NCBI GenBank assembly: GCA_038496445.1
Contig: JALMLS010000369.1
Span: 62,001 to 126,000 of the forward strand
DNA from: Trichosphaerium sp. ATCC 40318
Lineage: Eukaryota; Protista; Tubulinea
DNA length: 64,000 bases
Direction of reading: 5' to 3'
Part shown: piece after piece, positions 1-64,000 of the stretch
Layout of the letters: each line of letters starts with the position of its first letter
Numbering within the stretch: position 1 is the first letter of the stretch
Translations under genes and position numbers: made by a program
Notes under the pieces: generated by a model
Database searches by the model: none
Told to the model about the DNA's origin: nothing
The model's input: the letters and a program-made list of their open reading frames with translations, nothing else

Positions 1-397
1 ACGTTGCCGTGTTGACGTCCGTGTTGTAGGTTCTGCTGCTTCTACAAATACGTTAGTTGGGTGTCCCTACGCGCTGCCAATTACCCTGAGCAGTCTCCGC
101 ATCAATTAACTTGTCAAGTAAAAATCTACACTTTGTGAATACACGTTAGAGGTAATGACGTACTTATTCTCTTTTGTGAGGGACTTTATGCGCTTCTTGG
201 CAGAGTGCAACTCCTCAGAGAGGGAATAGGATGTCTAGAGAAATAAACTTGTTATTATTATTTATTGCGTAGACACTGGCAATATGCTCCAGAATAAAAC
301 GCACTTCTAACAGCTCATAGTATTTTCTTTTTAAAATCTTTGCTTCATCAGCTACTGCGTTATCGTTTGTACCAGCAACATCGTTGGTTGTACTCAT
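1..397 (-). CDS. INO80 subunit E/TFPT-like coiled-coil protein, spliced; 3' end probably runs off the window
   Basis: Spliced translation MSTTND...KILKRKYYELLE|TSYSLSEELHSAKKRIKSLTKENK|FLLDKLIDAE resembles the INO80E N-terminal motif (..[24 protein letters not shown]), recalled from memory. Confidence 0.45.
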
Positions 398-468
398 CGA
401 GTTGGCGGCATTAAATGTTTAGTCTCATCATTTCTTAACCAAACACAAACTACTAGAACTGTATTAAC

Positions 469-1097
469 ATGGGTGGTGGACAGAGGTGCGTGGCAAAGAA
501 TATACGGTAAAATGGCTCTATTAACACTATACAAGATACCCTTACCCAGCAAAAGTTTGGAGTCCTCTAGGAGGTAAATAGAATGAATTTACACGATAAT
601 TTAAATTAAAACGATTCGTAGGTTGGTGGCTGGAAGAATACCCTAAAGGGTGGCAACGCTCTGTATTTCGCGTTGGCGTTGTTTCAGTGTTCTTTATTGG
701 TGGTAAGTCCAAATAACTTTGTCATTGTAGCGTTTAATAGAGCAATTAGGAATAACCTACCTCAGTTTGCGTTTGGCGGTACGCAATAGCTAATTTTTAA
801 CTTGGAAAAAAAAAAAAAGAAAACTCACACTCTGTTTAGCACCGTGCGCGCAATGAAAATCTTCACCACAGATACTGGCGTCCGTCAATTTCACAAGCCA
901 TATCACCACACATCAGAGAAGACATTCCAAACTACGATCAATTGATGAAAGAGTACAAAGAACGCCCAAGAGCATCTTTCTGGTCTCGTTTCTTGCCAGG
1001 CGGTGGTACGTTAAATTTACAAGGACGGGCACAAAAGAGAAAACAAACACCTTTTCATTATCGTGAATTGCACTAACGTCGTACAGATGGTCATTAA
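469..1097 (+). CDS. Small single-TM protein, putative mitochondrial complex I NUUM-like accessory subunit
   Basis: Spliced MGGGQR|YPYPAKVWSPLG|GWWLEEYPKGWQRSVFRVGVVSVFFIG matches the fungal MGGG.YP.P..VWSP.GGW family and is followed by a hydrophobic helix. Confidence 0.5.
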
Positions 1098-1415
1098 TTC
1101 AACTGAGGCATTAGAATAACACAAGAAGTATAAAGTCTTTTGCAAGCAAGTTGTAATTTTGCTATTCATTTTTACGTGCTTTCACGCGCACAATCAATAA
1201 ACAAAAAGAAACCGTTGTATTTATTTGCTCATTAATTGGCAAGTCGGAAATCTAAGCAGCAGTTTCGCCAACTTTGGTCAAGTTTTGTAAAATTGCTCTT
1301 AATTGAAAGCGTATTGCTATATAACCATCGCTGGCGTATATTACGTTGAAGCTGCTATAGCACTTGGCAGTGGTACTACAAAGTGCTATAAACAGACTTT
1401 TTGTGTTCGCACACA

Positions 1416-3438
1416 ATGGAGAGCGAGGTAGCGTAATATATCTAATAGCAACGCCAAATTAATGACAATAAGCTTGGATTATTAAATCAACTCGAAAATG
1501 TAAAGCTACTGAAGCCCTCAGTAAAGGAGAACAGGAACAGGCGAATTCTAGATGAAAGTATGCGCTTGGATGCTTTCCTAAACTCCACAAATGCCGCTAG
1601 GGTTCCCAACTCTGTGGTATTGCACCCGCTCCTGAAAAACATCAAGGAAATGCTTCGCGAAAGTGGCATAACGCGAAACGAAGAAAGTGACACTGTAACG
1701 GTCATGCCAACAGCTCACAGCATTCAACAAGAAGGGTTTCACGTCGTTCATAACTTCATATGCTCGGTAGCGGCTGGCAATTTTGATTCAGAGATATTCT
1801 TTGGTTTTTGTGGCCACGTATGTGGTAAAGAACCTATTGCCGCGTTTTTTATAAGAAGCGGCGGTGCGACAACTGTAAATACGCTCTATGAGCAGGATAG
1901 GACGCATGCATATTTTCTACATTTGCTGGCCTCCCTATCAACAACACGTACGCTTATTGCGCTCCAAGCGCTTCTTGCAATTTATTGATGTGTCCTGTAG
2001 CGTCAGGAAGAACATTAATATGGGGCAGTGACGCGTTGCGTAATAGTATCATAAGCGCCTTTGAGCCTTCACGTTCAAGGGCGGCAACCATGGGAGCGAC
2101 TTTCGCGCTGTCACATTTATCTAAGGATTGTATGTCACCTATCATTTTGAGCGTTTCTAACGCTTTTGTCTAGCTGAAAATATTCATCTGCTTATTACTT
2201 CTTTAACGCCGTTGCTTGCAATGTTGCGGCTCGCAGATGATCTCATTGTATATTATGCGCTAATGGCTCTTGTTAATTTGTCCAGTTCTCGTACGCCTCG
2301 GTTTTCTTCTTTGATTTTTTTCAGCTATTCAAATTTCTATGCTCACGCTGTATTAGCGCCATTGAGGGATACCCTCGTATCAAGGGGAGAATTTGATGTT
2401 ATTATATCACTTCTTCAACATCAGGAAGCGCAAATCCAAGAGCGTACAGCTCAATTAGTGGCAAACTTAGCATCTCCTGGTACGTTGTAAATTATTGTAG
2501 CATAGAGAATTGATGTAGAATGTTTAGAGATACCGGAAGAGGTTGTACCACATTTTCTTCAGTGTATGCGTGTTGGCACTATAGAAGAAGGCGTAGCCTG
2601 TGCAGCTATACGAGCTATGGGCAACTTGGCGAGCTATCGTACGTGCTCGTGTTAGGAGCGTCTAGAATAACCTGTTTTTAGCTGTATTCAAGTCAAAGTT
2701 GGCTAAAGCAGGTGCTTTTGATGAATCTTTAAAAGTACTTGAGCACAAGAAGGTGACAGAAAAACTTCAAATTGAAGTTACCACACTTCTGTCTACTATG
2801 TTATATCAAACAACAGACGGTCGTCATATAAAAGCGAATCTAATAAGCGCATTATCTAAGCTGCTGGTGTCACAATCAGTGAAAGTCAGAACAAATACTG
2901 CTTGGGCCTTTACATATCTCGCAGTGAACAGTACGCGCCTACAAGTGTTTTAGTACGCGTATTTTAGTCATCACTAACCGCTATTGTAGCTACTTTTCAG
3001 CATCACTTTGATTCTACAACTATTTCTCGCTTTGTACAGATTATTGGCTCTGGTGAAATTGAAGAACAAATCCCTGCTACTTGGGCCATTGCTACACTAA
3101 CTGATCATAATAGTAACTCAGAGGCTTTAAGGGATAATATGGATAAGCTTATTCATGGTCTCGTGCGTCTGTTGTTCTCAACGCAGCAGAAACTGAGATT
3201 CCCTGTAACTAAAGCTCTGGGTAATTTGTTTAATGGAAAGCATAAGGGTATGAGACTTTGATACTTGTTTAAGACTTTCTAACATCTTTGTAGCTACTAT
3301 TAAGGAATTATGGGTTTCTCTGTCCTCTAAGGTAAGCGATTTTGATTTTCTCCGTGTTTTCTGACTTGAACGTGTAGAATAGTGTTATGATGAAAAGTAC
3401 CGTCAGACATTAACGTCTACACGCGGACCGTATTGTAA
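1416..3438 (+). CDS. Armadillo/HEAT-repeat protein (multi-exon)
   Basis: Repeated ARM-type helices: YYALMALVNLS, QERTAQLVANLA, AAIRAMGNLA, VRTNTAWAFTYLA, PATWAIATLT, PVTKALGNL. Confidence 0.7.
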
Positions 3439-3570
3439 ATTTAAAATAACACGAGGATTTAACAAAATATTGTCTACACGTTTTTTTCACTGACCTGTGA
3501 CTTAACTGATTGTGAGCTGACTTGAGATTTCTCCTTCAAAAAACTTGTACGTAAACTACAATAACCGCAA

Positions 3571-6228
3571 ATGGCAAAGGCAGACGCTATCAAGGTCATT
3601 GGTGTTCTATTTGCCGCAGAGTTGATATTTATACTATTTTACGGGTTGTTTGTTGACTATGATTCCAAAATCATCGACAAAGACGTTGTTGGAGGCGATA
3701 ACTCCACAGCTACTATTGATGAAGCTCAAGAAGACGTTGGAGTGGGAGTAACCTATTCTTTCTTCCAAGATGTTAATGTCATGGTTTTTATTGGTTTTGG
3801 GTTCCTTATGACGTTCTTACGTAAATATGGGTTCAGCGCTGTACGTTTACTGCATTTTGTAACCTCACGTGACATTTTTCGTGTAGTGGTGGTTTTCTCT
3901 TATGAAATTTTTTTTTTGTGTTGTTTTTCGGCCTACTTTTGTTTTTCTGTTTTTTTGGCTGTTTGTTTTTTGACTCTTGTTTAGGTTGGTACGATTTACT
4001 TGTGGTTTTTGAGTTGTTCAAAGTGATGTAGGTTATAATTTCTTGCTTTCTGCTTTTGTTATTCAATGGGCAATACTTGTACTTGGATTTTGGCATCAAG
4101 TAGATAATGGTGAGGCCTGGCATAACATCAAATTAACTATTGAAAGGTAGCGTGTTTTTTAAGAGAAAAAATCTTGCGCTACGTGCCATCACGTTCTCCC
4201 AAATACCGCTGTTCTATTGATTGTTATGCTAATTTGTTTGTAGCCTTATAACAGCGGACTTTGCAGGTGCATTTTGAGCCTTTTCATTGTTTATTAACTT
4301 AAAAACAGCTGCCGCTGTTCTAATATCATATGGCGCCGTATTGGGCAAATTTAGTCCGTTAACGCTTCTCTACATGGCATTTTTCGAAATAATTTTTTTT
4401 GGTATGAACGAATGGATAGCTGTAACCCAATTTAAAGTCGTAAGTCTTTTTTAGAAATATCTTGTACATGTAAAAGTTTTGTAGAGTGACTTTTTTTCGA
4501 AAATTAATTGTTTTTTTTGTAGGTTGATGTTGGTACGTTAAAATAGCGTCTTGTCGCATTCTGAACGTATTTATTAATGATATAGGTGGTTCTATGGTTG
4601 TACATGCATTTGGCGCTTTCTTTGGTTTGGGAGTGTCTGCTACTGCTGGAAAGAAATCTACTACGAGTCATAAGTTAAATTCTTCAGTTTACCACTCTGA
4701 TCTATTCGCTATGATCGGTACGATTGGCAAAATTCTCCGCTTTTTGTTTTCGTAATTACCGCTTTGTTTTTTACCTTTTTAAAATCACGTGATTTATGTA
4801 TAAGCACCCCACAACCCGAAGAAATAAAAAGTGAGTATTGATTTTCGGTTTTTTTTAGGTACCATTTTTCTTTGGATGTTTTGGCCTTCCTTCAACGGTG
4901 CACTTGCTTCAGGCGCAGGACAGCACAGGTATCACGCGATATTATGTTCTCAGAAAATTCACACAGACTTCTAGAGTTGTAATAAACACCACTTTGGCGC
5001 TTACGGGTAGTGTTATGACTGTACGTTAACTTATAGCTTGCAAGAAGTTTTGTAGTTTTATTAAAAATCTAATATTAAAACCAGGCTTTCATGACGAGTA
5101 TATTACTACGTGGCGGTCGTTTTGATATGGTAGACATACAGAACGCGACTTTGGTATGTATTTCCCCTCAACTCCAAAAAACGCGACATTTTGTTTTCGT
5201 ATCAAGTCAACTTTTTTTGTAAGTCTCCTCTCATGGTTTTTGTAGGCTGGTGGCGTTGCGGTACATTTATGAGTTTTAATAGCAACGTTGTAACGTTTTT
5301 ATAGATTGGTACGAGCGCAGATTTGCTTGTTCAGCCTTTCGCTGCTATAATCATTGGTGCATTTGCTGGTATTGTAAGTGTAGCTGGTTATGTCTATTTG
5401 ACACCTTTCCTTGAAAGTACGGTCCCTCAAAAACCCCAACCCCATTAACCCTTTTTTCAGAACTTGGATTACAGGACACAGCTGGGGTTCTAAATCTGCA
5501 TGGCGTTCCAGGTATTATTGGAGGTCTCAGCGGGGCTATTGCATCCTCAGTAGCTTCTGAAGATGACTATGGACCAAAACAGTACGGGCGTTTCTCTGTC
5601 ATCCAAATTTACTTAACTCTTCCCAGGCTTGTATCTATTTGGGCCGCTAGAGCGCCTGAGAATGAAACACTGGCGTTAGCATTAGGTGTAGATCCCGGAG
5701 ACGGTAGAAGTGCGTCTATTCAAGCGGGATTCCAAGTTGCCGCGTTGCTTGTAACTATTGGTATCGCGTTTGTTTCGGGTACTGCTAAATCAGTTGGTAC
5801 TATCACGTCTAACTCATCCATAGGAGGCCTAACAGGCTCCTTGGTATTCTTTGGTGGTAGAGGTGTCTGGGGTAACCCTGAAGGCAAAGTTGCGTTTCAA
5901 GAAGACGAGTTTTGGGAAGTACCAGACGACTATAACAATTATAGCGTTCTTACAGACAATCAACATATTCGTCGTATGGATACATCTGCGACACTTGTGC
6001 GTTTGACCATAGGAAACTTTTTGTTCTTACATGATGATTTAGGAGATGCAGACAGTTTCTGTTTTGAACACAACGAGAAACAACGTCAATCAAAATCAAA
6101 AGGTACAAAAACGAAAAGAATTTTTTTTTGTTTTGATTTTTTGGTTTCTTTGTTCAAATTTTTGTTTTAAGGAGAGTAAGAGTTCTAAGAGCCACACATC
6201 CGACAGTGATAGCGATAGTAGCGTCTAA
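3571..6228 (+). CDS. Rh-type ammonium transporter (Rh glycoprotein)
   Basis: [52 protein letters not shown]|[18 protein letters not shown]|[18 protein letters not shown] and [10 protein letters not shown] are all Rh-family motifs. Confidence 0.93.
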
Positions 6229-7173
6229 ATAATTAGTTTGGTTGTCTGTTTTTTTATGAATTCCATACTGTCTCCTCTCTTCACTACGCTTCCCTTTTTA
6301 TAGATTCTATTGTACCTGTGTAAATAAAGGGGTTGTGCTTATTTTACTTTTTTGGGGTGTTCAAATGTAAAACAAAGCTATGATACAGTTATTTTTCGCG
6401 TAGCCTTCCTTTTTCTAAGTGCTGTAAGTTGTTTCAGATGTTTTGTTGGGAAAATTTTTGTAAAATCTCGTAAGTTTTTAGACACAGCCGGAGCATTATA
6501 TTCCGCGGAGCTCTATCTTTTTGTACATAGTTTACTGTATCTCTACAGCGCCTTCTTCATTACCGGTACGATCACGTGATTCAAAAAACTTTCAAAAACA
6601 TTTTTTTTTTTTTTTTACCTCTTATCCGAGCAAGATATTTTTGTACGTTGTTTTGTATGTTTGTGTATCCCGGAGCTGTTGTACTTCTATCAAAAAAAGA
6701 AAGATTACCTTTTACTTCATAGATGTATGTTAGTTTTACAAGCATCCCGGGTAAACAAACATTCCTAGGCGATGTAACTAGACACTACGACTATGTGAGT
6801 CGCAAACGAGTGCTATATTTTTCTTTAAAAAAGGAATAGTATGTGCATTGACAGGAGTATGAGTGTCACACGGACGTTCTCCGGATACTATCACCAGCGA
6901 TTAAATTCACTAATAGGCGCTGTAACCGGATCTTGCGAGTTATATTTGTGCACTTACTAACTTAGTAAAAAAGGTGGTGCTTCAAAGTCTATTTCTACAA
7001 ATGTATTGGTACATCTACTACCGACAAATTGATTGTACGTAGTGTGACAATAATAGGAACTTGTGTATTTATGTACACGCGCAAATATCGCGCCATCCCC
7101 GGGTATCTACGCTGTAGATTATCTCTTGTCACAAACATCACGTACTCCACAACAGCTGAGCGTGGAAGCCAAA

Positions 7174-9630
7174 ATGATTACTTCTCTGGCAGTAAGTAAA
7201 CTGAACTCTACTTTGTTTAACTGTTGATAGAGAACAACTATATTCTTTGGTATCATACTGATCGTTACATGTTCTCCCGACTTCCAACAGCTATCGGAAG
7301 TCATCGAGGGACATGTATGGTTACCTAATTCTCCACAATACCAGCGTTTTGTGTAAGTCATTTAAATGTTGACTAGTGTTCTAATTAGCTTCTACAGGAA
7401 CACTGTCTTTACTCTACCAACTGATTATACACCTCCTATGGCTGTAGTACAACCTCTAAACGCCCATGATGTGTCACATGCGGTCCGATTCGCAAAGGCC
7501 AATAGTATACAAGTCACCGGTAAAGGAGGTACACAATACATTCGAACAATTTTACAGAATTAATAAGTTGAGTATAGGTGGGCATCATACTGATGGATTC
7601 AACATGCCTGAAAGAGGATTTCAGCTAAATTTTGAACTCATGAAAGGTATAACAGTAGATGCGGACAACATGTTAGCAACTGCTGAACCAGGTAAGCTAG
7701 GAATGGCAACGTAACTTTTTTTTTACTAAATACAATGTTAGGTCTTCTTACATATGAAGTCGTTGAGGCTCTTGAACCTTATAATCTTGGCCATGCTGTT
7801 GGAAATTGCCCAGTTATTGGTATACCAGGTTTTATTGCCTATGGAGGGTGGGGCTTATGGTCGAGAAATAAAGGTATGCTTCGGGCAGGCGTTCAATCCT
7901 AGCGCTGGTTAATTAATGTTTAGGCCTTGCCATTGACAATGTTGTCGAGTATGAAGTGGTCACTTCAGACGGAGAAATACGGACAGTAAATGAACATTGT
8001 TATCCTGATTTATTCTTCGCTCTACGAGGAGCTGCTCCTAGTTATGTTATGGTCACTAAGTTTACTTTTAAAGTGTTCGATACAACAGACTTTTACGGAG
8101 GTCATTGGACTTTTTCTGGCTCACTTGAGGGATTAAAGGATTGGTGGCATCGGGTTGATAACTCCATTCTTTCTGATGATCCAAACTTTAACTCTCGTAT
8201 TACCTTGACTAGAAGTCCAATTAATTTCGCCAACCCCTTTGTTCAGTCTGTAGAATTTATCTGTACGCTCTAGATTTCGCTATTTTTAGACTTTTTTTAT
8301 AGCTAACTTTTCTTCAAGTTGAGTTGGTACTATTTGGTGATATGTCACGTGCTGATAAAGATGCCTTGATATTGAGCGAACTTGGATTTGATGTAAACAA
8401 CCCAACTAACCCAGGATTTATTGGTGAAGTGAAGCGAGCTTCTTGGAATGAAAATTATACGTATTATAATAATTTCAATCTCGAAGGCTTAAGGGCTGGT
8501 CTCATACCAGGAACGCGTCAGTGGATGAGACAAGGGTTTGTTGAAACTCTTACTGACGACGTTATGGAGCAATACTGGAAAGGATTTGATAGCAGTACGT
8601 AACAAGAGCAGAGCTTCAGATCAATTCAATCATTGTATTCTCATTTTTTTCTTAAAGGTACACCAGTTGGTGACAGGATGTCGTTATTCCTCACTGGAGA
8701 GTTTTCAATAGCTGGTGGCAGATTTTCAGAAATAGATCAAGGTGAAACTGCATACTTCTCAAGACCTAAAGCTAAATGGCTTTGGGGTTTTTGGGTAGCA
8801 TCAGTTCCAATACCCGGTCTTCCAACACAAGAAGAGTTATGCACTTACTTTGATGGTATTGCCAACAAGCTTTACTACGAAGACGCTCAACAGCGTGGAG
8901 TATATGCTAACCTAAACTCTATCGTACAAGGTACATACAATCAAACTTTGAGATAAAAGTTCTGAACTCTCAATACAATACTAATGAATTTGGGTTAGCT
9001 TCTGAGTTTGATGCCTACGGAACAAACCTTGTTCGCTTGGAGAAAGTAAAGAGCGTTTATGATCCTAGTAACCTCTTTTCGCGAGGCTTCGATATATCCA
9101 CACGTCCTGGAGGGCGTTGTCTTAATTTTGTTAATGGTAGATTTATTAGACCTGAGAGAGCTGTTATTCAAATCTACGATAATATATACAGCAATGATAA
9201 GATTGTTTTTCAGTTCAAGTTCAATCAAGACTATGACCCGGGTGATATGACACGTGACTCTCACTTCTCTTTCGCTATATATGACGGTAATTATAACCTA
9301 AAATATTCGCGTGTCTACGAAGCATGGGAAGAACCAAGAGCTGTTTTGGCGAGAAACTATGGATGGAAAAAAACAAGAATCGATGGCGAGCACCAACATA
9401 AGATTTTATTGCCTTTTGAAAGCCGTCAGACTATACAGTACATTAGAAGTGGTAATAACAATAGAAACTTCTTGGGTGAATCAAATACATTCCCAATAGT
9501 CAAAAACTCAGAGACCAATGTACGTTTGATTGTAAGGTTAGAATTTGGTAATGAGAATTGTATTCATATTGAGTTTACTGATGATATGGTAAATCTTGAC
9601 TTTCCTGGTAAGTTAAGGGCTCAGTACTAA
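7174..9630 (+). CDS. Probably secreted FAD-linked oxidoreductase (VAO/BBE family) with an extra C-terminal domain
   Basis: Hydrophobic N-terminus; AVVQPLNAHDVSHAVRFA; KGG|GHH (FAD His); GNCPVIGIPGF..GGWG; DLFFALRGA; BBE tail YGTNLVRLEKVKSVYDPSNLF. Confidence 0.85.
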
Positions 9631-9842
9631 CCCCATGTATGGGTACTGAAAAGTGGAAAGAACCACAACAAATTCCTTTTGGGTAATGTATATAGAAATT
9701 AATAAAAAGATACTAAACATTTACATGGGAACACTTATCTTAGCCAGACCATTGAGAGTATACTTTTGACAGTATCTGCTTCTAGTTTTTAACTCGCTAC
9801 AGTAGGTTGTGGCAACCTAAACGATGAATCGTCTAAGGCTGT

Positions 9843-9923
9843 TCAAGTACGAATATTGGACCAATCAGGTGGATGAGTCCTGAATCAATGAGAAAATTAT
9901 ACGAACCTAAAAGTGATGTAAGT
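9843..9923 (+). pseudogene. Isolated kinase exon remnant (subdomain VIII) of the adjacent receptor-kinase family
   Basis: Translates STNIGPIRWMSPESMRKLYEPKSD followed by a gtaagt donor. Nearly identical to ~14012-14090, with no other kinase exons next to it. Confidence 0.7.
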
Positions 9924-10175
9924 AGGCAAATATTGATCAATTTCTTGTAGTTTGCTGTTGTATTAATTGGTAATTGCCGTAAGAATATATTTATTTCTTT
10001 ATTCTATCACATGAGTGTGAGGGTACGAAGTAGGATTTAGTTGGAAACTGTTTATTATGCACTTAGGATTTACACTTAAGGCATGTAGTGAGCATATTTT
10101 TTACGTGAATTGCTCGTTGTCGTTCAACACATTTCTTTCGTGATAAAACGTGCACATTATGTTTAAGTTAAACAA

Positions 10176-13100
10176 ATGGCGTCTTTCTTCATAAATACTG
10201 CTTATATGCATGATCTACGCTTATCTGTCCTCGTATTCCTGCTTGGTACTGTTTACGTGGTAAATGCTGCTACAAGTACTAAAGTTTACGCTGGAAAAGC
10301 AGCAATGTACAGTAATTCGGATATAATCGTATGTATTTTAGTGTAAACACGTGTTTTGTAACGTTATTTCTAATTATATTTGTTTTAAGCCTAAACAATA
10401 TGGCGAATTCGGCTTCGAGTATCATCTGAACAGCACTATTGGTATAGTACAGCTAACCATGTACTTTAAAATATCAGATGACTACATCATTGAACAGTAC
10501 GACCACGAAACTGTACGTTGTACCCAATCAAATAAATTGGCGCAAAAAACCCCCACATACAGCTCGCTTGCGAACGCTTTTATCGCAACTCAACTTACGT
10601 TGAAAACCGACATCTCAAATCACATTAGAACACTTTGACGCAATTTAAAACATGCGATAGTAGCTGTATAAAGCGTATAAAATCAACAACATTAGACTTG
10701 GGATTCAACGAACCGTTTTTAAAGTTGTGGGAGCCAGGACAAGTAGAAACTCCAAATGTCACAATTACACATCGCTCCGATACAAATTCTACAGCATTTT
10801 ATCGCAGAAGAACTTACATCACTTTAAACACGTAAATTCAGTGAGCCACATGCAATGTGCTTAGTTGGATATAGGACTCGGTACTCTAGAGAACCTTATG
10901 AAGGGGCTTCTGGTACTTTTTTAGATGTTAGACATTTGTATTTCGACGGAGAGGATCTTGTAAGGTACATCCTTGCAGTTCTAAACACATCTTGTACTTC
11001 TCCTACTAATGTTTGTTATCAAGGATTGAACTTTACAACGATACATTGATCGATTTGGGCGAGAATGACAGTGATTTGTATGCCTTGCCTAATGATACTT
11101 TACTTGCGAATTGCAATGATTCATTTTGTGTTGATACAACAGATCTAATGTTTGGTAAGAGCCACTTACTTTTACTAATTCAACTAACGCTATGTTGTAG
11201 TTGTTGATGCTTCTCAAAATGTATTGAACTCGACAACATGCGATGTTGGAGGTACGTTATATTTATTCAAGAGTAAATGTTAAATTAGTTAAGCTTCAAT
11301 GTGCGTTTCAAATGATCTTGGTTTTGGTCATTTCAACAGATCATCATTTGACGAGTGCTGTGAGAACTTGAATTGGGACTCCTACTTCCAATTCATCATT
11401 GATGTGATCGCACCACTCAAACTTGGAGAGTTTGGATATCGTACTGGTATTGTGTTGTATCGAGATACAGCTCAAGTTGTACTACCATTGGGAAGTCATG
11501 ACAAATCATACTTTCTTCAACAACTTGAAATCATTCGTACTCTCAATACCATGGGTGGATGTCATGATGTCACAACAGGTATGTATTGTTTTCGTGTAGA
11601 AAATACTTTCAATTCCTTACAGTTATAATCAAGGACTTTCTGTTGCACGTGATCATTTCGATATATTTGGAAGAAAAGGACGAAACAACAAGATGATAAT
11701 TGTCAATCAACATCATGGTCCCAAATGTGGTGTATTCGATCCAAATAGTGATATTGGAACTCTACTTGAATCCGAGGTATTATTGACACTCAAGTATTCT
11801 CAAGAAACTTCAACTTAAAATAATGTCATTAACAATCTTCTCACAAGGGATTTACAATTCATTCAATCGAAATCGGATCACCAACATCTCAGTCTGAACT
11901 ATTGCCACTCCCAAATCGCATCAACATTACTTCTTCTCGGGTATTGTCCTCAACTGTCTTACCAATGATATCAAATGCAATCTGTCCACGTGCGTCCTAT
12001 TCCACAAAATATAAGATCGCTGATTCGACATTTAGAGACAAGAAGCTTTTGTGGACCAAGATGCAAAGCAAGATGTACTTGTGAACAAGAATGTACTTGT
12101 GATAATACAGACTGCGATGATAGAAACATATGCACATTCGAAGTATGCAAAAGTCCAGATGAAGGATGTCAATACTCTCCAAATCCAATCTTCCCGAACA
12201 ATGAGCCTATGGATATCCATTGTACTGTTTTTCACTTTGTACATTCTTTTCTTGTAGTTAATTTTGACTCCCTCTCGTTTCCTATTAGGTAAACACCCAA
12301 GCTTGTGTGATAATAGTGAAGCTACTCTGGGAGTTGCACAATTAGCAACACGGAGACGTACCTAATAGTTTTTGTTTTTGTTTTCCTATTTGCATCTTAC
12401 AATTATTAGCACCATTTCAAATTTATTATATGAATAACGACGATGAGTGTAAAATAATTATCAATGAAACACAATGTGATCCTCCTTGCACATCAACAGA
12501 CATATGTAACTATTCATACTGTGATATAACAACTGGGACGTGTGTTGTTGAAAAGAGAGTACCTGGTTCAATAGCATTTGGTTGTTCACGGCGAGCTTCC
12601 ACCTTTTTACAATACTGCGATTCCAATACTTTTAATTCAGACCAGTTAAATGGTTGTAAATCTGTTGAGCTATCAGACGTACGTCATTTTTAGATATTGT
12701 TATCCTCTATGAACAAATAATTTTAGATTTGCTCATCACAGATGCCGTCATGTATGACATACGATCCAAGTGTAACAAGCTGGCATTTGGGTACTTTTGA
12801 AATTCCAGAAGCACCAAACCAAACATTCTACAATCCAGAATGTCTCTATGAGCCTGATCCATTATGTTTTGATCATATTGTACCTATTGTACCAACGACA
12901 ATTCCCCCAACAACACTCCCACCAACAACCATTCCTCCAACAACAATTACACCAACAACAGTTGCTCCAACTCTTCAAAATACAACCAGTATCATCACTC
13001 CTCAAGACTCTACTAGTATGTCACTTTTCTTTATTTTCATTCTTACATTCCACTTGTAGGTACTGTCATTGCAGTTGTGGTTGTCCTTGCTCTGATATTC

Positions 13101-14398
13101 ATTGTGTTGATCTTGATTGCTCTTTGGTATTTGTTATGTCGAAAAAAAGAGAAAAAACAAGATGATGTTGTGACACTTGATGTTATTAACACATCAGAAT
13201 CTGCGTTTAGAAACTACTCACAACTTCCAAAAGATGGATTTTTTGGGAGTAGCTTACCAGAGGGTATGTTAAGTAGAAGTGACTTGGTTTTTGGGGAGAA
13301 ACTAGGTATGCGATTTACTGTTGGCTGTTTTAGGACATTAAAGTGTTTTTTTAACACGTGGTTCCAAGGTGAGGGAAGTTTCGGATCTGTGATTCATGCG
13401 ACATACAATGGAAACGATGTTGCAGTGAAAATATCAAGTCTTGGTGCTGAAGAGAATCAAAACTTTCTCAGAGAGGTACTTAATAACACTTGCTTGTTTA
13501 CATTGCTTTCTGCTATTGAATATAATCGTGTATTGAAGGTTGAAGTAAACCTGAGTCTTGGACCTCATCCCAATATTGTTGGCACTGTTGGACTCTGTAT
13601 ATCTGATGGTCAACCAATGTTGGTATTGGAGTTTATGGCTAACGGCTCGTTGGATGACCTGTATAAGTCAAAAAGTGATGACTTTACATTTGAAGAGATC
13701 AAGAAGTTTCTGAGTTCAATCGCATCAGGGATGTCATTTCTTCATAAAAATAAAATCATTCATCGGTATGTTTGAACATCTAAAATTACTTCATAATAAC
13801 ACCGTTTAGAGATCTTGCATGTAGAAATGTGTTGGTACTTTATACAACAAAGTTCAGGGTGTTGATACTAACAGTATCGATAGATATCAGATGATAAAGT
13901 TGTAAAAATAAGTGATTTTGGAATGTCAAGGTATGTTTGCATTTAACAACCATACAGTGGGTTATTAATAACAACCAGAAAATCTGTGCTTTCAGGAAAA
14001 GCTCAAATGACAAGTACGAATATTGGACCAATCAGATGGATGAGTCCTGAATCAATGAGAAAGTTATATGAATTCAACAGCGATGTAAGTCATTACACCT
14101 TCATACATTTTCTCTTATTACATTTCACAAGGTATGGTCATTTGGAATGGTTATTTGGGAAATAATTTATCAAACAACTCCATTTGGTAAAGTACCAGAC
14201 TTGTTTGATCTTGCAGTACGGATAAGAGATGAAGGACAAACACCTGAACTTGATGATCGTGCTCATCCTCAATGGCAAATAATCATGAAAGAATGTTGGG
14301 CGTTTTCTCCTTCTGATCGGCCTTCTTTTAAAGCTTTAGAAACAATCATAAATGAATCAACTGAAAATGAAACTGTAACAAGAAGCGCAACGCTGTAA
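10176..14398 (+). CDS. Receptor tyrosine kinase, copy 1 (signal peptide, vWA domain, Cys-rich repeats, PTT stalk, TM, kinase)
   Basis: vWA-like DLMF|VVDASQN...RTGIVLY; CDDRNICTFEVC repeat; PTT repeats; TM VVVLALIFIVLILIALWYLL; GEGSFG, VAVK, HR|DLACRNVL, KISDFGMS, GPIRWMSPES, DVWSFG. Confidence 0.9.
12892..12970 (+). repeat. Coding tandem repeat (Pro-Thr-Thr mucin-like stalk, ~15-nt unit)
   Basis: PTTIP PTTLP PTTIP PTTIT PTTVA. An equivalent tract lies at ~17771-17895 in copy 2. Confidence 0.85.
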
Positions 14399-14832
14399 AT
14401 AATTTAAACTGACAACACTTAAGTAGCACTTGTTTTTCGAACATATAAAATAAAACCAATTCAGCCTGAAAAGGAAAAACCAACTAGAAGAGCCTGTCTC
14501 ACTTATTAAGAATTACGTAGACAAATGCTGTTTATTGGACGTAGTAATGCCGTCAAAATGTATGCTGTGGTTGAATAGCATGTAGAAAACAAAGTCGTGA
14601 ATCTCAAGGTAAATATGACTTGGCGTTCAATCGTACAAAAAAATTGTAAATCTCCACCATATTTTTTTGTTCAATTACAATTGTGAGTTGGAAGCGACAT
14701 ATCACGATGGAGCAATTTTGTAGAAACAAGTTAACTACCTCTCCTTCTGTTGCTTTCATTCTGCCTCTCTACCTGATTAAGCCGCCTTGTGTTTCAAAAT
14801 AATTCTAACCCCAACACATGTGATCGAGCACA

Positions 14833-17800
14833 ATGCCATCTTCTTTCGGCGACAGAATTAATATTACGCGGAATCTTCGGGTGTATATTGTTGTAGTACT
14901 ACTTTTTGTCGTTACTGTAGTAAAAACCGCTCAAGAAAGAGATGAAAGAGAAGCGCCAGCAGTTATGTACAGTAAGTCAGACAATATCGTACGTTAAACA
15001 CGTGTTGTTTATTTAATTATTTATTTTTTTTTCTAATTGTGTTTTTAAAGCCGAAACAATACGGCCAATTCGGCTTCGAGCATACTTTAGACAGCTTTGT
15101 TGGTGTAACTGGATTAATTATGTACTTTAAAATATCAGATGACTATATCGTTGAAAAGTATGACCACCAAAATGTACGTTAAAAACAACAATACCAATCA
15201 AAAAACAAGTTTGCAAAAACCCGTCACGTGTCGGTAACAAACTAACGAGACGGAATTTTTCTACCTCTTCAAAATACTCAAATACATTTAATTTTGTGCC
15301 AAACGCCACACCTAGCAATGAGGTTTTATGCGTTTAAAAGATGATTTTGTAGTTTTTTTTTGAAATTTCTGGCAAGTCGCTCTTCAAAATCACTTCAAAT
15401 AACCATGCCCTCAATTATATCGCATTGCATACATAGTGAAAGGATATCAAGTGTTCGAGAGGCACACTTAGAACTATAGCTTCTAATCAGTCAGCTTGAT
15501 TAGATGAACACCAACATCTCACATCACTTTTAGAATACTTTGACACAATTTAAAACATGCGATAGTAGCTGTATCAAGCGTGTAAGATCAACTACATTGG
15601 ATTTGGGATTCAACCTACCATACAGAAAGCAATGGAATCCAGGACAAGTCGAAACTCCAAATGTCACAATTACACATCGCTCCGAATTAAATTCAATAAG
15701 AGATGACATTACTTTAAACACGTAATGGTCAACAGTAGATAATTTATGCTCACCTGAATATAGGACTCGGTACTCTAGAGAACCTTATGAAGGCGCTTCT
15801 GGTACTTTTGTAGATGTTAGACACTTGTATTTCGACGGAGAGGATCTTGTAAGGTACGTTGACTTTATAAAGAACTTACCTCTCACCAATTGGTATCAAG
15901 GATTGAACTTTACGACGATACTGTAATTGATTTTGGCATATTTGAGATGGGAACATCTTCCACGGATACTTTACTTGCGGATTGTAGTGATTCACTTTGT
16001 GTTGATACAACAGATCTAATGTTTGGTAAGAGCCACTTACTTTTACTACTTCAACTAACGCTATGTTGTAGTTGTTGATGCTTCTCAAAATGTATTGAAC
16101 TCAAAAATATGCGATGTTGTAGGTGCGTTGGTGCATTTTATTCAGAGAAATAAACTGATAGTGCTAAATAATGTAAGCTTCAATGTGCGTGTCAAATGGT
16201 TTTGGTTTTGGTAGTTTCAATAGATCTTCAGTTGAAGAGTGTTGCGAGAACTTTAATTGGGACTCTTACTTCCAATTCATCATTGATGTGATCGCATCAC
16301 TCAAACTTGGAGAGTTTGGATATCGTACTGGTATTGTGTTGTATCGAGATACAGCTCAAGTTGTACTGCCATTGGGAAGTCATGACAAATCATACTTTCT
16401 TCAACAACTTGAAATCATTCGTACTCTCAATACCATGGGTGGATGTCATGATGTCACAACAGGTATGTGCAATTTATCATGATGAATTTAAGTGTCTTAC
16501 AGTGGTTGCCTAACCGTTAAAATCAAGGTCTTTCTGTTGCACGTGATCATTTCGATACATTTGGAAGAAAAGGACGAAACAACAAGATGATAATTGTCAA
16601 TCAACATCATGGTCCCAAATGTGGTGTATTCGATCCAAATAGTGATATTGGAACTCTCCTTGAATCCGAGGTATTATTGACACTCAACTTTATTTAACCA
16701 TTCTCAAACTTATCTAACCTCGAGGGATTTACAATTCATTCAATCGAAATCGGATCACCAACATCTCAGTCTGAACTGTTGCCACTTCAAAATCTCATCA
16801 ATATTACTTCTTCTCGGGTATTGTCCTCAACCGTTTTGCCAATGATATCAAGTGCCATATGTCCACGTACCTCCCATGTCACCAAATATAAGATCGCTGA
16901 TTCGACATTTAGAAACAAGAAGCTTTTGTGGACCAAGATGCAAAGCAAGATGTACTTGTGAACAAGAATGTACTTGTGATAATACTGACTGCGATGACGG
17001 AAACATATGCACATTGGATAAATGTACAAGTCCAGATGAAGGATGTAAATCTTCACCAAATCCAATCTTTCCTCAAGCAGGAGGTGATAAGATACATTGT
17101 ACGACAGATCTTAACTATAAGCCACGTGATTTATTTGTTACGAATGTGAGCGATTTATTTGTTTACAGGTGGTCACCCAAGCCTTTGTGATAAAAGTAAG
17201 GCTATCACTCGTTCGGTAGAAGGATTATGTTCAGCTCGTACGTATTGATCTTATATTTCCGGTTTGTTTGATAGTCAATTTAGCAAATTTTCGCTGTTCA
17301 TATGTCAATGACGGTCCTGAGTGTATAAGTATCAATGAAATGCAGTGTGAACCTGCTTGTACATCAATAGATGTATGTAACTATTCATACTGTGATATAA
17401 CAACTGGGATGTGTGTTGTTGAAAAGCGGGTACCTGGTTCAATAGCATTTGGTTGTGACGAAGGAAATGGAGATGTAATAAAGTATTGTGATCCAGATGC
17501 AAGAAAAGCAAATGAATTCCCTGGGTGCCAGGATGCTCTCCTCTCAGACGTATGTCATATAAGTTATTTCTTTATAAGTAAATGCATATTAAGTAGTTGT
17601 AGATCTGCTCATCACAGATGCCGTCATGTATGACATATGATCCAAGTGTAACAAGCTGGCATTTGGGTACTTTTGAAATTCCAGAAGCACCAAACCAAAC
17701 ATTCTACAATCCAGAATGTCTCTATGAGCCTGATCCATTATGTTTTGAAACTATCATACCAATCAGTGCGCCTACAACAAGTCCACCAACAACAAGCCCG

Positions 17801-19330
17801 CCAACAACTGCTCCACCAACAACACTTCCACCAACAACACTCCCACCAACAACCGTTCCTCCAACACACACTTGCACCAACAACAGTCGCTCCAGCTCTC
17901 CAAAATACAAGCAGTATCATCATGCCTCCTCAAGGCTCCAACACTGGTATGTATAACCCCGTAAACGAATAATATTCCTATTATATTCTTATTTGTAACT
18001 ACGTAGGTATCATCATAGCAGTGGTTGTTATATTTATTGTCGCTGTACTCAGTTTGATAATTCTCGCTATTTTATTCGTTTGTTGTAGAAACAAAAAAAA
18101 CAAACAAGGAGTTGTTGCTCCACTCAACATTTTGAGCACATCAGAATCTATGTACTCATACAACCGTCAAAATGTAGTTGCTAACTTACACCAAGAAATC
18201 GGTTTATTGATAACACAGGCCCAGAGGGTGTATTGAAGGTAGAGGATTTAGTTTTTGGAAAGAAACTTGGTATGTTATTTGCTTACATAGGTTTTATTGA
18301 CAAGTAATGTTTTCAGGTGAGGGAAGTTTCGGAGCTGTGATGGAAGCAACATACAAAGGAGTCAGAGTTGCAGTGAAAATATCAAGTCTCGGTGCTGAAG
18401 AGAATCAAAACTTTCTCAGAGAGGTACTTAACAACACTTACTTGTTTACATTGCTGCTATTGAATATAATCGTGTATTGCAGGTTGAAGTAAATATGAGT
18501 CTTAAACCTCATCCAAATGTTGTTGGCACTGTTGGACTTTGTATATCTGATGGCCAGCCAATGTTGGTATTGGAGTTTATGGCTAATGGATCACTGGATG
18601 ATCTGTACAAATCAAAAAGTGATGACTTTACATTTGAAGAAACCAAGAAGTTTCTGAGTTCAATCGCATCAGGGATGGCGTTTCTTCATAAAAATAGCAT
18701 CATTCATCGGTATGTCTGGACATCTTAACTTATATCATAATGAAACTGTTTAGGGATCTGGCTTGTAGAAATGTTTTGGTAATTGTTCTGACTTGCACGT
18801 GTTGACACTAACAGCTCAATAGTTATCAGGTGAAGATGTAAAAATAAGTGATTTTGGAATGTCAAGGTATACCTTTGTTATTAGAAAGTACTCAAGCTAA
18901 CAACAACAAGAAAATCAGTATTTTCAGAAAAGGCTCAAGAGACAAAGACAGCTGTTGGACCAATCAGATGGATGAGTCCTGAATCAATGAGAAAATTTTA
19001 TGAATTCAACAGCGATGTAAGTCATTACACCTTCGTGCATTTTCTCTATTTACATTTCACAAGGTTTGGTCATTTGGAATGGTTATTTGGGAAATAATTT
19101 ATCAAACAACTCCATTTGGTAAAGTACCAGACTTGTTTGATCTTGCAGTACGGATAAGGGACGAAGGACAAACACCTGAACTTGATGATCGTGCTCATCC
19201 TCAATGGCAAATAATCATGAAAGAATGTTGGGCGTTTTCTCCTTCTGATCGGCCTTCTTTTAAAGATCTAGAGACAATCATAAATGAATCAACTGAAAAT
19301 GAAAGTGTAACAAGAAATGCAATACTGTAA
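14833..19330 (+). CDS. Receptor tyrosine kinase, copy 2 (tandem paralog) with an apparent +1 frameshift near 17867
   Basis: Same exon and domain order as copy 1, including HR|DLACRNVL and GPIRWMSPES. The reading frame shifts within the PTT repeat (ccaacaCacacttgca). Confidence 0.85.
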
Positions 19331-19481
19331 ATAATTAAATAAATATATTTGCTACAACCAACTCACGTTAACACAACCAAAAGATACAAAAATGGCAAAA
19401 GTAAAGATGAGTTGGAATTATTTATGTAAACGAATAACACTCCTTAACCACTAATGAGAGCTTTTAACGACAGTAAATTTA

Positions 19482-21775
19482 TTAACAAGCAACATCATTA
19501 GCCATGATCAATTTTGCAATATTGTTCGCACTAAACAGGTACTGTAAGATAAAAACGCATATGCATAGACTAGTAATAGGCTTACTTGTGTACAGATCCA
19601 CCCATAGATGTAACAACTGATTCCATCGCATTAATGTTGTACAGGCCCTCTACACAGAGAATAAAAACAAAGAACTTGACGTCAAAAGTCAAAATAAAAC
19701 GGAAACATCCATTAGGTTTTTTTGTTTCTTTCATGGATTATCAAACTCGTTTTTTTATTGCATTGCATTTTGTACCTGCTAAGACAATAGGTTGAAAAGT
19801 TGTGGTTGGTTCTAAACCACAAAAAGCGTAAGGAACATCAATAAGTTGCATTTCGTTTCTGTGGAAAATAAATTAGGATATTGTAGTATGGATCAGCCGT
19901 CAGTTAGGTTAAGTACATTGTAGAAAACATCTCATGTAATGTTTCATTGCTCATAGGTTTATAAGCAAAGACACGTCTGTTGATCAATCCATTCTTTGTT
20001 GTTCCTAAAAGAACACTTAAAAAACTACATTTTAGTTTTTTACCTTCGTAATTTGTGTAAGCCCATGTGAACCCAGCTAAAAATAGAATTATTCTTCGTC
20101 GTGAATTTAAGTTGAGTAGTATTGTTATTACCTTCTTTGATTGTCAGTATATCTACTTCAGCGACTTCTTCAGGAGTTGTGAGACCAAAGAACTTTGGAT
20201 TAAGCAATCCTAAACTCATCAGGGAAAAAAGAAAAAAGTAAGCGAATCTCACCATTAATAACATAGAGATACAGATGAGTAAAATTACGCTGTATAACGT
20301 TCGGCATAGTTATATCTGTGAACTTTATCTTGGCTAAAAAACCCAACAATGTAAGCGACAACATCTTCGAGGGAAAGAAAACTAACCTTGCTCCATTGGT
20401 GCAGCAATTACTACTGCGTCATAAACATCTATGAACACAAAATTAATAAATAAGGTTTGGTTTTATGACAATTTGTACCCTTTCCTCCTTTGCTATCTGT
20501 TACTTGGTATCCAGATGCTGTCTTTGTAATCTCAGTAACTTCAGTTGAAAGCCTATAGCACTTGTAAATTTACATACATTCAACGCTTAGGAAACTATCG
20601 TAAAAAACGTCTTACCTGACTTGAGCCTTTGAAAGTTCCAACAGTTTTGTAACAACTGTAGGCGGATCAATACTAGTGATAGTCTCTAAAGCAGATCCTG
20701 TTGCTGCTACACCAAGCCATGAATTTAAATTAGTAAGCTGTTGCATATACGTTCCTCGGAAAGCTGCTTGAAGCAGTTGCTAGCAAAAAAAAGTTAAGAG
20801 CCTCGTTTGTATTAATTGTCACTCTGCAGTACCTTAAGCTCGGTTGAGGCTATAGTAGAGTCTAGGAAAGACTCTGTAGATTTCGCAACGTAAGACGCCA
20901 TAGACTAGAATAAATTTTAAGTCTGGTAAAAAAATTGAAACACAATTACGTAAGGATTAAGCCAATCTTCCATTGTTTTGAAAGTATCTATGTTTGCATA
21001 CGATTCTGATACTTTCTCTAAAAGTATCTCACTATCCAATAAAAGCTCAGCAGCACCTTTACAAAGTTATTAATACGCGCTCTCGCTTAGTTGACTCAAC
21101 TCACCAAATATACCAATATCAGCAAGATAACTGAGAAGTTGCGTTGCTGTCAGTCCTAAACGAATAATAAGCAATGAAATCTTCTATTGTTAGTGTCACG
21201 TGCTTTTATCTACATAAATCAAGAAGCCTGTTCCATTCCAGACCCCAAACTCAGGTAAAGTTGCCTACAACCAAAAGAATAAGCGCACGGATACCATTTT
21301 GTTTGTCACGTGTTACGTACGGATAATTGTTCGGGCTGAGATTGAGAAACATTTAACTCCTTCAGGAGATTAACCAAGGTTTTTTCGAATGTCGTAACAA
21401 TGCTCGGACCAACTTGAACCTTAAATAGCACCAGTTAGAGTACTGTACGCCAATGCGAGAGGTTTTTTTCGCATCAAAAAAAGTTCAACGTACCTCACGT
21501 CCTGCCAGTACTATTTTATGAGCTCTGCCACCAGTGCGAGTGTTCTTTTCGTAAACAGTTACGTCAGGCGCAGCCGCGACGTCAAAAAGAACGTTAGAAA
21601 ACTTTCAAACGGCAAAACACAAATAAATGATGGATGGCGTACCATCGCACTTGGAGACACTCTTTGATAGAAAATATGAAAGAGAAGAGCCACCAATACC
21701 AGAGCCAACGATAGCTACCTTCTTACAGACTACTACGCAAACGACAAGAGTAAAAATTAACAGGACACGTGACAT
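19482..21775 (-). CDS. Prenylcysteine oxidase/lyase-like flavoprotein
   Basis: Signal peptide, then KKVAIVGSGIGGSSLSYFL and VTVYEKNTRTGGRA; YDAVVIAAP; C-terminal GLYNINAMESVVTSM...SANNIAKLI parallels PCYOX1. Confidence 0.75.
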
Positions 21776-22079
21776 TCCCATACAGAAAAATAAGTATCTT
21801 TTTCTTTAACGAAAAAACTTGAAAGAAAATCAACAAAATGGCCTTACGAAAAAAAACAGACCTTGTTGCCTTACCAAAATTTAGCACATAGCAAACTCAC
21901 CCGCCAACAATTCATGAAACTCAAAAGTGACACTTGCTTTGTTATTTTACAAATGTACAAGTTTTATTTTATTCCTTCTTAACAGAATATCTATCAACTT
22001 CTATGACGACCAAGACATCGATGGCATATAAGAGTACACGGCTCTTAATGCACGTGAAGCAGAATCATAAGGTATCAAA

Positions 22080-25000
22080 TCACTTTTTCATAATCAACCA
22101 AGGTAAATTCATAGGCAAGCTTGGAACGTACGAGAATAGAGTTTTGATAGCATACAGTGACTCTGATTTACCATATTCATGCATCTTATCTGTAATATGT
22201 TGAGAATAATCCTCATAAGCACGTGATATCTCTTGAAGAAATTGCTTAGTGGCCTCCTCTTTGTTTTTACCAGGACGAAATCTAGAGATAATAAAATCTT
22301 CTAGTTCAGCTGTAGTAAAAGCTCCTTCTATTGGTGGTGTTGCTTTAGTTAAAAGAGATAACATAGACATGATAAGAGGAGCATATCTCCGCAAACAGTC
22401 GTATGCCTCAGATACTAATTTCTTAAACATTTGATAGTACTCTCCTTTCTCACCTAAAACAAACCATCAAATCACGTGGGAACCTCAAAAAACCCGAGAA
22501 AATAATACGAAAAAAAAAACCTGAAAAAAAGGAATCGTTTAACTCCCTCTTAGCTAGCAGGCTAAAAATCAACTTTTACTTACCGCCTAATACGTCTACC
22601 ATTTCAGCAGTTATACGCATAGTCTGTGCTAACCCTTTCTTAGGGTCTCTACCAAGGATATAGCCGTAATCAATGTGAAACAAAGTCCCATCTTTTGTAA
22701 CCATTATATTCTCTAAATGTCTATCTCCAACACCAAGAAGGTAAGTAACAACACAATAAGCAGCCATTGATTTTGTAAAACGTGATTTTAAATCATTTAT
22801 AACTGTATCAGGATTTTGTTCATTCAAATAATTCTGAAGTGTTTTTCCATGTTCTTTGTTGATATTAAAGATAGTTATCGAATCCTTAACGAATTCTATC
22901 ATGCCTAAAAAGGTGACATGTTAGTTAATAGCAACCAAAGAAGAGAGAAGTGATAAAAATATACGATAAGGAAACACTCTAGCTCTTGAGATAACTCAAA
23001 CGCAATATGAATGTAAGACCTGTTGACTATAAATCAGCCAGAGCTGAATTAGGTCTCCATTACAGGTCTTGTAAATAAAATACAAAGATTTTACTCACTA
23101 TATAAATATGGTACTTTACAAATAGACAATCGTAAAATAAAGAGCAAGGGAAGCGTTTTCTGAACAAGAAAAAAATCGAGAAGAAAAAATCGTGAAAAAA
23201 AGTTAAACTATTTATCTTTCTTAGTACCTCTATCTGATCCAGTTGCAACAGCTTTATAAGATATAATAGGTAACTCAAGATTTTGTTTTTTCAATAACAA
23301 GTCCATAATACGTATAAGAGATAATATAATTTGATCTGTTCTAATATCTTCTTCCTTAAACATGAACCTTTGTTCAGATACAACTCCAGTGGAATCAGCG
23401 CATTCACAACGCATAAAAACAGGCTTTGTTGCGCTATCCATAACCTTAAGTGATCCCAAATCAAGGTTCACAACTTTAAGGCTTGGTAGAACAGGCAGAG
23501 AGTACTCTTGTTTAGGTCCAGGATTTAGAATACCCTTACGTCTTAAAAGTGTCTCTAGGCGCATTTTTGCTTTTGTTATATCTGATGTACTAGCAACGGC
23601 CTCCAGGCACGATATGAACTTCTAGATAAAATAAAGTGAATATCAAACAAAAACAGGGAAAAAGAAAAAAAAAAGAAAAAAAGAACAAAGTTGTGATACA
23701 AATCAACTCACTAGACTGGACTTTGGATATAATTATCCAAATCAACAGTAGTGGTATTAATAATTGAGTGCTTGCCAGTACACTGGATTAAAAAATCGAC
23801 ACTCAAAGAAATCGACACTCAAAGAAATTCGTAAAACAAAGCAATACACACCTGTCCATTATCGATAGAACGAAAATATGGATTGTCCGTTAGTTCGTGT
23901 CTCAGAGAACCAAGCTTATCCAAGTATTTATTTTGTTCATCTTCCATGATAACATTAAGCGTCCAATAAACATCGCTTGCAATCTCTGCACTAGAATAAC
24001 TCTGCAACCTCAGAAAATTTGATAAAGGTGCACTTTCTGGCTCGTTACCAAGAGCATAAACAAGAGGTAATATATAAGCTTCAATCTCTTGTTTAGGCGC
24101 CTAAACTCAACATTAATACCAATAACACCTCAGTATAACTTACACGACCAATACAGTTTATCAAGTACGTATAAACCTAAATAAAAAACAAAATGTTAAC
24201 AATTTGAAGACTTTGTTTTGTTTTTCAAAACAACTTCGTACCTTTTCGCTCTTTATCTTTATAGGTCCACAAATAAGTTGTATAGCATCACCAATATTTA
24301 TTTGAAATGATTCACGACAACGTCGACAACAAAGAGGATGTCTAAAAAGCTCATGTTAGAGGAATTACCAAAAAAACAAAAAAAACGCGTTTAATACCCT
24401 TTAATCGTTAGCCTTGGTCGCTCCATGAGGTCTTCGACTTCTCCAACCTAATTAATCAGTAAGACCCAAAAAAGAACCCATAGTGAACCACTATACCTGA
24501 ACAGGGTCATCCCAATCAATACTACGCATTAAACAAGATAACCATAAACAATGACCAGCAAAGTAATTTCTGTTTCTCCAAAGTATTTGTTTTTCCTTTT
24601 TTGTAAAAGTATGGCTAGGTAAACTATACTGTAACTCTCGGAACTCGGTAACTATAGAGTTAACAACATAACGCCAATCAGAAGAAACTTGTGAGAACCT
24701 CTGAGTCTCAGCAATATCACATTCTACGTAGAAACATAAGCGCAAAAAAAAAAAGCAAAAAAAACATTGAAAGAAAGTTGTACCAGCGTTTTCGATGATC
24801 AGTTTTATCACTGTGTAGATGTTTGTGTGATACTTATTTACCTTCTCATTACACTGTTTACATACACGCTGTTTCGGCCTCTTATTGCTAGTAGTAGGAG
24901 ATGCATAGCTCATCATTGATGAAGTTAATGAAACAAGAGATTCTTGCATAGATACTTTTATACTAGATGAACGACGTGGTAGTCTTAAAGATGGTGGTAG

Positions 25001-25595
25001 TTCAGCATAGAAGTTGGAGCATTCGTGGCAAAAGCACCTTTAGAAAAAAAACGTGTAAATAATACTTGTAGTGTTTTGAACGCGTGGTAAAGATATCTTA
25101 CCTGCCGCAAACTCTACAATGGTGTCTTTTGAGAGAAAATGTCAGTTGATTTGTTAGAAGGGATAAAAACTTGTCTGTAACGCGTACCGCCGCGTCCATA
25201 CACCAAAGGTGGAGTTACAACCAAAGCAATGTAGAACTTCGTTATCTTCCACCCATTTTTTAGCAGTTCCTGCAGGAAGTGAGATACGTTACAGATACCT
25301 ACTCGTACGCTCGTTTAATTGGCTGAGAAAACGATTTGTAGGTTGGTTCGCTCTCGCGCGAGCGTTGGTATCCTCCAGTACTGATTGGCTAGTACATGAA
25401 TAAGCATTTTGGTGTTTTCAGTTATTTAAACGTAAAAACCGCTAATTCTATGTATTATTCGTACGCCCATAGGTGCTCTGCGTCTGCAACGCGTATAGAC
25501 TTACTAGACTCCGTAACCTACAAGGCATCAACAAACTGTTACAAAGAATGCAATATTACTGTTGAATCAGGTTCGCTGTCTATCGAGTCCAGCAT
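22080..25595 (-). CDS. FYVE-domain phosphatidylinositol 3-kinase (Vps34-like catalytic domain)
   Basis: FYVE: WVEDNEVLHCFGC..R|RHHCRVCG|RCFCHEC..RVCKQC. Kinase: MDSATKP, FKEEDIRTDQ, YCVVTYLLGVGDRHLENIMV..LFHIDYGYILGRDPK. Confidence 0.88.
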
Positions 25596-25826
25596 AAACC
25601 TTTGTGCTGTCGTTTCGGTTGGTAGAATTCTTAAATAGGTATTTGAAACTAAGACGTTATTTGACTATTAATACACGACGTGTCGCATTCTACAACAGAT
25701 TGTACAGCTAAACGTAAAGTGTGTTTATTTTGTGTGACACTTTTTACTAACGGCTTGTAAATGCGGAAATGTCCAAACACAAGTATTCCACGCGTATTGA
25801 TGTTTAATGTGACCTGTAAAGTACGT

Positions 25827-26682
25827 TTACTTGACATTGTGTTTAGCCAACTTTGCAAAAAGAGCTTCTTTGTCTTCTTTTGCAGCATACCAGCATACTG
25901 CCTTCCATCCAAACTTCAAAGCAGCGTCCACATTACTTTGCTTGTTGTCAACGAATGCAACCTATTCACAACACTCTTAGAACAGATGCAAACTATAATT
26001 TACTTCACGAACCTCGCTCTTTTTTAAATCTGTACAATTTTTTCTTAAAGCAGTCATCACTGCTTCGTAGATATCATGAGATGGTTTAGCGCATCCAGCA
26101 GCTTGAGATATAATACACAAATCCTGTAACAAAGTCAATCCTGTCCAAAAAAAAATTACAAAAAAGACCACGTGCGCACCTTTGGAATGATGCTAAATAC
26201 ATCTAACGTCGATTTTTGGGTAGCAACAAAAGTATCAAACCATGTTGTAGCGTGATTACTACAAATGCCAATGGTGTAGCCATTTTTTTTAAGAGTTTTT
26301 GCAACATCCCATGTGTGCTGGTAAAAAAACGTTAACGCTTTTACTACAACGTATTTAACGTACAGAAAATGGTACTAATACGTTGCCAAGCTCTTTTTCT
26401 AGCGTCTCTGTTGACTCTTTTAATTCAGACTCTAAATTATTTAGAGTAATATTACAATGTTGCCACTGTACCTCTACCGCGTATATCATCCCAATACTGT
26501 GATACTGAATAGCCAGGTGTTGTTTTTAGTTTATTCCACAAGTCTTTATTGCGTGAATGCGTGGCAGAGATGTGTTCTCTACGATTTTCAGGGTATTTAC
26601 CCTTTATTCTGTCGAAAACGTCTGGGAATACGTCTGCACCCAACACACCACCAATATCAAATACAACACAACGTACAGCCAT
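25827..26682 (-). CDS. HAD-superfamily hydrolase (subfamily IA, DxGGV type)
   Basis: CVVFDIGGVL, IGICSN, ISQAAGCAKPSHDIY, AFVDNKQSNVDAALKFGW. Confidence 0.85.
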
Positions 26683-26800
26683 AATACTAGTATAAAGAAT
26701 TGCTAAAACAAAGTGTAACGTCCGGCACTGAAAAAGTCAAACGTTAACGTACAACCCTTTGACGTCATTCACTGGATGATATTAAGCTTCGACAAGCGAT

Positions 26801-27864
26801 ATGGAACCTAACGCCGCAATTGTAAGCGGGTACAAATTACCTTCGTTAGAAGATTTTATTAACTTTCGCTCTGACGCTATTAAACCGTGCGAAGAGGTAC
26901 ACTGTACATGCTTAGAAATGATTTACCAACGGTCAAACTAACAACTGTAGAAATGGACCACTAGACACGACAGTGACGCAATTAGAGTGTGGGAAACAAA
27001 AGTACAACTCCCAACGCTGTTTGGAGAATTTCACTTACCTTTCGGTAGGATGGTACCGATACGACCGTACGCGCTCGTATTGTACTTGATGGCGTACCTC
27101 CAGCAGTTTTATACGATGTTCTACACGATCCTGAATACAGAAGCACTTGGGATTCAGCAATGCTAGAATCGAAGTGTATACAGCAAATAAACCCTCATAA
27201 CGCTATATCTTATTATGGCGGCAAGGCACGCTTTAAAAACGATTTTCGATCCATGACCTATCTTAACACTTTGTAGTCTCCTCTTGCGCTGTTGGCCAAC
27301 AGAGACTTTTGCACTTTACGTTCATGGTAACAATTCTTAAATCTCAACTTTTTTTAATGGTCTGCAGGTGGGTTAACAACACTCCAGATGGTCTTGAGTA
27401 TGTTATTATGAATCGCTCAGTACGCCTAAACAACTTTGTGAAAGCACGTTTCTCAGATTTTTACTCACAAGGTCGAAAACACGGATTGTCCAAAGAAGAA
27501 AGGCTTTGTCAGGTAAGAGACACCATGTCCAAATAATTTGTCACTGCTTACATTACGAAGGGCTATATCAAAGCGAACAGGATACTACGTAACTAAGCAT
27601 GGTGAATCATCTACAAAGGTTATTTACATGACAACATTTGAACCAAAAGGTACACGGATTTTGTTTTGAAGATTTTTTGTGCTAATAAGTTTCTTAGGGT
27701 GGTTTCCTAAGTGGGTAGTGACTAAAATATGTGAAATGTACGCTGTAGATATTGTAGAACGTACCACAAATGCATGTCAAAATTATGCGGTTTGGAAAGC
27801 AGAACAAAACACAAAAAAGCCTTGGTTAACACCAGCACCTTATTGGTGGGAAAGTCCTTTGTAA
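26801..27864 (+). CDS. START-domain lipid-transfer protein (STARD10/PCTP-like)
   Basis: VPPAVLYDVLHDPEYRSTWD, SPLALLANRDFCTLRSW, YVIMNRS, EPKG|WFPKWVV, ACQNYAVWK. Confidence 0.85.
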
Positions 27865-28097
27865 ATACTCACAAACATGTACATAAATAAAGTCAGGTAT
27901 AAATAACAGAAACAACTGGAACTGACAATCTTTAACGTTGCATACTCAAGAGCTAACAACAGCCTAAGGCATTTATTGAGATGAATCAAAAGAGTTACAT
28001 GTCTAACAAAGCGCGTCGATAAAATAGTACTAAACAAAGTAGTTATCGAAACAAAAGTGTACATGTCTTGGGTTGCTGCGATAAAAAAGTAAGATCT

Positions 28098-29054
28098 TCA
28101 GAAGTATATATGTTGTGCATTACCCAATGACTTAATACCACTGGCTGTTATGGCCTCACAATACCACAGGTGAATTGTGTGCACACCAGCCAATGCCTTC
28201 AAACCGTCATCTGACACATTTGTACTTGATAAATCAATCTCATGAACACCAGCCAAAGCTTTAATACCCTCATCTGTTATTTGCTCACAACCCATCAAGC
28301 CTATTTTGTATACACCAGCTAACACCTTGATACCTTCATCTGTTACATTGGGGCAAAACCGCACTTCAATGGTGTGCACACCAGATAACGCCTGTAAACC
28401 TGCATCTGACACAAGTGTACCTGATAAAGTAATCTCGTGCACACCAGCCAATGCCTTTATACCTTCATCAGTAATTAATTCACAATTCTGTATGCTGATA
28501 GCGTGCACACCAGCCAATGCCTTTAAGGCTTCATCTGTAACATCTGTTTCAGATAAGTCAATTTTATGCACTTTACCTAATGACTTGATGCCATTGTCTG
28601 TTACAAACTTACAGCAATTTAAACTGATAGAATGTACTCCTGAAATTGCCTTCAAACCTTTATCTGTCACATTTGTACAAGATAAATCAATCTCATGAAC
28701 ACCAGCCAATGCCTTAATACCCTCGTCAGTTATCAACTTACATTCCCACAAGGAAATAGTATGTACACCTGCAAGTAAGAGCAAGTGACTGTCATTTACC
28801 CAAGATTCAGCTAAAAATATTGCTGTGTTCCACAGCAATGGACTTCCAGAAAGAAGTTCTACTTCTTTTTCGCTTTTGACTCTTATTTCGCCATATCCAA
28901 TATGGGTGTGAATTATATCTCGCAATAAGATGCACGTTTGGGCTGCACGAAGGGTAAACGAGCCTTGTTTGAAAATATGAACTATTAATTCAACTGGGAG
29001 TGAGACCAGGTAGTATGGGCGTCTAGCACAAGTATCTGTGCTTTCTCCTTCCAT
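28098..29054 (-). CDS. Intronless F-box/LRR protein
   Basis: N-terminal LVSLPVELIVHIF F-box-like motif plus about 10 short LRRs of type GVHxIxLxxxxxTDEGIKALA. Confidence 0.85.
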   Translation of the reverse strand: MEGESTDTCARRPYYLVSLPVELIVHIFKQGSFTLRAAQTCILLRDIIHTHIGYGEIRVKSEKEVELLSGSPLLWNTAIFLAESWVNDSHLLLLAGVHTISLWECKLITDEGIKALAGVHEIDLSCTNVTDKGLKAISGVHSISLNCCKFVTDNGIKSLGKVHKIDLSETDVTDEALKALAGVHAISIQNCELITDEGIKALAGVHEITLSGTLVSDAGLQALSGVHTIEVRFCPNVTDEGIKVLAGVYKIGLMGCEQITDEGIKALAGVHEIDLSSTNVSDDGLKALAGVHTIHLWYCEAITASGIKSLGNAQHIYF

Positions 29055-29372
29055 TTCCTTACTAACAGCTCTAATGGCTACTCCGTTAGGCTTTGGTGCA
29101 GCAAGATATGCGTCAAGCCAGAAAAAAGACTAAACTATTATCACAAGTCAAATATTGTATTCTCAACAAACGTGATTCAACAGTCACTAAAAATAAACGC
29201 TCAAAGTCTAATAAATATGAAAACGATGCTGCCCATTCCAACGTTACAGCACGTACTGAGTCGAACAAGACATCACGACAATAAAAGTGTTCACATAACG
29301 GTTTTATCGTCCTCTTTCAAAGTGAACTTTTTTTTTTAAGTGGAGTCTTTTATTACAACACGTGAAGTTTAA

Positions 29373-31193
29373 ATGGCATCCAAATCACCTGGTAGCATTC
29401 TTCTTGATTTGCCATTAGACCTACTTGCACTAGTATGCTCTCATTTAACGTGGAAGCAAGTTTGTGTTTTGTCATCGTACGGGTTCAATTATCCTTTATA
29501 TTGCGTGTACATTAACGCTGTTGAAGCGTTTGTAGGGAATTAGTAACAATTTCAAAATCAAGCGGTTTCGTTCGCCCACAAATCCACGAGTGCATTGATT
29601 GCGCGTATGAGAACAAAGGGAGCGAAGTATTACAACTGCAGTTTGGGTTGTGGGGTACTTGGCGTTCACAGTGTATAAAAGAGCTTATTGTAGTTTAGGT
29701 AACGCTGTTGGCAAGTCTTTTTGGGATTGTCTAACTGCAGAACACTCAATAACGCCGGATGGCAGATTTAACAGCTTCTCAAAGCCGCTAATGGACAATA
29801 TCAATATTTACTACAACGAACAGCATCGTACGTTGCATCCGAGCACTAAAAACAACTTTTTTTACAAATGGCACGTGTGTACTCAACCACGCTTACTGAC
29901 AGGTACCTTTCTACCACGATGCGTGGCTGTACCCTCTGATGTAGTCATTGGCGAATCCCAACAATTGAACTGTGGAGATAGGTCCGTTTGACAAATAATG
30001 TCATCATAAGCACTTAAAGACAACGAAAAGGTATATGATGAACATGCCAAAACAAGAGTTTGATATTGAAGCAACAATGGATCTTTTGAGAAAACAATCC
30101 GAAGCATGCAATGCGCCAACTGCTATACAAATACTGTCTCACCTAGCAGAATCGATAGATTTAACAAGACTATGTGAAAGAGTATACGACACCTTTTGTC
30201 AGCTAGAAAAATTGTACATTACCTCAACACCAAAGTCATACAATGACTGGAACACAGGTATCCATACAAATGCTCACTATTTTTCTGTGCTAATTCGGAG
30301 TGCTAGGAAATACAATACAGAATGCTCATGTCATTTATGAGCTCAGTGATGCTGTACTACTTACGTCTCAACGCAAACTTTTTGAAATATGTGAGGATAC
30401 CCCGAATGGAATCAGAAATGATTGTCAACTTGTTGGTGCTTGCATGGCCGATTTGACTTCAATGTTTAGGTGGGCTGCAACTGGTGTTATTTCACTTTAC
30501 CTAACCAATACTTGACAGGTTTCCTAACCCAAAAGGAATGCGACAAAACTGGAGAAAAGTTCTCATGTCTTTGATGCCTTTCCCTAGACTCAAGTTTCTT
30601 GGTATCGGTAGTACATTAGCGTCAAGCGAAATACAATCACGTACGTATAATGTACCAGAATATAGATTAACGCAATTAATTAAGCGTTGTCTGTTGAAGA
30701 GTGCACTTCGTGTATTATGCGGAATGAAACTACTTTTTCTGATGCCACTGCTAAGATCCAACTTGCTAATAAGCTCAATGCATCTGCTGGATTGGCGCTT
30801 GTAAATTACCGTGGTAGCTTTAAAGATATTGAAAAAATACCAGATGCTATCAAAGCCCTCCAACAAACACTAGCGCCACCAGAAGATGCTTTCTCTGATA
30901 GTAATATTATACCTAACACTTGTCACGTGCCAAATATTTATACACGTGGTTCAGTATCATATATATTTAATTCTCAAGAGAGTGTATCTCCTATTACAAT
31001 GCTTAGAGATGCATACGAAGGGTACTCAGATAGACGAGAATCAGAAGTCACACAACAAATGAAAGGTAAAAAAAAGGTTTGCAATATGATTGTTGAACTG
31101 AACGTTATTTTTTTAGACGCAAGGTATGTACTTCAAGACTTTCCTGGTATGTACTATGGGTTTCAGCGAAACATGGACAATGGAAACGAATAA
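29373..31193 (+). CDS. F-box protein fused to a degenerate tubulin-like domain
   Basis: F-box: LLDLPLDLLALVCSHLTWKQVCVLSS|VCREL. Tubulin-like: [96 protein letters not shown]. Confidence 0.8.
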
Positions 31194-31446
31194 ATAGAAT
31201 TCCTTTTAGACCACGTTGGCCTTTGTTCTTGCAAAATACATCTCAATAAAAGAGGTAACCACCGCAAGAGGCAACAGTCTTACACATACCGTATTGAATA
31301 GCAATGAAGGGATGTACATTTTGTTTGCTGTTCTACAAGTGAGGCAAGAGAGCTAGTCTAAAAAAAGAAATTGTACAAGTTAGATTTCTTCACAAGTGTC
31401 AGTACAAGTCAAAATATTAATTACCAACTGTAAACTGCGTACGCCT

Positions 31447-33476
31447 ATGTCACAAGAGGTTGAGCTTGAGCGTTCCGATCTGGATGGCCAACTGGCTTCA
31501 AGTCTGAACGAACCACTTGTCGGCGCACCTCTAACAAATAAAGGCTGGTTTCATCCAGATGGCATCGTTTTTCGGTACTGAACGGCTTTTTACCCTGAAA
31601 TGTCAAATTGCTTTTACCATGTGCCACAAAACGCTCTTTTCATTCGTTTTATGCGCTTACATAAACATTGAGGGTAACCATACTGCTTATTATTTCATCT
31701 GTCGCTTATGGCATTTACTTTCCGTATGATGAGCTCCAAACACTCTCCAAGGACCTCTGCGAGGTACTAGAAGCCCACAATACGTCCAATTTAAGTAACC
31801 AGTAACCTAGGATCTAAATATTGATAAAACACGTTTTGGCACTCTGTACTCAGTATGCAAGCCTTATCTTTTATCTGGTTAACGTAACAACAAGGTGTTC
31901 TCACTGCCGAACATAGTTCTCGTATTTTTCGGCGGGTGGCTTGCTGATAAGTTTGGTGAGAAGATCCTTTTTTTTTCTTTCAATTTTCCAGGGTAGCGTG
32001 AGAAAATTTCGCTGATTTTTACCAGGGCTAAACTGGTATGGTCTGTGCCTCTACTTGCTTACAATTATTGGGAATTTGATTGTTGCTATTGCTTCATATG
32101 TCCCTGTGGACTTTGCATTCTATGTGATGTGTGTTGGACGATTTATCTTCGGGTTTGTAACACGCCTTTTGTAGACTCTACAACTCTTTTTAAAACTGTG
32201 TAGAATAGGCGCAGAGTCGTTTAATGTAGTTAATACCGCAATGGTAGTCCGTTATTTTAACAAAACACCGTGGCTTGCAGCTGCATTTGGATTGAATTTG
32301 TCGCTATCTAGACTCGGTAGTTTTACTGCAATATCAACTGGTAGTATAATTGCAACGAATCTTGGATCATACAAATGGACACTGTGGACAGGTAGGAAGC
32401 AAAAGGCCCTGTGAACCTTCCTTATATATGCTAGGTGTTTTTTTGGGTTGTGCTTGCCTTGTGATCCAGTGCGCCTATATAGCTATGGACAACTACGCTA
32501 GTAAAATAGTTGTAAGGGAAGAGCCTAAAAGAGAAAAAATATCGTTCAGAGAAATCTTCTCTTTTGACATTAGGTTTGGATTTATAAGCCTTATAACTAT
32601 GCTATACTATTCTGGTGTACTACCTCTTGTATCTACAGCAAGGTAAACTCAAAGTGAAAAACTTATATAGTTTCTGAACATAATCTTTTTTTTTTTTAGT
32701 GACTTTCTTCAAGACGAGTTTGAGTTTTCTCCTGAGACTGCTGGTTTTTACTCAAGCTCTATCATACTATGTACTATAATATTATCACCATTTATGGGAA
32801 AGTTCACAGATTGGTTTGGACGTCGTCCATTTATACGTAAGTCACGTGGTCTAACACAAACTTAAAAGTTAAACACCTTCAGTAATTGCTGGTACAATTC
32901 TTGTAATGGCATCACATTTTGCTCTGGGATACTTACATACAATACATCCTGTTGTAAGCTTTATTGGTGTCGGGTAAGATCACGTGATTTTTATTATTAA
33001 TTAAAAGTTGTCAAATAGAGTGAGCTTCTCTTTGGTTCCAGCTTGTTTGTGGCCAATGGTACCACTTGTAATTGATGAGGAGAATATAGGAACAGCTTAT
33101 GGTTTGATGGTACATTGCAACTTTTTGTATTCTTTTCTGTGTTCTTTGTGTTTATGTTGAAATAGATAGCAATACAGAGTCTCGGATTGACGCTTAATAA
33201 TATCATCGTGACTGCTATTGCTCAAGGTATGTCATGTTGTCAGTAAGTTGTGTTTAAAAAATGATAGGAGACTCAAAAGCATCTGATGATCCTTGTACTG
33301 GTCCAGAGGATGAGTATCAGTGGCCAAGAGCTTTCTTGTATTTCGTAGCTCTTGATGCATTAACATTCATGGCTTGCATTTTGCTCGCTTTGATAGATTA
33401 CAGAAGAGGTAGCACATTGGCTAAAACAGCCAAAGAAACTGAAGATGATAATGACTTTGTAACACAAACAGATTAA
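31447..33476 (+). CDS. MFS transporter, MFSD1-like
   Basis: YGIYFPYD, FGTLYS|VFSLPNIVLVFFGGWLADKFG, VGRFIFG|IGAES, ILSPFMGKFTDWFGRR, LWPMV..IGTAYG. Confidence 0.85.
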
Positions 33477-34158
33477 AAACCTTGTTAATAACCAATCATC
33501 CATTAATTCGTCATTCATAAGATGGTTCGTAAAATCTATATGGGCAGTACTCCCGCACCTTTAGATGTAGTTTAAAAACAGAAACCTTGAATATTTACAT
33601 AAACTACAGAGATTGATTTCGTTGAGTTTTGACACGTGACTTTACTAAAAACAAAATAGAATCCATGTTTTGCGATTTCATTAGCAGCGAACAGTTTTGT
33701 TAGCTCACGTCAAACTCACCGAAAGCCAAAATATGTCGTAGAATTGTCTCTTTAGTATTAAACCTAACCAGTGTTGTTGTAAGTGGTTAAACTATCTTTT
33801 TTTTTAATTGTCACCCATCCTTCTCGTAACGGGAACAGAATTTTGGTAGTAAAGCGACAGATAATATTTGGCGAAAATAAAAGTAGCCATGGATGTAAGA
33901 TACTACAGTAATTTTTCTCCACTGTAGTTTAGTGACCCTTTTTTGAAACGTTTAGTGCACTTGTCAAAACTCATTGAAAGCCAACAATAAAAACTGGTAT
34001 CACTAAAACGTAAACTAGCAAGCTTTTATTTAGTAGAGATCGTTTCCATGTATTACTACACCTTTTTTCTACATGATATCACCTAGCGCGAACAATAAAA
34101 CACAACAGTTCGCTTAAGTCAGTAGTCACAAAAACAACAAACACTCAAATAGTAAGCA

Positions 34159-34688
34159 ATGTCTGGTAACAAAAACAAATGGAAGCTTTTATGTTCTGCT
34201 CAAGGATTGGGCGCTGTAGTTACAGCATCTTCAAGTTTCGATACCAATCACATGCCAACCAACTCGGCTATTGACAGGGTTCCACCTCAAGTCTTCGCTC
34301 ATGGTTGGGTTGCCGGTCGTAGTGACTCTTCCCAATGGCTACAATTTTCCTTTGGCTTCAAGCCAGTCAAAGCAGTGTCAATCAGAACACAAGGTTCGTA
34401 GGGCACTACCTCAGCCAAAACAGGGTGAATAGGCAGACTGTTTTCTAATTTTGGCTAGGAAGAGGTGAAGCAGCTATGTGGGTGAAGGAATACACCGTAA
34501 GCACAAGCATGGATGGCCTTACTTGGACACCAGTCGAAAATAATCGTACTTTCGGTGGGAACAGCGACATGAAAGGACAAGTTGAAAACACTTTTGCTAA
34601 GCCTGTACTCTGCAGAGCCTTGCGTATTAAACCAACCTCTTGGCAAGTTCTCATTGCCATGAGGGCTGATGTAATGGTTAAAATTTAA
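34159..34688 (+). CDS. Discoidin (F5/8 type C) domain protein, one intron
   Basis: TASSS, GWVAGRSDSSQWLQFSFG, IRTQG|RGEAAMWVKEYTVSTSMDGLTW, FGGNSD, RALRIKPTSW..IAMRADV. Confidence 0.9.
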
Positions 34689-34938
34689 ACAATTGTAACT
34701 GCTGATATCATGCCAAAACTAATTCTAAAATAAAAAGTGATCACTTACATTTCTGTTTCAAATCCTACTTTTTCCCCCTTGAGAAATAAAGAGCAATTCA
34801 TTTCTGGGCGGTATTGCACGTCTTTTTTTGAACGAATTGACTTAAAACGGATTTTCTCTTATCGACTCGTGAAAACCAGCTGGCATACACTACACTACCT
34901 CGCCAGTTTTTCAACAGACCTCGGGTTTCCTATCAACA

Positions 34939-37900
34939 ATGGATGTTAACGACGAAAGGGTTTGTTTGAAAACTTTTAATATTGCGTCTGTTGAGCATTG
35001 GATACGCAAACGTGAGTCGTTACTTGATTTAGGCGCGTTAACTCTGTTATAGACGGAATCAACACATGCGTCACACAAACACACCTACAAACATACACAT
35101 GCTTGTACAGTGCGTACCACAAGCTATTCGAGCTATTTGACGACACAGACATTCCTTTTGCCAAAAAAATCCCAACAATACTCTATCTGGCATGCGTGGA
35201 GGTACCTAAGTGGCTATTTATTACGCACATAGTTTAACTGAAGGTTTCTCCAAAAAAAACGTTTAGAGCGCCTGTTGTAGTTGTCTAAACCGCTAATCAG
35301 GGAAATATTGAAGTAGTAGATTATCTTATTGGATGTGGCGCTGATATCAATTGGAATGGAATCCAGCACCCCAGACAAAGATCTAAAGTTGTTTTTCCTT
35401 TTGAAGGTGCTCACATGGCCAACATACATTTGACACCTTTCTGGCATTTCATCATCTTTTTTTGTGATGTTACAAAGAAACTTGTGCAGCTGTTCTTGGC
35501 TTCACTACGTCTTACTTTTGACATTTTTGACATGCAAAGGAATGGCCACATCTAAAACTTACTCTATTCCAAGGGTCACAGGCGTCTGTAGACATACCCT
35601 TTTGTTTTTCAATACTAATTTTGTTTTGAATAGTTGCTACAGCAGCACAGAATTGGGATATTGTCAAACTATTACGACAAGCAGGTATTTAATTAAGAAT
35701 AAATACAGCGCATTAAAACATGCTTACGGTATTCAAAGGGGCAACAACTGAAACGAGGGACTTAGGATTCAGTCCTCCTCCACTTGGAAAGCAAGTCAAC
35801 TTTTTTTTCAACAAAACAACATTGTTTACAACACTTTAGGTCGATTTTTGCCCCTTTAATAGAAGATGCCGCCAACATTCTTTTAGAACCAGCTCTACTA
35901 GATCATGTATAATGATTTTTAAGCCACCAATTTGATTTACTAATCCAATGCCTGTAGGATTTAGTAGTTGAAGATATGATTGTTACTTCAGGGAATAAAT
36001 ATAATAAAATACAGACTCCAAAGTCAATCTGTGAACCATCAGCAACCCCGAAAATGAGTCGAACAAATATTGATGTTCCTGGCGCAAAATGTTTCTCTAT
36101 TGATGGATTAATGTCATCTAAAGAGTGTGATTATTATTTAAGCGAATGCGAGAAGATTGGATGGAAGTCTCTGAAAAATCAATTTCCTAAGGAATACAGA
36201 TCAAATGACCAAATTATTCTTTTATCCGAAACCTTAGCTGATGGACTTTGGAATCGTTTGTCGGTACGATTCTATTCTTGATGCGGCCCTAATTAACGCC
36301 ACAGACGCACCTAGAGCGTTCTGATGTTCAAATAAGGCCTATGGGCTTTGGAAATGGCGGATTGTGGCGTCCTATAAGACTAAATGAATGCTTTAAGGTA
36401 CATTACTCATCTTAATAACTGTTTCGTAACACGTGATTAGTTCGGAAAGTATAATGAAGGAGGATCGTTTAATAAACATATTGACGGACCTTGGGTGCCA
36501 AGACATGATGAATGCTCTGTGTTCACTGTTGTCGTTTACTTAAACGATGATTTTAAAGGCATCAACAAAAAATACAAAGAACTTGACTTTCTAAATACAA
36601 TGTAGGTGGTGAAACAGTATTCTTCAATGATGATAAGGAAGTCGCTGTAGTAAATCCAAAGATTGGGTCTGCTTTGTTATTTAATCACGATGTCCTACAT
36701 CAAGGAAACCCTGTTTTAGAGGTGCCAACTTTTATGGTTTTTTTCGGAATTCTCTGACGGTTTGTAGGGAGTCAAGTACATCTTCCGAACAGAAATAATG
36801 TTCATGCGTGTAGATGAGGGTCTTAACCCTCACGAGAAGACTTTCAATTCTAATTCTGACTATCTCAAAACTGTGTTTTATTACAACAAAGTACGACACA
36901 AGAGCAAAAAAAACCTTCATATTCATACTCAACAATAGGCTTATGATCAAGAAGCTGAAGGAAACACAAAAGGCTTCATTGACACATACAGAAAGGCGAT
37001 TAAACTTCAAAGCAGTGCAATTGATACTACAGGTACCTTCCACAGTCAACTGAATATTCTCATATTGCGTTTAGACTTTGATGACTTAGAAGCTGCCTAT
37101 TGAACTGTATTGCATGATTTTTTCTTATCTTCATCCGAAAGATATCACAAATCTCTTTGCAGTGTCAAGGGTATCCACTAATTATTAACCACTGCAATTG
37201 AGAACACATATTGATACAATGATAGGTGTACTATATCTTAGCAAGAGATGGAGCTATTTGGTGTGATAAGTTCAAAGAAAAGTGGAACGAAACAATCAAA
37301 GCATCAAATACAGTAAATCAACAGGGTAACTTAACAGTACGTACTTGTCCTTGTTTTCCCTATCAGTAGATATTTATTTAATATTATACAGATAAAACCT
37401 GCAGTGAAGGATTGGTACACTGTTTACAAACAAAGTGTCATCATTCAACGTCTTGAAGAAAAGAGAAAACTTCAATATGGTAATTAAAGAAACAAACAAG
37501 TATCCTCCTTTCTAACAAATCTATGCTTAAGCCGTGTTTGATTTCGGAAGCTATAGCGTGAAATGCGGACTGGATAAAGATTTTCCTGGCATAGATAAAT
37601 ACCAAGAGACAAAATCAGTGATTGCTAAAGTGCCAAGGTACTATAAATGCTGTCTGAACAGAAACCATAAGAAACTTAAGTTGCTTGCTTCGTTCTAATC
37701 TTCTGGGATTTTTTATAGAATTTATGACCTTCATTCGCGAAGAATGAAGTGGAAAAGGTACTTTATTGGCGAGGAGGCAGAGTTGCAATATCGTAAAGAT
37801 GAAATACACAGGTAAAAAATATATTTTCATATTTTTCTGAAATTCAAAAAAAAACAATACTGCACCTGCGCGACAATTCACATCACTTCAAAGTTTTTAT

Positions 37901-39260
37901 ATTAAACAGATATTGTAGGATAACTAGAGGAGGAAACATAATTGATGGGTACGTATAAATACCGATGCAGAAGGATATGAAGATGAAGAAGAAAATAATA
38001 GTTTTTACATTTTTTTTATTCAGCTGTTAACTGTACTTCTAGTTGTGCTCTTCCTGAATTTATTTGTGGTGCTTTTGTCAAATGGGAACAAAATGGTAAT
38101 TATCACCCAGTCGTAATTGCAGAGCCTCCAACAGGTACTAACATTAAGACAAAAAAAACTTTAGAATGAACATCATTACTAATCATTACTTTAGGATGGT
38201 CAAAGCAACATAAAATTGCTATTAGAAACGTAGTTCTTTTAGCGTGTCATTCGCCTAGTATCACAATTGTTAATTCAGCAACACTTATCCTATTAAATTA
38301 TGGCATTACAACAGGTACAAAAAAACTTCTTTTTTTTTCTTTGACTTCAACTTCAACAGCTCTTTAGGTGTTGTTATTTCGAGTGGTCATGAAGTTTCTT
38401 GTATTGCGCCAGGTAATGCTCTCTTGCTTATTTTATGAACTAACGTTTATTTTAGTGCACGAAGGTGTAGTGATATCTGAGGCAGTGATCGAAATTACCA
38501 ACAAGGATAATATTTCAAAAGACTTGATTTATTCTGTCAAACAATGTCCTCATGCGATACAACAAGAGTTATGGAATAATATTGTATTTTCTGGTATTAG
38601 AAATAGAGCTTATGTTGATTTCTATGCTTCTTAATATCTCTTTTAGGTCATGGAACTACTGAAATTCTTTCTGATGCTCCTGGAAAGGAAGTATTGGAAG
38701 CTGAACTTGCTAGAGTACAATCCTTTTTTCTTAGTTTTTACCCACTCTTAATTCTCACTTATTTCCTAAGGCTGGAATTAACTGCAAGCTTAAAGAACGT
38801 TGCAAAAATCACAGGTTTGATGTTGTAGCGTACGTTTCATAGATAACTTTTTTCATCTACAAGACAGTCGCACAAATATTGGTTTTTTCTAAATACCAAG
38901 AAATACCAACTAACAAAAAAAAATTAGAGGTGGATTAATCTTATCTAAAATGCCTGGTTTTCATGAATTCAGCATTGCCGAAGCTGGCATGCCTTTACTC
39001 TGTACGTATTTTTACAAATAATTCGCTTATTGTTTTATGTTTGCTCTTCCAGTTATAGAAGAGCAATGCCTGTTTGACTTAAGACTATTCACCTCAATTG
39101 ATTTTTTTGTCTTTTTTTAGCATCTACTATTCAAGAAATTAGAATTCGCCATAGAGCCATATTATTTTATTACCATTGCGCATCAGCAACATATTGGTAC
39201 AATAAGCTTGCACGTGGATCTTTAGAGGGAATATAAATTATGAAAGAGCAAGCAAACTAA
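34939..39260 (+). CDS. Multidomain locus: ankyrin repeats + 2OG-Fe(II) oxygenase + F-box + actin-like domain (1-nt frame break near 37089)
   Basis: Ankyrin: TILYLACVE|GNIEVVDYLIGCGADIN. Oxygenase: RLNECFK|FGKY..HIDG..TVVVYLNDDFK|GGETVF..LLFNHDVLHQG..KYIFRTEIMF. F-box: KLPIELYCMIFSYLHPKDITNLFAVS. Actin-like: VFDFGSYSVKCG, YFIGEEA, HPVVIAEPP, YGITT|GVVISSGHEVSCIAP|VHEG, QCPHAIQQELWNNIVFSG. Confidence 0.72.
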
Positions 39261-39486
39261 ACAATAGATACAGTTCGATTGTAGCACCCTTCTTTAATTG
39301 TCCTTAATCGAAGTTTGGTTTGCTTAAGGATGAACCCAATTCATGAGTTTGAAATGATATGGTTGCGCCTTACACGTGATCTAAAACCTCTTGAACTCGG
39401 TCAATAAAAAAAATGATATCTTATCATTTTTGCGCAGAAACGTTTTGACCAATATTTGTTCGCCTCGCCCAAACACTTTTCAACGG

Positions 39487-39502
39487 ATATATATATATAT
39501 AT
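39487..39502. repeat. (AT)n microsatellite just upstream of the next gene
   Basis: Run atatatatatatatat directly visible. Confidence 0.8.
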
Positions 39503-39531
39503 AAGCTCTGGTGCGTACACTATTCGTTGAA

Positions 39532-42500
39532 ATGCGCAGGGGCAGTGCATTACAAGCCCATTTGTACAAAATATCTTCAATTGCAGTTCTTTTCGCTTTT
39601 TTATGCTTTGTACAACAAGGTTCTACGCAAGACGCCTTCATAGCGTCTGGAAATTCGTATGCTTCCTACAGCCTGCAAACATTCTCCAAAACTACTAACT
39701 GTGAACTCTCTGCTGGGTACGCTTGTTTCAGGTGTACACGGTGGTTGTTCATAGTGATTTCTAGGTTTTATAACGAAACGTTACCAGCAATTATAGATAT
39801 TGTTGTTAATACAACATATTATCCTTTACCATCCATTGCAGTAGAAAAAGATCTTGTATTTATTATAGCAGAACCACATGCTATTCAAGTTTACAAATTT
39901 GATTCAACAAATGAAATTGATTTAATTGGTGCTGTTCGGTTACCTCAGGTGCGTGTTGTCTGAGGCTTTTAATGACTTCAACAATCTACCTTGCTGTTTA
40001 CTAAATGATTTTTTGAAATAATCAGAATTCGAGTACCTTCAGGAATCGTTTAGCTGTAAAGGGCAATGTATTAGTTACTGATACTGATAAATGCATGTAT
40101 GTCTATAACACATCAGACTTGAATGCTGAGCCATTTATATATGGTTATAAAGACGCCTATGAAACACAAGAGCTGCTGTTTCAAACACCAATATTATGGA
40201 GAGTTAGAGAAGATGGTTCTATTACTGTATGTTTATTGATATCAATAGTTTCTTTTCCACCATTTTGAAGTAACACTAGGGCACGTGGAGTAACTCAATA
40301 CTTGTGAGTAACATTGACAAAAATACTGGAAAGCGTACTGTACTAGACAGAAACTTGTATGCGCAACTAGTTGGTGGTATCGCCGCTGACTCAGACTCTC
40401 CGTATTACGGTGCAACGTTCCGTGATTTCTTTGGCGAAATAGAATTCTGTAATGATTTCTCAAGCACCTGTTTTCAGGATTTGGGTGGAGCAAGTAGTCT
40501 TATCAGGGAAGGCCCTGGATCATATGATTGGGGTCCGTGCGGTGACGGTAGTAATACAACAGAGTGTTTGTATGTTATGGCTGTAAAAAAGTTTTTTACA
40601 GACGATTATGTAATAGTTTTAAGGGTACAGTATTTTATTATCCCCTCTAATTGTGATTGTTTCTTAACCTTTATTAGATATCTAATGACTTAAAAGTAGA
40701 CATAGTAGCGCCAACACTATACTATAGATCATATTATGAACCAACAGAATCACACTTACAAGTTTATTCGGCCACCAATGGTGTTCATATTTACTACGCA
40801 GACAAGCTAATGGATTGGAAGATTCCAGTCCCGTTAGGACATCAATACACAGACAATTTCCCTTACCCTACCCCTTGCCCCCCTGGTACATATAAAGATA
40901 CGCACGATATAGGACCTTGTTTACTGTGTCCCAAAGGCAGTCACCAGCCAAATCAAGGTACCTAACAACTTGTTTTCTGTAGTGTATTTTTTTGGTTCTT
41001 ACTTTGATATTTCTACATCTAGGCTCATCACGTTGTACTCCATGTAGCAATAAGGACCATTGCCGAGGCGGTACAATTATCCCTTCGTCTCTACCACCAG
41101 AACAGTTATCATCATTCTATTCATTCGAACCCACCTTCCGCGAATCTCCACAACAACATTTTCTGAAAGTAATATCTCACCCGCAATCGGTAGTATTCTT
41201 TACATTGACTCTACTACTTATCTTGTTTATCATAACTATTGGTATTGCGTGTGTGATATTGTTAAATTGTGGGTGTAGCACATCCATTATCATAAGAGTA
41301 ATACACGCCGTTGATATGAATAAACAACTCGTTTTCGAAAAACCAGAATGGAGAGGTGATATTTTTGGAGGGTTGATCACTTTCACCATGATTGGAATGG
41401 TGATACTTACTATAAGTGCTGAAACAAGTGTTTACTACTCTTACAAATCAACACCCTTCAATATGAACTGTACATCAACACCTGATATAAACGCTCATCG
41501 AACACGTGCTCTCAGAAACACAGATGCAGGATTTATTGATTCTAAAACGTTAGATGAATATAAAAGACTCGAAGAGTACGTAAGTGTTAGAATGTTAATT
41601 TAATAATTGAAATAAGGTCTATTGTCTATATAAATATCACGTGGTACGTAAGCAGAAGTATTTTCTCCGATTTTCTTGTTTTTTTCCATCTTTTGATTTT
41701 TGTTCCTTTAACCTTGTTGCACAAGGCATGATTTGAAGAATTTTGGAGAGTTTTTCAACCCCCAAGCTTTAGTAGTAATTTTTGATAATCATCAAAAACA
41801 GTTGAGCACTCATATTACTGCAAAAGAAAACAGGTATGTGCGCCCTTTATGTATCTACTAAGACAAAAAATAGTGTGTTGATCAAAGCAAATTTACCATC
41901 ATCATTTGACGTCATTATTGCTGACTATGTGTCATACAGCGCCATAACAATATGCACTTATACAAATATTACACATCGTATGTCAAACTTTTCTTTGCTC
42001 CAAACATATAGGAAACACTCTGAAGGTTTTTTTGACTTAGCATTTATTTTAGCCACAGTCACTTCAGTAAATATTTCACCACCATTACCTGCATTCATGC
42101 CATCATTGGACTACTCTATTGATATAGTTACAACTGCTGTTATTAGAAACGTTCATAGTTACACACATGGACACCTTGAAAGTTACTTGGGACTAAATGC
42201 AAAACATGCTCAAGAAAAAGCGAAATTTCCAAAACTGTTTAATGATACAAGTATTTACTTCAGGAGTCCTCGTGGACCCCTCGGTGGTCCAAAGTAAGTC
42301 TTAGCTTTATTCATTTATTATTCATTGCTCATGTGTCTTAGACTACATATTGCGCTGTCACAGAATAATGAGCTATTTTATGAAGAAGATACCTTGTATT
42401 TTACACGAACAGGACTTATTACTTCTATGTTAGTTGTCATGACTGTTATTTATAATATTGGTATAGTCGTTAACAATATTGAAAAAAAACTAAAACTACT

Positions 42501-42598
42501 GCTTTGGACAAGGCATAGAAAACGTGAGGTATCTACCTCCTTAACACATTATACCAAATTACTCTAACACTATGTAGTCGTATCAAGATATCAACTAA
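39532..42598 (+). CDS. Large membrane protein: signal peptide, beta-rich ectodomain, GCC2/GCC3-type Cys repeat, about 3 TM helices
   Basis: Hydrophobic N-terminus; PCPPGTYKDTHDIGPCLLCPKGSHQPNQG|SSRCTPC; TMs VVFFTLTLLLILFIITIGIACVIL, IFGGLITFTMIGMVILTI and GLITSMLVVMTVIYNIGIVV. Confidence 0.6.
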
Positions 42599-42970
42599 AT
42601 ATCATGACTGCCAATTGTGTAAAAAAAAACGTGTTTCTTTGTTATGATGTCGCCCTAATATGGAGGCGCACACAAGTTATATAAAACCAATTGCAGTAAT
42701 AGATACTATTGTTTACCCTTACACCAATGACAGTGTATCCCAAACCGTTACTGACACCTTTAAAATATTTTTTTACAAAGGCATGTGCAGTATAGAACTT
42801 ATTAAACTGCGTGAGCAGCCTACTATAAACCATCTCAATATGCATTGTACAGATTCCTTAAAATGATAGTTGAGTTGTGAACATACACCTACTGTGCTAC
42901 GAAAAATTAAGTACATTACAACACAAGCAAAGTTTTTTTTTGTAGTTTATTTACAAACATAAGTATCTCT

Positions 42971-45100
42971 CTAAGCATTGCTTTCCTCCTGTGCTGCCTT
43001 TACATAATGCTCTAGAGTCCATACATAAGTAGCTGGTTTCGTAGCATCAGTTATGACTAATTTATCGCTCTTTGGAGTGAAAACAGCTTTGGACGCCTTA
43101 GCTGACTTTGCCCATTGAGTTCGTGGCCATTTAAATACTCTGAATGAAGGCACGTGGATCTTTAACGAAGAGTAAGAAATATTTCATCTTTTCTTTCTTT
43201 TTTTAATTACGTACCATACGCATTGCACCAGGTTCTTGGTAAGAAGCATATACAAGAACTTGTGCATCATGTGACCATGATATTGTAGAAATTTGTGTTG
43301 ACAAGTTCATTTTAACAGCAAGAGGCTTTACTGGTACTCTACCATTACCATCAAGCTGATATACATTTAGAACACCCATATCAGAGCCAGTAGCAAGGAA
43401 CTATTACAATGTCAGTAATCAACACTCAAAGTACAACGTCATTACGAGAAACAACAAGGAACTGAAAAAAAAACAAGCTAAATAATTACATACCTGGCCG
43501 TTTGGAGAAAGTTTCATTGCTGTAACTTCTAGTGCACCCTCATCATGAGCATTTTGTACCATTTGAAATGTATCCATGTCCCATACACGTATACTTCCTC
43601 CCTCTATAATTTTCAAAGGAGGTAAGGTCTCAACAGTACGGGTAACAAAAAAAAAACGAGAGAAGAGTTACGTACTGTGTGCTACATACAAAAATTTACC
43701 AGAAGGATCGAAAGTCATGCATGTGATTGTTTCAGCACCAGCTCTTAGTGCACGAACTGCTTGAAATGTGTTTTGGTAAATCACATAAGCTTCAGAGTAT
43801 CTATTCACTAAATAACAAAAATAAGCACAAAACACGTGTAGCTTGTTTGAAGAAACAAAAAAAAATTAACGTACAAACGAGAGCAATGTATTTCCCTCTA
43901 GGGCAGACCTCAATATATCTAAGTACTTGAGTATCCAAAGGTCTGTTCGATAGAGCTTTATGTGCGCTCACAACCTCAACACGTCCATCTGAAACCGATA
44001 CAACGTACAAACTTAACAAAAAGTGTTAACAGTAAACAGAAACTTGTGATTAATTTCAAAAAAGAAAATCTCGTACAATGGTTTCTTGAGCAAGGAAAAT
44101 ACGATGTGTAGACCATCACTCGTCCATTTCAAGTTTGCTATAGATGACTTCAATTGCTAAAAGTATAGTGTTAATATATAACACTATTTTGATATCATAG
44201 AATACGTACTGAAAGAAGAAGACGGCGGACTGGTACAAACTCTTCTTTTTTTACAGAAAAAATGTCAATCCGATGTTTGCTAAAAATTGTCACTCCAGTT
44301 CATCCAAAATTTATACTACATACTCTGCGAATGCTATAAAATGTCCACTCGGGTGGAAATCGTATCGTTGTCGGTACTAAGTAATGTTAAAAATGAGATA
44401 TTAAAATATTCTTTCATTACCAATTTTTTTGATAAAACTGTTGATCTGTAACCTTTTGATTGAATCAAATCACTCTTCAATACGCTCTTATCAACACCGT
44501 CAATAAGTGACTCTGTATTCAATACACCCTTTTCATATAACTCTGCAACAAATGGATCATCTAGCTCGGACTGCGCCTTCTCCAAACTAACACACAAGTC
44601 ATGAACACGTGCCAAAAAAAATATAACTTACTTTTCTACCGAAGCCCAACTTCCGTGACCAGCAGCATGACGCTCTTTGTACATTTTCCTAGACTCTTTG
44701 GTAAAGTCACTCCATTGCTAACAACATTTTAAGAACAACAAGAAATGTGAGAAAGCAAAACCAACCTCATCTTCGTCATCAACCCAAGCTGCTTCTTTTT
44801 CTTCGGTCTGAAAACGAACCTATCAGCTTAAAATCGTTTTAAATAATGACGTACTGGTTTCTTTTTATCCTCTCCTTGGTCTTCAGGCTTAGATTCATTG
44901 TCAATGTCAATTAATGACCCGCCACTGAGTAGATTGCCGAAAAGCTTCTGTGTAAGCCTTAATTCTTCTTGTTTATCAAAACCAAGAGGCTCGCTTGGCG
45001 TTTGTGACACTTTACGCTTTTTGTTTGGCGTTTGCTTATTTTCCCTTGGACGCTTCTTACTAGGGTTCGAAGTCATGTCTAATGCCGTTGTGGTGCTCAT
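42971..45100 (-). CDS. UTP18: U3 snoRNP WD40 protein UTP18-like
   Basis: EELRLTQKLFG, AAWVDDEDE, WD repeats (GSIRVWDM; LATGSDMGVLNVY), C-terminal MRM|IHVPSFRVFKWP paralleling UTP18. Confidence 0.7.
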
Positions 45101-45486
45101 AACTGTAATTGAGTTAGTTTTTATGCTAGTAACCGTATATACGCATTAATACGCTTAATACACCATATAAAACGCCACCTCCACATTCTGATTTTTGTAT
45201 TTCTCAAAAAACGTTTGTACAAAGAAGAAAAGGAGTATAACGTAGCAACGACGCAAAAACCGCAACAATCTTGGTTATTACCTGTTTTTTCCTAACCTCA
45301 GTACTTAGGTAATGCAATAGGTTTCTTACGGTATAACTAGCACCACGGATGATAATACTAAGCTGTACAACAGTGTAAAGTCAACTTAAAATCAACACCA
45401 AAAATGTGACTTCCAGTCGAGCAAAAAACGAATTACAATATAGCAAAAACACTAGTTCGCATATCTAAATAACACAGTTCATTTAT

Positions 45487-47138
45487 TCATTCACGTGTAC
45501 ATTTGAAAACAATAGCAAAAATTTGTGTTTCTTGACGATCCCTACTAGCTAACTCAGTTGTTGATACAAGCTCCCAGTTATATTGTTTTTGAGTTAACAA
45601 TCTAATACGTTCTGAATTGAATGCGCAACTAACAATGATACAATACCCATCCTAAGATGAAAAAAAAATAAGAAAAACTGACTTCATACGAAATGCTTAA
45701 AGAGAATGTTTGTACCTTCTTTAAAGCGGATGAAACTGCTGTTAGAGCAATATCTAGGTTTTCAAGTGAAGCTGGGGTACAGAATATAGCATCTAGAGTT
45801 CCCTTATCAATGACAAGGTCGAACCCACCCTTAGGAGCTACTTTTTCGTCTAACTTTTTGATATCCATCATAAAGTACTTGCAGCCTTTGATATCCTTGT
45901 CTATCGCTCTCTCTTGCATATAAGTAATAACAGATCCAACAAAATCAATATTAACAGAGTCTTTAAAGCCATCAGCCCACATCTCTTCGCTCATGAGTGA
46001 GTTTCCACAGCCGACATTTAAAATCTTTAATGAATCACGTTTTGCTTTGACATCCTCCTTACAGCAAGGCACATACTTTTCGAGTACAGGCAACACTGCT
46101 GAATAGTCTACATACCTAAATCTCATGTCAGTACAGCGTACAACCAATAAGGTTATATACCAGTCGTAGGTTAGTACATTAGAACCAGTCTTGAGCCCAG
46201 AGTATCGTTTGTCCCAAAACTCTTTACTGCCAAATACTAAAAAAACAAAAGAGTTAACAATGCCATCATTAAAAAACTGTCTTCATCTCTGCGTACAATC
46301 TCCGATTTCTTTACCCATATCACGTATGAGCTCTTCTTCTTTTGACTTTGGTGGAGGAGGTGAAGGGTTCTTTATCTTGTTTATACATTGGCTAACAGTC
46401 ATACCTTGTATAGAACGATCGTACACATCAAATATACGTAAATAGAATAACAACAGCTGTGGGTAAAAGTTTTGACGCATGCCCTCTTCCGTGAACTTGT
46501 CACCCATTATACCCTTCATTACTTTGGTTAATAGGGAAGAGGAGGATGTTGAGGCGTTTAATATACCTTTAGTATGGTATCAGCTGCATCTGTTTTTAGG
46601 TTAGGCCTCGCCCAAAATACTTTGATTTCCTTCAGTTCATTTCTGACATTTTATGAGCAAACCGCGCTGACACATTAAAATGATATTATTCGTACCTTGC
46701 TGGTTCCTTTGATAAAGTCTCAAGCTGTTGTGTGTAAATTTGAAAATACGCCTCAGCTAGGTCAGCCAATAAACCACAATTTTCTTTTAGTTTCTCTTGT
46801 AGTTTTGCTAGGCGTTAATATTATTGGGTTGCAGTTATCAAGGCATATTTGCGTTACCGTATGTGTACTTTATTGTATCTGCGTTATAGTCCGCAGAAAT
46901 CCATCCAATCTTTTCATTAAACTTCATACATAGCGTTGAAGCGTTTTCGCAGATTTTTTGAAGTGTGTCTGGCAAAATTAAATCTGTTAGGAACTTACGG
47001 AAGTTACTAGCATGTTCGCATTGCCAATTTGTCGCGTAGTGTAGGTTTTTTGTAAAGAAATCTAGCAAGCGTTACAGGTGAACATACAAAACCAATCTTA
47101 CCTGCTTCTAAACGCGAAAGTGGAGTTCGTTCAGCCAT
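45487..47138 (-). CDS. EEF1AKMT4/METTL13-like SAM methyltransferase with an unassigned N-terminal domain
   Basis: FGSKEFWDKRY, TYDW|YVDY, KILNVGCGNSLMSEEM, NIDF, FDLVIDKGTLDAI. Upstream exons appear to splice in from ATG 47138. Confidence 0.75.
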
Positions 47139-47245
47139 TTACTATTCTCGATCGTATGATATAAGTGAATAAAACGGTGGAGAATTTTTTTCTGCCAACG
47201 ATTTCACTTGACCGGCTCTTTCGTGAGTTTACGCTGATTAGCAAC

Positions 47246-49495
47246 ATGTTGAGTCGTTCATATCAAACATTCGCACGCACAAGCAGAGTAAGAGCCATTA
47301 ATGAGCTTTTTTAAACTTTATTCCAGTGCCATTCCGCTTTTTGCATGCTAACAAAACGTAGGCCACTACGGTCTCTAAAACAAAGCCAACCACAAGAGTA
47401 AGTGTAAAACCTTACGCTACTGGCAAAGATCTTCGTTTTGGTTCAGAATGCCGTGCTCTCATGCTCCAAGGTGTCCAAAAGCTTGCAGACGCTGTACAAG
47501 TAACTTTGGGACCAAAGGTAAGCAGTGAGTTACAATTGAAAAAGAGGGCTGAAAACAATTTTAGGGCAGAAACGTGATCCTTGAGCAATCATTTGGATCT
47601 CCTAAGATTACAAAGGATGGTGTCACTGTCGCAAAACACATCGAGTTCTCGGATAAAATGATGAACTTGGGTGCTCAACTTGTACGCTCCGTAGCAAGCA
47701 AGACCAACGACCAAGCTGGAGATGGTGCGGAAAAATTAACCAAAAACTTTCGAATTAACTTGAAAAATAGGTACAACAACCGCCACAATCCTCACACGCG
47801 CCATCTACCAAGAGGGATGTAAATCCGTAGCCGCTGGCATGAACCCAATGGATTTGCGTAGAGGTATCAGCCTCGCCGTCGAAAAGATGTTGAAAGAGCT
47901 CGACAGATTGAGCAAAACAATCACATCCACTGAAGAGACACAACAGGTAACTTAGTATTAAAATACGATACGTCTTCCGCCAACACACTCTATAAAGGTA
48001 GCTACAATCTCTGCAAACAGCGACAAAGAGATTGGTTCCATGATCGCCGAAGCCATGCAAAAAGTAGGCAAAGAAGGTGTAGTCACAGTCGAAGACGGAA
48101 AAGCAAACTACAGTGAGATCGAAATTGTAGAAGGTCTTAAATTCGACCAAGGAACTCTATCCCACCACTTCGCAACTGATAAAAAAACACAAACTTGCGT
48201 ACGCTCTCTAGTTCATAAAACGCGTTCTTTCGTTTTCTAATCGCGAAAAAATCATTAACGAGTTCTTTTAGGAGTACAAAGACTGCAAAGTTCTTATTGT
48301 TGACAAAAAAATCTCAAATGTACATGACCTTGTACCAATCCTTCAACAATTGTCTCAATCCCGTAAACCATTCCTCATCATTACTGTTGACGGTACGCTT
48401 TTTTTTTTTTTTGGAAGCGAACTTGTTCTTGTGTTGGATTTTCTTCGCTTTTACTTATAGTGATATTTAGGTATGGAATCAGATGTCCTTGCTACCCTCG
48501 TTTTGAACAGATTGCGTGGTATGCAAGTAAGTTAAAAGTGGTTTAGAAAGAGTAATAAGAATGCTCATTTTTTTCCTCTTCTAGGTTTGCGCCGTAAAAG
48601 CTCCAGGTTTCGGCGACTTCAGAACCGCTACACTTCAAGATATCGCTGTCGCAACTGGTAAGATAATAGAAACTTTGAAATAATATCTGACGTACATTTT
48701 TAGGCGCTACAGTCATCAGTGAAGAACTCGGATACAAACTCGAAGATGTAACCATGGAACAACTTGGTACAGTAAAGCACGTTAAGGTTACCAAAAACGA
48801 TACCATCCTCATTGATGGTGCTGGTGACAAAACTGCTATTGATGAACGTTGCGACCAAATCCGTGGTATCATCAAAGAGACTGATTCCGATTACGAAAGA
48901 GAAAAGGCAGAACAACGTTTGGCTAAATTGACCGGAGGTATTGCTATCCTAAAGGTTGGTGGTGCTAGTGAAGTTGAAGTTGGCGAAAAGAAAGATCGTG
49001 TTACTGATGCTCTTAACGCTACACAAGCAGCTCTCGCTGAGGGTATTGTACCTGGTGGTGGTACCGCTTTGTTGTACGCTTCACGCGCTTTGAAAGATCT
49101 CAAGGGCGAGAACATGGCACAAAATGTTGGTATTCAAATTGTAGCCAACGCTGCACAAGCTCCTTGCAAACAAATTGTCAACAACGCTGGACAAGAAGGT
49201 GCTATCGTTGTTGGTAAGCTCTTGGACCCTCCAGTTGGAGAAGTCGATGAGAACCGTGGATACAACGCCCAAACAGGCGACTACGTCGACATGCTTGAGG
49301 CTGGTATCATTGATCCAACCAGAGTTGTCAGAACTGCACTCACAGATGCTGCTTCCGTTGCATCCCTCATGACCACATCTGAATGTATGGTCACCGAGGA
49401 AGTTAGCTCAGACTGTACGCAAATTATAAAAGCAAATCGTACTTTTTTTGATAATCACTAATACCTTATTAGCATCAGCACCAGCTGGTCCTCCA

Positions 49496-49558
<63 letters not shown>

Positions 49559-49576
49559 GGTGGTATGGACTACTAA
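47246..49576 (+). CDS. HSP60: Mitochondrial chaperonin HSP60 (Cpn60)
   Basis: Basic/hydroxylated presequence; [11 protein letters not shown]|[17 protein letters not shown]|TTTAT, GIVPGGG, GIIDP; C-terminal (GGM)n tail. Confidence 0.97.
49495..49567 (+). repeat. Coding (GGM)n repeat of the HSP60 tail
   Basis: ggcggcatg repeated about 8 times. Confidence 0.9.
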
Positions 49577-50006
49577 GATGTCTTGCCCTTTTTGAGCGCT
49601 CAATACAACTATTTCTGTCTGGTCTACCACGGCTTAAGCATATACGGCATTTAAGATCTGTGGGTTACCAACGATAAGCTAAAAAAAAAAAGTACTAATA
49701 AAACAATTTTAAAATAAGCGTTGGCTTTATCAATATGTCTTTTGTTTGTGTTTTCAATTTGGTCTTCAATCCCAATTTGATATTTAAACAATCAAGTTCG
49801 TTTTTGTCAGAAACAATACGCAATGATAAACGTATAAGTACATGCGGGGAGTATCTTTTGTTGGAGTCAGCTGAATTATTAATGTTGCCATTTTTTTCTA
49901 TTTTCAGCTTTTCTCTCTTGGCAGTACAGCAAGTAAAGAATCATGATTAAACGCACTTCTGTAAGAAAATAATCCCTTCTACTTCGCAAAAACGCAGTTC
50001 GAGCGA

Positions 50007-52424
50007 ATGTCCAGTGAAGACAGTAGTAACAATGAAACCAGCAACGAGGATGTTGCAAGCGAATCAGTAGAGAGTCCAAAAACAAAAACAAGCAGTGGGA
50101 AGCCACCAAAAGCGCGTTCTACCCCTGATGTGCAGAAACGGTCGCAAAAGTCACGGGATAAGCTCGGAGACACACCTGGAGATACAAAGAGGAAGGCTAG
50201 TCGAAGTAAGCCAGAACTGAAACGATCAAGTTCTCCTGACAGACAAGGCGCTATCAAGAAGAAAAAACGCCATAAGACTTCTTCTAAGCACCCCTCGCCA
50301 AAGGTTCAACGTACAAAGGGCACAACTGACTTGAAAGCAACGACAAGTAGTGGCAAGCATTCAAAAAAGGCAAACAAGAAACGTACAGCGTCTGTATCGA
50401 TGGAAACTTCAGCTACAAAAGAGCGAACCGACAGTTCCCCTAGAACCAAAAGTGACGAAAATAACGAGGAAGTATCTGGTGACAAGGCGTCCGAGGCGTC
50501 TGAATCGACAGATAACAATAACAACGAACTCAATAAAAAGAAAAAACTTGCTACGAGCACAGCAAGTACGAAGCGGTCTAAATTAACGAATGCAGGCGAT
50601 TTTTCGAGTTCCGAAGGCACACCATCTAAATCGCGCACGTCAACTGTAGAAGAGGTTGATCCTATGGCGTCTATTCCTACAACACCCGTACTGGACAAAC
50701 AACGCAAGCCCAAACCTGCCAAAGCTCCGGTAAAGACAGCACAAATGCGCAAGTCCGACTCTAGCAGTGTCATGGTATCCAAGAATAAACCAGAGCTTTC
50801 TACGGGTAAAAAGAACCACAGATCGGCTGAGGAAAAAGGTAAACATGCAAAAGGTGGAGGAGGCATTTTCGGTAAATTCTTTAATAAGGTACCATTTATT
50901 GACGCTCCTGCGTTCATTTTCTTGCTTTTCGTGCACAAAAACTAACCCCAATAACAATAGAAAAAGAAAAAAGATGAAGGTGGTAAAGCGCGTCGTAATA
51001 CACATAGTCGCTCGCGACAAGTCATAACTGCTGATTGTTTTTCTGATTTACCTTCCGATTTACAAAAAAAAATCACCAAAGCAAAATTGGATATTCAGCA
51101 GGTCAATGACAACTTTAAGTATTTATTGAATATATTGCACTTTTTGACAAAGGATGTCTATCGTACTACAGATCATGTTCCTGAAGAGAGACGATCCCGA
51201 CAACCTTATGCGTCAACACAAATGATGCAAGCAGCAAGTACGTTGTTAATTAATTGGTTATGATTTGATTGATGAATCAATTTATATTTGCGTTTTATTT
51301 ATTAATGGTTTTTTTTAGAGGCTTCGCTGAAAAGACCAGAACGAGATATTAAAAAACACTACAGAAATATAGAATTTAGTGGTAAAGGGTACGTATGGGT
51401 TCTTGGTCATTTTTTTAAAATCGGGTTTTGTTTTTGCGTTTTGGTGCTTTTACTTCAATTTGGTGCTTACTGGACGTCTTAGTGGTTTCGGTAAAGTGTT
51501 TGTAGCAAAAAATTGCGCCACAAAGCAACGTGTTGCGATAAAGAGGCTCCCTCATATAACAGAGAAAGATAGACGTAATAACTACTGTGAAATTAGTTTC
51601 CTCTCTTCAGCGAAGCATGATAATGTTGTAAAGTACCATGAATCCTGGATCGTAAAGGAAGAGACTTGGATTGTTACAGAGTTTCTTGAAGGAGGAACAC
51701 TTAATGAGGCCGTTAAAGTGCATCAATTTTCGGAGCGTCATATCGCATATGTATCACGTGAAATATTGAAAGCATTAAAGCACTTGCACCGGATGAACTA
51801 TGCTCATCGAGATTTGAAGTCTGGTAATATTATGATGTCCATAGGTATGAATTAGAGCTCCTTTTATGATTATTATTTAACAAATACTACTTTAGATGGA
51901 CGCATTAAATTAATTGATTTTGGCCTCTGTGCGGATGTAACCAAAGGTGCACGTACTCAGATGCTTGGTTCTCCTTATTGGATGCCTCCTGAGATGATAA
52001 TGCGCGTTGGTCATGATGTAAAGGTTAGTAGACCGCCGATTCACACAAAACCATTGCTAAACGGCTTTACTAGGCGGATATTTGGTCGTTTGCCATTTGT
52101 GTGCTTGAAATGTACCTTAAGGAACCACCTTATGCTAGTTCTAGGCTGAGAGTACGTCCATTTTTAGTTGAGTTTTGTTTACGTCCTGCTTAGGCAATGT
52201 TTTTGGGTTCTGTTGGGAGAACAAAGGAAGCGATTCCACCACGAGCCTCTAAGTTGGCAAACAATTTTTTGAAAAAATGTCTCCTGGTTGATCCAAACAA
52301 ACGCGCTACAGCAAATGAACTCTACAAGCACGAGTTTGTCAACCAATCCGGGCTCTCGCAAGGCATTAAGGATGTCTTACGAGGCGTCTTTGTATCCAAT
52401 AGCCTGGCTTTATCTGGCATCTAA
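50007..52424 (+). CDS. STE20/PAK-family Ser/Thr kinase with a long S/K/T-rich N-terminus
   Basis: GKG|[69 protein letters not shown] resembles the PAK inhibitory-switch segment. Confidence 0.88.
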
Positions 52425-52775
52425 AAGGGCTTGGCGCCTACACATGAGATATATTTAAAATCGGAATCATCCAAACCGTGCATGTTGCCATTACCATCCA
52501 GGTGTAAACAAAAACTTGTACTATACTTCAGGCAAAAAAAAATACGACATTACTTAACCTTGTAAATGGTCTCGAGCTTTGGGTTTTTTTGGTGCAATTT
52601 GTTAAACACCCGAAACTGCAAGCTGAACAGTATTATGCTATATGGTCACTACTAGTACCTATTCACTGCATGTAGAGCAGTATCGGGTACTGCGAGTAGC
52701 CAACACAAGTCATACTTATTCTTTGACTCATTCTCGTCTTTCCGCCCTCTACCAAGCAGCACATACCGCTTCGAA

Positions 52776-55700
52776 ATGGCAGAAATAGAGACTGTTGGGG
52801 CGACCCAAAAAAAAAAAAAGGGCAAAAAAGCCAAGAACACCGATGTTTCTGACTTTGAAATGGTACATACACTACCCAGAAGCAAATTATACTTTGCTTG
52901 TTTCTTCCGCTTGGAAAACTTGCTATTCATACTCAAATCTTACAATATTGTAGCACTGGCATAGACAATCGGCAGAAGAGTGCGCAGAAGAGCTAAACAC
53001 CGATCTCGAGAGGGTTCGTCTAAACACGCTTATTTTGTCTTAAAAACTCTTCACAATTGAGCCACGCACTAACAAAGCTAGGGTCTAAGTGCACAAGCGC
53101 GTGCGCACGCTCTCACTGTCTACGGCAAAAATGCCCTCACTCCACCAAAGGGAACGCCTGAAATCATCAAATTTATTAAAGAGATGACAGGTTTCTTTTC
53201 TCTCCTTTTGTGGGCTGGTTCTATTTTGTCCTTTGTCGGTTTTATTATCGATGAGACCAAGGATCAATCTAATGTACGTCACTGCACGACACAACTCGTA
53301 CTTTTAAAAATACCTCACAACAAAAACCCGCTCTACGCGCGTAAAAACCAAACGACAAATAAGAAAAACTATGCAACTCCGACTTTTAACCTATTAATGT
53401 CTACTGGGGATTAATTGGTTTCCTAGTTATATATTGGTGTTGTGTTGGCTTTTGTAGTCTTGGCTACGGGCACATTTTCCTATTTTCAAAATCGTAACTC
53501 TAGTAAAGTTATGGACAGTTTCAACAATTACTTACCTCAGCATGCTACTGCACTTATTGACGGAAAACCCGTTTCAGTTGAAGTAGAGACACTTGTGCCT
53601 GGTGATATAGTACAGATCAGAGGGGGTGATAAAATCCCCGCTGATGTCCGTATGGTTGCTGTTAACACTTTCAAAGTGCGTGCTTTGGTTGTTTTTTTTA
53701 GGTTGTTTTGTGTTCTTATTTTTTCGCTATTAGGTCGATAACTCTTCTTTGACTGGTGAACCAGAGCCTCAAGCCCGTAACACTGATGATTCTGATGAAA
53801 AGAACCCTTACGAGGCTCTTAACATTGCTTTCTACGGTACTATCGCTACTACAGGCACTTGCACTGGTATTGTTGGTAAGTAACACAACTTTTTTCATAA
53901 ACTACAAGTTTCTGAGTACTCATCACAACGCATAGTCTTGACTGGTGATAACACTGGACTTGGCGCTATTGCTAACCTCGCTGGTAAAACTGACGAGACC
54001 GATACGCCTATTCATCAAGAAATCGAATTGTTCGTATGGATCATCTCTGGTGTCGCTATCTTCCTTGGTGTTACCTTCTTTATTGTCGGTATCGTCATTG
54101 AACCTAATATCATCACCAACGTCGTTTTTGCTATTGGTATTATTGTCGCCAATGTACCAGAAGGTCTACTCGCCACTGTAACCGTATCATTGGCTTTGAC
54201 TGCTGTCCGTATGGCCAAGAAGCACGTTCTTGTAAAACAACTTGAATCTGTAGAAACCCTTGGTTCCACGACAACAATTTGCTCCGATAAGACCGGTACA
54301 CTCACCCAGAATCGTATGACTGTATCTCATGTATGGTACGACGGAAAAATCTGGTCCACAAAGACCTCCGTTTCCGATGCCGATTTTGATAAGAGCGACG
54401 AATCTTTCCAAGCACTTCAACGTATTGGTACTTTGTGTAACATTGCTACCTTCAACGAGCAAGATCTCCTCGATGGAAGACCTCTTCAAGATTGCGAAAC
54501 CATTGGTGACGCTTCAGAGTCCGCTATGATCAAATTTTGTCATCCTATCCGTGATATCAACGACTACAGAGCTAAATGCGAAAAAGTATTCGATATTCCA
54601 TTCAACAGCAAGAACAAATGGCAACTTCACGTTCACAAACAAGAAGGCAAAGGTAAAAACTTGGTAATCCTTCTCAAAGGTGCTCCAGAAAAAGTTATGG
54701 GCATGTGTGATAAAATCATGATTGACGGAAAGGTACGAAAAGTCTTTTTTACTTTTTTTGAGTTGGTTTCTTGTCTGTTCTTCTCTTCCTCTTCTTACGT
54801 TTCGTTTAGATTGTTCCTTTGGACAACAAATGGCAAAAGAAATTTAAAAAGGCATACGACAAACTTGGTGGTATGGGTGAACGTGTCCTCGGATTCTGTC
54901 AGCTCGAACTCGATGCTAAGTATGATGAAGATTTTGAATTTGCTCAAGATGATAAGGGTAAAACAACCTTCCCTATGGACGGACTTGTTTTCGTTGGTTT
55001 GATGGCTCTTATTGATCCTCCTCGCCCAGCTGTACCAATGGCTGTTGGCAAATGTAAGGATGCTGGTATTAAGGTTATCATGGTAACTGGTGATCACCCA
55101 ATTACTGCTAAGGCTATTGCAAGAAAAGGTAACTCGATAAAAAAACTTGCGGAGGAAATTTCTTGTTGTTTCACTTTTGGATCGTGTTCTGACCTTTTGT
55201 TTTATAGTTGGTATCATTACTGGTGATACTATCCAAGATATTGCCTCTAGAGAAGGAATTCCAGAGGAAGAAGTAGATCCTCGACGTGCTGAAGCTATTG
55301 TTATGCACGGTAGTGAGATTTCAGAGATTGAGACTGAAGAAGAATGGGACGAGATTTTGGATCACCCTCAAATCGTATTCGCTCGTACTTCCCCACAGCA
55401 AAAGCTTATCATTGTCGCAAACAACCAAAGACGTGGTGAGATCGTTGCCGTAACAGGTGATGGTGTCAATGACTCCCCTGCTTTGCAGGCCGCTGATATT
55501 GGTGTCGCTATGGGTATTGCTGGATCTGATATTTCAAAGGAAGTCGCCAACATGATCTTGTTGGATGATAACTTTGCTTCCATTGTACGTCGTCAATATT
55601 GCCTCTGTTTTCATTTGCTTTTTCTCCCTCTATTCTATGTGTATGCTGACGTGCTATTGTAGGTTAACGGTGTAGAAGAAGGTCGTTTGATTTTCGATAA

Positions 55701-56634
55701 CTTGAAAAAGTCAATCGCTTACACCCTCACTTCTAACATTCCAGAAATCACACCTTTCTTGACTTTTATTACTGTTCAACTTCCACTACCACTTTCTACT
55801 GTATTGATCCTATGTATTGATCTTGGTACTGATGTTATTCCTGCTATCAGTCTTGCTTATGAAGCTGCCGAATCTGATATCATGCGTCGCCCACCACGTA
55901 ATAGGTAAGAAGCAGCAGAAACCTACGTTGTTTTTTGTTGACTTTTTTTATCTAGTTCTGTTGATCACTTGGTTACAGCAAAACTTATCGGTTTTGCTTA
56001 CGGACAAATTGGTATTATCCAAGCTCTTGCTGGATTCTACGCTTACATTGTTGTAATGGGTGACTATGGTTACCCTCCAAGTTCCTTGCCTGGTCAAGGT
56101 ATCATCTGGAAAGATCCTGGAATTATGGTTGCTGGTTCTCCTGCTTTTGCAAGAGAAGAAGCGCTTGCTACAGCTCAAACAGCTTACTTCGTATCCATTG
56201 TAGTAGTACAATGGGCTGATCTTCTTGTTTGTAAGACACGTAAGCTCTCCATCATTCAACAAGGAGTCTGGTAGTACGTAGACACTTTTATCTTTTGTTT
56301 TCGCTTGGGCGAGCGCCTGCGACCTCTCTTCTTTCTTGTGTCTAAGTTTTGTTTTTAGTAACAAGCGTTTGCTGTTTGGACTCTTCTTTGAGACCGCTTT
56401 GGCTTGTCTTTTGATCTACGTTCCATTCTTGAACCCAGTGTTTGGAACAAGGCCACTTGTCTTTTTGCATTGGCTTCCTGCTATTCCATTCTCAATCCTC
56501 ATCTTTGTTTATGATGAGATCCGTAAATTCCTCCTCAGAAGATACCCAGGAAGTACGTGATTTTTGTTTTTGTTGGGTTGATGCTTACGTTTTTTTTTTC
56601 TTCAGGATTTATTGAGAACCATACTTATTATTAG
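52776..56634 (+). CDS. P-type ATPase type IIC (Na+/K+-ATPase alpha-like)
   Basis: [91 protein letters not shown] and C-terminal HTYY. Confidence 0.95.
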
Positions 56635-57215
56635 ACTTAATGTGGTCTATATTGTATTGAAAATGTTTACAAAAAGCCCTTGTGACACTGTTAAGGTGTC
56701 ATTTATAAATAAACATGACTTCAGTACAGTTGTTTGCGTTATTTTAGTATGCGAAGTGGTTCGTTTCTCATTGCACAATTTGCTGCAATCTTTACGATAC
56801 CTGTATATGCAAGCGGCTTGATAATAAGCATTGTGATGCCGCGTGGCGCATTACGTCTTTAGCGTGAGAACGGTAGAGTATTGAGAATCGTTGTAGTAGC
56901 GAATTTCTCAGGATAGTTGTGTCAAGGAAGCCCTTAGTATAGTTGACACCCGTACAAACGTGTTTGACACGGATATAGGATCCAGAAAAACAGGTGAGGC
57001 GAGCCATAAAATATTTGAAAAAAAGTTGACAAGACAAATAATATAAATCACGTGAAAGTTGACTTCCAAGAAAAAACTGTTTGATTTCTTATTTTCCTCG
57101 TAGGCCTATCAAACTACAATGTAGAGGTCTAGACGCAATATTGTTTTTTGATTGAATTGTGAAGAAATCACATGTTTTGACTTACGCATTCCTCTGTATC
57201 TACGAGGCTCTTTAG

Positions 57216-58235
57216 ATGACGCAACAAAGCCCGGCTAGTAAGAAAGTACTACTAGCACCTTCTGGATGGTCATGTACAACTAATGGCGAACCACCTCAAA
57301 TAACAGAGCCGGTACCTGATGGGATGTGTATTGAGCTGTATTCGTTCATTAAGGGCGCGTACTTTTTCGAAACTATCGAAAGCGACACAAGAGATTTAGC
57401 ACTCAACGAAAGGCTCCTTTCAGATATTCTCCATAGGCTCCCTTCAGCTGTAGATTGTAATACAACACTGGAATTACTGAGGGCTCTCAGCAATTTCTTG
57501 TGGGCGAACAATATCGTTTTGCGCACTGCTTCAGAGTCTTTGATAAAAGGTGCTTTGCACCAGTACGACTCTCATTACTATGAGTATTGGTCAGCCAAAA
57601 CGCTTGAAAAGTTTTCAATGATTGAAGGTATTGCTCAAAGCGTCTATATACCGTACATAGACTACGACAGCGAACTCGACAGTGACCAAAACTCAGATTT
57701 TGGGTACCAAAGAATCACGTGTAGCAACAAGCTCATAACTTGTAGGCAATATGCGTTTTATGGTATTCCAACAGAGATTATATGGCATATTCTGGAGTAT
57801 TGTACAACATCAATACATGTGCGACAAGTGTCATTTTCTTGTCGTAAAATCCATACATCACTTGTACGCAACAAGTTTCCTCCTATCATTGCGATTTACA
57901 TACCAGAAGCTGCACAGAAACAGCTATTCTTTCTGCAAACTTCAACAATATGGACTCTTGCTCTTTGCAAACAAGCTCAACTCACTCCTAGAGGAGCAGT
58001 ATTTCTCTCTAGTAGGATCTTGCATTGTTTTGATACCCCTTGCGTGTCCAAGTGCGATGTTGATGATTTCTTCAAGAAATTGTTTGCAACGCACAGTTTT
58101 TTCTATTCCACAGATCAAATAAGGGCTCAGTTGTTTGTTTACGATCCAGCGTACGCATCCTACTTTTATAAGAAATGCAAGCACTTCAAAAGGAAGAAAG
58201 CGGTAGACTTAGGTATATGTATTGCGCCTTGTTAA
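57216..58235 (+). CDS. Intronless 339-aa protein with a central F-box-like motif
   Basis: Long uninterrupted ORF. FYGIPTEIIWHILEYC..VRQVSFSCRKIH fits the F-box consensus; the flanks are unassigned. Confidence 0.55.
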   Translation: MTQQSPASKKVLLAPSGWSCTTNGEPPQITEPVPDGMCIELYSFIKGAYFFETIESDTRDLALNERLLSDILHRLPSAVDCNTTLELLRALSNFLWANNIVLRTASESLIKGALHQYDSHYYEYWSAKTLEKFSMIEGIAQSVYIPYIDYDSELDSDQNSDFGYQRITCSNKLITCRQYAFYGIPTEIIWHILEYCTTSIHVRQVSFSCRKIHTSLVRNKFPPIIAIYIPEAAQKQLFFLQTSTIWTLALCKQAQLTPRGAVFLSSRILHCFDTPCVSKCDVDDFFKKLFATHSFFYSTDQIRAQLFVYDPAYASYFYKKCKHFKRKKAVDLGICIAPC

Positions 58236-58730
58236 ATAAACATCATATTCTGTGTAAGCGTCTTTAATTGTTTTGGTCTCTTTGAAAAAAAAATTCTTCA
58301 GAGCATAGTATGAAATACAATCAACTAGGGCCGCAGTATTTGCTTTACGTTTTGTTAGAAATGCACTCAAGTGAGCTGCATCTATTTAAGTAACATGTAG
58401 ACACAGGCCAAAAGGGGTATTCATCAGTGTACATGTAGTCGTTTTGCTAATGTCAATGCAACTGATCTTCTAAAAAACCTTATGAAAATGTAAGTTGTTT
58501 GAATACAGCTGTCTTTAGTTTCCTTTTATTAACGCTTCAAGTAACTTAAGCGTTCGTGCAGGTGTGGTTTTATTATTGGTGGAAAACAAGTGCTTGTGTT
58601 GATTATTTAATCAACACCAAACATAGAATTATTTTATTAAAATATTCGCATTTTTCACAGGAACGTGATTTAGTTGCGTGAATACTGTTAGCCTGGTGTT
58701 GTTGAAGCGTATACAATAGATTAACGAAAA

Positions 58731-58841
58731 GTGGCAAAACCTTCGCTAACGTGAGGGTCAGCCCACGGCCGCAAGCACTCAAGGCACCTCGGAACACATA
58801 AGAAACGAACGATTAAGCTTGAATCATCACGATATCCTGGG
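58731..58841 (-). ncRNA. Putative structured small RNA gene, copy 1 of 4
   Basis: ~110-nt GC-richer repeat, foldable into stems, with an AAACCAC element 61 nt upstream (plus-strand gtggttt at 58902). Confidence 0.6.
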
Positions 58842-58899
58842 ATGATCGATAAAAGAATACGTCAAATATAAAAAGCCTCTTCTTCTCAAGTAAATAAAA

Positions 58900-58908
58900 T
58901 TGTGGTTT
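58900..58908 (-). promoter_or_regulatory. AAACCAC(AA) upstream element of the small-RNA family (also at ~60774, ~61100, ~61540)
   Basis: Fixed 59-61 nt spacing in all four copies although the intervening sequence differs in copies 2 and 4. Resembles the Dictyostelium DUSE (WCCCAYAA at about -60). Confidence 0.55.
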
Positions 58909-59213
58909 TAAGCATTGGTTACTGAACTTTGTTGTCTCTTTGTATAACAAGTGCTTATATTTAGATATTTCACCAAGCGGTAGACGGTAGCAATTTTTTT
59001 TTGTTGGTTTGTTGATTGATTAATTGAAACGAATGGTGCTGTAGTATTATACTGTACTGGTTTATTGAAATAAAGTAGTATTAAGTGACTAATTTCGGGA
59101 GGAATTGAAGCCTGCGACGAGTGAAGTAGAATAAAAACTGAATACGACATTGCTACAGCGAAGAAAATGTACATTAGTATAGTTGGTGGCTTATCAACCG
59201 GCTTGCGGGCCTC

Positions 59214-60323
59214 TTACTTGAAAGGTGAATGAATACTATTTTGTTGTACCATAGTTACGCCCAATGATCGAATACAGTCCTTTGTAATTTGACTACTTTC
59301 AGTGATTTCAATGTTTTTAAGAGACGTCAAGTGTTTCAAACAATCATTTGTAATGTTCTTACAATGCCAAAGAATGAGGTACTCTAGCTTGCCTAAATTC
59401 TTCAATCCTTCGTCTGTTATACTATCACACTTCCAAAGAAATAGCCGCTTAAGATTAACCAAGTTCTTGATTCCTTCATCTGTTATATTCTGACATTGGT
59501 AAAGAACAAGAGTTTCAAGATTAGTCAAGTACTTCAATCCATATTCTTTTATATTGTTCCGAACGCTTTCGTGTATAGTCAGGTATTTAAGGTTTACTAA
59601 ATGCCTCAGTCCTGATCCGTTAATACTATCTGACGCAATGTAGAGTCGAACTAGATTTACTAAATGTCTAAGTCCGTTGTCTGTTATCTTGTTTCTACTG
59701 CCTAGACTTAAGTGTTTGACATTTGTAAGTGACTTAAGTCCTTCGTCTGTAATGAAAGTTCCTCTATGTATAGTAATGGTATGTACGTTTCCAAGGTGTT
59801 TGAGCCATGTGTCACGTGGCTTGTAGAGCGTAATTTCGTATACATCTTTGAGTGCTTTGATGCCTTCATCGCTGATATTTTTACAATGACTAATGTCAAT
59901 TGTGTGTACTCCTCTTAGAGACCTCAAAGAAACATCCGTTATGCCCGTTCGTGCCAAGTCGATTGTATGGATACTACGTTTTCCATTTGTTAGTAAAGAA
60001 ACACCCTGATCTGTAGTGTTCGAACAACACAGACGGATCGTGTGAACGCCCGATAGACAAGCCAAGTCTCTTGCTGATACTTGAAGCCTAAAGGAAGCAA
60101 TTCTAGTGTTGTTAAGCAACGGACTGCCTTTTAACACGTGACAATCTGATGACGCTTTCAAAGTGATCTTATCAAAACCAATATTATAGCGAATGATGTC
60201 ATTGAAAAGGTGAGATACTGTGGAGGTTGTAATCCGCTGTTTTCTATTCAAAAAACGCAAAGTAAATGTTAGCATCTCTGGTGGAAGATGTCCAATATTG
60301 ACTCGCTCAATCCATTGTTCCAT
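59214..60323 (-). CDS. Intronless F-box/LRR protein
   Basis: IGHLPPEMLTFTLRFL..VSHLF F-box; LRRs of type LxxLxLxxCxxITDEGLKNL. The linker YNIGF..I.LK..L.GSPLL.NT is shared with the 28098-29054 protein. Confidence 0.88.
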   Translation of the reverse strand: MEQWIERVNIGHLPPEMLTFTLRFLNRKQRITTSTVSHLFNDIIRYNIGFDKITLKASSDCHVLKGSPLLNNTRIASFRLQVSARDLACLSGVHTIRLCCSNTTDQGVSLLTNGKRSIHTIDLARTGITDVSLRSLRGVHTIDISHCKNISDEGIKALKDVYEITLYKPRDTWLKHLGNVHTITIHRGTFITDEGLKSLTNVKHLSLGSRNKITDNGLRHLVNLVRLYIASDSINGSGLRHLVNLKYLTIHESVRNNIKEYGLKYLTNLETLVLYQCQNITDEGIKNLVNLKRLFLWKCDSITDEGLKNLGKLEYLILWHCKNITNDCLKHLTSLKNIEITESSQITKDCIRSLGVTMVQQNSIHSPFK

Positions 60324-60603
60324 GGGCTTAGAGTAGTGCTGTGTGTGTATTTAAGAAGGATTATCTGCAAAAGCAATTCCACGTGGAAAAAAAATGCCAA
60401 ACTTAGAAAAGAGCGTTAAATTGATGTACTCTGATGGTACTAAAAGTTTCCTCATGACTCCCTCTACCAGGGTTTATACCCTGGTAAAAGTACACAAGAA
60501 TTACTGTCTAAATTCTGAGGTCACAAAAAGGACAGAGTAGTACTTTCATTGCGCTAGTACAATAGTTTTTGCCACAGCCCAATTTTCCAGGGTAAATATT
60601 GTA

Positions 60604-60715
60604 GTGGCAAAATCCTTCGCTAACGTGAGGGTCAGCCCACTGCCGCAAGCATTCAAGCACCACGGAACACGCGAGAAACGACCGGTAAAGAATGAATTCT
60701 ATGCGATATCCTGGG
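60604..60715 (-). ncRNA. Putative structured small RNA gene, copy 2 of 4
   Basis: Diverged copy with pairing preserved; upstream element 59 nt away (gtggttt at 60774). Confidence 0.6.
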
Positions 60716-60927
60716 GTAGTTAGTGCATGCAACACTTCTCTTTTCAAAGGCTGGAAACGAAATAAAAAAAAAAGTGGTTTTATCAGTTTTGTAGTACATT
60801 GCCAGCTCCACAACAAAAAACACACTCTTCAGTTGGTAGAAAGAAATATTAAACTCTTTGTTTGATGGTTTTGATTGATTAGCGTGTCGTATTAGAATTC
60901 CAACAATTTGGTTCTGTCTCATTTTGA

Positions 60928-61039
60928 GTGGCAAAATCCTTCGCTAACGTGAGGGTCAGCCCACTGCCGCAAGCACTCAAGGCACCTCGGAACACATAAG
61001 AAACGAACGATTAAGCTTGAATCATCACGATATCCTGGG
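60928..61039 (-). ncRNA. Putative structured small RNA gene, copy 3 of 4
   Basis: Nearly identical to copy 1; upstream element 61 nt away (gtggttt at 61100). Confidence 0.6.
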
Positions 61040-61367
61040 ATGATCGATAAAAGAATACCTCAAATCTATAAAGACTACAAAACAAAAGTAAATAAAATTG
61101 TGGTTTGCACAAACATACAGATACCCAAAAATTTAAACAAGCAAAACCTTTTTCTTTTTGATTGGTTTGTGATTGATTAATTGAAAATGAATGGGCTAAC
61201 GTTATGAAGTGCGTTGTTTAGTACAAAATTAATGTTGAGGTCACTAGATTTAGGAGAAGGCGGTATGATTTGATACCGTTGGAGTAAAATAAATTGTGTT
61301 TTTTTCTTGCCTGTTTAAGAGAGAAAGGTAAATCTTTGTTCTACAGTTAAAATTCCGTGCGTACACA

Positions 61368-61480
61368 GTCGCAAAACCTTCACTAACGCGGGGACCAACC
61401 ACACTGCAGCAAGCACTCAAGGCACCACGGAACACACAAGAAGCAACCGGTTAAGAATGAATTCTTTACGATATCCTGGG
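61368..61480 (-). ncRNA. Putative structured small RNA gene, copy 4 of 4
   Basis: Most diverged copy, with substitutions giving G-U pairs on the minus strand; upstream element 60 nt away (gtggttt at 61540). Confidence 0.55.
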
Positions 61481-61874
61481 TAACAGCAACACAGGAACTT
61501 TCAAGTTAAATGTATGTCACATCGAAAATAATAAATATTGTGGTTTCACCGCGAAGAGTACTCATGGTTCTACACAAACAACGGCAATCGTATAACAGCT
61601 CTCAGATCTGTGTATGGGAGATCGAAGGAGTATTTTTTTTGATTGAAACGGAAATAATTGATTCTCCAATGTTGTTAATTTTCAACACCTGCTTCATGAG
61701 GTATGGCACTGTACCTTTGGTACGGGAAAAAAATCGTTCATTGTTACCCTAACACCAGGTTTAAGCCTTATCCTAACATAACCCTAATTATCAGAAATGG
61801 GAACTTTTTAATAAACGAAAAAGTAAAATCAACGACCAATGGTTCTATTTAGTGTACAACGCTCTCTTTTTATT

Positions 61875-63056
61875 TTACATTAATACACAACGCTTAGCGT
61901 CTGTATTATCAACAGACATACCAAGACCAGCTTCAACTAACTACAGCAAGGTCATCAACAAAAAGAAAGCTTGGTGAGATGGAAGAAAAACTACACAAGC
62001 TAGAAAAGAAAAAAAGAAGATTACGCACACTATCAAATAGCTCTTTCAGGTTTTTTTGTGTTAAAGCGGAACACTCAACGTATTTAGCCATACCAAGTGC
62101 TTTGGCTTTGTCTTGTGCTTCCTTGATTGCTATAATTTCTGTTATTGTCTTAATGATTCAACAAAATCTTAAAGACACATTGAGTACGTACAAACAGTCC
62201 TCTCTGCAGCTAAATCTGAATAACAATGGTGAGTATTTATAGGTAAAACTCAGGTAAAGGTTATTTATATTACCTTCTTTGAATCCTGCTAGAACTAATG
62301 CAGCTTCAGGAGCACCTTTTTTAGCTACATCAACCCACTAAGGTTTATTAATATTATGTTGTTTCAGTTTTAATAAATTCAGGAATCCATACAACACCAA
62401 CATCATTGAAACTCTCCTCGTCTGTGATTGAAAAACAAACAGCAAATACATTTGTTTGTGGGAATGATAGCGCAGTAAGCTGAAGAAAAAGTGAGTTCAA
62501 AACGATCAACTTTTTTGTTCGGATTTCTTGTCTGTCTTTAGTTGCTTTTTATTTAGCCTCCGAGATTCCATTTACGCTCGTTTGCTGGAACGTATAACGT
62601 GGCGATTTAAAAACACTTTTTCGTGATTTCGAAAATCAGAATCACGTGCACTCGAAAAAAGTAAACCGTACACGCAACATTTGTTCGTCTTTGCTTCCGA
62701 ACGTATCTACGATTGTCAGCGGTTTACAGAGAAGGAGAAAACAAAAATGGTTTTTTATTTTACCCCACAAGCCTAAATTAACAGGATGGCCATTAGACAT
62801 AATGTTAACGCTGTAATTATCACTGATAAAGGCGTTAATGAAGTGTTACGCCGTTTAGACTGTAGTACATTGTTTTTGGAACGTATGATGGAAAAGCTTC
62901 TGTCGAATAGCTAATTATACAACCTTAAGGTGTTTTAGGATAGTTTTGTACGTTTCTAATTCTTACATGTTTTGCCAACCTTGTTTGCGCCCACGAATAC
63001 ACTATCACAGTTAACATATGCGTAAATAATGCTACTAACCATTTAATAGACTTCAT
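61875..63056 (-). CDS. Atypical Rho/Rac-family small GTPase (many small exons; absent from the ORF track)
   Basis: MKSIKC|VFVGANKVGKT|CCIISYSTEAFPSYVPKT|SDNYSVNIMSNGHPVNLGLW|DTFGSKDEQML..LSFPQTNVFAVCFSI..KYVECSALTQKNLKELFD..CVLM* (CAAX box). Confidence 0.85.
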
Positions 63057-63410
63057 ATTTAACGTTCGTTAGCCTAATTGACATCCTCCTTCTTTCCGAC
63101 TTAACTTATCCGACTTATCGATCCTTATATATGCGCAACCTCTAGCCTCCTTAGGGCCACGCCAACGAATTTGAGATGGCTGTTCTTGTATTTAGGGTTG
63201 GTTCTAGCCTCATTGTCGTGAGTTAGGCAACCAAGATTTCTATGGACTTGCGACACACTTTTTTTTCATACTGCCTCGAAAGTCACCCAGATTGTAGCTG
63301 TTTGGATTAGCAGTGTACCTACCTATTGTGGTCTAGACTCCGCATTTGGAAATACCTGTTTTTGGTTTTTTTGAAGCTATCAACAAACCAAGAAGCGTCT
63401 ACGCTTAAAC

Positions 63411-64000
63411 ATGCTTAGTATATCCTCTCTAGTGTATATCACAGTTTTAGCGGCTATTGTAGGCTGCGAATGCGAGGTCTACTACATGAGGCCTAATGGA
63501 ACCGGTAATGGTACCACAGAGGATTTGTACGCCTTTTTTTCGCTATACGAATGTTTTTCTTCGTAATTTTACTCCAAGAGCTGCAGGAAAGTTCAATTCA
63601 ATAAGCGGATTAAAAGGAGGTGATACTGTGCTTGTATCTGGTGGCAACTATACGACTTTTTATAAATGCGAGTATAACGTCTCAACAAGGCACCCTTTGT
63701 TGGCTTCGTTTCAAGGTTCAACAGGAAATCACATCATTATTAAAAACAAACCAGGTACGCAAGGCCAGACAACTGTTAGTATTTGGTGTTAATGTTGTCT
63801 TTTAGGCGAAGAGCCTTGGTTTTTTCTAGATTTTGAAGACGGTTGCACAATTACTCCTAACGAGTACAATGAGAAAAATGTTTGGGTGTGGTCAGCGTTA
63901 CCTTTTGACTCTCTACGTCATGTGACTTTCGAAGGCATAAATGTTGGGTCTGGTATAAGTACGTCTGACTGTCTGGAGTGGAAGAATCACGGTGTAAGGT
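63411..64000 (+). CDS. Secreted protein, probable right-handed beta-helix/pectin-lyase-like fold; 3' truncated by the window
   Basis: Signal peptide, VYYMRPNGTGNGT, GLKGGDTVLVSGGNY, GSTGNHIIIKNKPG|EEP, HVTFEGINV. Confidence 0.55.

Follow-up and report, generated by a model that had tools for sequence, protein, structure and literature searches.

The segment between positions 29373 and 31193 on the plus strand of a 64,000-nt stretch of Trichosphaerium sp. ATCC 40318 DNA (hereafter the window; AT-rich and eukaryotic, with 38% G+C and short introns) raises the question of whether an F-box and a tubulin-like body are made there as one protein and, if so, what such a protein could do. The initial annotation had read the locus as an F-box fused to a full-length pseudo-tubulin devoid of the GTP-binding signature, and had proposed that a nucleotide-free tubulin fold was put to new use in recognizing substrates for an E3 ligase, where it might capture tubulin, tubulin chaperones, or MAPs. 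F-boxes connect substrates to SCF ligases via Skp1, few eukaryotic proteins are as conserved as the tubulins, and tubulin folds without nucleotide binding are, to our knowledge, rare.

The gene comprises nine exons separated by introns of 44–75 nt, all with GT-AG borders; its 1.4-kb coding sequence specifies 469 residues and its ATG is directly preceded by an in-frame TAA. Two transcript contigs show 0 mismatches to the exons, namely a 1446-nt contig from run X1, from which all eight introns are spliced out, and a 1298-nt contig from run X4, which ends at 31007 and has the first seven introns spliced out. Both begin only ~21 nt 5' of the ATG (X1 at 29352, X4 at 29350). The contigs define the first four exon joints as 29476 to 29527, 29654 to 29699, 29827 to 29903, and 29981 to 30031, and the remaining ones as 30257 to 30307, 30469 to 30519, 30640 to 30685, and 31065 to 31117. 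An intron 1 acceptor at 29535/29536 was dropped, since the spliced contigs place this site at 29526/29527, which adds three residues (VCR) and yields a better F-box match. The absence of introns from both contigs identifies X1 and X4 as RNA, a point on which the run records are silent. Expression of the gene is evident in data sets of 2015 and 2023.

The spliced model is matched letter for letter by P0041, an MMETSP protein of Trichosphaerium sp. ATCC 40318 (469 aa, 'type:complete') that is encoded by a 1457-nt mRNA contig (L119). P0041 is the second member of the 90% cluster of P0001, a 318-aa peptide (MMETSP0405, taxid 498012, from the same marine amoeba) that covers residues 152–469; a contig search by protein found none encoding P0001 itself. 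Because the contigs and P0041 are identical to the model, the F-box and tubulin-like exons belong to one transcript and one ORF. The two sets of exons, which the initial annotation had joined from the genomic letters, are thus indeed spliced together, and the locus is transcribed with its ORF intact. The peptide segments it had quoted also lie in the spliced product, at residues 73–99, 164–173, 183–191 (SHLAESIDL), 270–303 (LTSMFRFP...MPFPRLKF), and 407–414 (SVSYIFNS). Short pieces with 95–100% identity to the gene occur in runs X2 and X3, which carry another organism label (2024); their differences include 31021 G>A (Gly to Glu) and 31034 A>G (silent).

At the N-terminus, residues 10–49 (29400–29569, split by intron 1 at 29477–29526) align with profile positions 1–40 of 43 of the Pfam F-box family PF00646. 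With residues 1–70 scanned alone, this match scored 23.6 bits (E 4.6e-5), above the cut-off of 20.5, but on the whole fusion protein it reached 19.6 bits and fell under the same threshold. The F-box-like profile PF12937 gave 18.7–20.4 bits against a cut-off of 24.3. On the minus strand, a neighboring gene at 28098–29054 encodes an F-box-like plus LRR_6 protein (Pfam LRR_6 E 5e-26, F-box-like E 0.0018); it is transcribed divergently and is separate from the fusion gene. Ten F-boxes from relatives of this neighbor, every one of which matches Pfam F-box at E<=1 (best 4.2e-12), were used to build a local HMM. It aligned with residues 11–51 of the spliced N-terminus at 11.3 bits, a score reached in 0 of 2000 shuffles (maximum 8.9), and the alignment runs on into a G-Y/F motif after the F-box, the same motif that closes this domain in the F-box-LRR relatives.

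Both the sequence and the spliced contigs delimit exon 1 (29373–29476), which provides the start codon and F-box helices 1 and 2 (residues 1–34). Taken alone, these 34 residues found no match in Pfam or the PDB and aligned weakly with the ten verified F-boxes in hhalign (E 0.018, 16 columns), which is explained by intron 1 splitting the domain. Exon 2 (29527–29654) completes the F-box with its last helix, continues with a linker of 18 residues, and enters the tubulin body with S1 and the first half of T1. Residues 10–49 are, on this evidence, probably an F-box, with a match that is marginal by the Pfam threshold.

Behind the linker, the tubulin-like domain of 402 residues (68–469) is colinear with beta-tubulin from its residue 3 to about residue 430 and presents the secondary-structure elements in the same order. 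A phmmer search of PDB sequences with P0041 scored 73.7 bits (E 1.3e-19) and aligned residue 68 onto beta residue 3 onward, and the best 60 PDB matches are all beta chains (60/60). The proposed order of an F-box followed by a colinear tubulin-like body is supported. Two non-overlapping parts of the protein match beta-tubulin independently in phmmer searches of the PDB: the open frame that runs from exon 3 through the in-frame intron 3 into exon 4 matches beta residues 14–54 (E 5.6e-6), and P0001 alone, that is, the C-terminal 318 residues (152–469), hits beta residues 114–383 (E 1.4e-9).

For a profile comparison, 20 full-length beta-tubulin ORFs were extracted from metagenome contigs by scanning for a beta-tubulin motif taken from the PDB alignment of P0001; as two of them shared identical ends, 19 entered the analysis. 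The resulting HMM matched the spliced protein with 84.3 bits in two colinear pieces, residues 68–130 onto beta 3–66 and residues 159–414 onto beta 113–371. Similarly, tblastn against fetched beta-tubulins revealed 23–26% identity over about 380–400 residues, with E down to 3e-21. Scores in phmmer were 63–68 bits for canonical beta-tubulins, 27–28 for alpha-tubulin, as represented by two full-length sequences from contaminant contigs in bacterial assemblies, and 22.7 for L101, a divergent 763-aa tubulin; gamma-tubulin was compared solely through the PDB ranking. Three short contigs of the contaminant alpha-tubulin set (L123, L126, L127) may be mammalian, possibly human, and did not enter the comparison. 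A maximum-likelihood tree of alpha, beta, and one divergent tubulin recovered the alpha and beta clades, and the fusion protein joined the node between them on a branch of ~10 substitutions per site, a position so long-branched that the tree gives no placement. Descent from beta-tubulin is instead indicated by the gap between beta and alpha scores and by the PDB ranking. These comparisons show that the tubulin-like body of the predicted protein is closer to beta- than to alpha-tubulin and that its homology to beta-tubulin extends over the full length.

In Pfam, the F-box, as stated, exceeds its cut-off on residues 1–70 alone; the Tubulin profile PF00091, with a cut-off of 33 bits, scores 26.7 and covers just profile positions 1–53 of 190, and Tubulin_C (PF03953) finds no match on the fusion protein. 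Pfam was likewise blank on the 318-aa P0001, though the phmmer match of this peptide in the PDB is significant, and it found no match for any exon scanned separately; exon 8 alone had none in the PDB either. The blanks for single exons, in Pfam and for exons 1 and 8 in the PDB, are accounted for by the shortness of the queries.

The ESM Atlas holds the exact fusion protein, and its own model (pTM 0.73) has 'Tubulin beta chain' as nearest clusters, with a TM of 0.77 over residues 59–469. AlphaFold2, supplied with a beta-tubulin alignment, yielded models of low confidence (pLDDT 48.6 for P0001, and 51.3 with pTM 0.58 for P0041), which Foldseek matched to beta chains with TM by query of 0.56–0.60 for the full-length model and 0.41–0.45 for that of P0001. 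Since the input to these models was itself a beta-tubulin alignment, their Foldseek matches are biased, and we relied on the ESM Atlas model instead. Language-model features placed P0001 among clusters of the tubulin/FtsZ superfamily (0.83–0.89), which we take as leads only. Homology and the ESM Atlas model together support a predicted full-length tubulin fold for the body, so the tubulin fold expected in the initial annotation finds a counterpart in both the PDB search and the modeled structure.

GGGTGSG is the phosphate-binding signature of tubulins, and what the individual loops do is established from tubulin structures. We read the losses in the fusion protein from its alignment with the 19 beta-tubulins and from a per-region identity table. 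The best-kept part of the body is encoded by exon 3 (29699–29827; residues 78–120), to which the phmmer search of the PDB assigns H1 and the H1-S2 loop. T1 reads GLWGNA where beta-tubulin has GQCGNQ, and retains G75, G78, and N79. According to the alignment and the joints, exon 4 (29903–29981) carries S2, S3, and the site of a 20-residue deletion of T2-H2, that is, DLEPG plus ~15 further residues. Exon 5 (30031–30257) aligns with a replaced T3 loop, H3, S4, a T4 remnant, H4, S5, and a T5 remnant. Both DLEPG and GAGNNWAKG had been reported as missing; the former segment is deleted, but the latter, at T3, has been replaced by a longer unrelated loop. The reading of SHLAESIDL as the substitute for the GGGTGSG loop held in both HMMER and MAFFT alignments: this stretch (residues 183–191; 30137–30163) occupies the position of the tubulin signature SLGGGTGSGMG but contains none of its glycines, and GGGTGSG of T4 has given way to AESIDL, three residues shorter, so that the pattern [SAG]-G-G-T-G-[SA]-G is absent. 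T5 has lost its acidic residues and reads TPKSYNDWNTGN in the fusion protein. Of the base contacts, N204 has become Q, and a deletion has removed the region of Y222.

Further downstream, exon 6 (30307–30469) encodes H5, S6, H6, H7, and the start of T7, as delimited by contigs and alignment, and exon 7 (30519–30640) aligns with the T7 loop, H8, S7 (MPFPRLKF, 30574–30597), and an M loop 3 residues shorter than in beta-tubulin. The alignments assign to exon 8 (30685–31065) the C-terminal (intermediate) domain from H9 to S10 and the start of H11, where the eight residues AFLHWYTG are missing. Exon 9 (31117–31193) ends the protein with an H12-like helix and the stop codon, as contigs and alignment indicate; the C-terminus, ...RNMDNGNE, is devoid of the acidic tail. 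At the opposite end of the body, the equivalent of MREI, the N-terminal autoregulation motif of beta-tubulin, is SEVL, internal at residues 67–70 behind the F-box.

Overall identity to the beta consensus is about 21% and is unevenly distributed. The best-kept regions are S1-T1-H1 (43%), S7 with PFPRL (42%), H7 (33%), T7-H8 (32%), and the H1-S2 loop (32%), and the worst-kept ones H11 (4%), H4-S5 (8%), S4-T4 (11%), and H10 (11%); 49 columns are invariant in 20 of 20 aligned sequences, the fusion protein included. This pattern fits a body that would have retained the core of the fold and lost the nucleotide pocket. From the altered loops and contacts, we infer that nucleotide binding has been lost in the tubulin-like body.

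This is a real, expressed gene whose product joins a probable F-box to a body descended from a beta-tubulin paralogue. On balance, we lean slightly toward the view that this body has lost nucleotide binding and that the protein would act as an SCF receptor with a tubulin-like bait, a plausible role. The F-box would dock on Skp1 and thereby on Cul1-Rbx1. As the body would neither bind GTP nor polymerize, we propose for it the role of substrate-binding module: as a bait, it may still resemble beta-tubulin to some natural partner, which, once bound, would be ubiquitinated. Given the descent of the body, proteins that recognize beta-tubulin are the most natural candidates, among them unpaired alpha-tubulin, cofactors or chaperones that handle beta-tubulin, and microtubule-associated proteins. 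The identity of this partner is the weakest step of the proposal. Indeed, conservation peaks in the core (S1-H1, H7, S7) and not on the alpha-contacting face, and the per-region table marks no tubulin interaction surface, this face included, so that a tubulin partner receives no specific support from it. A narrower version, in which the dead copy of beta-tubulin takes free alpha-tubulin, or a beta-tubulin-specific cofactor, as its partner in the manner of genuine beta-tubulin and passes this partner to SCF, is in our judgment unlikely; if true, it would represent a previously unrecognized control of tubulin subunit balance in the amoeba. If wired to SCF, the fusion protein would be a naturally evolved degrader made out of a decoy subunit, and would open a new way into the removal of unpaired tubulin subunits and the regulation of tubulin cofactors.

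The tubulin-like body could, alternatively, be the working part of the protein, at sites such as microtubule ends, the microtubule-organizing center, or tubulin cofactors, with the F-box either shortening the life of the pseudo-tubulin itself or tethering Skp1 in a non-SCF complex. Such non-SCF roles are established for F-box proteins, for example for some in yeast, and they would accommodate a marginal F-box match as well as the unusually good preservation of the lateral-contact region in S1-H1 (43%) and H1-S2 (32%). The erosion of the polymer surfaces, with loss of the plus-end loops T2-T5, a shortened M loop, and a partial deletion of H11, speaks against this explanation, however, and leaves it somewhat unlikely.

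A further question is whether the gene has a selected function at all. It might be a young or drifting chimera that is spliced to no purpose, the relic of a beta-tubulin duplicate that took up an F-box exon, and the finding of relatives in no other organism, the extreme divergence from the beta consensus (~21% identity), and the poor AlphaFold models would all suit such an origin. Against this, 469 codons have stayed open across nine exons after ~10 substitutions per site, every splice site is intact and used, the core fold elements and the 49 invariant columns are retained, the ESM model folds as a tubulin with a pTM of 0.73, and the gene is expressed in the 2015 and 2023 data sets; we therefore hold a functionless relic to be quite unlikely. 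At this base composition, the chance of a 469-codon ORF staying open is ~3e-14, and its integrity despite such a number of substitutions argues for function. Together, the length of the ORF, the eight splice junctions, intact and used, expression in two studies, and a confident tubulin-like model obtained from a single sequence argue for a functional gene.

That the product is instead a working but very divergent tubulin isotype, which binds nucleotide in an unusual manner and enters microtubules with its N-terminal extension as a targeting peptide, would agree with the full-length colinearity with beta-tubulin and with the conserved G75, G78, and N79 of T1, but the lost loops T2, T3, and T4 (T2-H2 deleted, T3 replaced, the T4 signature gone) make it very unlikely indeed, as do the missing T5 acidic residues, the missing N204 and Y222 contacts, a Pfam Tubulin match that stays below the cut-off and is confined to profile positions 1–53 of 190, and a blank for Tubulin_C.

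How, then, does the putative SCF receptor compare with known systems? Like beta-tubulin, it keeps S1-H1, the H1-S2 loop, FRFP in T7, RK in H8, and PFPRL in S7; unlike it, it has a 67-residue N-terminal extension that carries the F-box, and the identity between the two is about 21–25%. It is clearly tubulin-derived, yet it lacks the signature, falls short of the tubulin Pfam cut-offs, and has lost nucleotide contacts. With F-box proteins (FBXW, FBXL, FBXO) it shares a probable N-terminal F-box of ~40 residues followed by a separate candidate substrate-binding domain, but this C-terminal domain would be a tubulin fold rather than WD40, LRR, or another usual module. In Misato/DML1, a divergent tubulin-like protein of eukaryotes, the tubulin-like body is degenerate too, and there is no F-box. 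The two proteins resemble each other in this degenerate body and, weakly, in an N-terminal segment, and differ in the F-box and in the far stronger similarity of the fusion protein to beta-tubulin. Identity with Misato/DML1 was rejected, with the Pfam profile Misat_Tub_SegII at 13.4 bits (E 0.1) against a cut-off of 26.5.

Within 1.84 billion representative proteins, exon 8 as the query recovered only P0001 (99% identity), from the same organism, and a search of 5.8 billion proteins with P0001 and P0041 returned only the fusion protein itself. Two other candidates from the exon 8 search, P0002 and P0003, are very long proteins in which the match is broken into multiple stretches; we took them as artefacts of repeats or composition. 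Relatives are hence detectable only in the Trichosphaerium sp. ATCC 40318 lineage. No paper on an architecture combining an F-box with a tubulin fold was found in the literature, and the predicted joining of an F-box to a beta-tubulin-derived body appears to be a design for which we found no published or database counterpart, and probably a variant F-box adaptor.

In the Trichosphaerium genome, F-boxes are among the enriched domains, notably among putative giant-virus transfers (PMC10521059), which prompted us to consider such an origin. No relatives were found among viral contigs, and an alpha-tubulin pattern scan of the latter had no match. A giant-virus origin was ruled out on the grounds of the eight spliceosomal introns and the lack of a relative among viral contigs, both of which mark the fusion gene as a resident of the amoeba's genome.

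Intron 3 of the tubulin-like gene (window positions 29828-29902) spans 75 nt in frame and contains no stop codons, so that its retention would leave the ORF unbroken and add 25 residues at the H1-S2 loop region of the product. This intron is removed in both of the transcript contigs of the gene (2/2).

The gene has a neighbouring gene on either side. Upstream and divergent from it, a single-exon gene on the reverse strand (28098-29054) encodes an F-box-like domain together with LRR_6, leaving a spacer of 318 bp (29055-29372) between the two. Many contigs of X1 and X4, the public sequencing runs that also match exons of the tubulin-like gene, align to this neighbour with partial coverage only and at 90-95% identity, which suggests that the LRR genes make up a large paralogous family. 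A tblastn search of the window for a close copy of the F-box of the tubulin-like gene itself found none elsewhere. On the downstream side, contigs of X3, a run filed under another organism label, evidenced spliced joints from 31573 to 31672 and from 31852 to 31895 (within 31465-31956); therefore, another expressed gene lies closely downstream of the tubulin-like gene.

The search of 1.84 billion representative proteins with exon 8 (30685-31065, forward strand) also returned weak matches to two very long proteins, P0002 (5751 aa) and P0003 (1293 aa), with E values of 3e-7 and 2e-4. These matches are scattered over 7-8 separate stretches and probably reflect repeat or composition effects rather than homology.

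An uninterrupted 763-aa ORF with a tubulin-like start (MKEVITIQVGQTGNQ...) lies on the metagenome contig L101 (102-2390, forward strand). Its identity to beta-tubulin is ~30-35% and its length far greater, rendering it an unusual long divergent tubulin. Intron-free eukaryotic alpha-tubulin was present on L120, L129, and L130, as well as on L122, L132, and L133. Such alpha-tubulin contigs, filed under genomes of bacterial species (Shimia, Microbacterium, Devosia, and others), are eukaryotic contamination of the bacterial assemblies. Three short alpha-tubulin contigs (L123, L126, and L127) might be mammalian, possibly human, and are excluded from all comparisons.

Follow-up and report, generated by a model that had tools for sequence, protein, structure and literature searches.

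The window analysed here, 64,000 nucleotides of Trichosphaerium sp. DNA, contains a locus at which ankyrin repeats, a 2OG/Fe(II) oxygenase, an F-box and a shortened actin-like domain had been predicted to follow one another, with a break in the reading frame near 37.1 kb. Does this locus encode one protein or two, and what might a protein with this composition do?

Gene structure and expression of the locus

Spliced RNA contigs outline a plus-strand gene of 26 exons, with the ATG at 34939 and the stop codon at 39234-39236. Its product is 863 aa long, counting 8 bases that are present in the RNA and absent from the assembly. The features of the gene are as follows.

34939..39396, plus strand: whole gene, 26 exons, with a 3' UTR that reaches at least 39396 (from spliced RNA contigs, splice sites and translation)
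35163..35764, plus strand: a pair of putative, degenerate ankyrin repeats on exons 2-5 (aa ~62-135), split by a 227-nt intron at 35407-35633
35958..36821, plus strand: P4H-type 2OG/Fe(II) oxygenase (PF13640), aa 167-395, exons 7-11
36477-36479, 36483-36485, 36698-36700 and 36774-36776, plus strand: oxygenase catalytic residues H312, D314, H370 and K380, respectively
36822..37076, plus strand: helical linker, aa 396-450, 3' part of exon 11, exon 12 and start of exon 13
37075..37264, plus strand: F-box, aa ~451-497, exon 13 and start of exon 14
37092..37103, plus strand: frame-break site; 8 bases (AGCTCCCA) follow 37092 in the RNA and are missing from the assembly
37476..39236, plus strand: actin fold, encoded by exons 15-26 (aa 550-863) and comprising subdomains 1, 2 and 3
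38497..38523, plus strand: subdomain-4 junction, with actin residues ~185-285 missing, inside the continuous exon 22 (38456-38593) and covered by RNA record 4

The RNA contigs at the locus cover exons 3-7, exon 7, exons 8-11 and exons 11-26, and their joints are of the GT/GC..AG type. Exons 1-2 (34939-35011 and 35053-35201) lie outside the RNA cover and were placed by alignment with a paralog, and the joint 35406->35634 was deduced from the depth figures of RNA record 6 together with the paralog. The contig that carries the F-box and actin exons (record 4) has its 5' end within oxygenase exon 11 and is spliced from 36890 to 36939 and from 37032 to 37075. Continuity between oxygenase and F-box in the window copy is provided by this one contig, which starts 27 bases inside exon 11; a second, overlapping contig ends at the same splice donor, and no record extends over the gene in full. 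The window locus is one real, expressed gene, and all four domains lie in one transcript unit on the plus strand in the order claimed for them: ankyrin, oxygenase, F-box, actin-like.

The paralog, on G000:C126, is 55% identical to the window copy and has the same domain order and introns (24 of 25 intron positions are common to both) and an unbroken frame. Its gene model is identical at 834 of 837 residues to the protein P0001 (837 aa), which is encoded by one 2710-nt transcript contig. This transcript belongs to a JGI transcriptome. Selection was gauged from the divergence of the two paralogs: pS is ~0.79 (saturated), against a pN of 0.17 for the oxygenase and 0.33 for the actin-like part. 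Fold models and full-length Pfam scores were computed on P0001 in place of the spliced window protein; the window copy was tested by Pfam exon piece by exon piece, with mostly weak matches.

The frame break, placed at ~37089 in the original prediction, is real in the assembly. Without the 8 bases, frame 1 meets a TGA at 37101-37103 and yields an ORF of 458 aa, compared with 863 aa when the bases are included. In the RNA, oxygenase and F-box are in one frame, and the residues at the site read EELPLPIELY where the paralog has DSLPLPIELY. The deletion lies outside any homopolymer or simple repeat, and a search of the assembly for the version of the site seen in the RNA gave no match. Over the aligned stretch, 12 further positions distinguish the RNA contig from the assembly, which indicates that the contig derives from another allele or strain; 8 of the 11 coding differences between the RNA and genome alleles are synonymous. 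The 8-base deletion of the assembled allele would truncate the protein after the oxygenase, whereas the expressed allele has no such deletion.

Two other readings of the break were weighed. The locus could hold two adjacent genes, an ankyrin-oxygenase gene ending at the TGA and a separate F-box/actin-like gene, which would fit the break near 37092, the stop at aa 458 and the need to piece the locus together from several RNA records. However, where two genes would give transcripts split at ~37.1 kb, RNA record 4 was found to be spliced in a single frame from oxygenase exon 11 through the F-box and actin exons; the F-box's own frame has no ATG ahead of the F-box, the paralog frame is unbroken within one 2.7-kb transcript, and at least 28 homologues are single chains. 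We regard two genes as extremely improbable. A second reading is that the window copy is a recently disabled allele of the sequenced strain, that the deletion is real DNA, and that this copy makes the ankyrin-oxygenase half only, with full function carried by the paralog or by the other allele. The sequence context of the deletion, the derivation of the RNA contig from another allele or strain and the lack in the assembly of a second copy with the 8 bases are consistent with this. An identical picture would, however, arise if a heterozygous indel had been collapsed or wrongly polished during long-read assembly, and all 13 downstream exons are still open, with mainly synonymous differences. Recent disablement is possible but somewhat unlikely. 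The single-chain fusion that had been proposed despite the frame break is upheld by the RNA, by the intact paralog with its full-length transcript and by the homologues with the same order.

Domains of the protein

The predicted ankyrin repeats appear to be present, in weak form. On the window exon-3 piece Ank_3 scored 16.8 bits (E 0.009), below the cut-off of 22.3. P0001 exceeded the Pfam cut-offs for Ank_3 (24.9 bits, just above) and for Ank (22.9 bits). The N-terminal 182 residues of the paralog model had pLDDT values below 50.

No part of the family proteins is better conserved than the oxygenase. PF13640 matched two window exon pieces, scored separately, at E values of 0.008 and 4e-4 (17.5 and 21.7 bits), and P0001 matched PF13640 (2OG-FeII_Oxy_3) with 46.2 bits (cut-off 27; E 9e-12). 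The HxD...H triad described from the motifs KHIDG and VLHQG is intact and corresponds to H312, D314 and H370; K380, within GVKYIF, is the 2OG-binding residue. These four catalytic residues (H299, D301, H357 and K367 in paralog numbering) are invariant across 28 family members. The domain was modelled in the paralog with a pLDDT of ~90-97, and its closest solved sequences were of the PiuC type (E 0.003) and a bacterial P4H (E 0.04). The oxygenase is predicted to be a catalytically competent 2OG/Fe(II) enzyme of the P4H type. It is followed by a linker that forms three helices in the paralog model and whose consensus is conserved across the family. The distance from oxygenase to F-box is ~60 residues.

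An F-box had also been predicted, and profile matches above cut-off were obtained on the single exon 37090-37185 for both F-box-like (28.0 bits, cut-off 24.3, E 1.8e-6) and F-box (25.8 bits, cut-off 20.5, E 9e-6). P0001 scored 28.9 bits for F-box-like (E 1e-6). Modelled docking of paralog residues 432-535 with Dictyostelium Skp1 gave 0.80 compared with 0.14 for the best control, a pass that denotes resemblance to complexes already known and could stem from solved F-box/Skp1 structures that the model had learned. Among 78 solved complexes 51 attain the docking mark, compared with 2 among 108 mismatched pairs. The docking runs agreed in at least 84% of their contacts, and the pLDDT of the partner was at least 83. 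The modelled interface lies on the C-terminal helices of Skp1: residues 137-141 and 145-146 are in contact, and the region around Pro143 is buried.

The actin-like domain, referred to here as the mini-actin, was recovered by sequence and by fold. The spliced domain matched the genome's own actin, which is of the Dictyostelium/Acanthamoeba type, by BLASTP at 7e-10 in the window copy and 7e-12 in the paralog. The window domain matched the family profile at 2e-44 (hmmsearch), and P0001 matched Pfam Actin (PF00022) with 75.7 bits (cut-off 27; 3.5e-21). Against PDB actins the paralog gave an E value of 1e-13, with conventional actin as the top sequence match. A whole-genome Pfam Actin search did not list the locus among the best candidates scored; this is no evidence against an actin fold, because only the best candidates were scored and the exons are short. 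The AlphaFold model that had been suggested as a check, run on the paralog, matched actin in Foldseek at 1e-16 and in VIA-align with Z 26-27.6 and an rmsd of 2.3-3.9 A over ~250-260 residues. The alignment took in ~255 of the 272 confidently modelled residues and spanned actin residues 5-365, and Arp4 and BAF53 were level with actin as top structural matches.

The mini-actin has three of the four actin subdomains. Between PIYEG and MKCD there are ~24 residues, compared with 114 in actin, and ~100 residues, comprising subdomain 4, are gone, much as the original prediction had described. The junction lies within one RNA-covered exon, and the deletion is also found in the paralog and in sponge homologues. 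The actin nucleotide residues D11, G13, S14, K18 and G156 are kept; G15, Q137, D154, D157 and H161 are replaced by Y, S, S, H and C, respectively, leaving the full catalytic and nucleotide set incomplete. The short clade retains the first phosphate loop (D-x-G-S...K), and the mini-actin may therefore bind some ligand. The D-loop region is swapped for a clade-specific basic motif (YD-H-RR...RY). In an alignment judged by eye, the residues of the cleft between subdomains 1 and 3 (I345/L346/L349/F352/M355) are conservatively represented by I/L/M/F/F.

Distribution of the family

A search for orthologs with the same domain order found the oxygenase, F-box and actin order in at least 28 proteins, all single chains. 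They occur in dictyostelids, Physarum, Naegleria, Willaertia, chytrids and the sponge Ephydatia. The named members belong to Tieghemostelium, Acytostelium, Cavenderia, Physarum, Dracoamoeba, Naegleria (two species), Willaertia, Rhizophlyctis, Nowakowskiella and Ephydatia, and the orthologue of Cavenderia fasciculata is DFA_07689; the family spans Amoebozoa, Heterolobosea, chytrid fungi and a sponge, and every named member is labelled hypothetical. A literature search for the oxygenase/F-box/actin architecture found no published description, and a profile word search with the F-box-actin alignment returned two known family members only.

The fusion is a member of an ancient, widespread eukaryotic family rather than a local oddity. 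Ankyrin repeats and a missing subdomain 4 are traits of particular lineages or clades and do not characterise all of the family; the missing subdomain 4 marks one clade.

Proposed function and related systems

We consider it likely that the locus encodes one 863-aa protein, comprising ankyrin repeats, a P4H-type oxygenase, a linker, an F-box and a mini-actin, that would act as a hydroxylase-bearing SCF receptor. The most likely function is that of an SCF substrate receptor with a built-in putative hydroxylase. The F-box would dock the protein onto Skp1-Cul1, and the mini-actin would serve as the target-binding module, by analogy with the proposal made for ARP8/SUSA2. It would be unable to polymerise, given the loss of subdomain 4 and the replacement of Gln137, Asp154 and His161. 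The neighbouring oxygenase may hydroxylate the captured target or a partner, and ubiquitylation would therefore depend on O2, 2OG and iron. The original prediction, in which the protein hydroxylates a target and delivers it for ubiquitylation or makes the SCF responsive to O2 while offering an actin-like bait, is a reasonable hypothesis for its putative role.

Other roles were considered for the two halves of the protein. The mini-actin may be a localisation or docking module instead of a substrate receptor, seating the protein on actin filament ends, on actin/Arp-binding helices in the style of chromatin remodellers, or on actin-binding proteins. The conservatively kept cleft residues, the structural tie of Arp4 and BAF53 with actin, and the basic motif in place of the D-loop region are consistent with docking. 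F-box proteins, however, normally have their receptor domain C-terminal to the F-box, an arrangement also proposed for SUSA2 (PMC7562919), and we think a docking module unlikely in place of a receptor; the two roles are not mutually exclusive. A broader proposal is that the whole family is an ancient O2- or metabolite-gated ubiquitin-ligase receptor that captures cytoskeletal regulators with its actin mimic, hydroxylates these and tags them for degradation, with ARP8/SUSA2 as an enzyme-less remnant. This proposal is speculative and quite unlikely; if it is true, the motility of amoeboid cells would be coupled directly to the levels of O2 and 2OG.

Instead of captured targets, the oxygenase could act on the SCF core, for example on Skp1 in the manner of PhyA, or on its own domains as a self-regulating O2 sensor. 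It lies ~60 residues from an F-box predicted to hold the C-terminal region of Skp1, it is the most conserved part of the family, and prolyl hydroxylation of Skp1 exists in amoebae (PMC9485057). Yet its likeness to solved prolyl hydroxylases is marginal, Skp1 around Pro143 is buried in the modelled interface, and the family is present in sponges and chytrids too. We know of no report of Skp1 hydroxylation in sponges. An action on the SCF core or on the protein itself is very unlikely, and a substrate receptor with a built-in hydroxylase is the reading we prefer.

The window gene has both an oxygenase of its own and an actin-fold partner for its F-box in one chain. Oxygenase-bearing F-box proteins are rare, and those studied (KDM2A/B and JcdI) use JmjC domains. 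Animal KDM2A and KDM2B (FBXL11 and FBXL10) join an Fe(II)/2OG dioxygenase and an F-box in one chain. The F-box dioxygenase JcdI (Fbxo13) of Dictyostelium shows physiological dependence on O2, with a Km close to ambient O2 levels, and is conserved among protists (PMC9485057). The window protein resembles these in carrying an Fe(II)/2OG dioxygenase and an F-box on one chain. They are of the JmjC type, and the JcdI oxygenase is C-terminal to its F-box, whereas the window protein has a P4H-type (PF13640) oxygenase N-terminal to the F-box and an added actin fold.

Like PhyA/Skp1 and PHD-VHL, the window protein would tie a P4H-type hydroxylase to a cullin-RING ligase and O2-dependent ubiquitylation. 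Those systems use a stand-alone hydroxylase, with PhyA modifying free Skp1, whereas here hydroxylase and receptor share one chain; the similarity of the window oxygenase to solved P4Hs is marginal (E 0.003-0.04). The comparison with PhyA/Skp1 is an analogy of mechanism and implies no family membership. The family is a candidate for hydroxylation-coupled ubiquitylation outside PHD-VHL and PhyA-Skp1.

An actin fold as F-box partner has been studied only in plants and was reported as plant-specific (PMC7562919). SUSA2/ARP8 (At5g56180) is an F-box-actin protein that binds ASK1, a Skp1 homologue; its actin domain is the proposed substrate recogniser, and the nucleotide-binding residues of that domain are dispensable (PMC7562919). 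The plant and window proteins share an F-box followed by a divergent actin fold, but SUSA2 lacks an oxygenase and keeps a full actin domain. In contrast to the statement that the F-box-actin combination is found only in plants (PMC7562919), the present family places it in amoebae, heteroloboseans, chytrids and a sponge. The mini-actin has the same fold as actin and Arps (PF00022) for subdomains 1, 2 and 3, and differs from them in the loss of subdomain 4, the Q137/D154/H161 to S/S/C replacements and the basic motif for the D-loop. It is a natural, conserved "three-lobed" actin, and could help to tell the parts of the fold that are needed for binding from those needed for polymerisation.

RNA support for a single fusion gene

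The window DNA is eukaryotic in character, intron-rich and ~38% G+C, and the genome searches covered the 70.3-Mb assembly of 642 contigs, in which the window lies on contig C119. The published Trichosphaerium sp. draft genome has 70.87 Mb in 710 scaffolds, 37.69% GC, 8.7 introns per gene and a mean intron of 75 nt (PMC10521059). Between 34.9 and 39.3 kb the open frames are short and shift from one to the next, as expected with small exons. Contigs from two public RNA runs, X1 and X2, aligned to the locus with GT..AG joints, identifying them as RNA:

X2 record 6: spliced contig joining exon 3 (part), 4, 5, 6 and 7
X1 record 2: contig within exon 7
X1 record 3: spliced contig joining exons 8-11, ending at the exon 11 donor (36891)
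X1 record 4: 1525 nt, starting at 36864 inside exon 11 and spliced through all later exons to 39396

With these contigs and splice-site placement, each joint being set on a GT/GC..AG pair, the gene has 26 exons from the ATG at 34939 to the stop at 39234-39236. Its introns are 41-227 nt long. Two are GC-AG introns (35791-35839, GCAAGT..AG; 36559-36605, GCATCA..AG), both backed by spliced RNA contigs. The 35406 to 35634 joint agrees bin by bin with the depth figures of X2 record 6; exons 1 and 2, without RNA cover, are based on homology to a paralog on contig C126 of the same genome. The transcript of the upstream neighbour stops near 34715, which bounds the locus on that side.

That neighbour (34159-34715, +) is highly expressed, with RNA contig depths of 48 (X1) and 101 (X2), and has a 65-nt intron at ~34392-34456 confirmed in both runs; its translation, read by eye, looks like an F5/8 type C (discoidin) domain. 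Further upstream, 28098-29054 (-) holds an intronless ORF of 318 aa that opens with an F-box-like stretch (LPVELIVHIF) and continues into leucine-rich repeats.

The original prediction made the fusion dependent on a frame break at ~37089. The break is real in the assembly: there the oxygenase frame ends in a TGA (37101-37103), and the following frame encodes the F-box. X1 record 4 carries 8 additional bases (AGCTCCCA) after 37092 that restore a single frame; this RNA form reads ...DFDDLEELPLPIELYCMIF... and gives an ORF of 863 aa, compared with a stop at residue 458 in the assembly form. The paralog reads DSLPLPIELYCMIF at the equivalent site, showing that it is the RNA form that has been conserved. 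Elsewhere in the aligned stretch the RNA contig and the assembly disagree at 12 positions, and 8 of 11 coding differences are synonymous; the RNA is therefore from another allele or strain. A whole-assembly search found no copy of the RNA form of the site. The 8-base deletion may be a genuine allele or an error of the assembly.

The paralog and the shortened actin fold

A genome search with exon 7 returned one other place, C126:69338-69631 (-), at 63% identity. Splice-aware modelling guided by the window protein gave a paralog of 838 aa with an unbroken frame, the same domain order and short actin, and 24 of 25 intron positions in common. The paralog (4474-4645, minus strand, of its locus L001) has no counterpart of the final window-gene intron (39002-39120), which implies intron gain or loss between the copies. 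An exhaustive protein search with exon 7 recovered P0001, a database protein of 837 aa identical to the paralog model at 834 positions. P0001 is encoded by a single 2710-nt JGI transcript contig; thus in the paralog one mRNA carries all four domains.

Identity between the two proteins is 55%. With pS at ~0.79, synonymous sites have reached saturation; pN rises from 0.17 for the oxygenase through 0.23 for the F-box to 0.33 for the actin-like part. Both copies have long been maintained as coding sequence. The paralog protein start, MGSATSK, looks like an N-myristoylation signal and is absent from the window copy.

Domain matches of the two proteins.
Actin, P0001: Pfam, 75.7 bits, E 3.5e-21
Oxygenase, P0001: Pfam 2OG-FeII_Oxy_3, 46.2 bits
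F-box, P0001: Pfam F-box-like, 28.9 bits
Ankyrin, P0001: Pfam Ank_3, 24.9 bits
Actin-like domain, window protein: BLASTP against the genome's own actin, E 7e-10, HPVVIAEPP...SSGHEV...PVHEG on actin 101-180
Actin-like domain, P0001: PDB actins, E 1e-13, ahead of Arps
Oxygenase, P0001: solved relatives marginal (PiuC 0.003, bacterial P4H 0.04)

The genome's conventional actin resembles amoebozoan actin. NCBIfam models for Fe2+-dependent dioxygenases matched below threshold.

The mini-actin fold proposed originally was modelled with AlphaFold on the paralog, using 28 homologues. The P0001 model has pLDDT values of ~90-97 (oxygenase), ~87-93 (F-box) and mostly 80-95 (actin-like part), dropping below 50 over the N-terminal 182 residues; Foldseek placed the model on actin (E ~1e-16). 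Modelled alone, the actin-like domain (pLDDT 80.9, pTM 0.82) aligned with actin, Arp4 and BAF53 with Z scores of 26-27.6 and an rmsd of 2.3-3.9 A. The alignment took in ~250-260 residues over actin residues 5-365, the number expected if ~100 actin residues are absent.

The subdomain-4 region was indeed found to be deleted: the PIYEG and MKCD landmarks are ~24 residues apart, versus 114 in actin. Because the junction falls within exon 22, and one RNA contig covers this exon, the missing lobe is not due to an overlooked exon. Actin residues D11, G13, S14, K18 and G156 are kept; G15, Q137, D154, D157 and H161 are replaced. The D-loop position holds a basic motif, YD-H-RR...RY, conserved in the short clade. 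Contig C16 (279344-279415, -) holds a weak match to the junction exon, with 24 aa aligned at 50% identity and E 0.005, that may mark another actin-family gene.

A family outside plants

The original prediction proposed a search for orthologs with the same domain order; homologues with the oxygenase, F-box and actin order were found in dictyostelids, Physarum, Naegleria, Willaertia, chytrids and Ephydatia:

Amoebozoans: Tieghemostelium, Acytostelium, Cavenderia, Physarum, Dracoamoeba
Further protists: Naegleria fowleri, N. lovaniensis, Willaertia
Chytrids: Rhizophlyctis, Nowakowskiella
Sponge: Ephydatia muelleri, three genes on one contig

In most of 37 homologues of at least 550 aa, collected before the Ephydatia proteins, the oxygenase is followed by an F-box and an actin-like region. 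Conservation is strongest in the oxygenase, with HxD, distal His and Lys invariant. The ankyrin repeats of the fusion were observed in just two copies, the Trichosphaerium-like pair of window gene and paralog; one relative, P0030, has C-terminal ankyrin repeats instead of actin.

A maximum-likelihood tree, built without the Ephydatia proteins, divided the family in two. A clade of 13 rows (support 99/96) includes the window gene and paralog and has the short form in most rows; in the other group, of named protists and chytrids, the actin domain is mostly full-length. A third member in this genome (C4:~679000-682100, L016) is of this long type, with a C-terminal actin-like match; it is nearer the long-type Dracoamoeba and Physarum proteins, and its oxygenase exons are 42-50% identical to the homologue P0040.

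The Ephydatia proteins (P0160, P0161 and P0164, on one 8.2-Mb contig) align with the window protein without the lobe. Two of the three have the same lobe-less actin and match the window protein at 37-38% identity across ~550-620 residues. P0161 has an additional C-terminal extension of ~150 residues.

Named family members are all labelled hypothetical or by one domain, and a full-text literature search found no description of the architecture. The component domains are ordinary and the sequences already public. The F-box-actin combination has been stated to be plant-only (PMC7562919), which the members outside plants contradict.

Skp1 docking and possible function

The paralog F-box region was modelled with Dictyostelium Skp1 and is predicted to dock on it in the usual manner, scoring 0.80 (best of 3 controls, 0.14), a score that measures likeness to known complexes, not binding. 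Of 78 solved complexes 51 reach the docking mark, as do 2 of 108 mismatched pairs. Contact agreement between runs was at least 84%, and partner pLDDT at least 83.

In SUSA2/ARP8 the actin domain has been proposed as a substrate receptor, its nucleotide-binding residues being dispensable (PMC7562919). By analogy, the mini-actin is most likely a target-binding module. The oxygenase, as in JcdI (PMC9485057), would make ligase action dependent on O2, 2OG and iron.

Adenylate-kinase-type domains fused to a PF13640 oxygenase were also seen in the bacterial proteins P0166-P0169, from myxobacteria and metagenomes, with 31-34% identity to the family oxygenase over ~22% of the query.

Follow-up and report, generated by a model that had tools for sequence, protein, structure and literature searches.

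The minus strand of the 64-kb stretch of DNA that we analysed (the window) holds four units of about 112 nt, at the positions given for them in a preliminary description of this sequence. They are recovered both by motif counts, in which CCCAGGATATCG and GTGTTCCGWGGTGC (up to two mismatches allowed) each occur exactly four times in the window against 1.3 and 0.4 expected, respectively, and by a covariance model built from the units, which matches these four only:

58731-58841, minus strand: copy 1, 111 nt, type A apical loop, 145 bits with the covariance model
60604-60715, minus strand: copy 2, 112 nt, type B apical loop, 141 bits with the covariance model
60928-61039, minus strand: copy 3, 112 nt, type A apical loop, 147 bits with the covariance model
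61368-61480, minus strand: copy 4, 113 nt, type B apical loop, 132 bits with the covariance model

The copies lie in tandem in one orientation and do not have transposon termini; a check for transposon ends, which the preliminary description had named as a ground for rejecting the gene model, found neither terminal inverted repeats nor target-site duplications. Copies 1 and 3 are 96% identical across 143 nt that include promoter and spacer and, by their sequence, are a recent duplicate; because of this identity we count about three independent copies rather than four. Between copies, identity is 12/12 in the 5′ block, 22-25/25 in the middle block, 33-43 of 43-44 in the 3′ domain and 17-21/21 in the promoter box plus 14 nt, but only about 30-40% in the spacer and both flanks. 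Homology thus ends sharply at both the 5′ and the 3′ end of the unit, as had been remarked for the CCCAGG end of copies 2 and 4, and together with the spacing described below these segment identities support the view that the units are discrete and conserved, each with its own fixed-distance upstream box. The unit starts (A)YCCCAGG and ends GCCACU (the 3′ terminus reads GCCACU or GCGACU), and the two ends are not complementary. The region past nucleotide 12 is its most variable part (20-26/33 between loop types); copies 2 and 3, for example, agree at 43/43 positions of the 3′ domain and at 20/33 of the loop region. The suggestion that this variable loop serves as a guide gained no support: there are only two sequence variants, and no target was found. 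Indels of 1 nt between copies shift the reading frame, which rules out a coding exon and bears out the claim that the units are non-coding. Copy 4 is the most diverged of the four, and copy 1 is missing the A of GGAUUUUG.

Copy 2 is followed, about 280 nt downstream, by an F-box/LRR ORF on the same strand (59214-60323), copies 3 and 4 each have the next copy's promoter directly downstream, and copy 1 points toward a convergent plus-strand gene and has no downstream gene of its own. Genes in the window carry ordinary cis introns. A neighbouring ORF of 339 amino acids gave no homologue in a protein search, and an HSP60 fragment in the window has a best match of 68% identity, so that there is no close relative for synteny.

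Upstream of each copy are a proximal box, consisting of AAACCAC and an A/T-rich tail, and a full or partial distal box:

58891-58908, minus strand: proximal box of copy 1, AAACCACAATTTTATTTA, 61 nt upstream of CCCAGG
60763-60780, minus strand: proximal box of copy 2, AAACCACTTTTTTTTTTA, 59 nt upstream of CCCAGG
61089-61106, minus strand: proximal box of copy 3, AAACCACAATTTTATTTA, 61 nt upstream of CCCAGG
61529-61546, minus strand: proximal box of copy 4, AAACCACAATATTTATTA, 60 nt upstream of CCCAGG
59013-59021, minus strand: distal box of copy 1, AATCAATCA, 180 nt upstream of CCCAGG
60872-60880, minus strand: distal box of copy 2, AATCAATCA, 165 nt upstream of CCCAGG
61170-61178, minus strand: distal box of copy 3, AATCAATCA, 139 nt upstream of CCCAGG
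61640-61646, minus strand: partial distal box of copy 4, TCAATCA, about 166 nt upstream
61655-61663: AATCAATTA, at copy 4, one mismatch to the distal box

Measured from the last C of AAACCAC to CCCAGG, the distances of 61, 59, 61 and 60 nt for copies 1 to 4 are exactly those first reported. AAACCAC alone is not enriched (12 in the window, 12.7 expected), and the signal therefore lies in its fixed distance; the extended 18-nt box has six matches in the window against 0.32 expected, and the spacer between box and unit is unconserved in copies 2 and 4. Exact matches to the 9-mer of the distal box, AATCAATCA, number three in the 64 kb, and all of them precede a copy at a distance of 139-180 nt. 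No consistent TATA is found across the copies at position -30. A resemblance to the DUSE of dictyostelids had been proposed, and the upstream box is indeed similar in place and flavour, with mismatches to the published consensus (PMC3188802, PMC7919456). Genes for snRNAs and other ncRNAs in dictyostelids have a promoter box about 60-63 nt upstream, a short C-rich [AT]CCCA[AT]AA with two-C variants included, that serves Pol II and Pol III genes alike (PMC3188802, PMC7919456), and DUSE-driven genes, like the units, are clustered and multi-copy, with conserved ends and a variable interior. The box found here, AAACCACAAT, is nevertheless mismatched to the published DUSE, and the cluster has in its distal AATCAATCA box an extra element, unlike the dictyostelid genes. 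We also considered a plus-strand U12-type intron starting from ATATCCTGGG with GTGGTTT as its branch site, and rejected it on the finding of no TTTGA or TTAAC motif and also because the fixed 60-nt spacing fits a promoter better.

Every pair change listed in the preliminary description was found again. One pair of the 5′ hairpin occurs as C-G, U-A and U-G among the copies, the outer 3′ stem (GGCAG/UUGCC) shows a G-C to U-G change, and in copy 4, whose 3′-domain changes stay paired via G-U, the inner hairpin GCUGAC/GUUAGC has become GUUGGU/GUUAGU. G-U accounts for 24% of the proposed pair cells, a share that favours the minus strand as the RNA strand; on the minus strand 97.5% of pair cells form pairs, versus 73.8% on the plus strand, two changes affect both sides of a pair, and in the two best-supported helices the substitutions stay paired on the minus strand only. 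These wobble-preserving changes suggest constraint at the level of RNA. The description of the units as structured nevertheless gains no support from folding energy, which is no better than that of shuffled sequence (RNAfold z-scores of +0.4 to +0.6), or from covariation measures, which are underpowered at four sequences and fall short of significance against shuffled controls (95/500 and 200/500). In copy 1, an A-to-C change breaks one pair of the outer 3′ stem.

We searched Rfam with the whole window at the gathering score and with segments of 3.7 kb, 161 nt and 141 nt at E≤10, and even at E≤10 the units matched no known family, Y, vault and U6atac RNAs included; matches of E≤10 were at chance level only (snoU18 at E 1.2, mir-365, TLS-PK6 and a C/D model at E 4.3). 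ARAGORN found neither a tRNA nor a tmRNA. The preliminary statement that the units match nothing known is thus upheld for Rfam families and tRNA, but the "undescribed class" drawn from it is not established, since the 5′ end suggests a divergent RNA of U11 type. In metagenome contigs, the pattern CCCAGGATATCG-N(25-45)-GTGTTCCG gave 30 matches, bacterial-looking and due to chance, without the rest of the unit; a protein search with the spurious ORF across copy 2 gave no other genomic copies, and a literature search with the unit's own sequence strings returned unrelated primers only. U5, U6atac, U12, U3, Y, vault and telomerase RNAs were rejected on their defining motifs. We looked in all copies for the C box RUGAUGA at the 5′ end, the D box CUGA at the 3′ end and the terminal stem of box C/D snoRNAs, and rejected this class on finding GUGAUGA in copies 1 and 3 only (copies 2 and 4 have GCAUAGA and GUAAAGA), a CUGA that is internal in the unit and an Rfam C/D match that is weak. 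For box H/ACA snoRNAs, in which a hairpin, an H box (ANANNA), a second hairpin and an ACA 3 nt from the 3′ end follow one another, the unit has a linker without ANANNA and a 3′ end that reads GCCACU or GCGACU. Class I RNAs of dictyostelids are 42-65 nt long, with an AAG start, a CUGU end, an 11-nt motif and a stem that joins the 5′ and 3′ ends (PMC7919456); the unit, at 111-113 nt, is about twice that length, starts and ends otherwise, does not have the 11-nt motif or, its ends being non-complementary, the stem, and was therefore not assigned to this class.

The heptamer AGGAUAU, nucleotides 4-10 of the invariant 12-nt block in all four copies, is an exact complement of the core of the U12-type 5′ splice site, AUAUCCU:

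58832-58838, minus strand: AGGAUAU of copy 1
60706-60712, minus strand: AGGAUAU of copy 2
61030-61036, minus strand: AGGAUAU of copy 3
61471-61477, minus strand: AGGAUAU of copy 4

Such a match is expected by chance at about 5e-4 in the first 14 nt and at 6.5e-3 anywhere in the RNA, figures to be read with the complementarity having been noticed post hoc. It was spotted after other snRNA motifs had been tried. Predicted duplex energies are -11.1 and -10.5 kcal/mol with canonical AT and GT U12-type donors and -8.4 and -7.8 kcal/mol with +6U donors, against -3.8 ± 2.2 for random 14-mers and -1.9 and -3.9 for U2-type donors (U12-type donor motifs, including the +6U donors of Physarum, are from 10.1101/2020.10.12.336362). 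U1 snRNA likewise combines a 5′ end that pairs with about the first seven intron positions with hairpins and then a U-run; the unit differs from it in that its 5′ end is not ACUUACCU, in finding no Rfam U1 match and in the weakness of its predicted duplex with U2-type donors (-1.9 to -3.9 kcal/mol).

Points in common with U11 are the small size of the predicted RNA, the complementarity of its 5′ end to the U12-type donor, the external promoter of snRNA type and an Sm-like U-run toward the 3′ part. Copies 2 and 3 have GAUUUUG, near the Sm consensus PuAU4-6GPu (PMC2396436), within a segment that reads GAUUUUGC in these copies and GGUUUUGC in copies 1 and 4, where the Sm-like site is without its A. 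This site overlaps the stem GGCAG/UUGCC, homology stops 6 nt later, and comparison of the four copies shows no conserved 3′ terminal hairpin after it. The differences from U11 are considerable. A U11 of Physarum has been reported from covariance-model searches (Lopez et al. 2008, PMC2396436), and a canonical U11 might thus already be present if this genome were that of Physarum. The units have no sequence or structure match to U11 (RF00548), neither at the gathering score nor at E≤10 in the 3.7-kb, 161-nt and 141-nt segments. At about 112 nt the unit is shorter than U11, with an imperfect Sm site, and is present here in four clustered copies with two loop variants. Canonical U11 pairs with about +4 to +9 of the donor, whereas the register of AGGAUAU is +1 to +7, and C, not A, faces the conserved U at +8. 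The GGA of the heptamer is paired within the predicted 5′ hairpin, and GATATC is a palindrome and as such could be an element at the DNA level. The window has 14 occurrences of RTATCCT where 10.7 are expected, which is no enrichment, the single U12-type candidate that was inspected sits inside a U2-type intron, and in a Physarum-style scan of the window for U12-type introns the background rate equals the signal.

We think it probable, from the arrangement of the sequence, that the four units are independently transcribed snRNA-type genes on the minus strand. Transcription would start at the A one or two nucleotides before CCCAGG and end just past GCCACU, and the polymerase is probably Pol II, with Pol III as the alternative; T4 is present in all copies, with conservation running 6 nt past it (GCCACT). 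The predicted RNA would begin with an invariant 5′ end, free or weakly paired; a long 5′ hairpin with imperfect pairing and two versions of its tip would follow, then a conserved linker, and then a 3′ stem-loop beside a U-run (GGAUUUUGCC). It is possible, if doubtful, that this RNA is a divergent, multi-copy U11-like recogniser of 5′ splice sites. The invariant 5′ end would then act through base pairing: AGGAUAU would bind U12-type 5′ splice sites at +1 to +7, and wobble would extend this pairing to donors with G at +1 and U at +6. We regard as improbable the more specific proposal that the units represent an undescribed class of snRNA, one that binds the U12-type donor at +1 to +7 beside canonical U11 or in its place; the minor spliceosome would in that case have adapted to a great multiplication of U12-type introns in its lineage, and the two loop variants would be isoforms of the RNA.

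An orphan family, snRNA-type or scaRNA-like, that has another role and is restricted to its lineage as the Class I RNAs of dictyostelids are, is a serious contender, if short of an even chance. The complementarity to AUAUCCU would then be coincidental or meant for another target. All the evidence for the gene model (recurrence, box spacing, AATCAATCA and pairing) fits such a family, as do the negative Rfam search and the abundance, in Amoebozoa, of lineage-specific ncRNAs with a box about 60 nt upstream (PMC7919456). It offers no mechanism, however, and gives no reason for the exact 7-nt complement of the donor core within the 5′ block, the only one that is fully invariant. It is unlikely that the units instead act as DNA or in mRNA leaders, as promoter or first-exon modules of the neighbouring F-box/LRR genes. 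Copy 2 lends itself to this reading, with the ORF about 280 nt away and a CAG acceptor-like site before its ATG, but copies 3 and 4 run directly into the next copy's promoter and copy 1 faces a convergent gene; moreover, the whole 112 nt is conserved with sharp ends, and the wobble-preserving changes point to RNA.

We consider it very unlikely that the copies are functionless today, as pseudogenes or members of a non-autonomous repeat that were duplicated locally from an element now dead and have been decaying since. There are just four, all inside 3 kb, copies 1 and 3 were recently duplicated, and copies 1 and 4 have defects (the missing A in both and the broken pair in copy 1), all of which such decay could account for; yet between the old copies similarity has fallen to background in the flanks and the spacer while it persists in the unit and in two short upstream boxes, the repeats and duplications that mark element ends are absent, and the many changes of copy 4 keep its pairing. 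Least likely of all, and in our view barely credible, is that these are spliced-leader (SL) RNA genes, in which the 5′ part, with CCCAGGAUAUCG as the putative leader, would be trans-spliced onto mRNAs from a GU donor that lies within the 5′ hairpin or at its base. Features that recall SL RNAs are the tandem arrangement, the gene length of about 110 nt, the promoters of snRNA type, the pairing of the 5′ end with a GU-containing region (UAU/GUGUUC or GAG/GUGCC, the slash marking the splice point) and a U-run close to the 3′ end. SL exons are normally the most conserved part of SL RNAs, whereas the putative leader is the most variable part of the unit; the donor context is also poor (UAU/GUGUUC or GWG/GUGC), the U-run stands at the 3′ end with no Sm site between the two hairpins, and no Rfam SL family is matched. 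SL trans-splicing is not known from Amoebozoa, and genes in the window have cis introns of the ordinary kind.

If the units do encode a U11-like RNA, the finding would bear on the evolution of minor introns. Slime moulds of the Physarum type show the sole known expansion of minor introns, to about 21,000 or about 12% of introns, and their U12 snRNA has evolved in step with an altered branch-point motif (10.1101/2020.10.12.336362). If a multi-copy RNA paired its invariant 5′ end with +1 to +7 of the donor and accepted R at +1 as well as Y at +6, it would supply the partner still missing from such an expansion. We know of no description of how the 5′ splice sites of so many minor introns are recognised efficiently. 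Even without a link to U11, the cluster would illustrate neatly how an snRNA-type promoter is built in an amoebozoan other than the dictyostelids, with a proximal box at -60 and a distal box, and would add a candidate for a new orphan family of small RNAs.

We have found that the minus strand of the region 58400-61900 carries four copies of a small-RNA unit, numbered here by rising coordinate, and that a short sequence lying farther upstream than the AAACCAC element (the proximal box), which we call the distal box, recurs with them.

Small-RNA units and distal boxes, with the distance of each box upstream of its unit
58731-58841, minus strand, small-RNA unit, copy 1
60604-60715, minus strand, small-RNA unit, copy 2
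60928-61039, minus strand, small-RNA unit, copy 3
61368-61480, minus strand, small-RNA unit, copy 4
59013-59021, minus strand, distal box of copy 1, AATCAATCA, 180 nt
60872-60880, minus strand, distal box of copy 2, AATCAATCA, 165 nt
61170-61178, minus strand, distal box of copy 3, AATCAATCA, 139 nt
61640-61646, minus strand, partial distal box of copy 4, TCAATCA, about 166 nt

All four units begin with CCCAGGATATCG and end with TTTTGC(C/G)AC. The 5' dodecamer occurs exactly four times in the window (1.3 expected at up to two mismatches), as does GTGTTCCGWGGTGC (0.4 expected at up to two mismatches), and a covariance model built from the units recovered the same four only from the 64 kb, at 132-147 bits; these counts and this search confirm the four places named in the preliminary description as clearly non-random. 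A metagenome scan for related copies returned chance matches only, and a protein search with a spurious ORF over copy 2, made for the same purpose, returned nothing. The non-coding nature proposed for the units is borne out as well, since single-base indels separate the copies and the open frame shifts from copy to copy, so that the unit does not encode protein.

Identity between copies is 12/12 in the 5' block, 22-25/25 in the middle block, 33-43 of 43-44 in the 3' domain and 17-21/21 across the proximal box plus 14 nt; it is 20-26/33 in the segment after nucleotide 12 when the two apical-loop types are compared (copies 1 and 3 against copies 2 and 4), 14-19/47 in the spacer from box to start among the old copies, and 5-11/30 in the downstream flank. 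Copies 1 and 3 come from a recent duplication (96% identity across 143 nt, spacer included), so the independent lineages number about three. Between copies 2 and 3 the 3' domain does not differ at all (43/43), whereas the loop region does; such a mosaic is what constraint, or gene conversion confined to the gene, typically produces.

The distance from the last C of AAACCAC to the downstream CCCAGG was reproduced in every copy (61, 59, 61 and 60 nt for copies 1-4). The heptamer alone shows no enrichment in the window (12 found versus 12.7 expected), and what carries the signal is therefore the fixed distance; for the extended box AAACCACAATNTTNTTTA, six matches at up to two mismatches stand against 0.32 expected. 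Alignment of the upstream regions places T(A)ATCAATCA before all four copies, and the 64-kb window contains the exact 9-mer AATCAATCA just three times, always on the minus strand upstream of copies 1-3. The distal box is a candidate enhancer-like element. Genes of snRNA type usually combine a proximal box whose distance is fixed with a distal box whose distance varies, and it is reasonable, indeed likely, that the units are such genes. In dictyostelids, spliceosomal and Class I RNA genes are preceded, at a distance of about 60-63 nt, by [AT]CCCA[AT]AA, a box with two-C variants in some groups that Pol II and Pol III genes alike make use of (PMC3188802, PMC7919456); our proximal box is alike in place and flavour, but not identical.

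We note several other sites. A near-perfect proximal box at 46771-46788 (plus strand; AAACCACAATTTTCTTTT), with no recognisable RNA or Rfam match about 60 nt downstream, could be chance or the promoter of another small RNA. Two degenerate box-like sites on the minus strand, each with no unit after it, may be promoter relics: AAAACACAATTTATTTTA at 61285-61302, between copies 3 and 4, and 58564-58600, with AAACCAC and an upstream flank like those of copies 1 and 2 (repeat families D11 and D13). A block of about 33 nt, CTGTCTTTAGTT.CTTTTTATT..., common to intergenic sites at 58509-58541 and 62532-62564 (plus strand; 79% identity), is possibly a motif of 3' ends or terminators. Within the cluster, and on its strand, lies an intronless 369-aa F-box/leucine-rich-repeat ORF (59214-60323, minus strand). 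A 339-aa ORF at 57216-58235 (plus strand) has an F-box-like motif, IPTEIIWHILEYC; a search of 5.8 billion proteins gave no homologue at E<=0.001, and the ORF is therefore either an orphan gene or no gene at all. A mitochondrial HSP60 exon (48754-49461, plus strand) reaches 68% identity at best in the database; the protein collection thus holds no close relative of the host, at fragment length.

It is plausible that the units are structured, as had been proposed. The 20-pair structure drawn by hand has standard pairs in 97.5% of cells, both partners are altered in two pairs (U-A/C-G/U-G, and G-C to U-G), and four one-sided changes in the inner hairpin of copy 4 all retain pairing through G-U. 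RNAfold energies (-26.6 to -29.4 kcal/mol; z-scores +0.4 to +0.6), however, are no better than those of shuffled sequence, the RNAalifold consensus is weak, and covariation among the four sequences is not significant against shuffle controls (95/500 and 200/500). Helix 1, in which the 5' end would be sequestered, is invariant across copies. G-U occupies 19 of 80 pair cells and lowers pairing of the plus-strand version to 73.8%, and this points to the minus strand as that of the RNA.

What RNA this might be can be approached through the invariant 5' block, in which AGGAUAU is the exact complement of AUAUCCU, the core of U12-type 5' splice sites; at the cluster, the plus strand has four matches to ATATCCT, and each is this heptamer. 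Through wobble the heptamer would accommodate either R at +1 and either Y at +6. In Physarum, about 21,000 U12-type introns are reported to have the donor motif RTATCYTT (10.1101/2020.10.12.336362).

Predicted duplex energies with the first 16 nt of the unit RNA (kcal/mol)
Canonical AT donor, -11.1
Canonical GT donor, -10.5
AT donor with +6U, -8.4
GT donor with +6U, -7.8
Random 14-mers, -3.8 +/- 2.2
U2-type donors, -1.9 and -3.9

In the window, RTATCCT is not enriched, a Physarum-style scan for U12-type introns gave signal equal to background, and the sole candidate inspected sits within a U2-type intron. A P-type (Na/K-like) ATPase gene (53938-56274, plus strand) has several introns of the usual GT-AG kind, each about 80 nt long, with donors GTACGA, GTAACT, GTACGT and GTAAGA, none of U12 type.

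A divergent U11-like function is favoured by the exactness of the complement and its position, the snRNA-type promoter, the GAUUUUG of copies 2 and 3 and the multiple copies, in a genome that would call for plentiful U11. It is disfavoured by the absence of any resemblance to RF00548, a pairing register that is unusual and sets C opposite the conserved +8 U, the Sm-like site, whose A is missing from two copies and which overlaps a stem that a compensatory change supports, the lack of a conserved 3' hairpin, the report in 2008 of a Physarum U11 from covariance-model searches (PMC2396436), and the fact that the complement was noticed post hoc, after other motifs had been tried. On balance we consider this function rather doubtful. 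An orphan snRNA-type RNA with another function is a possibility we hold tentatively. Rfam gave no family at its gathering score over the window and nothing relevant at E<=10 on stretches of 3.7 kb, 161 nt and 141 nt; a tRNA and tmRNA search found none; H/ACA boxes, the U5 loop and the ACAGAGA/AGC arrangement were not found in the units; a C-box-like GUGAUGA is present in copies 1 and 3 and absent from copies 2 and 4; and the unit ends are not complementary, unlike those of Y, vault or Class I RNAs. It is improbable that the units are a leader or promoter module of the adjacent F-box/LRR genes, still less probable that they are decaying duplicates, and least of all that they are spliced-leader RNAs. 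A weak snoU18-like C/D match nearby (61786-61855, minus strand; 24 bits, E 1.2, far under the gathering score), with a CUGA D box and no clear C box, is probably chance. The undescribed class put forward in the preliminary description is premature, and the most specific testable idea for the units is that they encode a divergent U11-type RNA.
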